DNA of 64,000 nt from Candidatus Marinacidobacterales bacterium (GCA_965237955.1 OZ250169.1:5024001-5088000); one strand, 5' to 3'; numbered from the stretch's first letter, positions 1-64,000 are shown. Numbers and translations are program-made. The notes: generated from the sequence alone by a model not told the origin.

Positions 1-1
1 G

Positions 2-244
2 CGCATCGAGAGTGCTTTCGAGCGGTTCGACCGGCTGAACGTTACCATTCAGGCGATGGACGTGAGCGTCGACGACGACGGGGCGGCGGCTCGGTTCGAG
101 CTGGTGGTGGTTGCCTTCCGCGGTGAGGATCGCATGGTCGTGGTCGGGACTCCGTTTCAGCCCGAGCTCGTTCGCGCCACACTTACGCGTGACGGCTCGG
201 CGTGGAAGATCGTGCGCGTCGATCGAGGTATCGCCGAGCAGTAA
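2..244 (+). CDS. 5'-truncated hypothetical protein, possibly SnoaL/NTF2-like
   Basis: Frame open from the window edge to TAA at 242-244; C-terminal TLTRDGSAWKIVR is typical of NTF2-like folds. Confidence 0.5.
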   Translation, partial: RIESAFERFDRLNVTIQAMDVSVDDDGAAARFELVVVAFRGEDRMVVVGTPFQPELVRATLTRDGSAWKIVRVDRGIAEQ

Positions 245-249
245 CCCGC

Positions 250-657
250 ATGCATGTCGTGCTCTTCGATGGCGTCTGCGCTCTGTGCGATGCTTCCGTG
301 CGATGGCTCATCGCTGCCGACAAGAAGCTCGTGCTCCACTACGCGCCGCTTCAAGGCGAAACCGGAAAGGCCGTCCTATCGCGTCACCCGGACGCCGATC
401 AAAGCTTGTCGACCATCTTATACGTACGGGGTATGGGTGGCGACAGCGAACGGCTCTACGAACGCTCCGACGCCGCGTTCGAGATACTGTACGACCTCGG
501 GGGAATGTGGCGGGTGCTGTCGTGGTTTCACTTTGTTCCGCGGGCGCTTCGAGATGCCGTGTACGAGCTCATCGCCAAGCACCGATACCGGTGGTTCGGC
601 AAATTCGACGCATGCCGCCTTCCTGAATCGGAAGACGCCGGGCGTTTTCTGCCTTGA
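250..657 (+). CDS. DCC1-like thiol-disulfide oxidoreductase (DUF393)
   Basis: N-terminal VLFDGVCALC motif and C-terminal RDAVYELIAKHRYRWFGK; ATG at 250. Confidence 0.9.
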   Translation: MHVVLFDGVCALCDASVRWLIAADKKLVLHYAPLQGETGKAVLSRHPDADQSLSTILYVRGMGGDSERLYERSDAAFEILYDLGGMWRVLSWFHFVPRALRDAVYELIAKHRYRWFGKFDACRLPESEDAGRFLP

Positions 658-667
658 GCTGTCTAAT

Positions 668-1915
668 CTAGCCGAAGATCTTCTTGAAGAGCTTCGTCAT
701 CCGGGTCGGTTGATGACCTTTCTCGAGATAGCGCGTGGCGTCTTCGTTTCCGGGGTCGATTTTCAGCGCGCGCTCGAGCTCGGTAATCGCGCGCGCGTGC
801 TTCTTGGTTCGCTGATAGTAGCGACCGAGGGCCACGTGGGCGTGTGCGTCGTTCGGAGCGAGGGTCACCGCCTGGAGAAAATGCTCTTCGGCCGTCTTCT
901 CGAGGGTCGGGTGGAATTGCATCGCCTGCCCCAGCATCAACTGATAGCTCGCGTTCGCCGGCGCGAGCGCGACGAGCTCGTGCAAGAGAGGGATCGCTCC
1001 GTCCCATTCTTTGACGTGGAGGTGCAGCTTGGCGTCGCGCTCGAGTTGTTCGATGCGGTTCATGCGAGCGATGCCGTCGGCGGCGTCTTCCTCCTCCTCT
1101 TCCTCGGGAAGAGATTCGGGAACGAGAACGAGATCGGCCTCGACTGGTTCGGGGGCACGTTCCTGCTTCACGTCCTCTCCCGCATCAGCGATTTCGAGGA
1201 GGCCGAGCGTGAGAAGCGCGTAGCAAGCTCGAAGCGCGGCGCTTCTCTCGAGCGACGCGTCGCGAACGATCGAGCCGATCGTCACACCGCCCCCGGCCTT
1301 CTCCAAAACGTTTCGCTCTAGCCGTGCGAGCTTGCTGAGATCGAAGTTGTAAGCAGGTCGCTCGGCCATGCGGACGACGGTATCGGCCGGCGGTAGGGCC
1401 GAGAGGATGAGGCGACCGTCATCGACGCGCCTGAGCCCTTTCAGTAGAAGGGGTGGTACCGACAACGAGAACGGCAGGCGTGTGTCATTGGTCCCGGCGG
1501 TCTCGGCCTCTTCGAAGCTGTAGAGCCCTTCGGAGGTGCGGAACAGTGACAGCACGATTCTCTGCACCTGGACGCCGAGCTCGCGATGGAGTTGCTTCCG
1601 ATTGAGCCGACCCATCTTGAGGAGGGCCTCGCCGAAGCGGCAGCTGTCGTTCGTCATCCTCTCGCTCGCGAGACGATAGTCGCCCTTCGAGATGCATTCG
1701 TGCGCGAGCATGCTCTCGCCGAGGCGATCTTGTCGCATGTTGCTCTTGGCGAAGCGCACCGCGCCGTCGTCGACGCGTATCGTTTTGATCCAGTTCCCGC
1801 TGACGATCTGAAGCTCGCCCGAGCGGCCTTCGTCAGCGACTCGCTTGAGAACGTTGGTAAACGCAACGGGCGAAAACGCCCCCATCCAGCTCGACTCCGT
1901 GGCCACACTTGTCAT
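668..1915 (-). CDS. DUF4388 domain + TPR protein
   Basis: SGELQIVSGNWIKTIRVDDGAVRFAKSN...RLGE N-terminal domain, C-terminal TPR-like helices; GGAGG upstream. Confidence 0.8.
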   Translation of the reverse strand: MTSVATESSWMGAFSPVAFTNVLKRVADEGRSGELQIVSGNWIKTIRVDDGAVRFAKSNMRQDRLGESMLAHECISKGDYRLASERMTNDSCRFGEALLKMGRLNRKQLHRELGVQVQRIVLSLFRTSEGLYSFEEAETAGTNDTRLPFSLSVPPLLLKGLRRVDDGRLILSALPPADTVVRMAERPAYNFDLSKLARLERNVLEKAGGGVTIGSIVRDASLERSAALRACYALLTLGLLEIADAGEDVKQERAPEPVEADLVLVPESLPEEEEEEDAADGIARMNRIEQLERDAKLHLHVKEWDGAIPLLHELVALAPANASYQLMLGQAMQFHPTLEKTAEEHFLQAVTLAPNDAHAHVALGRYYQRTKKHARAITELERALKIDPGNEDATRYLEKGHQPTRMTKLFKKIFG

Positions 1916-2051
1916 AGCGTCGATCGACCTCCGATTGGTCTGACAAGCTTACGGGATGCGCGGAGGGAAACCTGTGACACGAGTTGCTGGGTTTTCCCGC
2001 CAGGAAACGTGGTAGGAAACCCACAATGATGCCAAAAGAGAAAAGCAGCCG

Positions 2052-2385
2052 TTACGGGGAGGTGGTGGCCGCGGGCCGCTCGGGAGTACGGATCCACGTG
2101 GGGCGGGGTGTTCCCAACTCGACCCAGGCGTAGTTTCCGTAGCGCCCGAGGACGTCGATGGTGGTGCCGGCGTCGATGTGTTGCATCACCACTGCGTCCC
2201 TCGCCGGTCGATCGAGCACAGGTACCTCTCGAGCGAGCTCCACCGTATCGATCGCGCGGCTCGTGGGGTCGGTTTCACTCTCGGCAACATAGCCGGCGAC
2301 GCCGTTCGGCAACGCGACGCGATAGCTCCGGCTGGACCCGCCCGAGACGAAGAGCGGCGTATGCTTGGGCATCTCTCGTAGCGGA
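2052..2385 (-). pseudogene. C-terminal fragment with SH3-like domains (as in M23 peptidase-SH3 proteins)
   Basis: YRVALPNGVAGYV and IDVLGRYGNYAWVE are SH3b-like; no credible N-terminus. Confidence 0.5.
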
Positions 2386-2478
2386 TGCTTCCAAGCATGA
2401 CATGGCGCGGCAGCGGTGAGTACTCTTGCATAGCGTTGTCTCAGAATACCGAAGTCGACCGCGGTAAGATAGGAGCCC

Positions 2479-2790
2479 ATGCCGAAGATGATCGCCGAAA
2501 CGCGTCGTCTAGCGAACAAGAAGCGGCTGGAGCGGATTCGCTCGAGCCGAGAGGCGATGCAGACGGTCATGGGAAAAGAGCTTCGCCGCCTGGTCGCGCT
2601 TACCGAGGTCAACGATCACGTGCGGCCGGAGGAGATCGAGCGTACTCGAGTCAAAATCGAGGAGCTCGACGAGGCCATCGGGTCCGCAGGCTTGCGGCTC
2701 GATGCTTTGCGACTGATCTGGAGGCGGCCAGCCCGCCGGAGCCGTAGCGTATGTTGCGCGTTCGCGCCATCGTCACGATTGTTCTTCTGA
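2479..2790 (+). pseudogene. rapA: C-terminal fragment of RNA polymerase recycling factor RapA
   Basis: ELRRLVALTEVNDHVRPEEI...LRLDALRLI resembles the RapA C-terminus; helicase domains absent. Confidence 0.7.
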
Positions 2791-2933
2791 TTTCCGTTAT
2801 CTACGCGTTCACGCCCGCCGAGCGCAAGCGACGCTGGCTCGACAAGCTCCGCGAGCTCGCCAAAGCGCTCACGATCTCGACGGTTCTCTACTGGATCTAC
2901 ATGTTCGCGGTGTTCTTCTTGCGTCAGAATTAG
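2751..2933 (+). CDS. Small membrane protein, 60 aa
   Basis: Two hydrophobic stretches separated by a basic loop; fills the gap between genes. Confidence 0.55.
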   Translation: MLRVRAIVTIVLLISVIYAFTPAERKRRWLDKLRELAKALTISTVLYWIYMFAVFFLRQN

Positions 2934-2950
2934 CGGCTGGCATAATTGAG

Positions 2951-4700
2951 ATGAACCCTGAAAACGAAGGTCCACGCATCGCCCGTGCCAAGAAGAAGCT
3001 CGAGGTCCAACAATCACGGCAGCCTCGGATGCCTGTGTCTTTTCGCGCTTCCGTTCGTCGGAGTGGGCGTGTTCATGGGCTATCTCACCGTCGCGACGCT
3101 CGTCGAATGGTCGATGCGATCGTGGGTGCGCGTCGACGCCGAGATCGTTTCCGTCAATCTACAGCGGAACAGCGGCTCAGATTCGACGACCTATGAGGTG
3201 ACGGCGAGCTACCGTTACGTCGTCAACGGCCAGGAGTACAGCGGATCACGAGTCGCTCTCCACTCGGGCTCCGACAATATCGGCCACCACCACCGCGACG
3301 CCTACGCGGAGCTTTCCGGCTACCGGGGCAAGACATTCCGTTGTTTCGTCGATCCGAGCTCGCCCTCCGATGCCGTTCTCTATCGCGATCTCCGCTACGG
3401 CCTCGTCGGCTTCTATCTTCTTTTCGTGGTGCTGTTCGGGGGCGCGGGCTTCGGGATGATCGCGGCGGGTCTCTATGGTTCGCGGAAAGCGAAGCGGCAC
3501 GAAGAGCTCGAAGCGCTCCACCCCGACGAGCCCTGGCTCCAGAACGAAGACTGGAACGAGGGCCGCATACGTTCGTCGACCAAGGCGGCGTTCATCACTA
3601 GCGCGGTTTTCGCCGGCGTGTGGAACTTGCTCTCGATGCCGGTCGTCGTGTTCGCACACGAGCAAATCTTCGACCCTGACAACCGCATTGCACTCGTGGC
3701 GCTCTTGTTTCCCATCGTAGGAGTGGGCCTCGTCGTATGGGCCGCGCGCAGCTTCATCCAGTGGCGCAAGTTCGGCGAGTCCATCTTCGAAATGCGGACG
3801 ATCCCGGGCGTCATTGGAGGACCGCTCGAGGGGACGATTCGCGTCAGCGCGGACATTCGTCCGGGGGCGGGCTTCGACGTGATGCTCAGCTCGGTACACC
3901 GCTATCGCTCGGGAAGCGGAAAGAATCGAAGCACCCATCAAGACGTGCTCTGGCAGAAATCGTATCGGGTCGCGCTCGCTCGATCGGGCCCGGGCATCCC
4001 GATCGCGTTTCAGATGCCGTACGACTGCGAGCCGACCGACGACAGCGACTCCGACAACCAACGTATCTGGAAGTTGGAAGTGAAGGCGGAAGTGTTGGGT
4101 GTCGACTACCACGTCGAGTTCGAGGTTCCCGTGTTCCGTACCGAGCACAGCTCAACGCACGCTCCCGATCCGAGCGACGGGGTCGACCCGCCGTTTCGCG
4201 TCGACGTGCCCCTTGCAGAGCAGCTTCGCAAATCGGGCGCCCGTGTCGAGCACCTAGCGTCCGGCAGACGGTTCGTGTTTCCGATGGCTCGTCATGTTGG
4301 AAGCGCACTTGCGCTCACGCTCTTTTTCGCCGTTCTGACCGGAATCACGGTCGGTCTCTGGTACTCCGATGCGCCTCGCTTGTTCCCATGGGTCTTCGGC
4401 CTGTTCGACGTTCTCATCTTCTTGGGCGTGCTGGATATGTGGTTTTTCTCGAGCCGCATCGATGTGCGAGAGGGGGGGCTGAGCTTTGCCGCCGGACTGT
4501 TTGGCGGGAGACGTCGCGAGCTGAGCCGCACCGACATCGAGAAAGTCGCGCCGAAACGTGGAATGCAGTCCGGGAATAAGCTGTTCTACCAGATCGAGAT
4601 TCTCGAGCATGGCGGTAAGACCCACGTCGCCGCGAAGCGCCTGCCCGATCTCGATACCGCCGAGCGGCTCGCCGCGGAGATTGAAAACATTCTCGGTTGA
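2951..4700 (+). CDS. DUF3592-domain multi-pass membrane protein (possible frameshift near start)
   Basis: 571-aa ORF with STTYEVTASYRYVVNGQEYSG and VDPSSPSDAVL motifs plus several TM pairs; ATG 2951 is in a different frame from the main ORF (2985). Confidence 0.75.
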
Positions 4701-4710
4701 CAAGTATAAT
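4681..4710 (+). promoter_or_regulatory. sigma70-like promoter for the PilZ gene
   Basis: TTGAAA-N18-TATAAT. Confidence 0.5.
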
Positions 4711-4747
4711 TGACGTATCGAAGAATCCGATTCAGCAAGGTCTCGCC

Positions 4748-5348
4748 ATGAAAACGTTGCTCGACTTGATCCAGGAATGGGCCACGCTCAACGATGCCAA
4801 GACCTTGGCCGGCGGCGTTCTGCCACCCGACGACGAAGCGCGGTGGAACGAGCTGAGAGAATTCTACGAGCTTCTGATGGCACAGGATGGCCTGCCCGAG
4901 CACCCGGTCGCTCGCTACTCCGCCTCCGAGATTCGAAACGCGGTGTCCAAGCGATCGGGGCTCCGGGTCCGCACCGACCTCGAGATCGTAATGATGAAGG
5001 AGTCGGAAGTTCATTTCGCTCGTGTTGGGAATCTGAGCTGTGGGGGCGTCCTGCTGCTGAGTGACTCTGGCTTCGATGTCGGCACGGGAGTTCTGCTCCA
5101 TCTCGCGAACGTCTCTAGAGGCGCTGAAGTGCTTCCAATCAACGGAGAGATCGTGTGGAGCGCGGACTCGGGCGCCGGCAACGGCACGTTCCGCTACCGG
5201 ATGGGCGTTCAGTTTGCCGGACTCGGCACCAAAGAAGAGGAGACCCTCGACGCGTACGTCGTCGAACAGTCTCGAGACGAAGCTTCTGTCAGTGTCACGC
5301 GATTCCCTCCCGTCCGACTTTATGCAGCGAGAGGGGCTCGCGTTTTAG
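4748..5348 (+). pseudogene. PilZ domain protein with N-terminal helical extension, frameshifted near 5268
   Basis: RSGLR (RxxxR) and NLSCGG motifs; C-terminus SLETKLLSV...REGLAF is in another frame and aligns with the paralog at 20421. Confidence 0.75.
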
Positions 5349-5360
5349 GACCCAGCGGTA

Positions 5361-6179
5361 TCAACGCGGGATCGCCGTAGTTTCTCCCTCCGTCTCCCAC
5401 CCTTTTTCTTCCGCGAGCAGCTTCATGTCTTCGATGCGGTCTTCACTGAGCGGATGCGTTGCAAGATAGCTAGCGAGGGAGTGTTCCAAAGCCGTATCCG
5501 GGGAAGGAAGCTTCTCGAAGAAATCCGTAGCGCCTGCGACGTGACCGAACTCGGCCACGACGAGCATTAAGCCGAACGCATCGGCTTTCGATTCTTGCTC
5601 GCGGCTGAAACTCCGAGTCGACAATTGGCCCGAAAGCGCCACTAGCTCCGCCACGGTCCCACTCTGCCCCATCGCCGTCAGGATCAGAGCGAGCGCGAGA
5701 CCGCGCCCCAGGCTGCGCACGTGATCGCGATCGCGATAGTGACCGAGCTCGTGCCCGAGCACGAACGCGAGCTCGTTCTCGCTCTCGACTTGAGCCACGA
5801 GCCCGGTCGTTACTAGGATGAGCCTGCCCGGAAAAGCGAGTGCGTTGGGTTGGCTCGATTCGAGAAGCCCTACCCGGAGCCCGTCAGGGTGCTCGGGCCA
5901 GTGGACGAGGAGTCTTTCCAAAAGCGCCTCCAGCTCGCGCTCTTGGGCTTTCTCGACGTCGTTCGTCGGCGTGTACCGCATCGCTTCGAAGTTGGGAAAG
6001 ATGCTCGCCTCCCAAGACCGCGGCAGATAGGGGACGAGACGATCGACGAGAAACGTCGCGAGGCCGAGAAGGACGGCGACGACGACGATCACGCCGACGA
6101 CCAGCACCACACCCTCCTTCAGCGGATGACGCGGGGTGACGTTGACGTCGTCGCGGGGAAGGCGCGGTTTGAAGTTCAC
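5361..6179 (-). CDS. M48 family metallopeptidase
   Basis: PNALAFPG, HELGH, FSREQESKAD and THP motifs. Confidence 0.9.
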   Translation of the reverse strand: MNFKPRLPRDDVNVTPRHPLKEGVVLVVGVIVVVAVLLGLATFLVDRLVPYLPRSWEASIFPNFEAMRYTPTNDVEKAQERELEALLERLLVHWPEHPDGLRVGLLESSQPNALAFPGRLILVTTGLVAQVESENELAFVLGHELGHYRDRDHVRSLGRGLALALILTAMGQSGTVAELVALSGQLSTRSFSREQESKADAFGLMLVVAEFGHVAGATDFFEKLPSPDTALEHSLASYLATHPLSEDRIEDMKLLAEEKGWETEGETTAIPR

Positions 6180-6661
6180 GCGACCGTCGCTGGTCTCTTG
6201 AACTTGACGCCGGTACCGAAGGCCAGGATCTCGACCGCGGCTGTGCCCTTGTTGTTCCCGTGCGAGCTCGCAATTCGTGACGTTTCGAGGCGGACGTTGA
6301 TGACCGCGTTGAAACCCTTCCGGCGTGCTTCGTCTTTCATACGCATGATCGCCTCTCGCCGCGCGCGGTCGAGCAGCGATTCGTACGACGCGATGCGGCC
6401 GCCGAACAGCATGCGAAGACCCGCCAGGAACCGCTTGAAATAGTCGACAGAGATGACCACGCTGCCGGTCACCATCATCGTATCGACCGCTTCCTGGTCC
6501 GGTGGCTCATAGGGGAACGTGACCGTGAGAAAATGTCGCGACGCGTGCTCCCGAGCCCTGAGCGCCCGGTAGTGTTTTTTCTCGATCGCGGTGCCGATGA
6601 AGTACGCGCCTATTAGGAGCACCAGCGCAACGAGGAGCTGAACGAGTGCATCGTAAGCCAT
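6176..6661 (-). CDS. YbjQ-family protein with N-terminal TM helix
   Basis: GGRIASYESLLDRARREAIMRM...AVINVRLET...AFGT. Confidence 0.85.
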   Translation of the reverse strand: MAYDALVQLLVALVLLIGAYFIGTAIEKKHYRALRAREHASRHFLTVTFPYEPPDQEAVDTMMVTGSVVISVDYFKRFLAGLRMLFGGRIASYESLLDRARREAIMRMKDEARRKGFNAVINVRLETSRIASSHGNNKGTAAVEILAFGTGVKFKRPATVA

Positions 6662-6663
6662 CG

Positions 6664-6978
6664 CTACTGCACCTTGACCGCGGTGCCGTACGCGAACAGC
6701 TCGGCCGCGCCCTGGGCCACGGAGCTCGTGGTGAAGCGCACGTTGACAACGGCATTGGCCCCCATCGAGTGCGCCTGAGCGACCATCCTTTGGACGGCCT
6801 CCTGACGCGCTTCGTTGAGAAGCTCGGTGTAACCCTTCAACTCGCCACCGACGATGTTCTTGAAGCTGGCCATGATGTCTCGGCCGATATGTTTCGCGCG
6901 CACCGTGGAACCGGTGACGACACCGTAGAACTCGAGAATGGTTTTTCCCGGGACGTTCTCCGTATTGCTCAGAATCAA
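6664..6978 (-). CDS. ybjQ: YbjQ/UPF0145 family protein
   Basis: GRDIMASFKNIVGGELKGYTELLNEARQEA...GANAVVNVRF. Confidence 0.92.
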   Translation of the reverse strand: MILSNTENVPGKTILEFYGVVTGSTVRAKHIGRDIMASFKNIVGGELKGYTELLNEARQEAVQRMVAQAHSMGANAVVNVRFTTSSVAQGAAELFAYGTAVKVQ

Positions 6979-6993
6979 GATGGTCTCCTTTCT

Positions 6994-7416
6994 TCAGTCT
7001 TCGTCGTGAATGGGACGCCTCTGCTCTTTCATTGCGGAGCGATGGCGTTTGTCATCAAGGCGCCTTTTTCTCGCCGTCATTGTCGGTTTGGTCTGACGGC
7101 GCTTTTTCGGTTTTTCCGCCGCCCGGCGCAGGAGCTCGACGAGACGCTCGACAGCATCTCCGCGGTTGCGCTTCTGGGAACGGAAACGATTGGCTTCGAT
7201 GGTCACGACGCCGTCGTCCGATATCCGGCTGCCCGCGAGCTCGGCCACGCGAGCACGGACGTCCTCCGGCAGTGACGGGGAGCCGCCAGCGTCGAACCGG
7301 AGCTGCACCGCGGTCGCTACTTTGTTGACGTGCTGACCACCCGGGCCTCCCGAGCGTACGAACTTCACCTCGAGCTCGGACTCGTCGATGGCGAGGTCTT
7401 CGGTGACTTGGAGCAT
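6994..7416 (-). CDS. arfB: Alternative ribosome rescue peptidyl-tRNA hydrolase ArfB
   Basis: RSGGPGGQHVNKV (GGQ), RSQKRNR, basic C-terminal tail. Confidence 0.95.
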   Translation of the reverse strand: MLQVTEDLAIDESELEVKFVRSGGPGGQHVNKVATAVQLRFDAGGSPSLPEDVRARVAELAGSRISDDGVVTIEANRFRSQKRNRGDAVERLVELLRRAAEKPKKRRQTKPTMTARKRRLDDKRHRSAMKEQRRPIHDED

Positions 7417-7539
7417 TCCTTTAATAAGGATACCAGGGTGACGCCCTGTGGCGGTCGGCGCGGGGCTAAAACCCCACGTTCCAAACTACCGCCGCCGAGC
7501 AATATGTCTTTGTTTCAATAACTTAGAGCAGGCTCGGTT

Positions 7540-7556
7540 TCGGCACGCGGATTGCT
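7540..7556 (+). promoter_or_regulatory. sigma54 -24/-12 promoter with nearby IHF-like site
   Basis: CGGCACGCGGATTGC (GG-N10-GC); TTTCAATAACTTA at about 7513-7525. Confidence 0.65.
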
Positions 7557-7599
7557 TTCTCGAATGGGGAATTCCCCCGAACCGAGACATTGAGGAGTC

Positions 7600-10297
7600 A
7601 TGCCGCGTTTCTCCGTTGTGCTTGCGTTGAGCGCCCTGTTTTTGGCCGCGGGCCCGTCCGGGGCGCAGACCACGCACTACCGGTCCATTGGCAGCGCTCT
7701 CGACTACACGACCGGAACGGTCACCGCGGTCAACGGTGAGACCTGCGTCGTCGGCTCGCTCGACCTCCAGTGGAAAACGGCGAATCGGGGCCGGGGCGAT
7801 CGCATCGTCATCGGCGGTATGCCGTACACGATTCTATCCGTCGACGCCGAGAACGAGCTCACGCTCACCCAGCCCTACACCGACCCGACGACGTTCACCG
7901 CGCTCTACACGATCTCCCGGAAGTTCGGGATGCTCAAAGACTGGGACGATTGCATCTCGAACGACGTAGGGTGCGACGGCGCCTCTTCGTCGAGCCTGGT
8001 CACGGACGATCGGATCGAGGTAGGCGTCGTCTACAAGGATTCGGTGTACCTCATGAATGCGGGCGGTGACAAGCTTGATCTCGAAAACGTCCCTACCGAC
8101 GCGGTCCACACCATCACGCTAACCGTCACCCCGCCCAACCGCCACCACGGCGTGCTGGACACGGGTGTGATTCTCGACAATGGTTCAGGCGACCCCGCCA
8201 TCAGAAATCCGGACCGGCTTCGTGACCATCGAGTGGATCGAGCTGCACCGTGGAGACACCGACGATCAGATTCTTGCCGACAACATCGGCCTCTCGAGCC
8301 AAATCGTCGTGCGCAACGTGTTGTTCTACGATGATGACAACACCGCGTACGGATTCCACGTCGACGATGAAGATGCCAAGGTTCTCTTCTATAACAACAT
8401 CCTCTACGGCTTGGATCACGGAGTGCACGTCGCCGGATTGACAGCCGCCTCGCCGGGCTTGTTCGAGTTCTACCACAACACGTTCTACCAGAATGTGCGC
8501 GGCTTGCACTCGCCAAGCCCCCCGGCCGACAACGACGTCATCGTCATGAACGGAAACCTGGCTCACTCCAACACATTGGCGGACTTCGACGCGCTCACTC
8601 CCGATCCGTCGAGCGCCAAGAATTGGTCCGGCGACGGTACCGGGGCGACTCACGGTGGCGTGGGTGGAATCGCGCTCCCCGCGATCTAGTTCGTCTCCTC
8701 GACGTTTCCGGAGGACTTGCACATCATGAGGGGCAGTATCGTCATGGATCAGGGCTTGGCAATCGCGGCCGTGATCGATGATATCGATGGCCGTCCTCGC
8801 GGCACTCCCGATATCGGCGCCGACGAGGCGGATAGCTCGTCCGCGAATCCAGCAAAGATTCTGACAGCGAAATCGGCCCTCGACCTCGTCCAGCTCGAGT
8901 GGCAGCACCCGGACTTCGGGCCGATGGACTTTGTCGAAGTCCACCGGAGCTCGACCGCCTTTCTGACAGATCTGTCCGTCCCGATGTTGGCGTGCACCTA
9001 CTTAACACCGGCTCCGGGAACGAAAGGACAGTGCGCGGACATGCTTCCTCGTGTCAACGGCACGCCGTATTACTACTCGGCCTTCGTCTACGACTTCGGT
9101 GGCAACTACTCGAAAGAGACGAGCGTGATAGGGCTGCCGTTCGACACCGGAGCCGTCCCCCCCAAGTGGACCTATGCGACGAGAGCGGCGACGCAAGAGC
9201 CCGCGGGTGTGCGAGGCTCGAACGCGTTCGTCGTCTCGAACGACAGTTTCTTCCACGCGATGCAGGGCGGCGCTCTTCCCACTTCGGGCGAGTGGCCTCT
9301 CTCTGCATGGGCGCCTTACAAGTTGCCGGCCGCGGTTCAACACCGTCCGGTGATCGTCAGCCTCACAGGCAGCCCGACGGCACTTCTCGGCGCCCAGGAC
9401 GGTCGAGTGTACGCGATCGACATCGCCACCGGGAGGCTGGTTTGGAAGAGCCCGGACCTGGGCGGGTCGATCGACGCGGCTCCCGCCGCGCTCGTTGCGG
9501 ACTACAGTGCGACGGGAGGAGGAGCCGACAAGGTCTTCGTGGGAACGTCGGACGCGTCGTCGAACTCTCTGTTCGTTCTCGACCTTTTCACAGGCGATCT
9601 CGTCGAGCGCTTCGATGATGTGAGCCAACCGGCGAACATCGGCGCCATCACCGGTGTTGCCGTCAAATACCCGAGCGGCCCGGTCTTCTTCACATCGGAC
9701 AACGGCTCGGGCGGAGGGAACAGAAACGTGTGGTCCATCGATGTCAGCGTGCTCCCGGCGACGCCGGTCGAGATTTGGTCGGACAACCCCGGTGCGATCG
9801 ATGCCGGCCCGACGCTCTACCAGAACCTCCTCTTCGTGGGCTCGAGGGCTGGGAATCTCATCGGCTACAACGACGTCGGTATCTTGCCGCTGTGGACGCT
9901 CGCGCTCGCCAACGGTGCGCTGAAGGCGCCGATTTTCCCCGTGTTCTCGTACGACACGCTCCTGGTGTCGACCGATGACGAAGTCCACTCGGTTCAGTTC
10001 ACCGCCACCGGCGGCTGCGTCACGCCTCCGTGCACGAACTGGACGGAGGTGCTGGGCTCGCCGGCATCACCGATTCTCTACGTTCCCGGGACCGATAAGG
10101 TCTACGTCGGCCTCGGGAACGGAGACTTGCGAGAATTTACCTTCGATCGGGTGGTACCCACCAACCCGCGGACGCCCCGGACCTTGACACTTTCCACGTC
10201 GGGGCTCGGTGGACCAGCGTTCTCCATTCCTCATCTCACGCTGTACGTGAGTGATACCAGTGGCAAAGTCCACGGCATTCCCTGGCCCATCCCATGA
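7600..10297 (+). pseudogene. Large secreted protein (beta-helix-like region, FN3-like segment, PQQ-type beta-propeller), disrupted
   Basis: Signal peptide and GAGGAG RBS; frameshift near 8205 and in-frame TAG at 8687-8689; DIDGRPRGTPDIGADE and GRVYAIDIATGRLVWK motifs. Confidence 0.7.
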
Positions 10298-10677
10298 CGG
10301 AGCGGACACGATGAAGTTGCGAAGAGCTGGTTGGTGCGTTCTCCTCGCCGCGATCGTTCTGCTCGCGACGCCGGGTAGTGAAGCGATGATGGGCGAGCGT
10401 CCGAGAAAACGTCCGTTCTTGCTGCGCGCACACGTGGTCGACTTCGAGACCGGAGCGCACCCGAGAAAGCGCTCGCGCCGGCGGCGCTTCCGAGCCTACA
10501 AAACCCATACGATCGAGTTCGATGTCTTTCAGCGGGGACGTCCCGGTTTTGAGCGGCCGAGCCAAGTCAAGCTCTACTTGCCGAACGGCGATCTCTACAG
10601 CGCGCTCGATCTCGAGCCCTTCGAAGACGAATCGATTCGCAAGCGCGGCCGCCCGGCTGCGACGGCGCGGGTACGGG

Positions 10678-12241
10678 TGTATTGGTTCAGCGTGAAGATG
10701 ACAGCGAGGTTGGACGTTAACGCAACGCCCGGCGGCAGGATGTCCCCTATCGCCCCAGGGATCGTACCAGAGTGCTCGGGGGCGTCAAGGGTAAAGCGCG
10801 CTGCGCGCGCCGGCTTCGCCGCCCTTGACGCCCCCTGCGCTCTCTGGTACTCAATGCTTGTGGGCGAGAGGGAACGGAGTGGGGCTCCTGGGATCAGAGT
10901 GTTCATGCGGGCACCTTGTTCGCACGGCGCTCACGCCGCAGCTTCCGAGCCTGCTCGAGTTTGCGGTCTCGCTCCGACCAGATCTGGGTGGCCTTGCCAT
11001 CCATGAAGTCCAGCGGCGCAATGTAGCCGATCGCGCTGTGCAGGCGAACCCCGTTGTAATATTCGACGAATCGTTCCATCAAGCGGCGAGCCTCTTCGAG
11101 GCTCGTGGGGCTGGCAGGACGCAGGGCGTCCGATTTTATCGTCTTGTGCCAACGCTCGATCTTCCCGTTCGATTGCGGGTAGTACGGTGCGGTCCTCACG
11201 TGCGTCATCCCTGAGATGCGGATGAATGCCTTGAAGTCCTTCGCGATGTACTGCGGACCGTTGTCCGAGATGATTCGAGGCCGCGCATCGGGGTACCGCT
11301 CCTTTGCTCGCTCCAAGATGCACTCCACATCCGCTTCCGTCATCGACTCACGAATCTCCCAGTGAACCACCGCGCGGCTCGCACCATCCAGAAACGAGCA
11401 GAGGTAGTAGAACGTCCCACCCAGGTTCAAGTACGAGATATCCGTGTGCCAGTGCTGGTGCGCTCGCAGCGGCTGAACGAAGCCCGTTCCCTTCTTCGAC
11501 GGCTTCGGGTTCCAACGGTCCAGACGACCCGCCTTCGACAACACCCGGTACGTCGTCGAGGGGCTAACTGCCACCACGTCTTCGTCCAGCATCATGAACG
11601 TGAGTCGGCGATACCCGTCCAGTGGGTGGCAGTCGAAGTAGTCGATCACGGACTGGCGCTCCCATTCTTCGATCCAGTGATCCCGCGGCACCAGGCCGTT
11701 GTGCTCATTCACCTTCCCGTACCGCTTGCGCCAGTCGTAGAACTTGCCCCGAGCGATCCCGCACCACTGAACGATCTGCTGGACCGGAAGCTGGGTCTTG
11801 GTGGCGATTGTGTTCACGAAGTCGACAACCTCGTCACGACGGTCATGGGGAATCCAGGCACCACTCAGGCTTCCCCAAGTTTTTTTTGAGTGTCACGTAC
11901 TCTTCGGTCACCTCAGCGATGATCTGATCCTTACGGGCCACCTTCGCCTCGAGACGGGAGAGCTTCTCCTCTAGCTCCTTCTCACGGCTCGGCGCACGAC
12001 GGAACGAAAACACCGTATGGGCTCCAGCCAATAGCTCCCTTTGCCATGTGTAGAACAGGCTCGGCTGGATTTCTGCCTCGTTGCATACCTCCGAGACCGG
12101 CTTTTTCTCGGCAACGTGCTGGCGCAACAGCTCTGCCTTTTGCTCCGCAGTGTGACGACGACGACCTTTGCTCATGACAGCTCCTTTTTCCATGTGCGTA
12201 TTTTAACTTCAGGACTGTCATGTTCCAGCTGAACCGAAACA
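10678..12241 (-). mobile_element. IS3-family insertion sequence
   Basis: TG...CA ends, 27-bp imperfect IR (22/27), TSD CGGG at 10674-10677 and 12242-12245. Confidence 0.93.
10903..12175 (-). CDS. IS3 transposase OrfA/OrfB with programmed frameshift
   Basis: OrfA HTH 11843-12175; OrfB DDE (WHTDISY, SDNGPQY, NGKIERWH); A8 slippery run at 11880-11887. Confidence 0.92.
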
Positions 12242-12742
12242 CGGGTTTCCGGCACGATGATCACGCGCTATGGGCTCTATGGCAAGTGGCGCGCGGAAGT
12301 CTGCTGGGAGACCGGCTCGGTGACGTCGTGCCGACGCGGGCTCACGTTCAGGATCCGCTGACCTCGGCGGCCGAACCCTTTCCTGTATAATCCCCATCCT
12401 TATGAGAATCCCGTCTTCCTTTGAACTCATAGACTTACGCGCCGGCCAAAGAGCGGATGTCGCGTTTGAGATCGCGGCGAGGAAGGGGCACACTCCATTC
12501 GAGTGCGTGCTGTCGGATTCGCAGGGCACGCCTATACAGCACCTCCGCTTCCCAGTACTTTCGCTCAGCTTCGTAAAGTCCAACGACCTGCTCAAGAGTC
12601 ACCGAAAGTGAGTGCCGTATTCACTGCATCTTCGGCGACAGTCACGTGTTCCGTGCCTTGGCAAATGAATGATAAGATGAGCGGACTTGCTGGCTGCCGG
12701 ATGGATGCGGACAAAATGGCTCGATAAGCGGAGACAAAACTA

Positions 12743-14335
12743 ATGAACATCCTTCTCTACAATCCCGATAACGAGGTAACGAACAACTACATGCCTCACC
12801 TATGGATGTTCCTCCTCCAGACGCTCACCCCTCCGGGGCACAAGGTGTTCCTCATTGATGGCAACGCCCAGCCGATGAACGAGGAGGAGATCGCGAACTT
12901 TGTTCGGGAAAACGAAATCGAGCTCGCTGGCATTGGAGCGATGACGCGCATGGCCGCGAGGGCCTACCGAATGGCGGATGCTATCCGTGCGGCAGGCGCC
13001 AAAGTGGTCATGGGAGGTCCGCACGTCACAGAGGTTCCCGACGAGCCCATTGGCCGCGACACCGAGCCCCGGCACGCGGATGCCGTCGCTTTGGGTGAGG
13101 CGGATGCGCTCTGGCCGCAAATCGTGCGCGATTGTGAGGCCGGAGAGCTCAAAGAGGTCTACCTGCCGGTTAATGAGGCCGGGGAAGAGGTCAAACCGGC
13201 CTTGGAAGACTATCCCAGTATCCCGTGGGAGCAGATGGATCTCACCCAGTTCAATCTGGTCGCGAAGATTCCAAAATTGGCGCGCTATCTGATCCGCAAG
13301 GCTGGGATTTCCTGGACCAGTTTCTACTTGGTGCCGATTGAGTCCGGTCGCGGGTGTCCGTACGGCTGTGACTTTTGCACGGTGACCGGGTTCTTTGGAG
13401 ACTCCATCCGTTTCCGAACGGACGAGAGCGTCGTCAACGAAATCCTGCGGCTGAAAGCGCGTGCCACTGCCGAGGGGGGACAGGTAGCGGTCTTCTTCAT
13501 CGACGATAACTTTGCCATCAATGTCAAACGCACCAAATCATTGCTTCGAGAGATGATCCGCCAAGGCGCTCAAATTCCTTGGATAGCACAGATCAGCATG
13601 AATCTTCTCAAGGACGAGGAGTTGGTAGATCTGATCAAGGAAAGTGGTGGACGATGGATCTTCATGGGCTTGGAGTCTATCGACCCCGATAATCTCAAGG
13701 CCGTCAACAAAGGGTTCAACAAGCCGGCTCAGTACGGCGACGTGCTGGATCGCTTGGCTCAGCGGGGCATTTACTCCATCACGTCGTTCATTTTCGGAAT
13801 GGATGGCGACGAGCCGGGAGTGGCGAACAAGACGATCGAGGCGATCGAGTCTTGGCCTCCGGGACTCCCCGTTTTTGGTTTGCTGACACCTTATCCCGCG
13901 ACACCGCTCTATGACCGTCTGTTGCAACAGGGTCGGCTCACGCGACCGAAACATTGGCTAGACTTCAAGCCGTTTGAGATGGCCTTTGCGCCGGAGAGCA
14001 TTACGATCGAACAAGCGGAGGCCGAAGTGCGCGAGGCCTGGGCCAAGTGCTACAGTCCCAAGGCCATTGCATCGGCCCTCAAGAGGATTGAACACCGCCC
14101 ATTCGTGGAAAGAGCCGTCATGTTGGTGACTCGATTGACTTTCCGAGGAATCTACTTTCCGCAGATGACGAAACGCCACTTGCTTAAACTGGTGTGGCAG
14201 AACCGTTCGAACCTTGCCAAGATTGTTGGTGAAGGTTGGGCGGCCAATCGTCGCCATCGTCGGAATAAGGCGACGCAGATGGCGGAATCCGTGCCCGAGG
14301 TCTCCAAGCCGGTTGAAAAACAGATGAGCCGCTGA
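12743..14335 (+). CDS. Cobalamin-binding radical SAM protein
   Basis: VVMGGPHVT, GEAD, GRGCPYGCDFC (CxxxCxxC), FIDDNF, GLES. Confidence 0.88.
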   Translation: MNILLYNPDNEVTNNYMPHLWMFLLQTLTPPGHKVFLIDGNAQPMNEEEIANFVRENEIELAGIGAMTRMAARAYRMADAIRAAGAKVVMGGPHVTEVPDEPIGRDTEPRHADAVALGEADALWPQIVRDCEAGELKEVYLPVNEAGEEVKPALEDYPSIPWEQMDLTQFNLVAKIPKLARYLIRKAGISWTSFYLVPIESGRGCPYGCDFCTVTGFFGDSIRFRTDESVVNEILRLKARATAEGGQVAVFFIDDNFAINVKRTKSLLREMIRQGAQIPWIAQISMNLLKDEELVDLIKESGGRWIFMGLESIDPDNLKAVNKGFNKPAQYGDVLDRLAQRGIYSITSFIFGMDGDEPGVANKTIEAIESWPPGLPVFGLLTPYPATPLYDRLLQQGRLTRPKHWLDFKPFEMAFAPESITIEQAEAEVREAWAKCYSPKAIASALKRIEHRPFVERAVMLVTRLTFRGIYFPQMTKRHLLKLVWQNRSNLAKIVGEGWAANRRHRRNKATQMAESVPEVSKPVEKQMSR

Positions 14336-14452
14336 TTTCGAGGCCCCGGCCACTTTCGGCTCTAGCTCGAGATTGGGCCGCCGCAGCGCAGCTCGTCCGT
14401 GCGGTAGGGATCGCCATGTTGCTCATGGTGTTGGTGTTTCCAGGAGGGAACC

Positions 14453-16273
14453 ATGAGATTCCTGTTGCTGATGACGTTTGGGCTTTCCACGTTTGGCCTC
14501 GCCCAGGAGCCCTCAGCCCGAGCGCAGGGCGAAGTCCAGGAGCGAGAGCCCGGGCCCGCGGAGAGGCCGTTCTGGCGGCCGGTGATCATGGGAACGCACG
14601 GCATGGTGGCCGCCGAGCATCCACTGGAGGCGATGGCGGGGATGAAGGTTCTCGAGGCGGGCGGAAACGCCATCGACGCGGCCGTCGCCGTCTTTTATAT
14701 GACGACGGTGGTGGAACAGCACCAGGCCGGTTTGGGAGGGGACGGCTTCATCCTCGCCTACATCGCCAAAGAGGATCGCGTCATCTTTATTAATGGTACC
14801 GGCCCCGCACCGGCGCGTGCGACTCGAGAGTTCTATGAGAAGCTCGGTGAGATCCCTGATGCGGGGCCGTACTCGACGGACGTCCCCGGCGCGGTGGGAG
14901 GCTTCGACCTGGCGCTTTCGCGCTACGGCACGATGCCTTACGACGAGCTTCTCGCGCCGGCCATCGAGGCAGCCAAGGGACAGCCGCTGGACTTTTGGGC
15001 CTCGCGCTCCCACGAAACGTCGGTCGAGAAGATTTCTCCGTACCAGAGCTCGGTCGAGCTCTTGATGCCCCAAGGACGCCCATTGCGCGCCGGCGAAATG
15101 TTTTTTCAGAAGGCACTTGCGAGCTCACTCGAGACGATAGCGAGGCAAGGAGCCGAGGCGTTCTATCGAGGCTCGCTCGCACGCAAATCGGCCTCGTTCT
15201 ATGAAAAACAGGGCGGGCTGCTCACGTACGAAGATCTTGCTGGCTATGAAGCCGAACAGGCCGAGCCTATCAAAACAACGTACGCGGGTCTCGAGGTCTA
15301 TCAGAGCGCGCCCAATTCGCAGGGCATCGTCATGCTGATGGCGCTCGATATTCTCGAGGGTTTCGACCTGGAAGCACTAGGCCACAACAGCCCCGAGTAC
15401 GTGCACCTCGTCACCGAAGCCATGAAGCTCGCTTTCGCGGACCGGAACCAGTGGGTGGCCGACCCACGTGTGGTGGACGTTCCTGTCGCCGGTCTTCTCT
15501 CCAAGGAGTATGCGGCGAAGAGGCGCGCACTCATACGCCGCGGTCGCGCTTTCGTCGCCGCCCCGCCGGGCGACCCCGTGCCGGCAAAGCCGTCCTGGAC
15601 GGGTTCGAAACGACCTATGCGGAACCTCAAACGGTCGAGAGCACGTCGGAGCCAGAGTTGCTCGACGGCGAGACGTCTTCGTTTTCCATTGCGGACAAAT
15701 TCGGAAATCTCGTTTCCGTGACGCATAGCATCAACTCCAGCTTCGGAAGCGGTATGGCGGTCGAAGGTGGGGGCTATTTCCTCAACAACCGCATGCCGTA
15801 CTTCAGCCTCGAAGAGGACGACGTCAACGTGCTCGTGCCGGGAAAGCGAACGCGCCATACGGTGAACCCCGCGCTCGCGCTCAAGGATGGCAAGCCGTAT
15901 CTGGCCTGGAACACGCCCGGTGGGGATAACCAGCCGCAAGCCATGCTTCAAGCTTTTCTCGCCTTCGTACATTTCGGGATGAACGTGCAGCAGGCGGTGG
16001 AAGCTCCGACCGTCACGTCGAGCGCCTTCCGCGCCTCGATGTATCCCGGCCGGATTCTCGGCAAGCTCACCATGCCCCAAGTTCTCGGCGACGAAGTGGC
16101 CGAGGCGCTGGCAGCCAAGGGACACAACGTGCAGGTGATTCCGCTGCAGCAGCCTTATCGTCAGGCCACCTCGGGCGCGGGGGCGGTCAAGATGGTCTGG
16201 ATCGATCCGGAGACGGGCATTTTTTCATGGAGGCGTCAGCCCGGCGAAGAGCGATTACGTGATCGGCTGGTAG
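14453..16273 (+). pseudogene. ggt: Gamma-glutamyltransferase, frameshifted
   Basis: GGNAIDAAVA, GLGGDGF, ETSSFSIAD, PGKRTRHT, TPGGD; frameshifts near 15580 and 16225; ends DYVIGW*. Confidence 0.85.
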
Positions 16274-16434
16274 TCCTCCATTCTCGTGAAATCGGCGAGC
16301 GCGATAGAGCCCGAGGTGACATCGCCCCGCTCCATCGCATCCTGGAGCTCGGGGATCGTCTTCTCGAACGCGTCGAAGCGTTCTGCCTGGGTCGCCAAGC
16401 TGCTTGCAAGTATTAAGGAAAGAGCCAGCGTCAT
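16274..16434 (-). pseudogene. N-terminal fragment of a secreted amidase
   Basis: Signal peptide then EKTIPELQDAMERGDVTS (amidase N-terminus); runs straight into the ggt 3' end. Confidence 0.6.
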
Positions 16435-17421
16435 GAGGTGCCTCCCGTGATTGGTTTTCGTGCGATCAGCTGCTGCGTCGACGTGGCGAACCCGAGGAGC
16501 ATCAACAACAAGTCGACGCCGGTGAAAAACGACAACGTCACCACGTTCGAGTAGTTGAAGATCTCGAAGACGCTTCTGTGTTTGGTCAAAGCGTCCATCT
16601 TCATCGAGTTTCGGATGCGCATGTTCCATGCGGGAGCCGACGTCGTCGCGCCGTGGCGCGCGATCTCGAGACCGCTTCGCCGGGCGAGCCCGGCGAGTGT
16701 CTTGCGCGAGAACAAATGGAAGTGCCTCGGGAAATGCGTCATGCCCCAGTTGTCTTTTGAAAATGTAGCGAGCCGGCGCGTTGGTGTCGGGCGTCTCGAG
16801 ATACAAAACCCCGCCGGGCGCCAGGTGCTCCGACATCCACCGAAACACCGCCCTCGGGTCGATCACATGCTCGATGACGTGGATGCCGATGATGGCGTCG
16901 AACCGAGCTGTGGTTTCTACGATCTCGACGGCGCCCTCCAACAGGCGAATGTTCTTCGTCCGGAGCGCGGAGCGGGTCTCGTCGTCGAAGTAGATATCGT
17001 TGGCGTAGAGCTCGATGGGGCAGGGGCTGATGTCGCCGAGGAACTCGAGCTGCCGGCCCGAGCCGGCTCCGATCTCCAGAACCTTGGAGCCCTTGCGGAG
17101 ATTCGACAAGACTGATTTCATGCGTCGCTTGTCGAACAAGTTGCGCTTGATCGATGCCACGAGCCCGGACGGGTGATACGCGGAGTCGTCGTTGAGCGTA
17201 AGATAGTTCGCGTAGATCTGGTGGATGTCCTCTTCCTTGGGTCGAGGCGTCAGATACCAGTGGCCGCACTCACCACATTCGAGAAAGGTGAAGGCGTTGT
17301 CGCACGTGCGGAACTCGATGTCATGTCCCTGGAACACGGTCGTGCCGCGACTGGGGTCCGTGCCGCACACGCCGCAGTCCACGGTCTCGAGCTCGAGCAC
17401 GATGCCGCTTTCTATGTTCAC
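16431..17421 (-). pseudogene. Class I SAM-dependent methyltransferase with N-terminal Zn ribbon, frameshifted near 16755
   Basis: CGVCG and CGECG, VLEIGAGSG, HVIEHV, GGVLYLETP; continues HFPRHF in another frame. Confidence 0.82.
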
Positions 17422-19040
17422 GTCGTTTTCGGCACGATGACGTAGAGGCGCACTGGCTCGCCGGTTCTCGGATCGGTCGCGAAGAGCTCGACGTAGACCA
17501 GACCCGGGTTTGGCCAGGCGAGCTCGAAGCGGTGCTCTCCCTCGGAGAGACGAACGCGCTCGGCGGTCTTTCCGTTGAGTCGGACCTCGACTTCGGTTCT
17601 ACCCGAGGGATTGCGCGGGCGGACGTTGAAGCGAACGACTTCGACTTCGGCTTCGGCTTCGGCTTCATCAGTCACCAAAACGTTGAAGCCGGCCGCGCCC
17701 GTCATCGCCGAGCGTTTGGGAGGGACTTTGAGAGGCCAGTGGACTCCGTAGTCGGCGCGAGCACTGAAGCTTCTCGGCAGCTGAGGGAGGACGATAACGG
17801 CCAGAATCGCTGCGGCAAGCCCGGCTACTGCCAAGATCTTCTTGTCGACGTTACCGAAACTACCCGCGAGCACGACGGCGGCAAGTGCGATGAGCTGCGG
17901 CTCGATAGGAGCGCGCAGGCGCGGACCGCCGAAGCCGGAGAGCGCCACCAGGCCCATGTTCACGGCGATCCAAACGAGAAGAAACGTTGCGAGAAACGGC
18001 TTCCGGCAAAGAACGACACCGAGCGGAGCGAGGAGGAGGCACACGACGAAGGCGAGGTCGCCGAATAGGTGCGAGGTGAATTTTGCGAACAGCGCCCCAG
18101 CTTTTGTCGCAGCGCCCAGGTAAATTTGCAGAAGACGGCCACCGTTGACGTGGAAAACCGATTCGACCGTCTTCCACCAATCGCTCATCGTTGCCATGGG
18201 GGCGTCCACGAAACCGCCGAGCAGAATGATGGCGGTCTTGGCCAGCGATGCGGGCTCATCGCCCTCGACGCCTCCGTAGCGCTCGACGATGAAGATGCTG
18301 CCGTGGTTCTCTACGAACGTCGCTTGGCCCAGATGCTGCGACAAGGAGACGCTGTAGGGTATCGTCAACAGAAAGAAGCCGCCGAAAAGTGCCGCTACAT
18401 TCCAAAGACTTCGGCGGCGATCACGATAGACCATCAGCGCGGCGAGAAACGGCAGCATGTACATCGGCATCGAGCGAGCAAGAGTCGCAATGCCGAAGAC
18501 GGCTCCCGCGGCTGCGAAGTCCCAGTGACTCAACCCGTCTTGTTTGAGGACGGCCCGAAGCAACAACACGAACGCGAGGAGCACGATGGGAACGTAGATC
18601 GCCTCCTGCATCGTCGACCACACCGCGATGATGTTCGGGAGCCATGCGGCGTAGATGGCTGCCGCGATGAGGCCGGCGCGCTCGGAGTGTAGTTGTCGTC
18701 CGAGAAAAAATAGGAGCGCGATCGTTGCCGTCGACATGAAGATTTGGCCAACTTGCGCGCTGAACGGATAACCGGGGAACAGCGCGAACAGCGAGAGAAA
18801 GACGGGGTACGCGGGTGGCAAGACGTAAAATCGCTGATCGTACGAAGAGTGTCGTACCGCATCGAACGTCCACCGCCACCCTTCGCCGTCTCGGGCCAGG
18901 ATGCGTCCCTTGAGCTTGTAGTGGTCCGGGTCGACTCACTCGTAGCGAGGCTGCGACTTGGCGTGGAGCAAATAGGCGATGCGAACGCTGCAACCCAGGA
19001 GGACTATCAGCGCAAGCGTCAGAACGGACGGTCTGCTCAT
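17418..19040 (-). pseudogene. GT-C (ArnT/PMT-like) glycosyltransferase, disrupted at N-terminus
   Basis: Multi-TM with PPAYPVFL and AGLIAAAIYA; ATG 19040, in-frame TGA at 18936-18938, frameshift near 18825. Confidence 0.75.
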
Positions 19041-19089
19041 TATCGTTGTAGCGTGAGGATTGTATACTAGTGCTCGCGGAGGGGAAGGC

Positions 19090-19359
19090 ATGCCGACAGT
19101 TGCGTTCACACCCAATCTTCAGCGCCACCTCGACTGCCCTGAAGTGACGGTTGCGGCGGACACGGTGGCCGCCGCTCTCGAGGCGGTGTTTCGGGACAAC
19201 CCGCAGCTTCGCGGTTACGTGCTCGATGAGCAGGGCCGGCTTCGCCAACACGTCGCGGTTTTCGTAGGCGGGGAGCTGATCCGCGATCGCGTACGCCTCA
19301 GCGACACCGTGGCAGCCAATCAAGATATTTTCGTGATGCAGGCACTATCGGGGGGATAG
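19090..19359 (+). CDS. MoaD/ThiS-family ubiquitin-like protein
   Basis: LRGYVLDEQGRLRQHVAVFV and C-terminal ALSGG. Confidence 0.9.
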   Translation: MPTVAFTPNLQRHLDCPEVTVAADTVAAALEAVFRDNPQLRGYVLDEQGRLRQHVAVFVGGELIRDRVRLSDTVAANQDIFVMQALSGG

Positions 19360-19362
19360 AGC

Positions 19363-20039
19363 ATGAGAGATCGGTTGCTCGTCGGCACACGCAAGGGAGT
19401 TTTCGTTTTCGTTCGACCTGGCGTTCGAGATGCAGCGGGGAAGTGGGAACTAAAGAGCTCGAGTTGTCCTGCGGCGGTGTCTGGATCACGGACGACGCGG
19501 GCGAGTCGTGGACGTGCAGCACCGAAGGGATGTATGCGGAGTACATGCCGCCCGAGCGACGGGAGGACGGCTCGATCCAAGATCCTCATCGCATCGTGCA
19601 GTGTCCGGCGGCGACGGACACCTTTTGGGCGCAGCACCACAACGGTGTTTTCCGCTCGACGAACGGTGGAGCGAGCTGGGAAGAATTGCATCCGCCGCCG
19701 TCGAAATTCGGGTTTGCCGCCGCGATTCACCCCGAAGACCCGAAGACCGCGTGGCTCGTTCCTCTCGTGAAAGACGATTGCCGCGTGCCCGTCGATGGAA
19801 AGGTCGTCGTCGCCCGCACCCGCGATGGCGGCGAGAGCTTCGAGGTTCTGCGCGAAGGTCTTCCGCAGGAGAACGCGTACGACGTCGTGTTCCGCCACAG
19901 CTTTGACATCGACGCGACCGGCGATGTGCTCGCGATGGGCTCGACGACCGGATCACTCTGGCTTACCCAAAACCAGGGTGACTCGTGGAACACTCTATCG
20001 ACCCACCTGCCACCCGTGTATTGCGTACGCTTCGGCTAA
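19363..20039 (+). pseudogene. BNR/sialidase-like beta-propeller with internal deletion
   Basis: LLVGTRKGVF start jumps near 19465 to SCGGVWITDDAGESW; BNR repeats STNGGASW and TRDGGESF. Confidence 0.75.
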
Positions 20040-20420
20040 TTAGGTTCTAACGGAGTCGACGACGGCGCGCAAGTCTGTGATTTCACGGGTGGACGCATTC
20101 TGATGACCAGATGATGCTTCCCAGAATCGTCACCGGATGAGACGAGCCCATGGCTCGCTCCGAACCCCGGGAAAAACCTACGAACGGCTAAAAGCCGTAG
20201 CGTAGTGAAATCACTACGCCGGGCCCCAATCTCCGCCGTGTAGCGCTGGAGTCTTCACTCGGTGTGGGCGCTTTCCCCCCATTTCTTTATCGGAGAGCTG
20301 GCGGGGAGATCCGACGATTCAAGTCACTGTAAAACCACAGTACTCGCAGTACAATGCGAGGTACACGAGAAAATTTGGTTTCGGATAACCGTCCCAACCG
20401 GACTTGCGAGAGGAGGAAGT

Positions 20421-21020
20421 GTGAAGACCACTCTCGATCTGACAACCGAATTCGCAGCCCTTGACGATACCAAGAGTCGCTGCCGCGGGAAACTTTCCCC
20501 TGCCGACGAGCGGCGTTGGGCGGAGCTGAAGCCCTTTTATAACGTGCTGATGGCTCAAGAAGGGTTCCCCTCGACAGCATCAGCACCCGGTTTCACGGCG
20601 GCGGATATCCGCGAGCGTGTACGGCCTCGAGAGAGACTGCGCGTGCGAGTGGAGTCGGAAGTCGTCGTCGTCTATCAATGCGAGCATCACATCGCGGATC
20701 TCGTGAACTTGAGCTGCGGTGGCGCCCTCCTTGCGACACCGGTTTCCCTCCAGGGCGGTGCCCCGCTGTCACTTTGCTTCACGAGTTTCCCCGGTGTCAG
20801 AGGGCCGATACTCACCGTCGAGGCGGAAGTGGTCTGGGGAAGTGAGGCAGGGCTGTCCGCGAAAGCGGGAGTGCGATTCGTCGATTTGCCCGCCCAGTCG
20901 CTGGATTTGCTCGATGCTTTCGTTCTCGAGAACCTCGAGAAATGCCTCTTTACGCTCCGTGTGGCCGCCCTCGAGCCAGGCTTCGCTGCCCGTGAACAGC
21001 TCGTAAAGCAAGTGGGGTAA
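20421..21020 (+). CDS. PilZ domain protein, paralog of 4748-5348
   Basis: GAGGAGG RBS, GTG start, RERLR and NLSCGG motifs. Confidence 0.8.
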   Translation: MKTTLDLTTEFAALDDTKSRCRGKLSPADERRWAELKPFYNVLMAQEGFPSTASAPGFTAADIRERVRPRERLRVRVESEVVVVYQCEHHIADLVNLSCGGALLATPVSLQGGAPLSLCFTSFPGVRGPILTVEAEVVWGSEAGLSAKAGVRFVDLPAQSLDLLDAFVLENLEKCLFTLRVAALEPGFAAREQLVKQVG

Positions 21021-21115
21021 AACCGCTTCGCGCGACGTGGGTAATCACCTACAGCTTTCCGACCGTCATCTCCTGAAGGGGACAGATTCTGCGGGACTTC
21101 GGAGACAGTGCCGAA

Positions 21116-21132
21116 TAGGAATGCTCCTTGCA
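21116..21132 (+). promoter_or_regulatory. Weak sigma54-like promoter
   Basis: AGGAATGCTCCTTGC (GG-N10-GC). Confidence 0.35.
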
Positions 21133-21153
21133 TATTGCAAGAAAATAGAGGCC

Positions 21154-21582
21154 ATGAAGAAGAAGCCATACAACGAGTGCCGTGCCGAACCGCGGATGAA
21201 GACCGAAGAGCCTATCGGTGTTCATCTACGAGGCGGCGCGCATTCTGGCTTGGGACGCCTCGTCGATATCAATAATAAAGGGGCCCTCATCGCGACGGAG
21301 ATGGCGCTCAAGCCCGGGGTCGTCGTGACGCTCGAAATCGAGGTGCCAGGCTCTACCGAGCCCGAAACTGTGCGCGGTGTCGTGGCGCGTCGGGCAATGG
21401 ACTCGACCGTGGGGCTCGGAATAGAGTTTCTTCCCACAACGGTCGACGAACGAGATCATATCCACTACGTGGTGATGACGATTCTTGCACTCGACCTACT
21501 CGCTTACGAAACGACACAGGAGCCCGCCGAAGCGCGCGCCGTTGTCCCACCTGCTTCTCGATCGAACGACGAGAGCGCCTGA
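21154..21582 (+). CDS. PilZ domain protein
   Basis: RAEPR and DINNKG motifs, GLGIEFL. Confidence 0.8.
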   Translation: MKKKPYNECRAEPRMKTEEPIGVHLRGGAHSGLGRLVDINNKGALIATEMALKPGVVVTLEIEVPGSTEPETVRGVVARRAMDSTVGLGIEFLPTTVDERDHIHYVVMTILALDLLAYETTQEPAEARAVVPPASRSNDESA

Positions 21583-21846
21583 GTCATTCTTCGGGAGGTA
21601 GCCTCTCGGTCCGCACGTCCTTCGGGAGCTCGAAAATCAGACAAACGGGCGCTCCCCCAGAACATAGTCAAGGTTCTCTTCGAGTCCTCATTCTGGGTTA
21701 TCCACACACTGGCCAACCCACGAGTGGGGTCCTTTCCCTACACGCAGAGACGTGTCGCGGCAGGATGCCGATAGCAGGACCGCCTCTAAATAGCCTCTGG
21801 TGAAGGGATTGTCAGCCTGGTCGGTATTCGTGCACGTTGGGACCGC

Positions 21847-21863
21847 TAGGCACCATTCTTGCA
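21847..21863 (+). promoter_or_regulatory. sigma54 -24/-12 promoter
   Basis: AGGCACCATTCTTGC (GG-N10-GC); implies a start at TTG 21889 after GGAGG. Confidence 0.6.
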
Positions 21864-21888
21864 ATTTCTTGCCGGGAGGTGTGCGCTC

Positions 21889-23199
21889 TTGCTACCAGTG
21901 CTGGTTCTCGTGGTCGGCGCGATGATTCTTGGGATCTGCTTCGTCTCGATCTGGTGGAACCTTCGCCTCCGTTCCGAGCTCGAACGGGTGGTTTTGGAGC
22001 TCTCGCGTGAACGGGAATTTCACCGGCGGAACTCGGCGGAGCTCCGGCAGAATCTGGAATCGATCGAGAACCACCAGCGATTTCTGGCGCGTTTTATTCG
22101 TGATCTCCCCGATCTCACGCGGGAGCTTCACAGTCGAGTCGAGGCGCGACGACTCCCGGGAATCCTTCTGGAAGTCATCTGCCGAAGCCTGGAGCCCGAG
22201 CAAGCCGTGGTTTTGCTGTGCCGCCGTGCCAGCTCCAACACCGGGACCAATAGCAATGAGCGTCGTTTGGTGGTGGCCGCGGCGCATCCTCCCGATTCTT
22301 CCATCCGGCCTGGGGTCGACGTTCCGTTGCGTCATGGCGCGCTCGCCACGGTGGTCCGGACTCAGATGACGATGACTCGTTACGACTTCGACCGGGAGCG
22401 CTCCTTTGGGCGGCGGAAGAACCGAGACGACGAACTGCCGGGCTTCGAGCCCGAGCTGGTGGCGCCGATGGTCTCTGATGACAAGACCGTGGGGGTCGTC
22501 GCGCTCTCGGGCACGCCTTATGGCCCGTACGAAGCCGCCGATACCAAGGCCGCGCTCAGAGTCATCGCTCAACTCGGTGCCCGTACTTTTCAAAGCGCCG
22601 CCGTGTATCGGGAGACGAGGTTCTCGGCTGATGTGGACGCGCTCACGGGTGCTTTCAACAAGAGGTTCGTGACCCAGGATTTGGCCGAGAGAATTCTTGA
22701 GGCGCGGGAAATCCACTCGGAGCTTTCCGTCTTTCTCTTCGACATCGACAACTTCAAGAACTACAACGACGTCAACGGTCACGTGGAGGGCGATGCGCTT
22801 CTCCGCGAGCTAGCACAGCTCGTGAGCAGCGAAGTGCGAGATGAAGACATCTTCGGTCGCTTCGGCGGCGAGGAGTTCTTGCTGATCCTTCCGGACACCA
22901 GCGATGCGGAAGCTCTCGTGGTTGCGGAAAAGATGCGCGCCTCTATCGCCGCGCACGCCTTCCCATTTGCCGAGCGTCAACCACTTGGAATTCTGAGCGT
23001 CAGCGGTGGCGTCGCCTTCTATCGTATCCATGCCCACGATAGTACCGGCTTGCTTCGAGCTGCCGACGAGGCGCTGTACTTGGCCAAGCAAAAGGGACGC
23101 AACCGAGTCCTCGTCGCGGGACGCGACTACCTGGGCGAGGACGACAAAGAGCTCGCTGGGACGCATCCGAAAGCGTCCGGCGAGACTGGCGCCGCGTAA
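21889..23199 (+). CDS. Membrane-anchored GAF-like/GGDEF diguanylate cyclase
   Basis: TM helix, coiled coil, DALTG, DIDNFKNYND, RDED I-site five residues before GGEEF. Confidence 0.92.
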   Translation: MLPVLVLVVGAMILGICFVSIWWNLRLRSELERVVLELSREREFHRRNSAELRQNLESIENHQRFLARFIRDLPDLTRELHSRVEARRLPGILLEVICRSLEPEQAVVLLCRRASSNTGTNSNERRLVVAAAHPPDSSIRPGVDVPLRHGALATVVRTQMTMTRYDFDRERSFGRRKNRDDELPGFEPELVAPMVSDDKTVGVVALSGTPYGPYEAADTKAALRVIAQLGARTFQSAAVYRETRFSADVDALTGAFNKRFVTQDLAERILEAREIHSELSVFLFDIDNFKNYNDVNGHVEGDALLRELAQLVSSEVRDEDIFGRFGGEEFLLILPDTSDAEALVVAEKMRASIAAHAFPFAERQPLGILSVSGGVAFYRIHAHDSTGLLRAADEALYLAKQKGRNRVLVAGRDYLGEDDKELAGTHPKASGETGAA

Positions 23200-23286
23200 C
23201 AAAGTAACAGGGGAACAGGGAACAGGAGAACAAGGGCGTCCTAGGGAGCCATCTTTTTTGTCGCGCGAAGGTGAAGGTATTGCAAG

Positions 23287-25025
23287 ATGAGCAATCCGGC
23301 TCGTAGCTCTATCAAGAAACGAATTCTCCCGACCGGGAGCCCGGTTTCTGAAGGCGCCCCCGCCGGGGCTTGGGTTGTGTCTCTCGCCGACGTGCCTTTA
23401 GCGGACGTGCTCAAAAGGATCGCGCTCGAAGAAAAGAGCGGTGATCTGCAAGTCATTTCAAGGGCGATCGTCAAGACCATTTACTTCGATCGAGGCTTCG
23501 TCGTGTTCGCCTCCAGTAACCTGGAGGCAGACCGGCTCGGGCACCGCCTCATTCAAACGGGTCACATATCCAGGAACGAGTTTGCCGCCGCCGCAAAGCT
23601 CACCGTGGGGAGAAACCGCCGGCTCGGGCAGGCTCTCGTCGATGCTGGCTTGATGTCCGAGGAGGAGCTTGGCCACCAGGTCGCCAGCCAAGTCAACGGC
23701 ATCATCCTTTCTCTCTTCCAGCTTCAAGACGCCATCTACAGCTTCGACGAGAGACCTTGCGCCATCCCAGTCGAACTGATGGTGAGTCTTTCGATTCATC
23801 GTATTCTGCTCGAGGGCATCCGCGATATGACTTGCGTTGAGTTGATTCAAAAGGGGCTGCCCCGTTGGAAAATTGGGTTCAGATCGCCGAACGCCCGCCT
23901 TTTACCATGGACGTCGACAAGCTGACGTCGGCAGAGCAAGCTGTGCACCAGGCCGTCGGCAGAGGCGGAGCGCTCGAGTCCATCCTGCAGAAGTTGTCCG
24001 GAGACCAGTTGGTGCTTCTCCGTGCGTGCTACGGACTCTACGCGTCGGGGATATTCGAGCCCGTCGACCCGAGGGATACCTGGCGTCCCCGGCGGGTGCA
24101 GGAGGAGACCATAGGCTTCCGGCTATCGGCACTGGAGAAAAACGCCGCCCATGTCCAGGCTCAGAACGTCCGGCAGGAAATTCTGATGGAGTTCGATCGG
24201 ATAAAGCGCATCCCGGACGAGGAGGCGCTAGGCATCTATGACGAAGCCGACGCTCACCAGATCTAACGGGCCTATGACGAGCGGTCTCGAGCGTGGGCTC
24301 GCAAGCGGGAGGTCGTCGAAGGCGAGCCATCGCTGGCGAGCAAGGTCGACACAATTCAAGCTTACCTGAAGCAAGCGCACGATCGCTTTCTGTCGTACGT
24401 GACATCGACATCCAACGAAGGTGCGCCCGCCGCCGAGCCGGTCATCCCTGACGCTTCCCAGCCGAACGGAGATGCTCTCGCGTCTCGCAAACGCGAGCGG
24501 CGCGCCCGCGGCCACAAAAAGAAGAGCCGCGCGAGGGCATCCTCTCCCGAGCGAACCGCGCCTGCTGATCACCGCGGCACCGAATCGTCTTCTGCAGAAC
24601 GCGAGGCTCGAGAGTGCCGCATCGAGCAGCTCCTCCGTGACGTCAAGCAGCACTCTCGGTCACGCGATTGGGAGGGCGCCGTCTCACTTCTGTTCGAGCT
24701 AGTGGCGCTTGCACCGGACAACGCCGTCTATCATGGGATGCTTGCAAACGCGATGTCCCGGCATCCCGTCATGCGAATCAATGCGGAGCGGCACTACATC
24801 GAAGCTCTGCGCATCGCGCCTCAAAACGCGGACTTGCATCACTGCCTTGGCCTTTATTACAAATCCTTCGGCATGAACTCCCGTGCCTCCGCCGCCTTCC
24901 GAACAGCCTTGTGCATTGCGCCGGATCATCGAGCCACACAGAGACTTGTCTTCGGGGAACGCGGCGCGGTAGGTGGTCCATGTCCGATTATAGACGGGCG
25001 GGCGCCCGATCCCCGACGCTTGTGA
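23287..25025 (+). pseudogene. DUF4388 + degenerate J-like + TPR protein, disrupted
   Basis: SGDLQVISRAIVKTIYFDRG; frameshift near 23865, in-frame TAA at 24264-24266; TPR C-terminus similar to 668-1915. Confidence 0.78.
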
Positions 25026-25145
25026 CGGGGTGCTTTTCTGTGGCCGCTGTTGGGAGTCCCCCACGGTAGGACCCGATCGGCGTGCGACTGCCGACTACAA
25101 GTCCCATCGAATCAGCTGATTGGCCGGTAACCAACGGTCGCCTCG

Positions 25146-25162
25146 GCGGCACGCAAGTTGCA
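25146..25162 (+). promoter_or_regulatory. sigma54 -24/-12 promoter
   Basis: CGGCACGCAAGTTGC (GG-N10-GC). Confidence 0.65.
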
Positions 25163-25198
25163 CCCCACCACCTCAATTCCACAATCCAGAGGTGAATC

Positions 25199-26948
25199 GT
25201 GATGGGAGCCGTTCGCAGCTCCGGGGGCCGCGCCGTGCGCGCCACGGTCCTCATGGTGGTGCTCTACGCCTTGGCGCACCCGCTCGCGAACACCGCGACG
25301 GCTCAGTCGGGTTGTTTCATCCAAACTCCCGTCGGTGCCGGCGATAACGAGGCACTTGCCGTTGCGCTCCAGGCCGACGGCAAGATCGTTGTCGCTGGAT
25401 ACAGCTTCAACGGCGTGGATGAGGATTTCACGGTCATCCGCTACAACGTTGACCTTAGCCTAGACACGTCGTTCGGTGGTACCGGGATCGTGGTGACGCC
25501 TATCGGTGTAGGAAACGATCGCGCCCGGGCTGTCGCGATCCAGTCGGACGGGAAAATCGTCGCTGCCGGCTCCGCCTTCAACGGAACCGACGACGACTTC
25601 GCCGTCGCTCGCTACAATCCGGACGGGAGCCTGGATGCCTCTTTCGGCACGGGTGGAGTGTCCACCCAATCCATTGGCGCCCAAGACCAAGCACACGGCG
25701 TCGCGATCCAGAGCGACGGCAGGATTGTCGTCGCCGGGCGCGCCTTCATGACCGACGACGACTTCGCCGCCATCCGTTTGAACACCAACGGAACTCTCGA
25801 CACGTCTTTCGACGTCGACGGCATCGTGACGACCTCTATTGGACCTGCGTGGGATATCGGGCGTACCGTTGCGATCCAACTCGATGGCAAGATCGTCGTC
25901 GGTGGCTACTTTTGGAATCTCGTCGACTTGGATCTCGCCCTCGCGCGCTACAACCCAGACGGGAGCCTGGATACGTCGTTCGACGGCGATGGCATCGTCA
26001 CCACATCCTTCAGTACCCGGGACGAAACCGCGACCGCGCTCGCGATCCAGTCAGACGGCGAAATCCTCCTGACCGGAGCCCAACCGACAACGACTGGATC
26101 CTCGTGCGTTACGACCTGGACGGAAGCCTCGACACTTCGTTCGACGGCGACGGATTCGTAACCACCGCGATCGGAGGTGGAAGCGATTTGGCAAACGCCA
26201 TTGTCGTGCAACCGAACGACGAGATCGTGGTCGCTGGACACAGCGACAACCTCACCAACTTCGATATCGCCGTAGGGCGCTACAAGATCAACGGGAGTCT
26301 CGATGCAACGTTCGGCACCGGCGGCATCGTGACGACACCTCTGCTCTCCGGGGACGACCGCGGTGCCGGGGTCGCCCTCGAGGCCGATGGACGGATTGTC
26401 GTCGTGGGGTACACGGACGACGCCGATCGAGATCACGCTCTGGTTCGCTACGAAAAAGACGGCAGTCTAGCCTGTGGGCAAATAAGCCTTCATCCAACCG
26501 GGAACGGCTCGATCAACACCTTTACGATTGTCAGTGGCTGTGCTCCGGACAACTGGGACTGCGTCAACGATCAGCCGGGAAACGCTGGCAGCGGTCCGGC
26601 CGTCGCGAACGACGGGCTCACGAGCTATCTCGAAGACGGTGACGGCGATACCAACCGGGAGATGTTCGCCTTGGACGACGGCACCGTTCCGCTCGGCGCC
26701 ACGATTGTCGAGCTCGAGATCCGCGCCCAAGTCGGGAACCCTGGCGCTCCGAGTCCGACGCTTGGCCTCAGCTATCAGAGAATCGGCTGGGATGGAGCTC
26801 CCGTCGATAGCTCTCCGTTCGGCGTCGGTGTCACTTGCTGTTCGGAGTCGGTCACGTGGACTGTCAGCGGGATCAGCTGGAGCACTGCCGAGCTGGACGC
26901 ACTCGAGATAGGCCTCGTGCACGTCTCCGGTGGTCAGTTACAGGTCAG
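25199..26948 (+). pseudogene. Secreted delta-60 repeat beta-propeller protein, frameshifted and truncated by IS110
   Basis: About seven repeats of Q.DGKIVVAG...RYN.DGSLD.SF; frameshift near 26080; cut at GGTCAG 26943-26948. Confidence 0.85.
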
Positions 26949-27200
26949 CTACGCCCTCGGCCGGAGGCCGGGCCTATCAAGTAGGAAACTACCAAAGCTG
27001 GTAGAAAGGTTGTCGGTGAAGGCTCCGGCAGCGAGCCCCGTACTGTCATTGGTGCATGATGCCCCAGGGTCAGCTTGGGTCCGAGCCGGCTCCCTATCAT
27101 TGGCGAGGCTTCCAACGAAAGCACTCCCCACGGTCAGAATCCATTCGATCGCCATCTCGGGCCGGAGCCTTCGCTCACAAAATACACTTGAGGTGAGCGA
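26949..27200 (+). ncRNA. Candidate bridge RNA in the IS110 left non-coding end (copy 1)
   Basis: Structured 252-bp leader; contains GGGTCAG (27067-27073) and CGGTCAG (27131-27137). Confidence 0.6.
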
Positions 27201-27614
27201 ATGAACAAACGAAAGAAGAGCAAAGCGGCGAAGCGTCTCTCACGGAATTCCCTGCCGTCGATACGACCGATGGTAGCGGGCATCGATCTCGGGAGTCGAG
27301 AGCATTGGGTCTGCGGTCCGCAGCTAGCTGATGGTCGGCCGAACGTGCGGGTGTTTTCCACGACAACGCCGGCGCTGGTTGAGCTTGCGGATTGGCTTAT
27401 CGAGCAAGGTGTGGAGTCGGTGGCGATGGAAAGCACCCACGTCTATTGGATTCCGGTTTATGAGTTGCTCGAATCCCGTGGTATCGAGGTCGTTCTTGTC
27501 AACGCTCGGCAGCTGAAGAACGTTCCGGGTCGCAAAACCGATATGCAAGATTGTCAATGGCTGCAGACGTTACACAGCTGCGGACTTCTGCGTGGCTCGT
27601 TTCGCCCGGGGGAG

Positions 27615-29059
27615 GGAGGTGCCCCCACCATAGTTGAAGGTTCGAGGTGGTGGCGGCTCCTGACACATGGTTTACCCGACTTTGGCGTGCTTGTCGAGCG
27701 CTTGATTCTCAGTGACCTCCGCTAACTTCGCTTCGAGGATCGGTAGCGATTGGTATCCAATGATACGACGGAAATTTTTCTCCGTGGCGAGCAGAGCCGA
27801 AGCGGCCCATCTCAGAACCATCTTGCCATTGCGCCAGCGGGTGACGCGACGGGTACGACCTCGCGCACCGCTGAAGCACGACTCGATGATGTTCGTCGAT
27901 CCAAGGCAGCGTTTCAGAGATGCGGGGAGGTCGAGCTCGTTGATGGTGAACATCTCGTCGAGCCCCTCCCGGATGCTCTCCGCCGCCGAGGGGTAGTCGT
28001 CCTCGAGCCACTTCGCCTGTTGCTCCAACCGCGCTTTGCCCTTCTTTGCTGGGAGCTGCCAGGCCGAACGCAGGCTCGCTTGCACTTGCGGCTTCAGCTC
28101 CTGCGGCAGATAACCGAGCACATTGCGCTCCTTGTGCTTCCTGCAACGCTGGACCTTGTTGTGGGTACCGAACACAGCGTCGACGGCGACCCGTAGCGCC
28201 TTGGAGCCATCGATCACGAACAGCCGACACCGCTCTGGGCTCAGGCCTCGTTCGACCAGGTCCTCCAGCAGCGCCTTGCACACTATCTGGTTCTCCGATG
28301 CTCCATCCCGAAGCCCCAGAACATGCTTGTATCCCTCTGTATCTACGCCGATTGCCGCCAGCGCGTGGTGCTCGCCGAAGCGAATCCCGTCCAGGTACAC
28401 GACCGCGATCTCCAGCTCGTCCAGCGGACGCTCCATCAGCCCCTGCAACTGCTCCGCGCTTGCTTCCACGAACTCACGGCTCACCTCGCTCTTGCTAACC
28501 CCTACCGTCTCCGCCATCTCGGGAAGAACCGACGCGTACTTGCGCGTCGACACACCCAGCATCAGGATTTCCCAGATGCGTTGGCTCAGCCGAGACGAGT
28601 TGTTCACCGCTTCGTAGGCAGGAATCGCAACCTCCCCTCCCTCTGCCTTTCCCTTACGCCGCAGACGTGGCCGGCTCACTCTCAACTTCCGCTCCGCAAG
28701 GCTTACTACGCCACCCTGCCGGCCGTGCCAGCGAACATCGCTACCCTTCTTCCCCGGGTGTTTCTCCCCAGCCACACTTTGGGCTGACAGATCCAAGACC
28801 GCTTCGATCGTCGCTCGGCCAGCAACGTCGATCACTTCGTCGATCGCTATCTCGGTTCGCTCAATCGCATCCAAGAACGGCAACAGAGCTTGCCCCTTCG
28901 AGCTCAGTATCTCTCGAAGCTTCTTCCTGTTCTTCGCATCGATGATTTGGTGATTTGACATCGTGGTGGCTCCTTTCTTTTTCCTTCACAGCCGGATTCT
29001 ATCGAACCCGGCCTTAGGAGCCGCCACTCCTAACCTTCAACTATCTCAGGGGCATCTCC
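27615..29059 (-). mobile_element. IS256-family insertion sequence
   Basis: About 45-bp imperfect IRs (GGAGGTGCCCC / GGGGCATCTCC), 8-bp TSD CGGGGGAG at 27607-27614 and 29060-29067. Confidence 0.92.
27672..28961 (-). CDS. IS256 (Mutator-type) transposase
   Basis: GVSTRK, VYLDGI, VIDGSKAL, QRCRKHKERN, STNIIES. Confidence 0.92.
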   Translation of the reverse strand: MSNHQIIDAKNRKKLREILSSKGQALLPFLDAIERTEIAIDEVIDVAGRATIEAVLDLSAQSVAGEKHPGKKGSDVRWHGRQGGVVSLAERKLRVSRPRLRRKGKAEGGEVAIPAYEAVNNSSRLSQRIWEILMLGVSTRKYASVLPEMAETVGVSKSEVSREFVEASAEQLQGLMERPLDELEIAVVYLDGIRFGEHHALAAIGVDTEGYKHVLGLRDGASENQIVCKALLEDLVERGLSPERCRLFVIDGSKALRVAVDAVFGTHNKVQRCRKHKERNVLGYLPQELKPQVQASLRSAWQLPAKKGKARLEQQAKWLEDDYPSAAESIREGLDEMFTINELDLPASLKRCLGSTNIIESCFSGARGRTRRVTRWRNGKMVLRWAASALLATEKNFRRIIGYQSLPILEAKLAEVTENQALDKHAKVG

Positions 29060-30049
29060 CGGGGGAGTCGATTTGTCGATTACGCTCGATGCACCGGCAG
29101 CGTCAAGAACTAATCGAGCATCGGGACCAAGCCGTCCAATGGATGCAGAAGGCTCTGGACCAGATGAACGTGCAAGTCCACCGTGCGGTGACCGACATTA
29201 CCGGTAAGACCGGAATGCTCATCGTTCGTGCCATCGTTTCTGGCGAACGTGACCCGATGAAGCTCGCCGAGTTTCGAGATCATCGATGCAAGAAAAGCGT
29301 AGACGAAATCGCAGAGCATCTCACCGGCACTTGGCGTGACGAGCATCTTTTCAATCTCGCATCGGCGCTGCGCCTTTACGATGTGCTACAAGCCGAAATC
29401 GAACTCTACGACCAGCGTCTATCCGTGAAGTGGTCATCGAGCTTCAGCCGACCGAGCGCAGACACGACAGTGTGCCCGCTCATCCGAACCCGAACAAGCA
29501 AAGCGCCATGCGGCGCCGCGGCGAGCAGGAACAGCGAACCGAACTGTGGCGTTTTGCTGGATGCGATCTCACCCGCATCGACGGCATCAGTCCCACCACC
29601 GCCGCCATCATCCTCACCGAGATCGGATGCGACCTCTCCGATTTTCCCAGCGAAAAACACTTCGTCTCATGGCTACGCCTCGTTCCACGTCGCCCCATCT
29701 CGGGTGGAAAGCTACTCTACAAACGCCCCAATGGCACCGGCTCCAACCGTATCGCCGGTGCCTTACGCATGGCTGCATTGTCACTCAACCGTTCGAAGAC
29801 CGCACTTGGTGCTTACTATCGCCGCATCGCCCGACGTAAAGACGCTAAAACCGCGATCTTTGCCACCGCAAGAAAGCTCGCTCAGCTCGTCTTCCGCATG
29901 CTCAAATATGGTCACGAATACACAGACATCGGTGCATCTGCCTTCGAGGAGCGCTTTCGCCGAAACCACATCAACGGCTTGCGAAAGGCAGCCGAAAAGC
30001 TCGGCTTTACACTCACTCCCGAGGCTGCTGCAAAGTAGTTTCGGGTCAG

Positions 30050-30301
30050 CTACGCCCCCGGCCGGAGGCCGGGCCTATCAAGTAGGAAACTACCAAAGCT
30101 GGTAGAAAGGTTGTCGGTGAAGGCTCCGGCAGCGAGCCCCGTACTGTCATTGGTGCATGATGCCCCAGGGTCAGCTTGGGTCCGAGCCGGCTCCCTATCA
30201 TTGGCGAGGCTTCCAACGAAAGCACTCCCCACGGTCAGAATCCATTCGATCGCCATCTCGGGCCGGAGCCTTCGCTCACAAAATACACTTGAGGTGAGCG
30301 A
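30050..30301 (+). ncRNA. Candidate bridge RNA in the IS110 left non-coding end (copy 2)
   Basis: Perfect 12-bp stem GAAGGCTCCGGC 30119-30130 / GCCGGAGCCTTC 30262-30273 enclosing two TCATTGG...CCCA.GGTCAG modules. Confidence 0.62.
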
Positions 30302-31684
30302 ATGAACAAACGAAGGAAGAGCAAAGCGGCGAAGCGTCTCTCACGGAATTCCCTGCCGTCGATACGACCGATGGTAGCGGGCATCGATCTCGGGAGTCGA
30401 GAGCATTGGGTCTGCGGTCCGCAGCTAGCTGATGGTCGGCCGAACGTGCGGGTGTTTTCCACGACAACGCCGGCGCTGGTTGAGCTTGCGGATTGGCTTA
30501 TCGAGCAAGGTGTGGAGTCGGTGGCGATGGAAAGCACCCACGTCTATTGGATTCCGGTTTATGAGTTGCTCGAATCCCGTGGTATCGAGGTCGTTCTTGT
30601 CAACGCTCGGCAGCTGAAGAACGTTCCGGGTCGCAAAACCGATATGCAAGATTGTCAATGGCTGCAGACGTTACACAGCTGCGGACTTCTGCGTGGCTCG
30701 TTTCGCCCGGGGGAGTCGATTTGCCGATTACGCTCGATGCACCGGCAGCGTCAAGAACTAATCGAGCATCGGGGCCAAGCCGTCCAATGGATGCAGAAGG
30801 CTCTGGACCAGATGAACGTGCAAGTCCACCGTGCGGTGACCGACATTACCGGTAAGACCGGAATGCTCATCGTTCGTGCCATCGTTTCTGGCGAACGTGA
30901 CCCGATGAAGCTCGCCGAGTTTCGAGATCATCGATGCAAGAAAAGCGTAGACGAAATCGCAGAGCATCTCACCGGCACTTGGCGTGACGAGCATCTTTTC
31001 AATCTCGCATCGGCGCTGCGCCTTTACGATGTGCTACAAGCCGAAATCGAACTCTACGACCAGCGTATCCGTGAAGTGGTCATCGAGCTTCAGCCGACCG
31101 AGCGCAGACACGACAGTGTGCCCGCTCATCCGAACCCGAACAAGCAAAGCGCCATGCGGCGCCGCGGCGAGCAGGAACAGCGAACCGAACTGTGGCGTTT
31201 TGCTGGATGCGATCTCACCCGCATCGACGGCATCAGCCCCGATACCGCCGCGATCCTACTCACCGAGGTCGGGTTCGACCTCTCTGCCTTCCCCAGTGAA
31301 AATCACTTTGTCTCGTGGCTCCGTCTTGCGCCGCGCCGCCCCATCTCGGGTGGAAAGCTACTCTACAAACGCCCCAATGGCACCGGCTCCAACCGTATCG
31401 CCGGTGCCTTACGCATGGCTGCATTGTCACTCAACCGTTCGAAGACCGCACTTGGTGCTTACTATCGCCGCATCGCCCGACGTAAAGACGCTAAAACCGC
31501 GATCTTTGCCACCGCAAGAAAGCTCGCTCAGCTCGTCTTCCGCATGCTCAAATATGGTCACGAATACACAGACATCGGTGCATCTGCCTTCGAGGAGCGC
31601 TTTCGCCGAAACCACATCAACGGCTTGCGAAAGGCAGCCGAAAAGCTCGGCTTTACACTCACTCCCGAGGCTGCTGCAAAGTAG
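30302..31684 (+). CDS. IS110 DEDD recombinase/transposase
   Basis: GIDLG, MESTHVYW, KTDMQD, and ISGGK (catalytic Ser region). Confidence 0.95.
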   Translation: MNKRRKSKAAKRLSRNSLPSIRPMVAGIDLGSREHWVCGPQLADGRPNVRVFSTTTPALVELADWLIEQGVESVAMESTHVYWIPVYELLESRGIEVVLVNARQLKNVPGRKTDMQDCQWLQTLHSCGLLRGSFRPGESICRLRSMHRQRQELIEHRGQAVQWMQKALDQMNVQVHRAVTDITGKTGMLIVRAIVSGERDPMKLAEFRDHRCKKSVDEIAEHLTGTWRDEHLFNLASALRLYDVLQAEIELYDQRIREVVIELQPTERRHDSVPAHPNPNKQSAMRRRGEQEQRTELWRFAGCDLTRIDGISPDTAAILLTEVGFDLSAFPSENHFVSWLRLAPRRPISGGKLLYKRPNGTGSNRIAGALRMAALSLNRSKTALGAYYRRIARRKDAKTAIFATARKLAQLVFRMLKYGHEYTDIGASAFEERFRRNHINGLRKAAEKLGFTLTPEAAAK

Positions 31685-31695
31685 TTTCCGGTCAG

Positions 31696-32041
31696 ATTGC
31701 GAAAAACGACGAGCCAGCCAAGTCCCGCTACATCGCCTCCGAGGTTTCGGAGCGGGTGCACGATCGCGCCAATTACCAATGCGAATTTTGCGCCTCTGAC
31801 GGGACGCGATGTAGCTCACGCACCGGACTTCAAATTGAGCATGTGCGACCGTTTGGCATCTTTCGCAGCAACGACGAGCGATTTCTTCAACTCCACTGCC
31901 TCGCACAATGGATTAGCTGCGGAACGCGTCTACGGGGCGGCTTTCATCCAGCGGAAGATTGTTGAACGGCGCAGCCGTCACGGAGCGCGCCGGTGCGCTC
32001 CCTCGACAGGCTCGCCGCGCAAGGCGGGTCGAAACGACTAA
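31696..32041 (+). pseudogene. C-terminal fragment of an HNH endonuclease-like protein
   Basis: SRYIASEV.ERVHDRANYQCEFC..DGTRC...LQIEHVRP...HC; 5' part missing, frameshift near 31908. Confidence 0.7.
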
Positions 32042-32106
32042 ATAGCGCCTGGTGCTCGAACCCGCTGGTCGGGGTTGATTTCTTCGTATCTGCGAGGGTT
32101 TCTTGT

Positions 32107-33231
32107 TCAGGGCGGTGGTGCGATGGCGATGCCCCACGGGGTTTCGCCGACCGCAATCTTCGCGACGACCTCGTGCGATTCCGTGTCGACGACGGAGACG
32201 TCGTCAGAGGGGCCGTTCGCCGTGTACAAACGTTTGCCGTCGCTGCTGACGCCAATACCCCACGGTCTGTCACCAACCTCGAAGGTTGCGATGACTTCGT
32301 TTGTACCGAGGTCGATGATGGACACGGTCTTGCTGCGGCCGTTAGCGACATAGAGCAGCTTGTCGTCGGGGGATAAGGCGAGCCCCATGCTTCTGGAGTT
32401 TTTGGGGAGCGCGACGGTCTCGATCACCTTGTGGTTGGGAACGTCGATGATAGAAACCGTGCCATCGATCTCGGAGCTCACATACGCGCGGGCGCTGTTC
32501 GACGTGAACACAGTATCCCTAGGGCGGTGGCCGACGGTAATCTGGGCGACTCGCTCGCCTTGCTCGGCATCGATAACGGTGATGTTGTGATCGGTCTCTC
32601 CGGTCACGTAGAAATATTGCCCGTCCGGGCTAGTGCGCACGCCTTCGGGCTCTTCGCCAACCTCGACGGTCGCGACGATCTCTCGGGAGTCGAGCTCGAC
32701 GATGGTGGCGAGGCCGGCGTCTTCGTTGGCAATGCACAATCGTTTGCCGTCACCACTGATGTCGAACTGCTCGGGGTCGGATCCGCCCGGGAGAACGTGG
32801 GTGACGACGCGCTCGACCGCGTCGACGACGGCAATCCCGTCGAGGCTTTTGTCGGTCGTCTGGGCTTCGCAGTCTTCATCGGACATCCATGGCGGGCACT
32901 TGGGGGAGCCGCTCACCGCGACGAAGATGGTTCGGCCGTCGGCGCTGACGCGGACGCCTCGCGGGCGCTTCCCTATCGGGATCGTCGCGACGACTTCGTT
33001 CGCGGCGCTGTCGATCACGCTGAGATCACCAGAGTCTTCGTTGGTCACGTAGACGAGCTCGCCGCTCGCACTCGTCTCGTCCGGGGGTTCCACCCCGGTA
33101 CAACATGTACAGCCAGACATCACGATGAGGGCGAGTAGAAGCTTTCGGACGTTTCCAGCGGGCACGAGACCTCCAGTGGATTTGTTGTCGACTCGTGCGG
33201 AATGGTAGGCTTCCGCGCTCGAAAACACCAA
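32107..33231 (-). CDS. YVTN beta-propeller repeat protein (start uncertain)
   Basis: YVTNEDSGDLSVID and repeated VG..P.G...SPDG..LYVAN. Confidence 0.88.
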   Translation of the reverse strand: MVFSSAEAYHSARVDNKSTGGLVPAGNVRKLLLALIVMSGCTCCTGVEPPDETSASGELVYVTNEDSGDLSVIDSAANEVVATIPIGKRPRGVRVSADGRTIFVAVSGSPKCPPWMSDEDCEAQTTDKSLDGIAVVDAVERVVTHVLPGGSDPEQFDISGDGKRLCIANEDAGLATIVELDSREIVATVEVGEEPEGVRTSPDGQYFYVTGETDHNITVIDAEQGERVAQITVGHRPRDTVFTSNSARAYVSSEIDGTVSIIDVPNHKVIETVALPKNSRSMGLALSPDDKLLYVANGRSKTVSIIDLGTNEVIATFEVGDRPWGIGVSSDGKRLYTANGPSDDVSVVDTESHEVVAKIAVGETPWGIAIAPPP

Positions 33232-33249
33232 TCGTCTCGAGGTTCAAAC

Positions 33250-33833
33250 ATGATTCGGATATTGACCGTCGCAATCTTGTCGACCGCCGGCCTTGTCTCG
33301 GCGCAGACGCTCGGCCAGACCGTGTTCGACGCTCAATGCGCACGCTGCCACGGCATCGGTGGTACTGGTGGGGAAGGGCCGAGTCTGCAAGGTGCTACCA
33401 ATTGGTTCAGCCCGTCCTACAGTCCGGGTACCGGGCTTCTTTATGTTGCGGTGCGGGAGATGGGATCGATTTACTTCAAGACCGAAGCCGAATACAGCCC
33501 GGCAAGAATTTCCTTGGAGGCGGGGAGCAAGCGCTTTCGGGTGACGATGCCGCCGGGGCTATCCGCGCGATCGACGTCACGACCGGCGAAACGAAATGGA
33601 ACTTTCGTTAGCATTCACCGCCGTGGGCGGGAGTGATGTCGACGGCGGGTGGTCTGGTGTTCGCCAGATCGGGGGAAGGGAATTTCTTTGCGCTCGACGC
33701 GGGCTCCGGTGGGTCGCTGTGGCAGTTTCAAGCGGGTGGGGCGGTGCGATCGAATCCTATCTCGTTCATGATCGATGGTGAGCAGCACATCGCGGTAGCT
33801 TCGGGGCAAGCGCTGTTTGTTTTTGGGCTGTAG
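33250..33833 (+). pseudogene. Deletion fusion of cytochrome c N-terminus and PQQ-dependent dehydrogenase C-terminus
   Basis: Signal peptide, CARCH, then GATNWFSPSYSP...STAGGLVF...PISFMIDGEQHIAVASG; two frameshifts. Confidence 0.75.
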
Positions 33834-33867
33834 CTTTAGCCGTTGTGCCTACTTTGGGCTGCAACAT

Positions 33868-33905
33868 CCCCCTCACCCAGGCCCTCTCCCCCGCGGGGGA
33901 GAGGG
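33868..33905. repeat. REP-like intergenic hairpin repeat
   Basis: CCCCCTCACCC...CCCTCTCCCCC-GC-GGGGGAGAGGG between convergent genes. Confidence 0.65.
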
Positions 33906-33936
33906 ATTAGCGGTACTGCCAACTTCGTTGGCACAT

Positions 33937-34626
33937 CTATTTCCACGTGACTTCCAGAGCGAAGAAGTGGTCGAAGACTTTTCGGCCGGGGTTGTTCCTG
34001 TCGTCGGTCTCGGGGCTTCGGATGTAGAAGTCCAGTTGCATCACGCCTGGGTTTACGGCACCTGCGGGTGTCTCCTTGTTGAGTAGCGGGTAGTTCACTT
34101 TCAGCGTCTCGCGGTCGCGCATGCCTTGCGTGACCATGAAGTGCATCTGGTAGTCCTCGTAAATCTTCTTGCCGTCGAGGGTCGCGGATCCGAAACCCCA
34201 GCCGGCGAGATAGATGAACGTCTTCGGCCAGTTGGTGTCGCCGCATCCCGAATCGCCGTGCTCGTAGATGTAGGCGGCGATGCCACCGTCCTGGCAGGGG
34301 CTGAACTGATGGAATCGATCGACCTCGAGGACGAGCTCGCCCTCGGGTAGCGTCATGTGGGCGACGAACGTTCCGGTATTGTCGCGCTCGTTGACGTCGA
34401 TCTCGGTGGTGCCCGACACCTCGCGCAGGTTCGAGGCGTCGTTGCCGATGTGGTTCCAACCGGGAGGGTCCTCGAGCGTTCCGACCTGGTAGATTCGGTT
34501 CGTGGAGATGACGAAGCGGCCGTCGTAGAGATCGTGATCCTCGGGGGCGTACAGCGTGATGTCGGCGCCGGGCTGCTGCCGCAGCGTCGCTTGAAGCATA
34601 AGAAGAAGGGCTAGGAGCGTTTTCAT
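33937..34626 (-). CDS. Secreted hypothetical protein
   Basis: 229-aa ORF with signal-like N-terminus; ATGA overlap with the upstream gene. Confidence 0.75.
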   Translation of the reverse strand: MKTLLALLLMLQATLRQQPGADITLYAPEDHDLYDGRFVISTNRIYQVGTLEDPPGWNHIGNDASNLREVSGTTEIDVNERDNTGTFVAHMTLPEGELVLEVDRFHQFSPCQDGGIAAYIYEHGDSGCGDTNWPKTFIYLAGWGFGSATLDGKKIYEDYQMHFMVTQGMRDRETLKVNYPLLNKETPAGAVNPGVMQLDFYIRSPETDDRNNPGRKVFDHFFALEVTWK

Positions 34627-35312
34627 GGCGTGTACTCTACCTCAATTGAAGTCGGCGTCGTCTCGTCGATGCGGACTTCGCGCTCGAGCGGGCCGAGTTT
34701 TTCGTGCCACAGCTCGAGCGTGTATTGGCCGGCGGGAAGGCCTTCGATACGGAATCGTCCATCGGAATCAGTGACGTCATGGAAAGGATGCGCGTCGACA
34801 CGAATGAACGCCTGCATCCAGCCGTGAACGTCGCACTTGACCACGTACATGCCGGGCTCGTCGAGCGAGCGTGAGCTCGAAGCACCCTCGATCGGAAGTG
34901 AGAAGTTGATTTCCGTGGGGCCGTACAGATGCGTCGTATGGAGCACTGCGTCGCTGTTCCGCGCTTCAATCGTGCTGCCGGCGGTAATCGCGGCCGCGTG
35001 CGGCTCGAATCGGCACTCGACGTTATCGAGCACGAGGGTCTCGGGTTCGGCCTCCACCGCGGGCACACCACGAACGGAGACGATGACATTCTCGATGCCT
35101 CGGCTTTCGGAGAACAGGATGTTTTCGAGCGTTTGTCCTTCTCCGCAGATCTCGGGGTCGGTGGTGTTCGCGATGCGGGTTGGCTCGAGCTCGACGCCTT
35201 CGGCAAGCCGGACCGTGCCTGCCACGTTGCCACCGGAGCGAGTTTCGGGTCGACTCGCTTCCTCACACGAGATTGCCGTCAACAAGAACAAGCATGGCGC
35301 CCAAAATCTCAC
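34623..35312 (-). CDS. Lipoprotein with cupredoxin-like and carboxypeptidase-regulatory-like domains
   Basis: Lipobox-like TAISC, CRFEPH, NSDAVLHTTH, CDVHGWM, GRFRIEGLPAGQYTLELWHE. Confidence 0.8.
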   Translation of the reverse strand: MRFWAPCLFLLTAISCEEASRPETRSGGNVAGTVRLAEGVELEPTRIANTTDPEICGEGQTLENILFSESRGIENVIVSVRGVPAVEAEPETLVLDNVECRFEPHAAAITAGSTIEARNSDAVLHTTHLYGPTEINFSLPIEGASSSRSLDEPGMYVVKCDVHGWMQAFIRVDAHPFHDVTDSDGRFRIEGLPAGQYTLELWHEKLGPLEREVRIDETTPTSIEVEYTP

Positions 35313-35372
35313 CGCAGGATTCTAACCCTTTTCGCGTTGACGCCCGGGTCTTGTTCGACTTACGTTCCCGGC

Positions 35373-37050
35373 ATGAGGGAAGCTACAAAACTTCTATTGG
35401 ATGGCAAGATCGGCCGGCGCGCGTTCATCTATCGGCTGGGACAAATCGGGATGGCGAGCTCGGCGGCGAGCTCACTCGCGAGCGGCCTCGAGGGGGCTCC
35501 GTCCGAACCTGTTGCAGGGCGCGTCGTTCGAGGCATGACCGGAGGGGAGCTCATGGCGGAGCTCCTCGTAGAGTGGAACGTGCCCTACGTGTTCGGCCTC
35601 GGCGGCTCCGAGGAAGTCGGCTTTCTCGACGCACTCGTGGACCGGCTCGCGCTCCAATACGTGCACGGCATCCACGAGGCCTAGGTGATGTCGATGGCGG
35701 ATGGCTATGCGCGCGCGACCGGGGACGTGCCGATCATGAACCTCCATTCGGTCGCCGGTGCAGCCTACGCGCTCGGGCCGATGGTGAACGCGTTCAAGGA
35801 TCGGATCCCGGTGGTCGTCACCGTGGGCCGGCAATCGACCGATATACGTGGGACGAACGCTTTTCTCGAATCCGTCAACTTGAATCAGCTGCCGCAGGAA
35901 TACACGCAGTGGACGGGGGACGTCATGAATGCGAAGACGATCCCCGAAGTCGTGCGGCGTGCGTTCGTGCTGGCGCAATCGCCTCCGGGTGGCCCGACGT
36001 TTCTCACGTTCTCGAAGGATCTGTGGGAAGTGCGTGTCGACGAAGCCGAGATCTTGCCGCGCGAGCGCTCTCGAATCGAAGTCGACGTCGCGCCCAACGA
36101 AGAGCAAGTGCGGCGTATCGCCGACATGTTGGTGGAAGCCGAGTTCTCCGTGATCGCCGTGGGAAAGGAAGGCGCTCGTTTCGATCCGAGCGAGCCGCTC
36201 ATGGAGCTAGCCGAGCTTCTTGAAGCGCCGGTGTTTCAGGACATCTACATGGCTCACGGGCCGATGGTGTTTCCGAGCACGCACCCGCACTACGCCGGCA
36301 TGTTTCGCCAGGACCCGAGCTATCCGACCGACATCGACCTCTACTGGGCGCTCGGTGGCACCATGTTCGGGTTCGGGAAGCTCCCGTCAGACGGAGACAG
36401 CTTGGGATCGAAGTCCCATTACCAACGAACGCTTGATGGTCGAGCTGAATCGACGCATTGCCCCCGACGCGATCGTCGTGAGCGAGCTCATCACGTCCGA
36501 GCCGTACGTTCCTTATTACTTGGACATCGATCATACCCGCACCGAGCGGAGACGGAATCTTGCGACCAGCGGCGGTGTTCTCGGTTGGGGCGTGCCCGCC
36601 GCAATAGGCGCGCATATCGGGCGACAAGATCGTGAATGCTGGGCGTTGGTCGGTGATGGTTGCTTCCAGTTCGGAGTACACGGACTGTGGACCGCCGCGC
36701 GCTACGAAGTGCCGGTCGGGATCGTTATCTGGAACAACGGCCAGTACCAGGCGAACCGACGTTTTCTACACGCGTATGGTGGCCGTGCCGCGGAGACTGG
36801 CAAGTACATCGGCTGCAATCTCGCTAGTCCGGAAATCGATAACGTCGCGCTCGCGAAGGGCTACGGCGTTGACGGAGATCTCGTTGAAGAGCCAGGTGAA
36901 GTCGGCCCCGCGATCGAACGTTGTCTAAGGGCGATGCGTGAAGGCCGGCCGTACGTCCTCGACGTCAAAGTGGAGCGACGTTTCGGCGGGTCCGAATCGA
37001 CGTGGTACGACTTTTTCTCGGTCGCGAAGCGACAGGCTCGGCAGAGCTGA
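35373..37050 (+). pseudogene. Thiamine-diphosphate-dependent enzyme (benzoylformate decarboxylase-like), disrupted
   Basis: YVFGLGGSEE, HEA*VMSMADGY (TAG 35682-35684), GDG...NN ThDP motif; deletion and frameshift near 36390. Confidence 0.82.
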
Positions 37051-37056
37051 CGGCGC

Positions 37057-37599
37057 TTACGGGAACGAGAACACGAGCTTGCTCATGTCGTGCGTGGCGC
37101 CGTCAGGGTCGACGCCGTATCCGGGGATCAGATACTCATCGAACCCCAGCGGCTTCAGCACGTCGATCGCGTCTTGCTCGAGATCCGAGATGAGCATGCA
37201 CGTGAGGTGACGTAGTCCCATGTCCCGAGCTTCGTCCATGAGTAAGTTCACGAGCATGGCACCGAGGCCGGCCGCTCTGAAGTCGGGGTCGAGGAGCCAC
37301 TTGATGCGGCCGGTGAGCCGAAGAGGTCCAAACTCGCGGCGGTGTAGGGACGCGTCGGCCACGACTCGAGATCCGTCGAAGGCGAGAAGCGGCAGCGTCT
37401 TGTCGTAGTCGATGTTGTCGGCCCAGCGTTCGATGAGCCCTCGGCTCTCGATGCGATCCCAAGCGAATCGGCGCCACTCGGCGGGAAGTCCGAGGAAGAA
37501 GGCATGCAGTGCGTCCACGTCATCGGAGCGAAACGGGCGGATCATCACACGACGCTCGTCCCGTAGTACCGTTTGGGTGGGGTAGCGATTACGCAGCAT
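37057..37599 (-). CDS. GNAT family N-acetyltransferase
   Basis: LRDERRVMIRPF, LDPDFRAAGLG, LKPLGF. Confidence 0.85.
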   Translation of the reverse strand: MLRNRYPTQTVLRDERRVMIRPFRSDDVDALHAFFLGLPAEWRRFAWDRIESRGLIERWADNIDYDKTLPLLAFDGSRVVADASLHRREFGPLRLTGRIKWLLDPDFRAAGLGAMLVNLLMDEARDMGLRHLTCMLISDLEQDAIDVLKPLGFDEYLIPGYGVDPDGATHDMSKLVFSFP

Positions 37600-37634
37600 A
37601 GCACGCACAACCATATCACGTGCGGGTTCAGGCA

Positions 37635-38078
37635 CTAGCGCTTCGTTCGCTTCCTGGTCGCAGGCTTTTTCTTTTTCTTGGTGACCGTCGTCTTTTTCGT
37701 GGTGGTCCTTTTCTTCGTGGATGAGCGCGTGCTCTTGACGCTCTTTTTGAGGCCTGCGATTTCCTTCTTCAGCGCATCGACGTCCTTCTTGCTTGCGACG
37801 CCGGCGCGTTTCATCGCCGCCTTCACCTGCCGGTCGAACGCCGCTTCCATACCCTGAAAAGCGTCGTTGGCCTGTTTCCGGGCGGCCTTTACGGAATCCT
37901 TCACCGCGTCCCCGGCCACGGGGATGAGCTCCTCGTACTTCTTGCCTTTCTTGACGAGCGTTTTGAAGAACCTGCCGCCTTGCTTTTCGGCCTGAGCGAG
38001 CGCCCCGAGGCCCGCGAGCCACACTTTATCGAACGAGTTTTTGAGATCCTCGAGCCGATCATCTTTCTTCTTAGCCAT
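37635..38078 (-). CDS. PhaF/PhaI-like polyhydroxyalkanoate granule-associated protein
   Basis: VWLAGLGALAQAEKQGGRFFKTLVKKG, GVASKKDVDAL, Lys/Thr-rich tail. Confidence 0.85.
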   Translation of the reverse strand: MAKKKDDRLEDLKNSFDKVWLAGLGALAQAEKQGGRFFKTLVKKGKKYEELIPVAGDAVKDSVKAARKQANDAFQGMEAAFDRQVKAAMKRAGVASKKDVDALKKEIAGLKKSVKSTRSSTKKRTTTKKTTVTKKKKKPATRKRTKR

Positions 38079-38151
38079 AACAACAGTTTATCGAGGATCG
38101 TTGGTAGTGACTAGCCAATGTTGCGCTCAGGTCAATTTTTTGGAGTCTTCC

Positions 38152-38652
38152 ATGGATTCTCGGGTCCAGGTCCGTCTTCTAGTTGAATGGTTCAAACACG
38201 GTTGCGCCGTGAGGGAGATCGCCCGCGCGTTTCATTTCGAGGCCCGGTCATGCCGCCGCCGCTTCCACCAGCTTCTCGTGACCTTGCAGCGACTCATCGT
38301 AGCCGCGCCCTCAACGTGTCATTGATGAATAGCGGAATAGCGGAATAGAGGAATTGAGGTCTCCGCAGTGGCGGGTCCCGACGATTGCTTGACCAACGAC
38401 GATCTGACGAGTCTTCTCGAAGGTCGCGAGCCCAGTGACGAACGCGATCGCTTCATGGCCCATCTCGATCGATGCCCCGACCGCCGGATGGTACTCGCCG
38501 AGTCCGCACAACACCTCGAGACCGACAGGGATTCGACGGAACATTCGGCGTTGGCGCCGTTGGCGCCGTTGGCGCCGTGGGTGCGCGTGGTTGTCGTCGT
38601 TGCGGTCCTCTTCTTTACGCTTCTTATACTTTGGGCCCTTCGTAACTCTTGA
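38152..38652 (+). pseudogene. Remnants of an ECF sigma factor (region 4) and zf-HC2 anti-sigma gene
   Basis: FKHGCAVREIARAFHFE (38152-38325) followed by CLTNDDL...HLDRCPDR plus a TM helix (38368-38652). Confidence 0.5.
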
Positions 38653-38700
38653 CATCCGGCAGCGTCCTTGAGATGTTGCGAGCACAAGCAAGGAGCTCTG

Positions 38701-39015
38701 ATGATGTATCTGCGAAAAGCGTCGGTCGTCGTGCTCGTCGCCGTTTTCATGGCTACTTCCGCTCGTGCCCAGGATTGGGCGGTCCACGCGGATGTGGCCG
38801 AGAGTTGCAATTGCGATATCACTTGCCCGTGCAATCTCGGCTCGAGGCACACTCATGACTACTGCGAGGGCTCGCGGCTCATTGAGATTCGGGAGGGTCA
38901 CATTTTCACGCAGTACAAATCCATCGAGACTAGCCACCGCGGCGACGACAAGGCGTTCAGCTACTCGGGAACGACTGGGTTCACTTCCAAGATGGAAGTT
39001 AGCGGAAAAAACTAG
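38701..39015 (+). pseudogene. DUF1326-like secreted protein with internal deletion
   Basis: ESCNCDITCPC...CEG..LIEIREGH then an abrupt jump to the C-terminus. Confidence 0.65.
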
Positions 39016-39168
39016 GAGGGCGCACTGAGCCCAATCCTGGCGTACTACTGGCTGACGCCTGTCTTCTGGGTCCTAGACGAATATCTCGGTGCCAACCTGC
39101 GCACCGCGGCGCTCGAGGGGCACCCGTGGTGGAAGGCCGCTTACTACGTCTTCTGCATCGGGATCGGT

Positions 39169-39399
39169 GTGTTTGCGACCGTGAGTCCGGACTGGACTGC
39201 TCGCCTGGGCCTCCTCGAGGCACGGATCAACATCGCGCTTCTCGTCGCGGGAATTCTCGTCCCGTACTACGGGTTCATCTACGGAGTGGCTGAAGGAAAC
39301 ATCCCGACCGAGCCACCGATCACGATGGATATGGTGATCAACTTCATTCTTGCGTCAGCGATTTGGGTGGTTGCGCTGAAGGCTCGGGAGAAGGGGTAG
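39169..39399 (+). pseudogene. Membrane protein C-terminal fragment
   Basis: Two hydrophobic helices, no clear start. Confidence 0.35.
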
Positions 39400-39414
39400 T
39401 ACGCGACGGCGTCG

Positions 39415-39484
39415 CCCCCCTCACCCGGCGAGAGTTGCCAGAGCTCGCCTCTGTGAAACCCTCTCCCCCTGAAAGGGGGAGAGG
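39415..39484. repeat. REP-like intergenic hairpin repeat, second copy
   Basis: CCCCCCTCACCC...CCTCTCCCCCT-GAA-AGGGGGAGAGG between convergent genes. Confidence 0.65.
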
Positions 39485-40783
39485 TCATATACCGAGCCAC
39501 CGGGGGAGCGCGAGCGCTATATCGGGAATGAAGGTGACGAGAAGGAGTGCCGCGAGCATGGCCAGATAGAGCGGGATCAAAGCGCGGCTAACTTCGGTGA
39601 TCGACGCGCCGGACACGGTACAGCCGAGGAACAAAACGCTACCGACCGGTGGTGTGGCGAGGCCCACGCACAGGTTCATGACCATGACGATGCCGAAATG
39701 CACCGGGTCTACGCCGAGGGCGGTCACGACCGGTAGCAGCATCGGCGTGAAGATCAGGACCGCGGGCGTGATATCGAGGACGGTCCCCATTACGAGCAGA
39801 ACTAAATTAATAATGAGAAGCGTGGCGACGGTGTTTCCCTCCAGGAGCGAAAACGCCGAGGCTATGAGCTCCGGAATCCGCTCGTAAGCCAACACCCACG
39901 AAAACGCCATCGACGCCCCGACGAGGAGCAGTACGATCGCGGTCGTGGTCGACGCTTCTACCAGGACCTTGGGTATCTCTCGTGGCGCCATCTCGCGGTA
40001 GACCACGACCGCGAGAATGAAGCTGTACAAGACCGCAACGGCGCCGGCTTCGGTCGCGGTGAAGTAGCCGGCGATGATGCCGCCCATGACCACGACGACG
40101 AGGAACAGACTGGGGAGCGCGGCGAAGAATCGTCGGGCGAGCTCGCGCGCGCCGACGCGTGCGTCCACGGGATAGCCACGCCTTTTGGCGATCGTGCCGG
40201 CGACGATCATGAGGAGCAGACCAATGAGAAGGCCGGGCACGTATCCAGCAACGAACAAAGCTGCGATCGAAACGCCACCGGCAGCGAGCGCGTAGACGAT
40301 GAGAATGTTGCTCGGCGGGATCACGAGGCTCGTCGTGGCCGACGCGACGTTCACCGCCGCACCGAAGCCTAGGTCATAGCCTTGCTCCTTCATGCGCGGG
40401 ACCATGAACCCACCCACGGCGCCCACGGCTGCGACCGCGGATCCCGAGATGGCGCCAAAGAGCATGCCGGCGACGATGTTCACGTAGGCGAGCCCGCCCG
40501 GTAGCATCCCTACGACGCCACGGGCGAGATCGATGAGCCGCCGCGCCATGCCGCCGCGATTCATCAACTGGCCGGAGAGAATGAAGAACGGGATCGCGAG
40601 GAGCGTGAACCGATCCAATCCAGCGGCCACGCGCTGAGCTACGGTGATGGACGCGGTCTCGAAGCTCATGGTCAGAAGCAGAGCGACGAACGCCGATAAA
40701 CCAATGCCGACCGCGATCGGCGTCCCCAGCGCGATGAGCGTGACGAAGGTGCCCAGCAGGACGAGGGTGTTAAGCGGATCCAT
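39485..40783 (-). CDS. dctM: TRAP transporter large permease
   Basis: LLAIPFFILSG, ISGSAVA, IPPS, TATEAG, HFGIV, TPPVG. Confidence 0.95.
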   Translation of the reverse strand: MDPLNTLVLLGTFVTLIALGTPIAVGIGLSAFVALLLTMSFETASITVAQRVAAGLDRFTLLAIPFFILSGQLMNRGGMARRLIDLARGVVGMLPGGLAYVNIVAGMLFGAISGSAVAAVGAVGGFMVPRMKEQGYDLGFGAAVNVASATTSLVIPPSNILIVYALAAGGVSIAALFVAGYVPGLLIGLLLMIVAGTIAKRRGYPVDARVGARELARRFFAALPSLFLVVVVMGGIIAGYFTATEAGAVAVLYSFILAVVVYREMAPREIPKVLVEASTTTAIVLLLVGASMAFSWVLAYERIPELIASAFSLLEGNTVATLLIINLVLLVMGTVLDITPAVLIFTPMLLPVVTALGVDPVHFGIVMVMNLCVGLATPPVGSVLFLGCTVSGASITEVSRALIPLYLAMLAALLLVTFIPDIALALPRWLGI

Positions 40784-41240
40784 GATTGCGGGCACGCGGG
40801 AGGGCGGCTTCGATCGTATAGAACAGAATGAGAGCGCCCGACAACGGGAGCGCGAGATAGACATAGCCGCGCTCGAGGTGGAGCGCGGGCGACGTTTGTC
40901 CCAAAGCGAGCGTCGCGTGCACGAGTCGGAGGCCACCGATGACGAGGATGAACATCGCGAATGCGGCTACGCACGCGGCGACGACGAGCTCGAGGATGCG
41001 GTTTCGGGGGAGAAGCTCGACGGCCAAGTGCGCTCGTTGTCCGAAACCGTAGCTCGCTCCGAGAAGACCGAGCCACATGAGACCGAATCGAGCGAGCTCT
41101 TCGGTGAGAGAGCTTGGATCACGCAAGAGATAGCGGGTCGCAACTTGCCACAGCACCGCGAGGACCATCGCGGCCATGAGCAGCGCGAGAGCGCGCTCGA
41201 GGGCACGATCGAGGTGCGGTTTCGAGTTTCTGAGTGTCAC
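40770..41240 (-). CDS. dctQ: TRAP transporter small permease
   Basis: QVATRY, TEELARF, HLAVE. Confidence 0.92.
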   Translation of the reverse strand: MTLRNSKPHLDRALERALALLMAAMVLAVLWQVATRYLLRDPSSLTEELARFGLMWLGLLGASYGFGQRAHLAVELLPRNRILELVVAACVAAFAMFILVIGGLRLVHATLALGQTSPALHLERGYVYLALPLSGALILFYTIEAALPRARNHGSA

Positions 41241-42214
41241 TCCCCGTTCCTAATGTCCCGAATGTCCCGTATGAGCTCGAGCATGTCCGGCTCGTCGCGG
41301 TATCGCTCGTAGATCCCTTCGACGGCAGCGACGAACGGAGCTTTGTCCGGTGAGACCACCTGGACACCGGAGGCGCGTACGGCGTCGAGTGCCGCCTCGG
41401 TTGCCGCGCGCCACAATCGCAACTGCAACTCTGCGGACGCGTCAGCTGCGTCGCTCAAGATCGTGCGTTGCTCCGGCGTCAGGTCCTGCCACAGCGCGGC
41501 GCTCACCAGAAGCACGTCCGGTGTCGCGGTGTGCTCGTCGAGCGAATAGTAGCGAGCCACTTCGTAATGCCCCGAGAGGTAAAAGCTCGGCGGGTTGTTC
41601 TCGGCGCCGTCGACGACGCCTTGCTGCAGCGACGTGTAGAGCTCGCCCCACGCAATCGGTGTCGCGGCGCCGCCGAGCGCCTGCACCATCTCGATCGCGA
41701 GAGTGCTTTCCTGGGTGCGGATTTTGAGACCCTGGAGATCCGCCGGACGCAGAATCGGCTTCTCCTTTGTATAGAAGCTACGGCTCCCGGCGTCGTAATA
41801 CGTCAGTCCCCGGAGTCCCTGAGCCTCGCCCGCCGAGAGGATTCGTTTGCCGATAGCGCCGTGAAAGACTTTCAGCCGGTGCGCTTCGTCTCGAAAAAGG
41901 TAAGGGAGGCTGAACACCGCGTACCGCGGCACGAAGTTCTCGAGGACGCTCGCCGAAACTTTGGTCATGCCCACGGCGCCGATTTGAAGAAGCTCGAGGC
42001 ACTCGCGCTCCGTGCCGAGCTGCTCCGCGGGGTGTACGTCGATGCGTATCTTGCCCTCGGAGGTTTTCCACGCGCGCTCAGCGAGAAACACCATGGCTTC
42101 GTGAACGGGGTGGCTAATAGGTAGGCCGTGGGCGAGCTTGACGACGCGCACCCGATCGGCGCTGCCGCATGAAAGCGCCGCGACGCTCAGGAGCAGGCAG
42201 ACATACTTCGCCAT
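41237..42214 (-). CDS. dctP: TRAP substrate-binding lipoprotein
   Basis: Lipobox ALSC, YDAGSRSFY, GLKIRTQ, GELYTSLQQGVVDGAENN. Confidence 0.95.
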   Translation of the reverse strand: MAKYVCLLLSVAALSCGSADRVRVVKLAHGLPISHPVHEAMVFLAERAWKTSEGKIRIDVHPAEQLGTERECLELLQIGAVGMTKVSASVLENFVPRYAVFSLPYLFRDEAHRLKVFHGAIGKRILSAGEAQGLRGLTYYDAGSRSFYTKEKPILRPADLQGLKIRTQESTLAIEMVQALGGAATPIAWGELYTSLQQGVVDGAENNPPSFYLSGHYEVARYYSLDEHTATPDVLLVSAALWQDLTPEQRTILSDAADASAELQLRLWRAATEAALDAVRASGVQVVSPDKAPFVAAVEGIYERYRDEPDMLELIRDIRDIRNGE

Positions 42215-42218
42215 CCGG

Positions 42219-42932
42219 CTAACGCGGCATGACGAGCACCCGTAACGTCACGCTCGCGCGCACCTCGACCGATCCGGGCTCGACAGGTGTCGTGGGAGCC
42301 GCGGCCTCGGCTTGCATCATCGCGGCGCGAGGAGCGTAGGGGCGTAAGATCGTCGGTGTCCCTTCGGCGACCGAGAGCACGCGGACGATCTTGAGCTCGA
42401 GCGCTGCCGCGAGCGCCTCGGCCTTCGCGCGGGCTTGGCGTGCCGCGTCGGCTAGCGCCTCGAGCCGCGGTGTCTCGGGATCGGCGACGGTGAAGTTCAA
42501 TCGCTCGACGTTGTTCGCACCGGCCCCAATCGCGGCATCGATGAGCTCGCCGGTCGCGTCGATGGCAACGCCGCTCGCGCGCACGACGTTCGTCGCCGTG
42601 TAGCTCGCAATCGTGGCCTCGCCGCCGCCGCGAGGTCGGGTGTAGTTGGGGCGGAGACTGTAGTTGGTGGTCTCGATCTTGCCCCTGCCAGAGACGCCGC
42701 CGACGATGTTTCTCAGCGCCTCGAGGACCGCGTCGAGCTTGGTGGCATTGGCCTCGGACGCCGCCTGTGCGGTCGGAGCCTGGGTCACGACGCCGAGATC
42801 GATCTCGGCTTGATCGGGCTCGACGCTGAGCGTCGCCTCGCCGGTAACCCGGATTTCCGGTGTCGCATCCTCTTGCGCGGTCGTCACGGTTGCGTACGCT
42901 AAAACAGCGAGCAGGAAATGTGGAGAGCGCAT
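42219..42932 (-). CDS. SIMPL domain (DUF541) periplasmic protein
   Basis: IRVTGEA...VEPDQAEIDLGV, AIGAGAN, ARAKAEALA. Confidence 0.92.
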   Translation of the reverse strand: MRSPHFLLAVLAYATVTTAQEDATPEIRVTGEATLSVEPDQAEIDLGVVTQAPTAQAASEANATKLDAVLEALRNIVGGVSGRGKIETTNYSLRPNYTRPRGGGEATIASYTATNVVRASGVAIDATGELIDAAIGAGANNVERLNFTVADPETPRLEALADAARQARAKAEALAAALELKIVRVLSVAEGTPTILRPYAPRAAMMQAEAAAPTTPVEPGSVEVRASVTLRVLVMPR

Positions 42933-42936
42933 CGGT

Positions 42937-43662
42937 TCAAACTCCCTTCGTCAGCCACGATTCGGCTCTAGCGTATCCCTCCCGGTCCCCCACGTCGAGG
43001 CGGCTTCCTTGCATCTCGTGGGTGAATACTGGAACGCGGGGCGCGAGCCAGGCGATGAAGCTCCCCAGCGCGTCGGCGCGGTGTTTTTCCTCGACGAACG
43101 TCCTGAGCTCGGCGAGCGTGTCCGCTTCGAGAATGTAGAGTGCTGGACACGCCCATGCAGTCACGGGTTTTTTGGGTTTTTCCTCGAGCCGCACCAGTCG
43201 GCCGTCATCGTCGATCTCGGCCACACCCGTGCGTTTGAGCTTGTCCGCGTCGGGCTCGCGGTATCTGACAATGAGATTTCGAGGCTTCGCGTCATAGTCG
43301 GCCACGAAAGCCGCCAAGGAATCTCTGAACAAATTGTCTCCGGCGGCCACGAGGATCGGTTCATCCACTCCGCGATGCCCGATCGCCCATGCGAGGTCGC
43401 CGACGGCACCGAGACGGGTCTCGTCCGTCGTCGTGCCATCGTTGAGGACGGTGACTCGTCCATCGCCCCACTCCACGAATTGAGTGTGGAATCGCTCGTT
43501 GCAAACGACGAGAATCTCCTCGAAGTTTTCCGTTGCCTCGAGCTGATCCACGAGGTGGCCCACGATCGGCTTTCCGGCGACAGAGAGAAGCGGCTTGGCG
43601 CGATCTTTCGTCAACGGGTACATGCGCGTACCAAAGCCCGCGCAAAGAAGAATGGCCTTCAC
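42937..43662 (-). CDS. Sugar-1-phosphate nucleotidyltransferase
   Basis: ILLCAGFGTRMYPLT..RAKPLL, GDNLF, LEEKP. Confidence 0.9.
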   Translation of the reverse strand: MKAILLCAGFGTRMYPLTKDRAKPLLSVAGKPIVGHLVDQLEATENFEEILVVCNERFHTQFVEWGDGRVTVLNDGTTTDETRLGAVGDLAWAIGHRGVDEPILVAAGDNLFRDSLAAFVADYDAKPRNLIVRYREPDADKLKRTGVAEIDDDGRLVRLEEKPKKPVTAWACPALYILEADTLAELRTFVEEKHRADALGSFIAWLAPRVPVFTHEMQGSRLDVGDREGYARAESWLTKGV

Positions 43663-44828
43663 AGCATGCGCACTCCGTCGTCGCTCTCTACGGCGAACAC
43701 GTTCACGGGGAGCTTGAGCTTGAGCTTGTCAGTGACCGCCTCGACGTCGGTGACCAGCGCGACGACGCATCCTCCGAAACCCGCTCCACTGAACCGCGAG
43801 CCGTAGACGCCTTGGGTTTGCTCGAGTGTCCGCTGCAGCTCGATGAGCTCCGGCGAGCCCGCTTCCCAGTTCTCGATCGAGCTTTGGCACGATGCGTTCA
43901 TCAGCTCGCCGAAGCCTTTGAGGTCGCCGTGCTTCCAGAGCTCGATGCCACGGCGCACTCTGGCTCGCTCGGTGAAAAAATGCCGCGCGCGGAGTAGCTC
44001 GGCGCGCGGCAGCCGGTCGCCGAACTCTTCGAAGACCGTGTCGTCGAGATCGTGGAGCCCGGCGACGTCATCGCGCCCGGCGAACGCGGTGAGCTTGTTG
44101 CACGCGGCAAAGCATTCTTCGACGCGGCGGTTGTAGTCCGTGGCGGCGAGATTGCGGGTGACGCCGGTGGCGGCAACCAGGATCTGAAACTGAGGCGCGC
44201 TGTCACCGAGCGGTATCGGTTCCCATCGTCCCTCTCGTGAATCGATCAAAAGGAGGTGCCCGCGGCGGGCGCCGACGATGGCCGCGGGGTCGAGAATGCC
44301 GACTTTGATCCCGACGAACTCCCGCTCGGCTCGAAGAGCGAGCTCGACCTTGTCGGAAGGGGAAAGCGTGACGTCGTTGACGTCAGCGAGTGCGGTCAAA
44401 TAGGCGAGCAGCACCGATGCCGACGAGCTCAATCCGCCGCTGGGTAGCGTGCCCTGCACTCGACCCCGGAGCCCTACGGCGGGGCGGGGCAGGCGATCTC
44501 GGAGAACGAGCGCCGCGGCGGCGACGTAGCGACCCCAATCGTCGTGGTCGTCGACGCTCTCGAGCGTTTCCAAATCGATGGTGACGTCACCGGGAAAGTT
44601 GTCGCTGGCGAGACGTATGGTCGGCGAAGCTTCCGCCGTGAACGTCAAGACGGTATGGGCGCTCACCGCCATCCCCAGCGTCGGGCCGCCCTGGTGATCG
44701 CTGTGCGCCCCGATAGGACAGATGCGGTAAGGGGAGATCACGACGCGCATCTTGTCGTGACGCTCGTCGCCTCCCTCTCGTTGTATGATCGCGCTCAAGT
44801 CTTCCTGCAGAGGTGACCATGATTTCAC
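43659..44828 (-). CDS. GHMP sugar kinase resembling plant galacturonokinase (GalAK)
   Basis: PYRICPIGAHSDHQGG, GLSSSAS, GILD, SSIENWE, GVYGSRFSGAGFGGC. Confidence 0.82.
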   Translation of the reverse strand: MKSWSPLQEDLSAIIQREGGDERHDKMRVVISPYRICPIGAHSDHQGGPTLGMAVSAHTVLTFTAEASPTIRLASDNFPGDVTIDLETLESVDDHDDWGRYVAAAALVLRDRLPRPAVGLRGRVQGTLPSGGLSSSASVLLAYLTALADVNDVTLSPSDKVELALRAEREFVGIKVGILDPAAIVGARRGHLLLIDSREGRWEPIPLGDSAPQFQILVAATGVTRNLAATDYNRRVEECFAACNKLTAFAGRDDVAGLHDLDDTVFEEFGDRLPRAELLRARHFFTERARVRRGIELWKHGDLKGFGELMNASCQSSIENWEAGSPELIELQRTLEQTQGVYGSRFSGAGFGGCVVALVTDVEAVTDKLKLKLPVNVFAVESDDGVRML

Positions 44829-45212
44829 GAAGAGACTTTCTTGTCACGAGCGGCATCGCCGTTTTGGGACGTCAGCCGAAACCGGCGAAGACTCGTGTAG
44901 CCCTCGTCGGCACCGGCATCCGCGGGGTCAAGCCCGCGACGATCAGCTTTGGTCAGAATCTGCGCGCGGACGATCTTCGCCGCGCCGCCGAGGCCGTGGA
45001 AGAATCGGACCTTGCCATCTCGTGTGGGCTCGACGCTTTCGGTTTACCCGGCGGCGTCGTTTCCGTTGGCGGTCGCTGAAAGGGGAGTGCCGTACGTGGT
45101 GATCAACCGTGGCGAGACCGATCACGACCGCCATGCGAGCGTAACCCTGCGGCTGGAGGGGGACGTCGTGCAGCTTTTTCCGCCCGCGGTTCAGTCAGCG
45201 CTGTCGCCTTGA
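44819..45212 (+). pseudogene. Deletion fusion of a Tat-exported Gfo/Idh/MocA N-terminus and a Sir2 deacylase C-terminus
   Basis: SRRDFL...RVALVGTGIRG joined to VKPATISFGQ...STLSVYPAA...INRGET. Confidence 0.72.
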
Positions 45213-45223
45213 CTCCTGTCTTA

Positions 45224-45658
45224 CTAACCCCCGATGCCGTCGGCAGTGTAGTACGAGTCCAGGGACAGCAATTCCTGCGACAGGTCGTCCACCATGCAGC
45301 GGAGCAAGTGGCGCGTGGACAGCATGCCCCGGACGTGCGCGAGCTCGTCGACGATGGGGAGGTGCCGGATGTGGTTCTTCACCATGCGCGCAAGTGCCTT
45401 CTCGCACGCGGTGTCGGCATGCGCCACGGTGAGCGGAGACGTCACGACATCGGCCAGTGGCGTGACGTCCAAACGTCGGCCTTTGGCGACGACGCGGCGA
45501 AGGAGGTCGCTAGCGGTGAAGATCCCAATCGCTTTGCCGGCGTCGACCATGACGACGGCGCCGGCGCCGGAATCGGACATCAACTCAACGGCATCGAGAA
45601 CGCTCGCGCGCGGCCCGATGGTGACCGGAGGTGTTCGCGCAATCCTGAGTAAGTCCAT
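45224..45658 (-). CDS. CBS domain protein
   Basis: GIFTASDL, IRHLPIVD; GAGGAGG RBS. Confidence 0.9.
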   Translation of the reverse strand: MDLLRIARTPPVTIGPRASVLDAVELMSDSGAGAVVMVDAGKAIGIFTASDLLRRVVAKGRRLDVTPLADVVTSPLTVAHADTACEKALARMVKNHIRHLPIVDELAHVRGMLSTRHLLRCMVDDLSQELLSLDSYYTADGIGG

Positions 45659-45829
45659 ACATGCCTCCTCGGACTATCCCCGGTAGCGGGCTATTCGCGT
45701 CGCGTCGTCTCGTGTTAGTCGATTCGCTTAGATGTAGTGCTCCTCTCCGCAAAACGGGGGAGAATACAGTCTTTTATACCGCAGAATCGGCGGCTGGGTA
45801 AAGCGCCTCCTGGTCTAGCTGCCGTCCGT

Positions 45830-47428
45830 TCACGGGCCCATCCGCTCGAGCTTGGCTTGTTCGACCATGCGGGCGACATCGTCGAGAAGCTCCTTGGCAT
45901 CGTAGATGATGCCGTCCTTGATCGTGTACTTCACGCCGCCGACACGCTCCACCTCGCCGGTGTCGTCGTTCAGTTTCACTGCGCCCGTGCCATAAAGAAC
46001 TTTGAAATTCACGAGCGGGTTCTCTTCGACGACGACGAGATCGGCGAGCAGTCCGGGCCGGATGATGCCGAACTCGATCGGGACGCCCTTCGGCTCGTGG
46101 AGCGTCTCGGCACCGTTCAACGTGGCCGATCGGATGACCTCGAGCGGATGGAAACCAGCCTCTTGCAGAAGCTCGAACTCTTCGATGTAAGCGAAACCGT
46201 AGAGCTTGTAGATGAAACCGGAATCCGATCCGGTCGTCACCCGGCCGTCGGCGTTTTTGAAGTCGTTCAGGAACTGCATCCACACTTGGTAGAAGTTCCG
46301 CCACGCGATTTCGTCGTGCGACGTCCAGTAGTACCAGTACGCTCCGTGGTTTTTGCGGCTCGGCTGATAGAAATCCCACTGCGACGGGAGCGTGTACCGC
46401 TCGTGCCAGTCGGCATTGCGCGCCGCCATCACGTCACGTCCGGCCGCGTAGATCGTCATCGTCGGATCGATGGTCAGGCCGAGCTCGACGAGCTCGTCGA
46501 CGAGCTCGTTCCACTTCTCGCTTCCACGCGGGTGGATCTGATCCCACAGCCGGGCGACCTGACCGAAGCGGTGCTGTTCGTCGCCCTGGTTCTGGTCGAC
46601 GGGCCAATCCTGGACGTAGTGGTCTTTGAGGAGTGCTTCGAACAAACCGTAAAAGTGCGTCTGCGTGCCGAGGCCGAGCCGTGCAGCGTCGAGCACGTTC
46701 ATGCGTCCCACGCCGTTTTGCCCGAGATGCGCCATCGTGCCGAGATTATGCAGCTTGGCCTCGTCGATAAGCGCCTCCATAATGTGCGGGTCGTAGGCGC
46801 CCAGCTTGAGACCGTCGATTCCTTTGTCCGCGCCCCAGCGCACCCACTCGCGGGCTTTTTCCGCGGTGGTGATCGGCCCGCCGTCCCATCCGTCGCCGGT
46901 TCCGGGGCGCCCGTAGGCGAAGATGCGCGGCGCGACGATCTCGTTGTTCGCGCTCCGTTTCTTCTCGCTGAGCACGAGGTCGCGCGCACCCGCGCCGGCG
47001 TCGCGGGTGGTCGTCACGCCGTGCGCCATCCATAGCTTGTAGACGTAGTCGGCCTGCGGTGCTTTGGGAACCCCGCCGGTGTGGGTGTGCAGGTCGACGA
47101 AGCCCGGCATGACGTACATGCCGGTCGCATCGAGCTCTTTGGTCGCGCCATCCGGGCGTCCCGACTCGTCGATCTCGACGTGCGGGGTTCCGACGCTCTT
47201 GATCTCGACGATGCGGTTTTGTTCGATGACGATATCGATGGGGCCGGCGGGCGGGGCGCCGGTACCGTCGATGACGGTCGCCCCGCGGATGATCAGACGC
47301 TCGAACGGCCCGTCACCCTGGTTTCCGCGGTCAGGGGCCGGATCCACCTGCGGCTGGTCCTGGGCGGTGGCCACTCCGGCCACGAGGACGAGGACCAAAA
47401 TCGCAATAAATCCAAAACGTCTGCTCAT
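45830..47428 (-). CDS. Secreted amidohydrolase family protein
   Basis: VMPGFVDLHTH, GVTTTRD, GSDSG, GLLADLVVVEENPL. Confidence 0.9.
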   Translation of the reverse strand: MSRRFGFIAILVLVLVAGVATAQDQPQVDPAPDRGNQGDGPFERLIIRGATVIDGTGAPPAGPIDIVIEQNRIVEIKSVGTPHVEIDESGRPDGATKELDATGMYVMPGFVDLHTHTGGVPKAPQADYVYKLWMAHGVTTTRDAGAGARDLVLSEKKRSANNEIVAPRIFAYGRPGTGDGWDGGPITTAEKAREWVRWGADKGIDGLKLGAYDPHIMEALIDEAKLHNLGTMAHLGQNGVGRMNVLDAARLGLGTQTHFYGLFEALLKDHYVQDWPVDQNQGDEQHRFGQVARLWDQIHPRGSEKWNELVDELVELGLTIDPTMTIYAAGRDVMAARNADWHERYTLPSQWDFYQPSRKNHGAYWYYWTSHDEIAWRNFYQVWMQFLNDFKNADGRVTTGSDSGFIYKLYGFAYIEEFELLQEAGFHPLEVIRSATLNGAETLHEPKGVPIEFGIIRPGLLADLVVVEENPLVNFKVLYGTGAVKLNDDTGEVERVGGVKYTIKDGIIYDAKELLDDVARMVEQAKLERMGP

Positions 47429-47599
47429 GTACATCAAAGGGTTCCTCCCGAAAATCTCCAAGATCCAGCAAGTTTCGATTGTCGTTTATACAAGAGCCCA
47501 GCCACCGCGGCAACCGTTCTTCGTATTTTCGGCAACCTGGTAAATTTGCGGGGTTTACAGCTCGGCCCCGGAGATATATAAATAGCCTCTCCTGCCATT

Positions 47600-48821
47600 T
47601 CAGTGGATCCTCTCGAGGGTGAGACCGCCACAGTTTAGGTAGACGAGACTGATGAGAGCTTCGGCAGAGTGGAGTCCAAAGCTGCCGGTGGCTCAGCAGC
47701 CGGATTTTGTTGTTCATTCCTTCGAGTCGGCCGTTGCTGAGTCTCCACGTGACCCACGCGATGACGCCATCGAAGTGGCTGCGGATCATCTTCGCCGCGC
47801 GTTTGACGGGCTCTATCCTCGAGCTCATAGCGCGCCGCAGCCATCCTCGGAGAAACTTCTTGGCCCATGTCTCGGTTTTGTAGGTGTAGAGGTCCATGAA
47901 GTCGTCGCGCAGAAGCATGGCGCGGTAGAGGCGACGATTAGCTCGCACCTGCTCGCGGAGCACCCGTTTGTCTTTCGCGCTGCGGTTGTGTTTGGCCTTG
48001 AGAAGGGGAAACTTGGTGTTCTTGAGGTTGCGCCGGGCAGTCCCTTTGAGCTCGCGCACCAGCTCGCGCCGGGTCTTATCCACGGCCTCGTTCAGATGCT
48101 TGACGATGTGGAAGCGGTCAAAGATCACCCGTGCCTGAGGAGCCTTTTTGCCGACGGCAGTTATGTACGGCTCCCACATGTCCATGCTGACCGCTTCGAG
48201 CTCCGCGGCTCTTTGTGGTCCGAGCTTGCGGAAAAACCGCAGCAGCGTCTTGGCCTTGCGCTCCTTTCCCGCCCAGACGACCCGGCCGCTGAGATGGTCT
48301 ATTACCACTGTTAAGTACTTGTGGCGTTTGCGGTAGCTGATCTCGTCCATCCCAATCACCCGCAATCCATCGAGCTCGCGCCGCTCATCCCGCTGCTCGG
48401 CAACCACTCGCTGGATGATCCGTCGCACCGAACGCCACGTCACTCGGAAATAGTTCGCTACGGCGCTGACGTCCGTCCTCTGTGCCAGCCACGCTACCTC
48501 TTGTTCGAAGCTTTTGGTAAAGCGGCTTCCCTTGTCTGCCCAAGGCACCTTTTCTCTGACCACTCCACACCGCCGACATACTACTCGTCGGATCGAGTAG
48601 CGAAGATAGGTCCGGACTCCGAACAGGTCCAAGTGCCGCCAGTAGCGATTGTAGCGATCTTTGTTCTTGCGGACCTTTCGTCCGCAAATCCCGCACAGAG
48701 GCTTCCTCCTCCGTGGTACTACATCCACCACCACTCTGGCTTTGTCCGCCTGGAAGTGGAAACCTCGGACCCACAGGCCTTGCAATCCGATGAGCTTGTT
48801 GACTAACGTAGTAACGCGCAT
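47600..48821 (-). pseudogene. ISL3 transposase with a frameshift near the C-terminus (about 47685)
   Basis: CGICG and CRRCG Zn finger, GMDE, SMDMW, DRFH, SNGRLEGMNNKI. Confidence 0.88.
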
Positions 48822-48946
48822 CGCGGGAACGCTCTTTTCTCTTTCGGAAAAAAAGATTCTAGCGTTCTCGCCGATGCGCATCTACACATGGCTTACCCTC
48901 TCAACCCACGGGCCTCACCAAATGCCACTGCCCCTCAGCGGGAGAC

Positions 48947-49259
48947 GAGGCTGTGGGAAACGCCCCCACGGTTCTGGTCGTTCAGACCTTGCTCACGACT
49001 GAGTTCTCTTCGAAGCCTGGAAGGGCGTTTTCCATAGCCTCCACTAATCGAGCCCCCCCTTCCTTATTCCATATGAATTAATCTTTCTTGTATATATATC
49101 AGGAGGGGCCTGTGGGCGCTCGTGGGAAACGCGAAGCGTTTTCCAAGCGATTGTGGAAAACGCCGCTCCACGTTTGTACGTGCTCACAACCTTTCCCTAA
49201 ACGCCTCTCTCGCCCGGAGTTTCCGGCGTTTTCCACAATCGCGGCAGCGTCCATAGGCC
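48947..49259 (+). ncRNA. Candidate structured RNA in the ISL3 leader
   Basis: Four stems of 10-19 bp; all five non-Watson-Crick positions are G-U on the + strand. Confidence 0.5.
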
Positions 49260-49640
49260 ATGCCCTCCAACACAAATCAGATCCCCCGAAACGACAGGAG
49301 AACCTATAAATATTGAGTTGATGGCTTGCCGGGTGTGCCGAATGGGTGGCCCGAGCGGGCTCGCCTGCTGCCGCGTGTAGCGATAGGCCTGGATTATCGG
49401 CGCAGTCTTACCTTTGGAGCTTCCTGCGCCAACCGGTGCCTTGGACGAGTCGGCTTTCGTCGCCCAGGAATCGATGCCTAGCCTTCCAGACATTCCCGGC
49501 AAGCCTCACGCCTCCTGCTGCTTCGAGTCTTCCTTAATGAGGCTCAATAGGCTCTTCAGGGTGAAGTGGCACCACCACGTTGCGGCTCGAAGTCGCGGCT
49601 ACGTTAGTTCGTCGCCGGCGGATGGGGTATATTCGCGGCA

Positions 49641-50828
49641 ATGTTCTTGCCCATCGGAGACGAGCCGAACCCGCCGGGTACGCCGTTTTTCACCTACGCG
49701 CTGATCGCGATGAACGTCGTGGTCTTCGTGCTCGTGAGTATGCCCCAGATGACGCGGCCCGCGGACCCGCAGGACCCAGCATACCAGGACTACCTCGACG
49801 TGGTGAGACCGAGTCTTCCGCCTGGGGCGAGCTCGGATCAGGTGCCACAGCAGATGTCGGCCTACGATCTCTTCGTCTTCCACTACGGGTACCGACCGAG
49901 CGAGCCGTCGCTGGTGACGCTGTTTACGTCCATGTTTCTGCACGGCGGGCTGTTGCACCTCTTAGGGAACATGCTCTTTTTGTGGATCTACGGCGACAAC
50001 GTCGAACACCGCCTCGGCGGTATCCTGTTTGTCGTCTGGTACCTCGTGACCGGCGCCGCGGCAACGCTCTTCCACGCGGCTTTCGCGAGCGGATCGCCGG
50101 TGCCGTTGGTGGGTGCCTCCGGGGCGATCTCCGGCGTGCTCGGGTTCTATTTCATGTGGTTTCCGCACAATCGGGTCCGCGTGCTCATTTTTCTATTCTT
50201 CTTCATTCGAGTATTCGTTTTCCCGGCGCGTGTGGTCTTGGGCTTTTATATCGTCTTCAGCAATATTCTGCCGTTCTTGGTGACGCAGAGTCAGGGCGGC
50301 GGCGTCGCTCACGGTGCGCACATCGGAGGCTTTCTGGCGGGTTTGGCGGTTGCGTTCGTGATGGATCGGCGCGAGATGTTTTCGCCACCGAAGGAGTACC
50401 GCTCCGAGCCACGCTCGGCTCGCCCGCGAACGACCGTAGAAGCGATCACCCACGCGGTCGAGGACGGCAAGCTCGACAAAGCGGCTCATCTGTACTTTCA
50501 GATTCCGGCGGCACGGTCGAGACGCCTCATCGCACCCGAAGTGTCCTTCGCTCTCGGCAGCTGGCTCGCGCAAAACGGGCAGTCACGAGCCGCGCTCACC
50601 GTTTTCCAACGGCAACTGCGAGACTATCCGAGTGGGCCGAAGGCCGCGGAAGGGCACACGAACGCTGGTCTCCTGCAGTTCCATGTCTTCAACTCGCCGA
50701 CCGCAGGTTACCAACACCTGGTGGAAGCGCTCGACTACGACCCATCGCCCGCGCTCGAAGAAACGATCCGCAAAGCGCTTGCCGAGATCGCGGCGCGACA
50801 GAAATTCCCCGTCGGCCGTCGACGATGA
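49641..50828 (+). CDS. Rhomboid intramembrane serine protease with C-terminal TPR
   Basis: SMFLHGGLLHLLGNM, VGASGAI, AHIGGF. Confidence 0.93.
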   Translation: MFLPIGDEPNPPGTPFFTYALIAMNVVVFVLVSMPQMTRPADPQDPAYQDYLDVVRPSLPPGASSDQVPQQMSAYDLFVFHYGYRPSEPSLVTLFTSMFLHGGLLHLLGNMLFLWIYGDNVEHRLGGILFVVWYLVTGAAATLFHAAFASGSPVPLVGASGAISGVLGFYFMWFPHNRVRVLIFLFFFIRVFVFPARVVLGFYIVFSNILPFLVTQSQGGGVAHGAHIGGFLAGLAVAFVMDRREMFSPPKEYRSEPRSARPRTTVEAITHAVEDGKLDKAAHLYFQIPAARSRRLIAPEVSFALGSWLAQNGQSRAALTVFQRQLRDYPSGPKAAEGHTNAGLLQFHVFNSPTAGYQHLVEALDYDPSPALEETIRKALAEIAARQKFPVGRRR

Positions 50829-50849
50829 ATGAAATCCCCTGCTACGTCT

Positions 50850-51010
50850 ATCGTGGTGGGACGAGGCGCGAGCGTGGATCAAGTAGCGGGTCGAGCGAAG
50901 AAAGCCGACATCCGCCATGGTCACATTCCGGGCCACTTGGGTCATCCACGGGCCGTCCGGATAGGGTGTGATGCCGGCAATATGAACTCGTCGCGAAGCC
51001 AGGAGCATGA
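50850..51010 (-). pseudogene. Integrase-core (rve) transposase remnant
   Basis: SRRVHIAGITPYPDGPWMTQVARN...RYLIH. Confidence 0.65.
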
Positions 51011-51163
51011 AGAATAAAACGTTCGAGTATTTTGGCCACAGGGGTAACGTCGTACCCGAAACCAGCGTCGGTGCGGCAACCGAGACGGACCGGCCCGAAG
51101 GACGCGCGAGGCGAATTGGCGCGCAACGTCAGCGTAGATTCGCCGACGTCGGGTTCGCCCCCG

Positions 51164-51673
51164 TCACTCGAGCTCGAGGGGCTCGCTTTGGGATGCGGGC
51201 TCGGGGGCGATGTCGGGATTGGCGTCGATCATGCGGGCGCACGTGTTCCAGCGCAACACCGCGTCGTCGTTGCCCTCGGGGCTGAGTTTCTGCGCTTTCT
51301 CGTAGTGATCCATCGCCTCAGCGAGTCCCTCATAGGCGAGGTGCCCGCAGCCCGGAGTCCCTTTTTGATACTGGCACTTCGCTCGGCGTTCCGAAATGAG
51401 ACCGGCGTAATACTCCTTCTCGTAATCGCTCTTCAGAGACTTGGCGAGCTCGCGCGATTCACGGACTCGGTTCCCGAGCCCGCGCGCGAATTGATCGGTG
51501 AGCGCGAGGAGGAGAGTCGCGACGGCCTGCTGATTCTCCGGGTCCACTTCGAGCACGTCGCGACAAATGCTCTCCGCTTCCAAAGGCTCGTTCAAGGCAC
51601 GATACCAGACCGCCTTCTCGAGCGCCGAGGAGACGGCGTTTTCCGAGATCGACTTGAGCTCGAACTTCTTCAA
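51164..51673 (-). CDS. Conserved hypothetical TPR-like protein coupled to frdD
   Basis: ALEKAVWYRALNEPLEAESICRDVL; TTGA overlap with the frdD stop. Confidence 0.75.
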   Translation of the reverse strand: MKKFELKSISENAVSSALEKAVWYRALNEPLEAESICRDVLEVDPENQQAVATLLLALTDQFARGLGNRVRESRELAKSLKSDYEKEYYAGLISERRAKCQYQKGTPGCGHLAYEGLAEAMDHYEKAQKLSPEGNDDAVLRWNTCARMIDANPDIAPEPASQSEPLELE

Positions 51674-52020
51674 GAGAAATTCCAGAGAAAATACCCTGCC
51701 GCGACGGTTCCCGTGAGAGCGCTGCCGTAACAGGCAAGGACGATGGGAACGTGCAAGTGCTTCAACTTCAAACCGTCGTACAGGGTGTAGCGGAAGCGAT
51801 GCGCCCCGTGGAACAAGGGGAGCGAGATCAGGACGAAGAGATACAGCCGGGCGAGAGGATGGCTCACCAAGCTCACCAGCGAATCGTAACCCGGAGCGTC
51901 GATCCATCCCAACGGGATCAGGAGTCCAGTCACGAGCACGTGAAGAGGGAAAAGGAGCGCGGCGACCGTGCCTCCGGCACTGAAGAGAAACCAAAGAAGC
52001 GGTGTCATTCTCTTCAGCAC
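51670..52020 (-). CDS. frdD: Fumarate reductase subunit D
   Basis: WFLFSAGG, LPLFHGAHR, CYG. Confidence 0.9.
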   Translation of the reverse strand: MLKRMTPLLWFLFSAGGTVAALLFPLHVLVTGLLIPLGWIDAPGYDSLVSLVSHPLARLYLFVLISLPLFHGAHRFRYTLYDGLKLKHLHVPIVLACYGSALTGTVAAGYFLWNFS

Positions 52021-52022
52021 GT

Positions 52023-52439
52023 TTACCGTCCGAGCCAGAGCCACGCGACGACGGCGGATACGACGAGCCAGCCTATGTAGTTCGACACGATGATCAACAG
52101 ATCGGGAACGCGTTTTCCCGAGAGACGAACTTCCATCGCCTTGGGGGCCAGATGGAACCACGTCTGCGCATGAAACAAGACGGCGACGAAGGTAAGGCCG
52201 TTGAGCGCGATGGCGGCAGGAGTCGACATCCACGCCTCGAACCGCGCGTAAGCGACCGGCCCATTCGCGAGAGAGCAGACTTGCCACAAGGTCAAGAGAG
52301 AAAAAATCGCGACGGGTACGCTCGTCAGCTCGCGCAGTACGAACTTCGTGTAGCGCCAGCTCGAAAGCCACCACCAGACGGACACGGGATGCCGATACCA
52401 TTTCGGGTGATACCGCGTGTAGCGCGCCTCGGTCGTCAT
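52023..52439 (-). CDS. frdC: Fumarate reductase subunit C
   Basis: WWW...[19 protein letters not shown]. Confidence 0.9.
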
Positions 52440-53176
52440 TTCGAGGCCCAGGGGAGCATAGTCTGGAACCAGTTCGCCGCCCCCGTCAGCTTGTAGCGCT
52501 GGATCGCGCCGGCGGGGTCGACATCCTTGGGGCAGACTTCCGAGCATTCGCCGACGAACGTGCACTGCCACATTCCATCATCCTGCGAAAGAATCGAAAG
52601 GCGCTCCGCCGCGCCTTGGTCGCGCGAGTCCAGGTTGTAGCGCTGGGCGAGGGCCGTGGCCGCCGGGCCGATGAAGTCCGGCTCGAGCCCGATCACGGGA
52701 CAGGCGGAATAGCACAGCAGACAGTTGATGCACATGCTGTACTTCTTGTAGGTATCGAGCTCGTCCGGGCTCTGCCGGTACTCTCCTTCAGAGAGGGGCT
52801 TTTCCTCTTCGCGGACGATCCAGGGCTTCACCTTCTTGAGCTTCGTCATGAACGACGTGATATCCACGACGAGGTCACGCACCACGGGGAAGTACTGCAG
52901 AGGCTCGATCCGAATCGGGCCGGGCGCGTACTTGGCTAAGAATGCGGCGCAAGTAAGTGTGGGCTCGCCGTTCACCATCATCCCGCAGCTGCCGCATACG
53001 CCCATCCGGCACGACCACCGGTAGGAGAGGGAGCCATCGACCGCATCCTTAATATAGTTGAGTGCATCTAGGATGACCCAATTGTCCGTGAGCGGCACAT
53101 CGTAGTCCTCCCAAGTCGGCTCGGATTCCTGCTCCGGTCGATAGCGGCTGACGCTGACGGTGATGGTATCGGCCAT
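52436..53176 (-). CDS. frdB: Fumarate reductase Fe-S subunit
   Basis: [35 protein letters not shown]. Confidence 0.95.
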
Positions 53177-53182
53177 GCGCAC

Positions 53183-54928
53183 CTACTTTCCATAAACCCG
53201 TTTGCCGGGCGGCCAGCGGGTAATGCTCACCGGCGCGTATTCGATTCTGGGCGCGTCCGACTGCGTTCGGTACGCGAGCGAGTGTTGCAGGAACTTGTCG
53301 TCGTCCCGCTCCGGATAATCCGTTCTCTGGTGCGAGCCCCGGGACTCGTGGCGAGCCTTGGCGGAATGGATGATGGCCTCGGCGGCGTCCATCATGTAGG
53401 CGAGCTCCAACGCGGCGGTGAGCTCGGTGTTGAAGGTGAGGCTTGTGTCACCGAGCGCGATGTTATCGACTCTCTCGCGAAGCTTCGCTAGCTGCTCCGC
53501 GCCCCGCTCGAGGTCTTTTCCGTTTCTGTAGATGCCGGCGGCCGCCTCCATGATTGTCTGCATGTCTTCACGAACGGTAGCAATGCGCTCCTTGCCACCT
53601 TGCTTCTCGAGAAAATCTTTCTCGATGCGCCTGTGCTCGTCCCGCGCCTGAGCGAGAACAGCGGAGTTGCCGTTGTCTTCTACCTCCATCGCGAACTTGG
53701 CGGCGGCGCTACCGGCTCGTGCCCCGAACACGAGAAGCTCGGTGAGCGAGTTCGAGCCGAGGCGATTCGCGCCGTTGATGCTGACGCACGCGGCTTCGCC
53801 CGCGGAAAAGAGTCCAGCGAGAGGAGTGGCGCCGTTGGTATCCGTGTGGACGCCTCCCATGATGTAGTGGATGACGGGGCGGACCGGGATCATTTCGTGC
53901 ACCGGATCGATGTTCACGTACTTGCGGCAGAGCTCGCGTACGAACGGGATCTTCTTGTCGATCTTCGCGACCCCGAGATGACGGATGTCTAGATGGACGT
54001 AGTTGCCGTACGGGCCTTCGAAAGTGCGGCCTTTCTCTTGCTCCTTCACGAACGCCTGGGAGAGCCGGTCCCTCGGACCCAGCTCCATCGAGCGCAGCAC
54101 CGGGTGGGGCTCGGGTTTGCCTAGATCGTAGTCTTGAAGATAGCGGTAGCCGTCTTTGTTGAGAAGCCAGCCGCCTTCGGAGCGCGAAGCTTCGGTAATC
54201 AAGATGCCGGTGAACGGGAGTCCGGTGGGGTGGTACTGCACGAACTCCATGTCTTTGAGCGGCACGCCGGCGCGGTAGGCGAGCGACATGCCGTCGCCGT
54301 TTTTGATGTTGGCGTTGGTGGTGAACGGGAAGACTTTCCCACAGCCGCCGGTGCACAGCAGAACCGACTTGGCCAAAATCGTACAGATCTTGCCGGTAGC
54401 GAGCTCGATCGCGACCACGCCGCGACAGCAGCCCTCATCCACCAGTAGCTTGGTGACGAAATACTCGTCGTAGCGTCTTATCGGATCGTACTTGAGCGTC
54501 GTTTGAAAAAGCGCGTGGAGCATGTGGAAGCCGGTCTTGTCGGCGGCGAACCACGTGCGTTGGATCTTCATGCCTCCGAACGAGCGGACTGCGACCGAGC
54601 CATCGGGAAGCCGACTCCACGGGCAACCCCAGTGCTCGAGCTGTAACATTTCACCGGGAGCCTCGTTGACGAAGATCTCGACAGCGTCCTGGTCGCAAAG
54701 CCAGTCCGCGCCCGAAATCGTGTCGTACGCGTGATCGTCGAGACTGTCATCTTCTTTGATGACTGCGGCCGCGCCACCTTCCGCGGAAACGGTGTGGCTT
54801 CGCATGGGGTAGACCTTCGAGGCCACAGCGAGGCCGAGCTTCGGGTTGGCTTCACAGACCGCGATCGCGGCGCGAAGACCGGCGCCCCCGCCGCCGACGA
54901 TGAGCACATCGTGGGAGAAAACGTCCAT
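53183..54928 (-). CDS. frdA: Fumarate reductase flavoprotein subunit
   Basis: [16 protein letters not shown] (covalent FAD His), [14 protein letters not shown]; start MDVFSHD. Confidence 0.95.
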
Positions 54929-55003
54929 CAGGGTCGACAGCGTATGCGTGAGGTCGAGCTCTGTCAACCTTTTGCGTATCAGCGCTATAATGCGGGCCGC
55001 ATC

Positions 55004-55891
55004 ATGGGTGAGGTCAGCACTCTCTTCGATGAGGAATTCCTCCGGAAGCTCGAGTATCTCAAGCTCGTCGCGAACCGCATGATTCCCGGGCAACTGCGCG
55101 GAGAGCACCGGGCGCGCAAGAAGGGCACTGGTGTCGAGTTCGCCGACTACCGGCCCTACGTCAGCGGCGACGACACCAAAGACGTCGACTGGAGGGCTTA
55201 CCTCAGGCTCGACAAGCTCATCTTGCGGATTTTCGACGAAGAGGCGGACCTTCCTATCTATCTGTTCGTGGACTCGAGCCTGTCCATGAACTTCGGCGAT
55301 CCGTCGAAGTTCGACTACGCGCGCAAAGTGGCCGCGGCGCTCGGCTACATCGGGCTTTTGAACCTCGACCGCGTGAGCGTCATCGGTTTTGACAACGGTG
55401 TTTCGGCGCAGATCGTATCCAAGCGCGGCCGCAACCAAATCTGGCGCATCTTCAAATTCCTCGAGCGCATGGAGACATCCGGGGAGACGTCGCTCGAGCG
55501 GTCGCTCAAGACGTTTTTCGGCACGAAGAGACGGCGCGGACTCGTCGTGATCGCGTCCGACTTCATGGATCCCTCGGGCTTCGAGCCCGCCTTCGACTTC
55601 CTCCGGCTCTTCCGGCACGACGTGTTCCACGTCCACATCCTGACTCCCGAAGAGCTGAAGCCGCAGTTTCCGGATGAAGCCATGCTCGTCGACTCCGAGA
55701 GAGGGACGTCCCAGCGCTTGCGCATGTCGCCGACGCTCGTCGCCGCGTACGAAGCGGAGATGGCGAAGCTCCGCTCCGGGATCGAAGGTTATTGCTCGCG
55801 CTACGGATGGGGCTACGTGCAGACGCAAACCCCGATCCCGTTCGAAGATCTGATCATGCAGATCTTCAAACAAGACCGGTTCATCCGTTAG
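55004..55891 (+). CDS. DUF58 domain protein
   Basis: [15 protein letters not shown]...VDW, DSSLSM; TATAAT at 54986-54991. Confidence 0.92.
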
Positions 55892-55896
55892 TGGCG

Positions 55897-57699
55897 ATGA
55901 CCTTCTCATCGCTGAGTCTTCTCCAGGCGTTGCTGCTGGTTACATCGACCACGGCGGTCATCGTGTTCTTGTACTGGCTGAAGCCGCCGCCGCAGCGGGT
56001 GGTCGTGCCTTCGACGTGGATCTGGGAACTCGTCCTCAAAGAGCGCAAGCGCCGCTCGGATTTCTGGCGGTGGCTGGTGTCGCTCATCATTGCGCTCGTC
56101 GTCGGCCTGATGATCGCGTCGTCGATCGGTAAGCCCGAAGTGGAAGCGCTCTCGGGACGAGCGCGTCGCATCGCCATCGTGCTCGACAACTCGCCGACGA
56201 TGGCGACCGGAACGTCCACCGGTCAGACACGGTGGGACATCGCGGTGGCGAGGGCGAGCGAGCTTCTCAACGAAGGAAGCGTTGCGAGCCAGTATCTCGT
56301 GACCGATACCGGCGGGCAGCTTCCGGGCACCGGATTCACCAGCCGGACTCGAGCCGTCGAGCTCCTGGACCAGCTACGGCCGTCACTTCGAGACCAGGTG
56401 CGTTTCCCCGAGGGCGACCCGTCTCTCGCGGATGATGACGAGACCGAGGTCTACTTCATTGGTGACGGTGTGCTGATTCAGAAGGTGCCGTCGCACGTGA
56501 CCACGATCTCGGTGTTCGAGCCGGCCGACAACGTCGGTATCACCGCGTTCGATTTGCGACCCGTGCCCGCGGAGCCGACTCGCTACGAGGGGTTTCTCGA
56601 GCTCTCGAACCACGGGAGCGAGTCGACGAGAGTCGCTCTTCAAATCGACGGGGTCGGCGGCGCCAGCGTTCAGCGCGCGGTCACGCTCGCTCCCGGACAG
56701 GTTCTCGGTGAGAGCTTGAACGTCGACAACTTTCTGTCGGGACCCATCCGGGTGCTCATCGACGCGCCGGGTGATGCGTTGGCGCTCGACAACGTCGCGT
56801 ACACCTACCTCGCTGCGCCCAGGCGAGTGCGCACGATTTTGGTGACGAGAGGAAACGCTTTTCTCGAGACTCTCCTCGATCTGGATCCGCGTGTCGCGCT
56901 CGAGACGATCGAGCCCGATGGCTACGTCGTTCCCGAGACGGCGGACGAAGTGCCCGACCTCTACGTCTTCGATCGGTTCGGGCCAACGGAGATGCCGGTT
57001 GCGCCGGCACTTTTGTTCCGGCCACAGGCAACCTCGTGGCTTCCCAAACCGACGGGCGCAGAAATGACGGAGCTGTCGCTCGCCGGCGTCCGAAGCGACC
57101 ACCCGCTTCTACAACACGTTTCGCTCGAAGACGTCGTCGTCGAGAGCGCGGCTTCCGTTTCCCCGGGCGAGCACGAGGTCGTGGCCGGAACGAGCGAGCA
57201 GCCGATTCTCTTGGCGGGCGAAAATCCGCTCCGGTGGGCCGAGCTCACGTTCGACCTCGGCGACTCGAACTTTCCGCTTCAAGCGGGGTTTCCGATCTTT
57301 CTCGCGAACGCGGTGACGTGGCTTACGAGTACCGACGTCGTAGCGACGCCGCTCGGAACGATTACCGTGCCCGCGGCGAGCGCGGCCGTCACCGACATGA
57401 GGGGAGAGGACGTCCCGACGCGATCGGTGGGCGCACTCACTGCGTTCACCCCGGACGCACCCGGTTTGTTCTCGGTGCGGACGAAGGACGGCGAGCTCGT
57501 CATCTCGGCCAACCTTCTCAACCCCGATGTATCCGCGGTCAACGCGTCCGCGTTCGCAGGAGAGGACAGCGCCGCTGGTATCGTGGACTACCTCACCGGC
57601 TCCGTCGGCGGCGGCGAACTGTGGCTTGTCCTCGTGCTCGTTGCGCTCGTGCTCGTCCTCGCCGAGTGGTGGACCTACCACCGCCGCATGACTGTTTAG
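55897..57699 (+). CDS. BatA/VWA domain membrane protein
   Basis: LYWLK...VPS.WIW, LDNSPTM (MIDAS-like), C-terminal TM and EWW. Confidence 0.85.
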
Positions 57700-57826
57700 T
57701 CGGCATACGGCATACGGCGCATCGCATTCGCATTCATCAGAAAAAGGTGCCTTTCCCCCTCATGTTCTAACAAATATCACTGCTGGGCTGGCTGCGGCCA
57801 GCCGAATGCTGGATAATGCCGCAGCA

Positions 57827-59326
57827 ATGAGTGTTCGGGTACGTGTGGCTCCTTCGCCTACCGGCGATCCCCACGTGGGGACTGCCTATCAGGCGCTCTT
57901 CAACTACGCGTTTGCGCGTCAGAACGGCGGCAAGTTCATCCTGCGCATCGAAGATACCGATCAAGCTCGCTCGACGCGTGAGTCCGAGCAAATGATTCTG
58001 GACTCGCTTGGATGGCTCGGCCTCAGCTGGGACGAAGGCCCGGACGTCGGGGGACCGCACGCGCCGTATCGGCAAAGTGAGCGGCTTCCGATCTATCGCG
58101 AGCACGTCGACGAGCTTCTGTCCGCGGGACGCGCCTACCGTTGCTTCTGCACCAAGGAACGCCTCGACGCCATGCGCGCCGAGAAGCGTGACAAGAAGGT
58201 GTTTCCCGGATACGACCGGCGCTGCCGCGACATTCCCGCCGAAGAGTCGAAAACCAGCGCGGAGGCGGACGAGACCTTCGTTGTGCGCATGAAGATTCCT
58301 ATCGACGGGGATTGTGTGATGCACGATCTCTTGCGCGGGGAGATCAAGAAGGATTGGGCGTCGGTGGACGATCAGGTCATTCTCAAATCCGACGGGTTTC
58401 CCACGTATCACCTCGCGAACGTCGTCGACGACCACTTGATGGAAATCAGCCACGTGATCCGCGGTGAAGAGTGGATCAACTCGGTTCCAAAACATCTCAA
58501 GCTCTACGAGTATTTCGGCTGGGAGCCGCCGGTGTTTTGCCACCTGCCGCTTCTTCGCAACAACGACGCCAACAAGTCGAAGCTCTCCAAGCGAAAAAAT
58601 CCTACGTCCATCAACTACTACCGTCGCGCGGGTTTTCTTCCCGAGGCGTTGGTGAACTTCATGGGTATGTTCGGTTGGACCCGCGCGGAAGGCGAAGAGA
58701 AGTTCACCCTCGACGAGTTCACCGAGAACCTCGACATCAAGAGCCTTTCCGTCGGCGGCCCGGTGTTCGACGTCGAGAAACTGCGGTGGCTGAACGCCCG
58801 CTATATTCGAGAGGACTACGATGCCGAGTCTCTTTCGAAGCTGCTTCGAGATTGGGCGCTCGGCCCCGAGTACCTGGAGAAAATCGTCCCCCTCGCGCAA
58901 CCGCGCCTCGAGACGCTATCCGATTGGGGCTTTTTGACGGCGTTTTTCTTCGCGGATCGCGTTCCCGTTCGCGCTGAAGAGCTTACCTTGAAAGGGAAGG
59001 AGCCGGCGGATCTCACCGCCATCTTCCAAATGTCGGTGTGGATGTTCGACGAGCTCTCGAGCTTCGACACGAAGTCCATCGAAGGCGTATTGCGGTCACT
59101 CTCGGAAACGCTTGATATCAAGCTTCGCGACTTGACCCGGCCGTTCTACGTCGCGATCACGGGCTCGAAAGCATCGACGCCGCTCTTCGACTCGATAGCG
59201 CTCCTGGGTCGAGACCTCACTCGCACGAGACTTCGTCACGCGATCGAGCTTCTCGGAGGGCTCTCGACCAAGAAGACGAAAGCGCTCGAAAAAGAGTATC
59301 GCGCGCTGTTCGGAGAGAGCCGGTGA
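57827..59326 (+). CDS. gltX: Glutamate-tRNA ligase
   Basis: APSPTGDPHVG, LRIEDTD, PTYHLANVVDD, KLSKR. Confidence 0.97.
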   Translation: MSVRVRVAPSPTGDPHVGTAYQALFNYAFARQNGGKFILRIEDTDQARSTRESEQMILDSLGWLGLSWDEGPDVGGPHAPYRQSERLPIYREHVDELLSAGRAYRCFCTKERLDAMRAEKRDKKVFPGYDRRCRDIPAEESKTSAEADETFVVRMKIPIDGDCVMHDLLRGEIKKDWASVDDQVILKSDGFPTYHLANVVDDHLMEISHVIRGEEWINSVPKHLKLYEYFGWEPPVFCHLPLLRNNDANKSKLSKRKNPTSINYYRRAGFLPEALVNFMGMFGWTRAEGEEKFTLDEFTENLDIKSLSVGGPVFDVEKLRWLNARYIREDYDAESLSKLLRDWALGPEYLEKIVPLAQPRLETLSDWGFLTAFFFADRVPVRAEELTLKGKEPADLTAIFQMSVWMFDELSSFDTKSIEGVLRSLSETLDIKLRDLTRPFYVAITGSKASTPLFDSIALLGRDLTRTRLRHAIELLGGLSTKKTKALEKEYRALFGESR

Positions 59327-59548
59327 GGGTAAAAAAAGAGTCGAGTACTATCCGTTCGACCCGCGCACGCTCGGGGTCCGGGTTCGCACGCCCCTACTGC
59401 ACGCGGACGACGTGTCCATGGGTGATATGGATGGCTACCGCGGCGCGTCGTGAACGCGATCCGCCGGAAGTAACCTCGAAGTGGAGCCCCTTTTTCCTCG
59501 AACCGCATTGATTGGTGTGTCCACGGAAGGCCCTCTACAATAGGTGGG

Positions 59549-59863
59549 ATGGGAGACACGGACCGTAAACGCCAGGGCGGGGTTCTCGAAAAGACACGCA
59601 AGAAGACCGACACCCCGAAGCTCTATAAGGCCCTCCTTCATAATGATGACTACACGACGATGGAGTTCGTCATCATTATTCTGGAGCAGATTTTCAACAA
59701 ATCACCCGCCGAAGCCCACCGGGTGATGATGAACGTCCACACCGGTGGCGTTGGTGTCGCCGGCGTGTATTCACACGAGGTGGCCGAGACCAAAGTCGCG
59801 TTGACGCACGAGGCGGCCAAGGAAGCGGGACATCCACTTCGCTGCAGTATCGAACCTGAGTAG
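59549..59863 (+). CDS. clpS: Clp protease adaptor ClpS
   Basis: LHNDDYTTMEFV, AETKV. Confidence 0.97.
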   Translation: MGDTDRKRQGGVLEKTRKKTDTPKLYKALLHNDDYTTMEFVIIILEQIFNKSPAEAHRVMMNVHTGGVGVAGVYSHEVAETKVALTHEAAKEAGHPLRCSIEPE

Positions 59864-59874
59864 AAAAAACCGAT

Positions 59875-62172
59875 ATGTTCAGTACGAGCCTAGAAATGGT
59901 TTTGAACGTCGCGTACCGCGAAGCGGACTCGCGACGGCACGCTCACCTCACCCTGGAACACCTTTTGTACGCTATCGCGCACGATCCCAAGGGCGAAGAC
60001 ATTCTCATCGCCTGCGGCGCCGACCTGGACGAGCTCCGTAACCAGTTGAAGAACCATCTCGAGACCGCGGTGGAGCTCATGCCCAATGACGCGGATCAGG
60101 AGCCGATCCAGACTCTCGCGTTCCAACGGGTTTTGCAGAAGACGGTTTTGCACGTCCAGAGCTCAGGTAAGAGTGAAGCAGACGTGGGAGATGCGCTCGC
60201 GTCCATTTTGCAAGAGCGACGCTCGCAGGCCGCGAAGCTTCTCGAAGCGCAAGATGTGAGCCGGCTCGACATCCTCAACTACATCTCGCACGGGATCACG
60301 AAAGTGCTTCGGCCGAGTGATGACGATCGCGCGACCGCTGGAGAAGGTGACGAAGATGCTCCTTCGGGGCTGAGCGATCCGTTGGAAGCTTTCGCCTCGA
60401 ACTTGACCGATCGTGCTGCCCGCGGCGAGCTTGATCCGCTCATCGGACGGGAACCGGAAATTCGACGCGCGATGCAGATCTTGTGTCGACGCCGTAAGAA
60501 CAACCCGGTGTTCGTCGGTGATGCCGGTGTCGGCAAGACCGCACTCGTCGAAGGGCTCGCTCAACGACTCTTGGGTGACGACGTTCCCGAGATTCTGAAA
60601 GGCGCTGAGATCTTTGCTCTCGACTCGGGCGCGCTAATCGCGGGCACGCGGTATCGCGGGGATTTCGAGGAGCGGTTCAAAGCGGTGATCAATCGCCTGG
60701 AGGAGCGCGAGAACCCGATCCTTTTCATCGACGAGCTCCACACGATGGTGGGTGCCGGGGCGACGACCGGCGGCACCATGGACCTGGCGAACCTCATCAA
60801 GCCGGTGCTCGTCGAGGGGAAACTTCGATTGATCGGGTCCACGACGTTCGAGGAGTTCAAACACCTCGAAAAAGACAAGGCGCTTCATCGTCGCCTCCAG
60901 CGGATCACCGTGGAGGAGCCGTCGTTCGAAGACTCGGTCAAGATCCTCGAAGGGTTGCAGTCGCGCTACGAAGACCACCACAAAGTCACGTACACGACCG
61001 GGGCGCTCGAGACCGCGGTACGTCTCGCACAACGTCACTTGAGAGAATATCGTCTGCCCGATAGCGCTGTGGATGTGATCGACGAGGCAGGTTCGATGCT
61101 GCGTCTCGACGCCGCGCCCGACGCGTCGCCTGCGGTCGACATTCCGGAGATCGAGAAGATCGTGGCGCGGGTTGCGCGCATCCCGGAGAAGCAAGCCTCG
61201 GATTCGGACAAAGAACGCTTGCGCACTCTAGAAGACTCGCTCAAGCGTGTCGTCTTCGGCCAGGAAGAAGCGGTCGCGATCGTGGCGAAATCGATCCGGA
61301 GGTCACGCGCGGGTCTCGGGCTACCGGATCATCCGGCCGGGTGTTTTCTGTTCACCGGCCCCACCGGGGTGGGCAAGACGGAGCTCGCCCGCCAACTGGC
61401 GCTTCATCTCGGCAACGAGTTCGTCCGCTACGACATGAGCGAGTACATGGAAAAGCATGCCGTGGCGCGGCTCATCGGTGCGCCTCCGGGGTATGTGGGT
61501 TTCGAGCAGGGTGGACTCCTCGTCGATGCCGTGCGGCAGCACCCTTACTGTGTGGTGTTGCTCGACGAGATCGAGAAGGCGCACATGGATCTCTTCAACA
61601 TCTTGTTGCAAGTGATGGACCACGCGGAGCTGACCGACAACCAGGGGCGGAAGGCGTATTTTCGGCACGTGGTTCTCATCATGACGTCGAACGCGGGCTC
61701 GCGCGAAATGAGCCAACTCAGTGTCGGTTTCGGAAGTAACTCTGCGAAGGACGCGCCGTCCCAGGCGAAAAAAGCGATCGAGCGGCTCTTCAGTCCCGAG
61801 TTTCGCAACCGTCTCGACGCGGTCGTGTCGTTCGATCCTCTCAGCGTAGACGTCATGGAAACGATCGTCGAGAAGTTCATTCTCGAGCTCGAAGCCCAGC
61901 TTCGCGAGCGGCGCATCGCGTTCACGTTGCTTCCGGAGGCACGGTCGTACCTCGCGAAGAAAGGCTACGATCCGACCTACGGAGCGCGGCCGCTCGCCCG
62001 GACGATCCAAACGGAAGTGCGCGACCCGCTCACCGAAGAGATCCTGTTCGGAAAGCTCGAAGAGGGCGGCACGGTGACGATCGGATTCGACGGTGAGGCG
62101 CTCACCTTCGACGTCGATGCGTCCAGTCCACCCGCTCCGGCGCAGACGCCGTCACCGGCCGACGCGTCTTGA
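59875..62172 (+). CDS. clpA: ATP-dependent Clp protease ATP-binding subunit ClpA
   Basis: Two Walker A motifs ([16 protein letters not shown]), downstream of clpS. Confidence 0.96.
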
Positions 62173-62870
62173 CGCGTTTGCATCGGATGCCGGTCTACTT
62201 GCTTGGTCCTGAGATTGTTTTTCCGCCCCTTGAGGAGGCCGAGCACGGCCTTGTCGCGGTAGGCGGCGATCTCAGCTGCGAGCGGCTTCTCCACGCCTAC
62301 TCGAGCGGGATCTTTCCGTGGTACTCGGAAGGTGAGCCCATCCTATGGCATTCACCCGACCCGAGGTTCGTCCTCACAGACGAAACGTTTCGCGTTCCGA
62401 AGAGCCTCGCTCGCGTGATAAGGAGCGGACGCTATCGGGTGACGATGGACACGGCGTTCGAGGATGTGGTCGAAGCGTGCGCGTCGACGCCTCGCGCCGG
62501 AGAGCAGGGAACCTGGATCACGGAAGACATGAAAACGGCCTACACCGAGCTGCACCGGCAAGGCTTCGCGCACTCGGTCGAGGCGTGGCACTCTGAAGGG
62601 GAGCTCGTAGGCGGTCTCTACGGGGTTTCGATCGGTGCTGCGTATTTTGGTGAATCGATGTTCTCGCGCGCAAGCAACGCGTCGAAAGTCGCTTTCGTCG
62701 CGCTCGTGCGTCGACTGGTAGCGTGGGATATCACCCTCATCGACTGCCAGGTCGAAACCGACCATCTCGCGCGCTTCGGCGCGACGACCTGGCCGCGCGA
62801 ACGCTACCTCACCGTGCTCACAGACGCGGTCCGCCGGCCCACGAGGCAAGGGCACTGGCAGTTCGACTGA
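62169..62870 (+). CDS. aat: Leucyl/phenylalanyl-tRNA-protein transferase
   Basis: GIFPWY, AHSVEAW, GGLYG, GESMFS. Confidence 0.96.
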   Translation: MTRLHRMPVYLLGPEIVFPPLEEAEHGLVAVGGDLSCERLLHAYSSGIFPWYSEGEPILWHSPDPRFVLTDETFRVPKSLARVIRSGRYRVTMDTAFEDVVEACASTPRAGEQGTWITEDMKTAYTELHRQGFAHSVEAWHSEGELVGGLYGVSIGAAYFGESMFSRASNASKVAFVALVRRLVAWDITLIDCQVETDHLARFGATTWPRERYLTVLTDAVRRPTRQGHWQFD

Positions 62871-63245
62871 GGATGAGCCGTCTTCTGCTAATTGCGGCTG
62901 GTGCAGTTCCTGAGAACCTCTAGGGCTCGTGGCGCTCGGCGTCGACTGTCTTACGATCGGGCAAGGGGGCGCGATTTTGACACGGAACTCACTGAAGCCG
63001 CGGTGGGTGTGTGGCCTCTCAGAGCTATGACCTTCAAAGCCCTGAGGGCCCTAGATTGTCGGGCGGAGACGTCATGGGTGGTGCCTCCTTCCTGGCCGCG
63101 TCGTGCGGCCGTGACCCCTTTCTTTTAGATCGCGCACGCGTCGTTGTCAACGAGTTTTTTTGCTCTTTTCACAAGGGGCCTCGGCGCGATAGGTTTAGGC
63201 CATGCATAGCCGTGTAGTTGCCACTGCACCCGCTCGCGCGGAGTT

Positions 63246-64000
63246 TTAGAACGCTGTGGCAGTGAGGACGCCGCCGTCTACGACGAGGTTGGCACCGGTG
63301 ATCCACCTGGCGCCTTTGCTGGCGAGGAACAGGCATGCGTCCGCGATGTCCTCGGGGCGGCGGCCGAGCCTTTTGAGCGGCGCGCGCTCTCCGAAGCGCT
63401 CGACGCCCTCGGGCCACGCTTGCTCGATGCCTTCTCGCCAGATCAGTCCCGGCGAGACGGCGTTGACGCGAATGCCGTAGGCGCCGAGCTCGAACGCGGC
63501 TGATTGCGTGTACATGAGCACCCCGCCTTTGGCCGCGTTGTAGTGACTGTGGAGTGGGGCGGGGCGGAGTCCTTCGATCGAGGCGACGTTCACGATAGCG
63601 CCGCCCGTGTCTCGCTCTTTCATCGAGCGCGCCGCGGCCTGCGTGCACAGGTGAGTCGTGCGCAAGTTGGCGTCCACGACGTCCTGCCACTCGTCCGCGG
63701 GGGCATCGAGAATCGAGTGCATGGGATAGTTGCCGGCGTTATTGACCAGGACATCGACAGGCCCGAGCTTTTTCACGACCTCTCTAAACAGCTGCTCGAC
63801 CGCGTTCAGATCGCACAGGTCTCCGCCGACGGCGAGCGCTCTCTCGAGTGATGTCGCGATCGCTTCGGCTTCGGCCTTTCCCGAGCGGTAGTGCACCGCG
63901 ACCGCCGCGCCCGCGGCGGCGAATCGCTCGGCGATTCCGCGACCGATCCCCTTGGAAGCTCCGGTGACGACGACAACGCTTCCGGTGAAATCCAGGAGCT
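63246..64000 (-). CDS. SDR family oxidoreductase (5' end beyond the window)
   Basis: TGASKGIG, NNAG, YNAAK. Confidence 0.92.
   Translation of the reverse strand, partial: LLDFTGSVVVVTGASKGIGRGIAERFAAAGAAVAVHYRSGKAEAEAIATSLERALAVGGDLCDLNAVEQLFREVVKKLGPVDVLVNNAGNYPMHSILDAPADEWQDVVDANLRTTHLCTQAAARSMKERDTGGAIVNVASIEGLRPAPLHSHYNAAKGGVLMYTQSAAFELGAYGIRVNAVSPGLIWREGIEQAWPEGVERFGERAPLKRLGRRPEDIADACLFLASKGARWITGANLVVDGGVLTATAF

Follow-up and report, generated by a model that had tools for sequence, protein, structure and literature searches.

The window, i.e. the whole stretch of 64,000 nucleotides analysed here from the genome of a Candidatus Marinacidobacterales bacterium (GCA_965237955.1, OZ250169.1:5024001-5088000), contains two copies of an IS110 element arranged head-to-tail, one occupying 26949..30049 and the other beginning at 30050 (Table 1). 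All three junctions of the tandem (26943-26948, 30044-30049 and 31690-31695) are closed by GGTCAG, as had been claimed in an earlier note made from the sequence alone, and every motif and coordinate given in it proved to be correct. Seven copies of the element were registered in the genome. All of them have GGTCAG at both ends, including the left flank, where the earlier note had proposed to look for it, and in all seven the dinucleotide AG is shared by both ends, as is the core of IS110 elements. Other IS110 kin reside in the same genome, namely a 78% relative designated here as 1b, a 51% family with approximately 14 loci and one distant family.

Copy 1 has to be regarded as dead, since its recombinase gene is interrupted by an IS256-family element and is also frameshifted by a 2-bp insertion near position 29418. 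A patch of ~125 bp in this copy is 95% identical to 1b. On the left the tandem is bordered by a cut beta-propeller gene, and the sequence on its right is preceded elsewhere in the genome by a palindrome of the 1b type. Probably, the two outer flanks have no single original site in common. An uninterrupted version of the left-flank gene was sought in 40 relatives, where nothing spanned the junction, and contigs from public runs contained no joints and none that independently bridged the boundary between copies 1 and 2. The single RNA run among them gave no coverage over the leader.

The recombinase of copy 2 is intact. PF01548, PF02371 and NF033542 scored above cut-off, which revealed both the DEDD RuvC-like domain and the Tnp domain with catalytic serine, and residues D29, D114, D117 and S349 are conserved. 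The best structural matches of the predicted protein (pLDDT 90) are IS621 and ISCro4 (PDB 8wt6 and 9t56); the single-sequence model of the inserted domain has low confidence. The element is an IS110 bridge recombinase, and with these two systems, as presented in the available texts, it shares the fold, the catalytic residues, a two-loop RNA in the left end and a one-strand CT core. It differs from them in an asymmetric inverted repeat of 6-9 bp and in a protein that is ~130 aa longer.

Table 1. Features of the IS110 tandem, with positions counted from the first nucleotide of the window
Feature	Position	Strand
Left flank of copy 1: 8-nt mimic of the right-end inverted repeat, target 7-mer, AG core	26934..26948	+
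Copy 1 of IS110, inactive; G-variant right end; mosaic patch ~29591-29717	26949..30049	+
IS256-family element inside the copy 1 recombinase gene; 41-bp imperfect inverted repeats; 6-8 bp duplication, register ambiguous	27614..29060	-
Copy 1/copy 2 junction: inverted repeat 30035-30042, 5 nt, AG core 30048-30049; mimics the donor circle junction	30035..30049	+
First 8 nt of the left end, outside the reading of the left donor guide; base 1 agrees with the handshake letter of the target loop	30050..30057	+
G+C-rich DNA hairpin, putative U-turn of the folded donor strand	30057..30073	.
Distal donor site CCTATC-A, same sequence as the left donor guide	30074..30080	+
Left-end inverted repeat GAAACTAC, complement of the right-end repeat	30086..30093	+
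Predicted bridge RNA core closed by a 12-bp stem, with target loop and donor loop inside	30119..30273	+
Target loop 5' strand (position of the left target guide); mean pairing only with base +1 of the right flank	30141..30149	+
Target loop 3' guide GGGTCAG (30168-30174) and handshake letters	30168..30176	+
Donor loop 5' guide CCCTATC-A	30193..30200	+
Donor loop 3' guide CGGTCAG	30232..30238	+
Predicted 8-bp hairpin over the ribosome-binding site, overlapping the closing stem	30272..30301	+
Intact 460-aa IS110 recombinase; D29, E78, D114, D117; S349; ~55-aa helical insert in coiled coil; C-terminal helix	30302..31684	+
Copy 2 right end: inverted repeat GTAGTTTC, 5 nt, AG core	31681..31695	+

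Guides of the leader RNA

Relatives of the element were collected from genomes, plasmids and metagenomes. Of the 154 loci in the first set, 82 were parsed by a scaffold pattern, giving 71 insertions of 34 types with both ends; the pattern missed 72 of 154 loci in this set and 8 of 26 in a later one, several of which were judged by eye only. The leader folds better than its shuffled versions (z -2.9, 1/200), and a search of Rfam gave no match for it. Its closing stem is a perfect 12-bp helix (30119-30130/30262-30273) and an 8-bp hairpin is present at the recombinase ribosome-binding site (30272-30279/30294-30301), both as previously described. The two near-identical motifs, GGGTCAG (30168-30174) and CGGTCAG (30232-30238), are also in place, and in the consensus fold of 31 leaders they fall into internal loops and not into stems, a point singled out in the earlier note for checking.

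For 23 distinct guide pairs the 3' strand of loop 1 agrees with the left junction at 152 of 161 positions and the 3' strand of loop 2 with the right end at 160 of 161, values that are partly circular because the junction positions were set by the best guide match, whereas guides crossed over to the other junction agree at 89/161 each. The same boundaries are independently given by multi-copy elements with 7, 9 and 10 insertions. Across relatives the loop 1 strand tracks the insertion site and the loop 2 strand tracks the right end, which is the covariation that the earlier note had proposed to look for. Based on these comparisons it is near certain that GGGTCAG serves as the target guide and CGGTCAG as the donor guide, just as had been assigned.

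Crossover occurs at AG. Only joining at this dinucleotide turns the empty site of 1b into a perfect 22-bp palindrome, and a core mid-way in the 14-nt motif was ruled out by the same palindromic closure. Compared to IS621 and ISCro4, as far as their published descriptions go, the core is read here on the opposite strand relative to the gene, while the presence of AG at the end of the 3' guides and of a handshake letter is common to all of them. A handshake guide is known for IS621 (PMC11208158). In our collection base 1 of the left end agrees with the letter directly behind the target guide for 21 of 24 types (null 12.3, 4/20000), and for the second handshake letter of the target loop the match was not significant. 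An antisense bridge RNA was ruled out, since both guides and handshake fit the sense strand.

The left target guide behaves differently from the IS621 scheme, which in its available description implies 8-9 nt of pairing beside the core: here pairing averages ~1 nt, and in the plain register only position +1 is clearly above chance (33/57 versus a null of 15.4). Longer matches occur in a few members, some of them offset by one base. A search for a distal site of this guide yielded no prominent offset (best z 2.9 among 130 offsets).

Distal donor site and geometry of the ends

For IS621, the accessible text describes pairing of the donor loop 5' strand next to the core, on the opposite strand (PMC11208160). 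In our element and its relatives the corresponding guide matched the core-adjacent donor site at 25 of 78 positions (13 distinct guides, null 29.3). The same comparison made in the same sense with a site located 24-31 nt into the left end, beyond a DNA hairpin, gave 68 of 78 positions for 13 distinct guides (null 40.5±3.6, 0/20000 in permutations that, like the others reported here, ignore kinship). Thus, unlike in IS621, the left donor guide matches a distal site, and does so on the same strand as the right guide. This site was located without the guide, by anchoring on the inverted repeat, with a 4-6 nt gap allowed in both test and null.

A later and more distant set (26 loci with 18 of them parsed, two misparsed rows and L029 of the first set included; 43-53% identity, 13 guides) gave 50/78 for the distal site (null 35.0, 0/20000) and 24/78 for the adjacent one (null 21.5). 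On the tree of 42 proteins guide and distal site leave the common word together on ~8 branches, as exemplified by sisters L020 and L062. By eye, the pattern reaches the 38-40% group (L024, L027, L028, L100 and L110); it is weak in AA-core and ISPpu9-like branches (3-5 of 6 positions) and absent from L068. We therefore hold it very probable that the donor loop 5' guide reads the distal site. The bridge model of the earlier note, correct in its assignment of guides, had missed this reading.

Both ends follow a constant frame in 31 types, a set that leaves out L048, L029 and copy 1. The left end consists of AG, 8 nt, the hairpin, 6 nt, C plus one base, 4-6 nt and the inverted repeat; the right end consists of the inverted repeat, 5 nt and AG. 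For the stem, the best register is 6 nt/8 nt, where pairing reaches 0.89, the spacer being 21-29 nt long (n=31). Hairpin arms covary, as stem positions 3-5 are paired in 35 of 42 cases in the later set (null 19.9), and so do the left and right inverted repeats (99/120, null 80.6, 0/5000), most plainly in L070. Bases to be displaced by a guide vary freely and show no complementarity.

The frame is also suitable for the ends of ISPpu9. According to the available text, ISPpu9 and MITEPpu9 of Pseudomonas putida KT2440 have an AG core, a 43-nt A box and a 16-nt B box, both boxes being whole in the MITE, and the left box carries an inverted repeat 8 nt past AG (PMC12288879). Thus, ISPpu9 is similar to our element in belonging to the IS110 group, in its upstream leader, in its AG core and in the long left and 16-nt right boxes fitting the left- and right-end frame, but it differs in targeting REP palindromes and not its own end; the text of PMC12288879 contains neither a map of bridge guides nor a tie between A box and guide. 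As stand-ins for ISPpu9 we used L293 and L294, which have the same or nearly the same end boxes and proteins 43-44% identical to the copy 2 recombinase. Compared by eye, their guide and box agree at 5/7 positions, with the site within a competing local palindrome. Judged by its sequence features (AG core, long left box with inverted repeat, 16-nt right box), the element belongs to an ISPpu9-like clade. A scan of viral sequences for ISPpu9 ends returned 91 short matches; among the 80 taken with flanks none had an IS110 gene or a full box.

The ISPpu9 transcript is reported to begin ~84 nt inside the element, so that the A box lies upstream of it (PMC8450116) and should therefore act as DNA. The loop GAAACTA of the 5' hairpin was considered as a third RNA guide and is not favoured, since the equivalent stretch of ISPpu9 is not transcribed. 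The IS1111 group, with its downstream non-coding region and 11-13 bp inverted repeats located 7 and 3 bp from the ends (PMC11187229, accessible part), is not matched: the leader here is upstream, and 5 nt and ~36 nt separate the repeats from the core.

Probable folding of the donor strand

Since the two donor guides read like the top strand, the bottom strand would be the pairing partner of each and would have to fold back for this. Guide matches, spacing, hairpin and inverted repeat come from sequence and covariation, and the steps of the mechanism are what we infer from them. It is likely, on these grounds, that the element grips its own junction as a folded-back single strand, the donor guides being ~25 nt apart on the same strand. 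The strand opposite the RNA would fold with the 8-bp inverted repeat on one side and the hairpin on the other, leaving between them an open bubble that would resemble the RNA-opened 14-bp donor window of IS621. Such folding would give the two guide sites the antiparallel arrangement of the IS621 donor, the inverted repeat would start just beyond position 14, where the IS621 wedge inserts, and the AG core would correspond to CT of IS621 read on that strand, which is the one cut first in IS621. Movement would likely proceed by exchange of this one strand at the AG core: one-strand copy-out may produce a circle that already has both donor arms, and replication would resolve the insertion. Each insertion would leave a right end that is again a target, because target and donor guides are one letter apart and targets resemble the inverted repeat, and occasional tandems would be permitted. 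Integron attC sites, folded single-strand substrates in which one strand is exchanged and replication resolves the product, may be considered as an analogy for the way such a donor works, but the protein is unrelated, since the integron recombinase is a tyrosine recombinase with no RNA guide.

The proposed cycle is made plausible by single-strand circles reported for IS621 and one-strand insertion reported for CazIS110-1, although in the available text IS621 excision is described as a two-strand process (PMC13626964). Half-match and one-strand IS110 pathways, as outlined in preprints (bioRxiv 10.64898/2026.08.31.748434, 10.1101/2025.10.25.684509, 10.64898/2026.08.14.744561), are similar in their single-strand circles, one-strand insertion, donor-like sites and tandem duplications, and different in having a contiguous duplex site as donor, with no mention of a fold-back donor in their accessible text.

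Some data count against the folded strand. When the A-box hairpin of ISPpu9 was mutated, correct minicircles were still seen by end-point PCR; circles need the bases directly after AG and those adjoining the right AG, and the authors allow for a role of the hairpin in efficiency or integration (PMC12288879, accessible text). Neither strand is preferred by folding energy (the bottom strand is lower in 13 of 32 cases, the top strand in 18), and by its non-canonical pairs the inverted repeat speaks for the top strand, 8 to 2. The behaviour of the ISPpu9 mutant and the missing strand bias, together with the report, available in part, that donor half-sites alone drive IS621 excision, would suit recognition of the distal site as duplex DNA, where a second protomer or RNA would hold it as a separate half-site with at most local melting or a small cruciform. 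However, the 6 nt/8 nt register remains fixed even though the spacer varies from 21 to 29 nt, which alters the helical phase of a duplex, the hairpin arms covary, and duplex DNA could not be bent back within a loop as short as ~25 bp. A double-stranded half-site is thus unlikely.

The earlier note had taken the element for a standard one of IS621 type, which builds arrays by means of near-identical guides. Its guides are indeed one base apart, and this makes the element unusual, since only 3 of 23 guide pairs differ by no more than one letter. The right end does rebuild the target, in accordance with the idea that the element's own end is nearly a target: two of the seven insertions are located at the right end of an IS110 element, and among the nine best-matching free sites of the genome six are right ends of the element itself. 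Other self-like or mutually targeting members were found as well (L004 and L132; L026/L030). The G variant is dispensable, as the variant letter in the seven left junctions is A, C, A, G, T, G and G, and copy B sits at a C-variant end. Targets resemble the right end outside the guide 7-mer as well, since they copy its inverted repeat, which the earlier note had overlooked. Five non-IS target sites match TAGTTTC at 5-6 of 7 positions, as do only 39 of 3700 genomic GGTCAG sites. Target flanks resembling the right end are more common among types with like guides (mean 5.2/8 in 8 types versus 3.2 in 13; p 0.027, kinship ignored) and are not general across types. They may be selected either by protein readout or by pairing with the left-end repeat. 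For ISPpu10, a target stem-loop is described in a preprint, seen in part, as adding specificity.

For an element of IS621 type, however, the adjacent left-donor match would be needed, and it is absent. None of the six own right ends with the C variant is occupied, no array in this genome exceeds two copies, and tandems arise without guide likeness: L142, L167 and L168 have the donor word at the junction despite an unlike target guide, and so has the ISPpu9 tandem of strain B4 with its different target guide (PMC12288879, available text). The standard scheme is therefore improbable, and that self-targeting drives array formation appears doubtful, even if the rebuilt target stands. Tandem IS110 duplications are already in print; 437 of them were counted in one preprint and insertion at donor half-sites was reported in another, both accessible in part. 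The idea that the likeness between donor 5' guide and left end is an RNA-level switch or decoy, both pairing with a single partner within the transcript, is very improbable: a stretch located downstream on the RNA strand is able to pair with the site in our element and its nearest relatives, but clade-wide there is no covarying partner (58/84, null 55.9), and ISPpu9 transcription starts beyond the A box.

Implications for bridge recombinases

In the running text of the openly accessible papers searched, no fold-back donor or distal donor guide was found. The contribution of this element lies in its self-like character, combined with targets that copy the inverted repeat as well. With roughly even prospects, one can extend the folded-strand reading to a wide and little-studied IS110 branch (~38-100% identity, including ISPpu9), in which the bridge RNA would read a folded single-stranded donor, while self-like members would complete the fold with the target flank, so that IS ends may serve as renewable landing sites.

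Genome-editing tools are now being developed from bridge recombinases with contiguous duplexes presumed for both donor and target, and guides would have to be predicted differently if in one clade the donor guide reads across a hairpin. In one bridge-RNA survey, for instance, donors are rebuilt, according to its available part, from ~25 nt on each side of the core, a span that leaves out most of the distal site. The finding bears also on whether IS110 circles are single- or double-stranded and offers a reading of the unexplained 43-nt A box of ISPpu9. If true, the folded donor would represent an RNA-programmed counterpart of integron cassette insertion, and such enzymes could place single-stranded DNA cargo at programmable sites.

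Insertion sites of relatives

Among IS110 loci collected from genomes, metagenomes and plasmids (L-numbers), one branch combines an AA core with an A6-7 target guide (L143, L168, L183, L184, L186, L187, L286 and L287) and is inserted at A-runs resembling frameshift sites of the IS3 family; an annotated IS3 element adjoins L187. The insertion site of L046, L049, L073 and L077 looks like the 3' end of a tRNA, the tRNA having been identified by eye, and the bases displaced there equal the start of the element's left end. Elements of type 1b, a relative with 78% identity to the main element in the same genome, target palindromes of 14-22 bp located upstream of a repeated sequence family.

At L008, L021, L029 and L058 the left target guide (5' strand of the target loop) pairs with the right flank over 4-7 nt only after a shift by one base, as if an extra G remained at the right junction.

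Two IS110 types with reciprocal guides were also registered at L026, L030 and L033, each inserted at the right end of the other in an alternating tandem.

Other families of the same genome

The second family shares the end architecture of the main element, and five of its ten full left flanks have a common sequence, which resembles an IS256-type end. Two of the four copies of the third family are directly joined, with the left end shortened.

Coordinates of the features discussed
Feature	Position	Remark
DUF5122 beta-propeller gene	window 25199-26948	spans two frames
2-bp insertion, copy in window	29418-29419	
2-bp insertion, other genome copies	4911170, 5140892, 6427922, 6775374	
Helical insert, ~55 aa, coiled-coil tip	window 30812-30985	predicted structure and conservation
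1b-type elements	L001, L038-L041, L118; genome 4904923, 4887481, 5224167, 5497826	
Second IS110 family, 51% identity	genome 541345-8083150	~14 loci
Third, distant IS110 family	genome 5882722-5888972	four copies, clustered

Recombinase gene and its left neighbor

The IS110 insertion truncated the 3' end of the DUF5122 gene left of the tandem. The recombinase of the main element contains a helical insert, absent from the reference bridge recombinase IS621, in which several residues are invariant. An identical 2-bp insertion near codon 256 of its gene was found in five of the seven genome copies compared, and likewise in public sequencing runs X3 and X5. No slippery run is evident. Its sharing points either to the spread of defective copies in trans or to a split or recoded gene.
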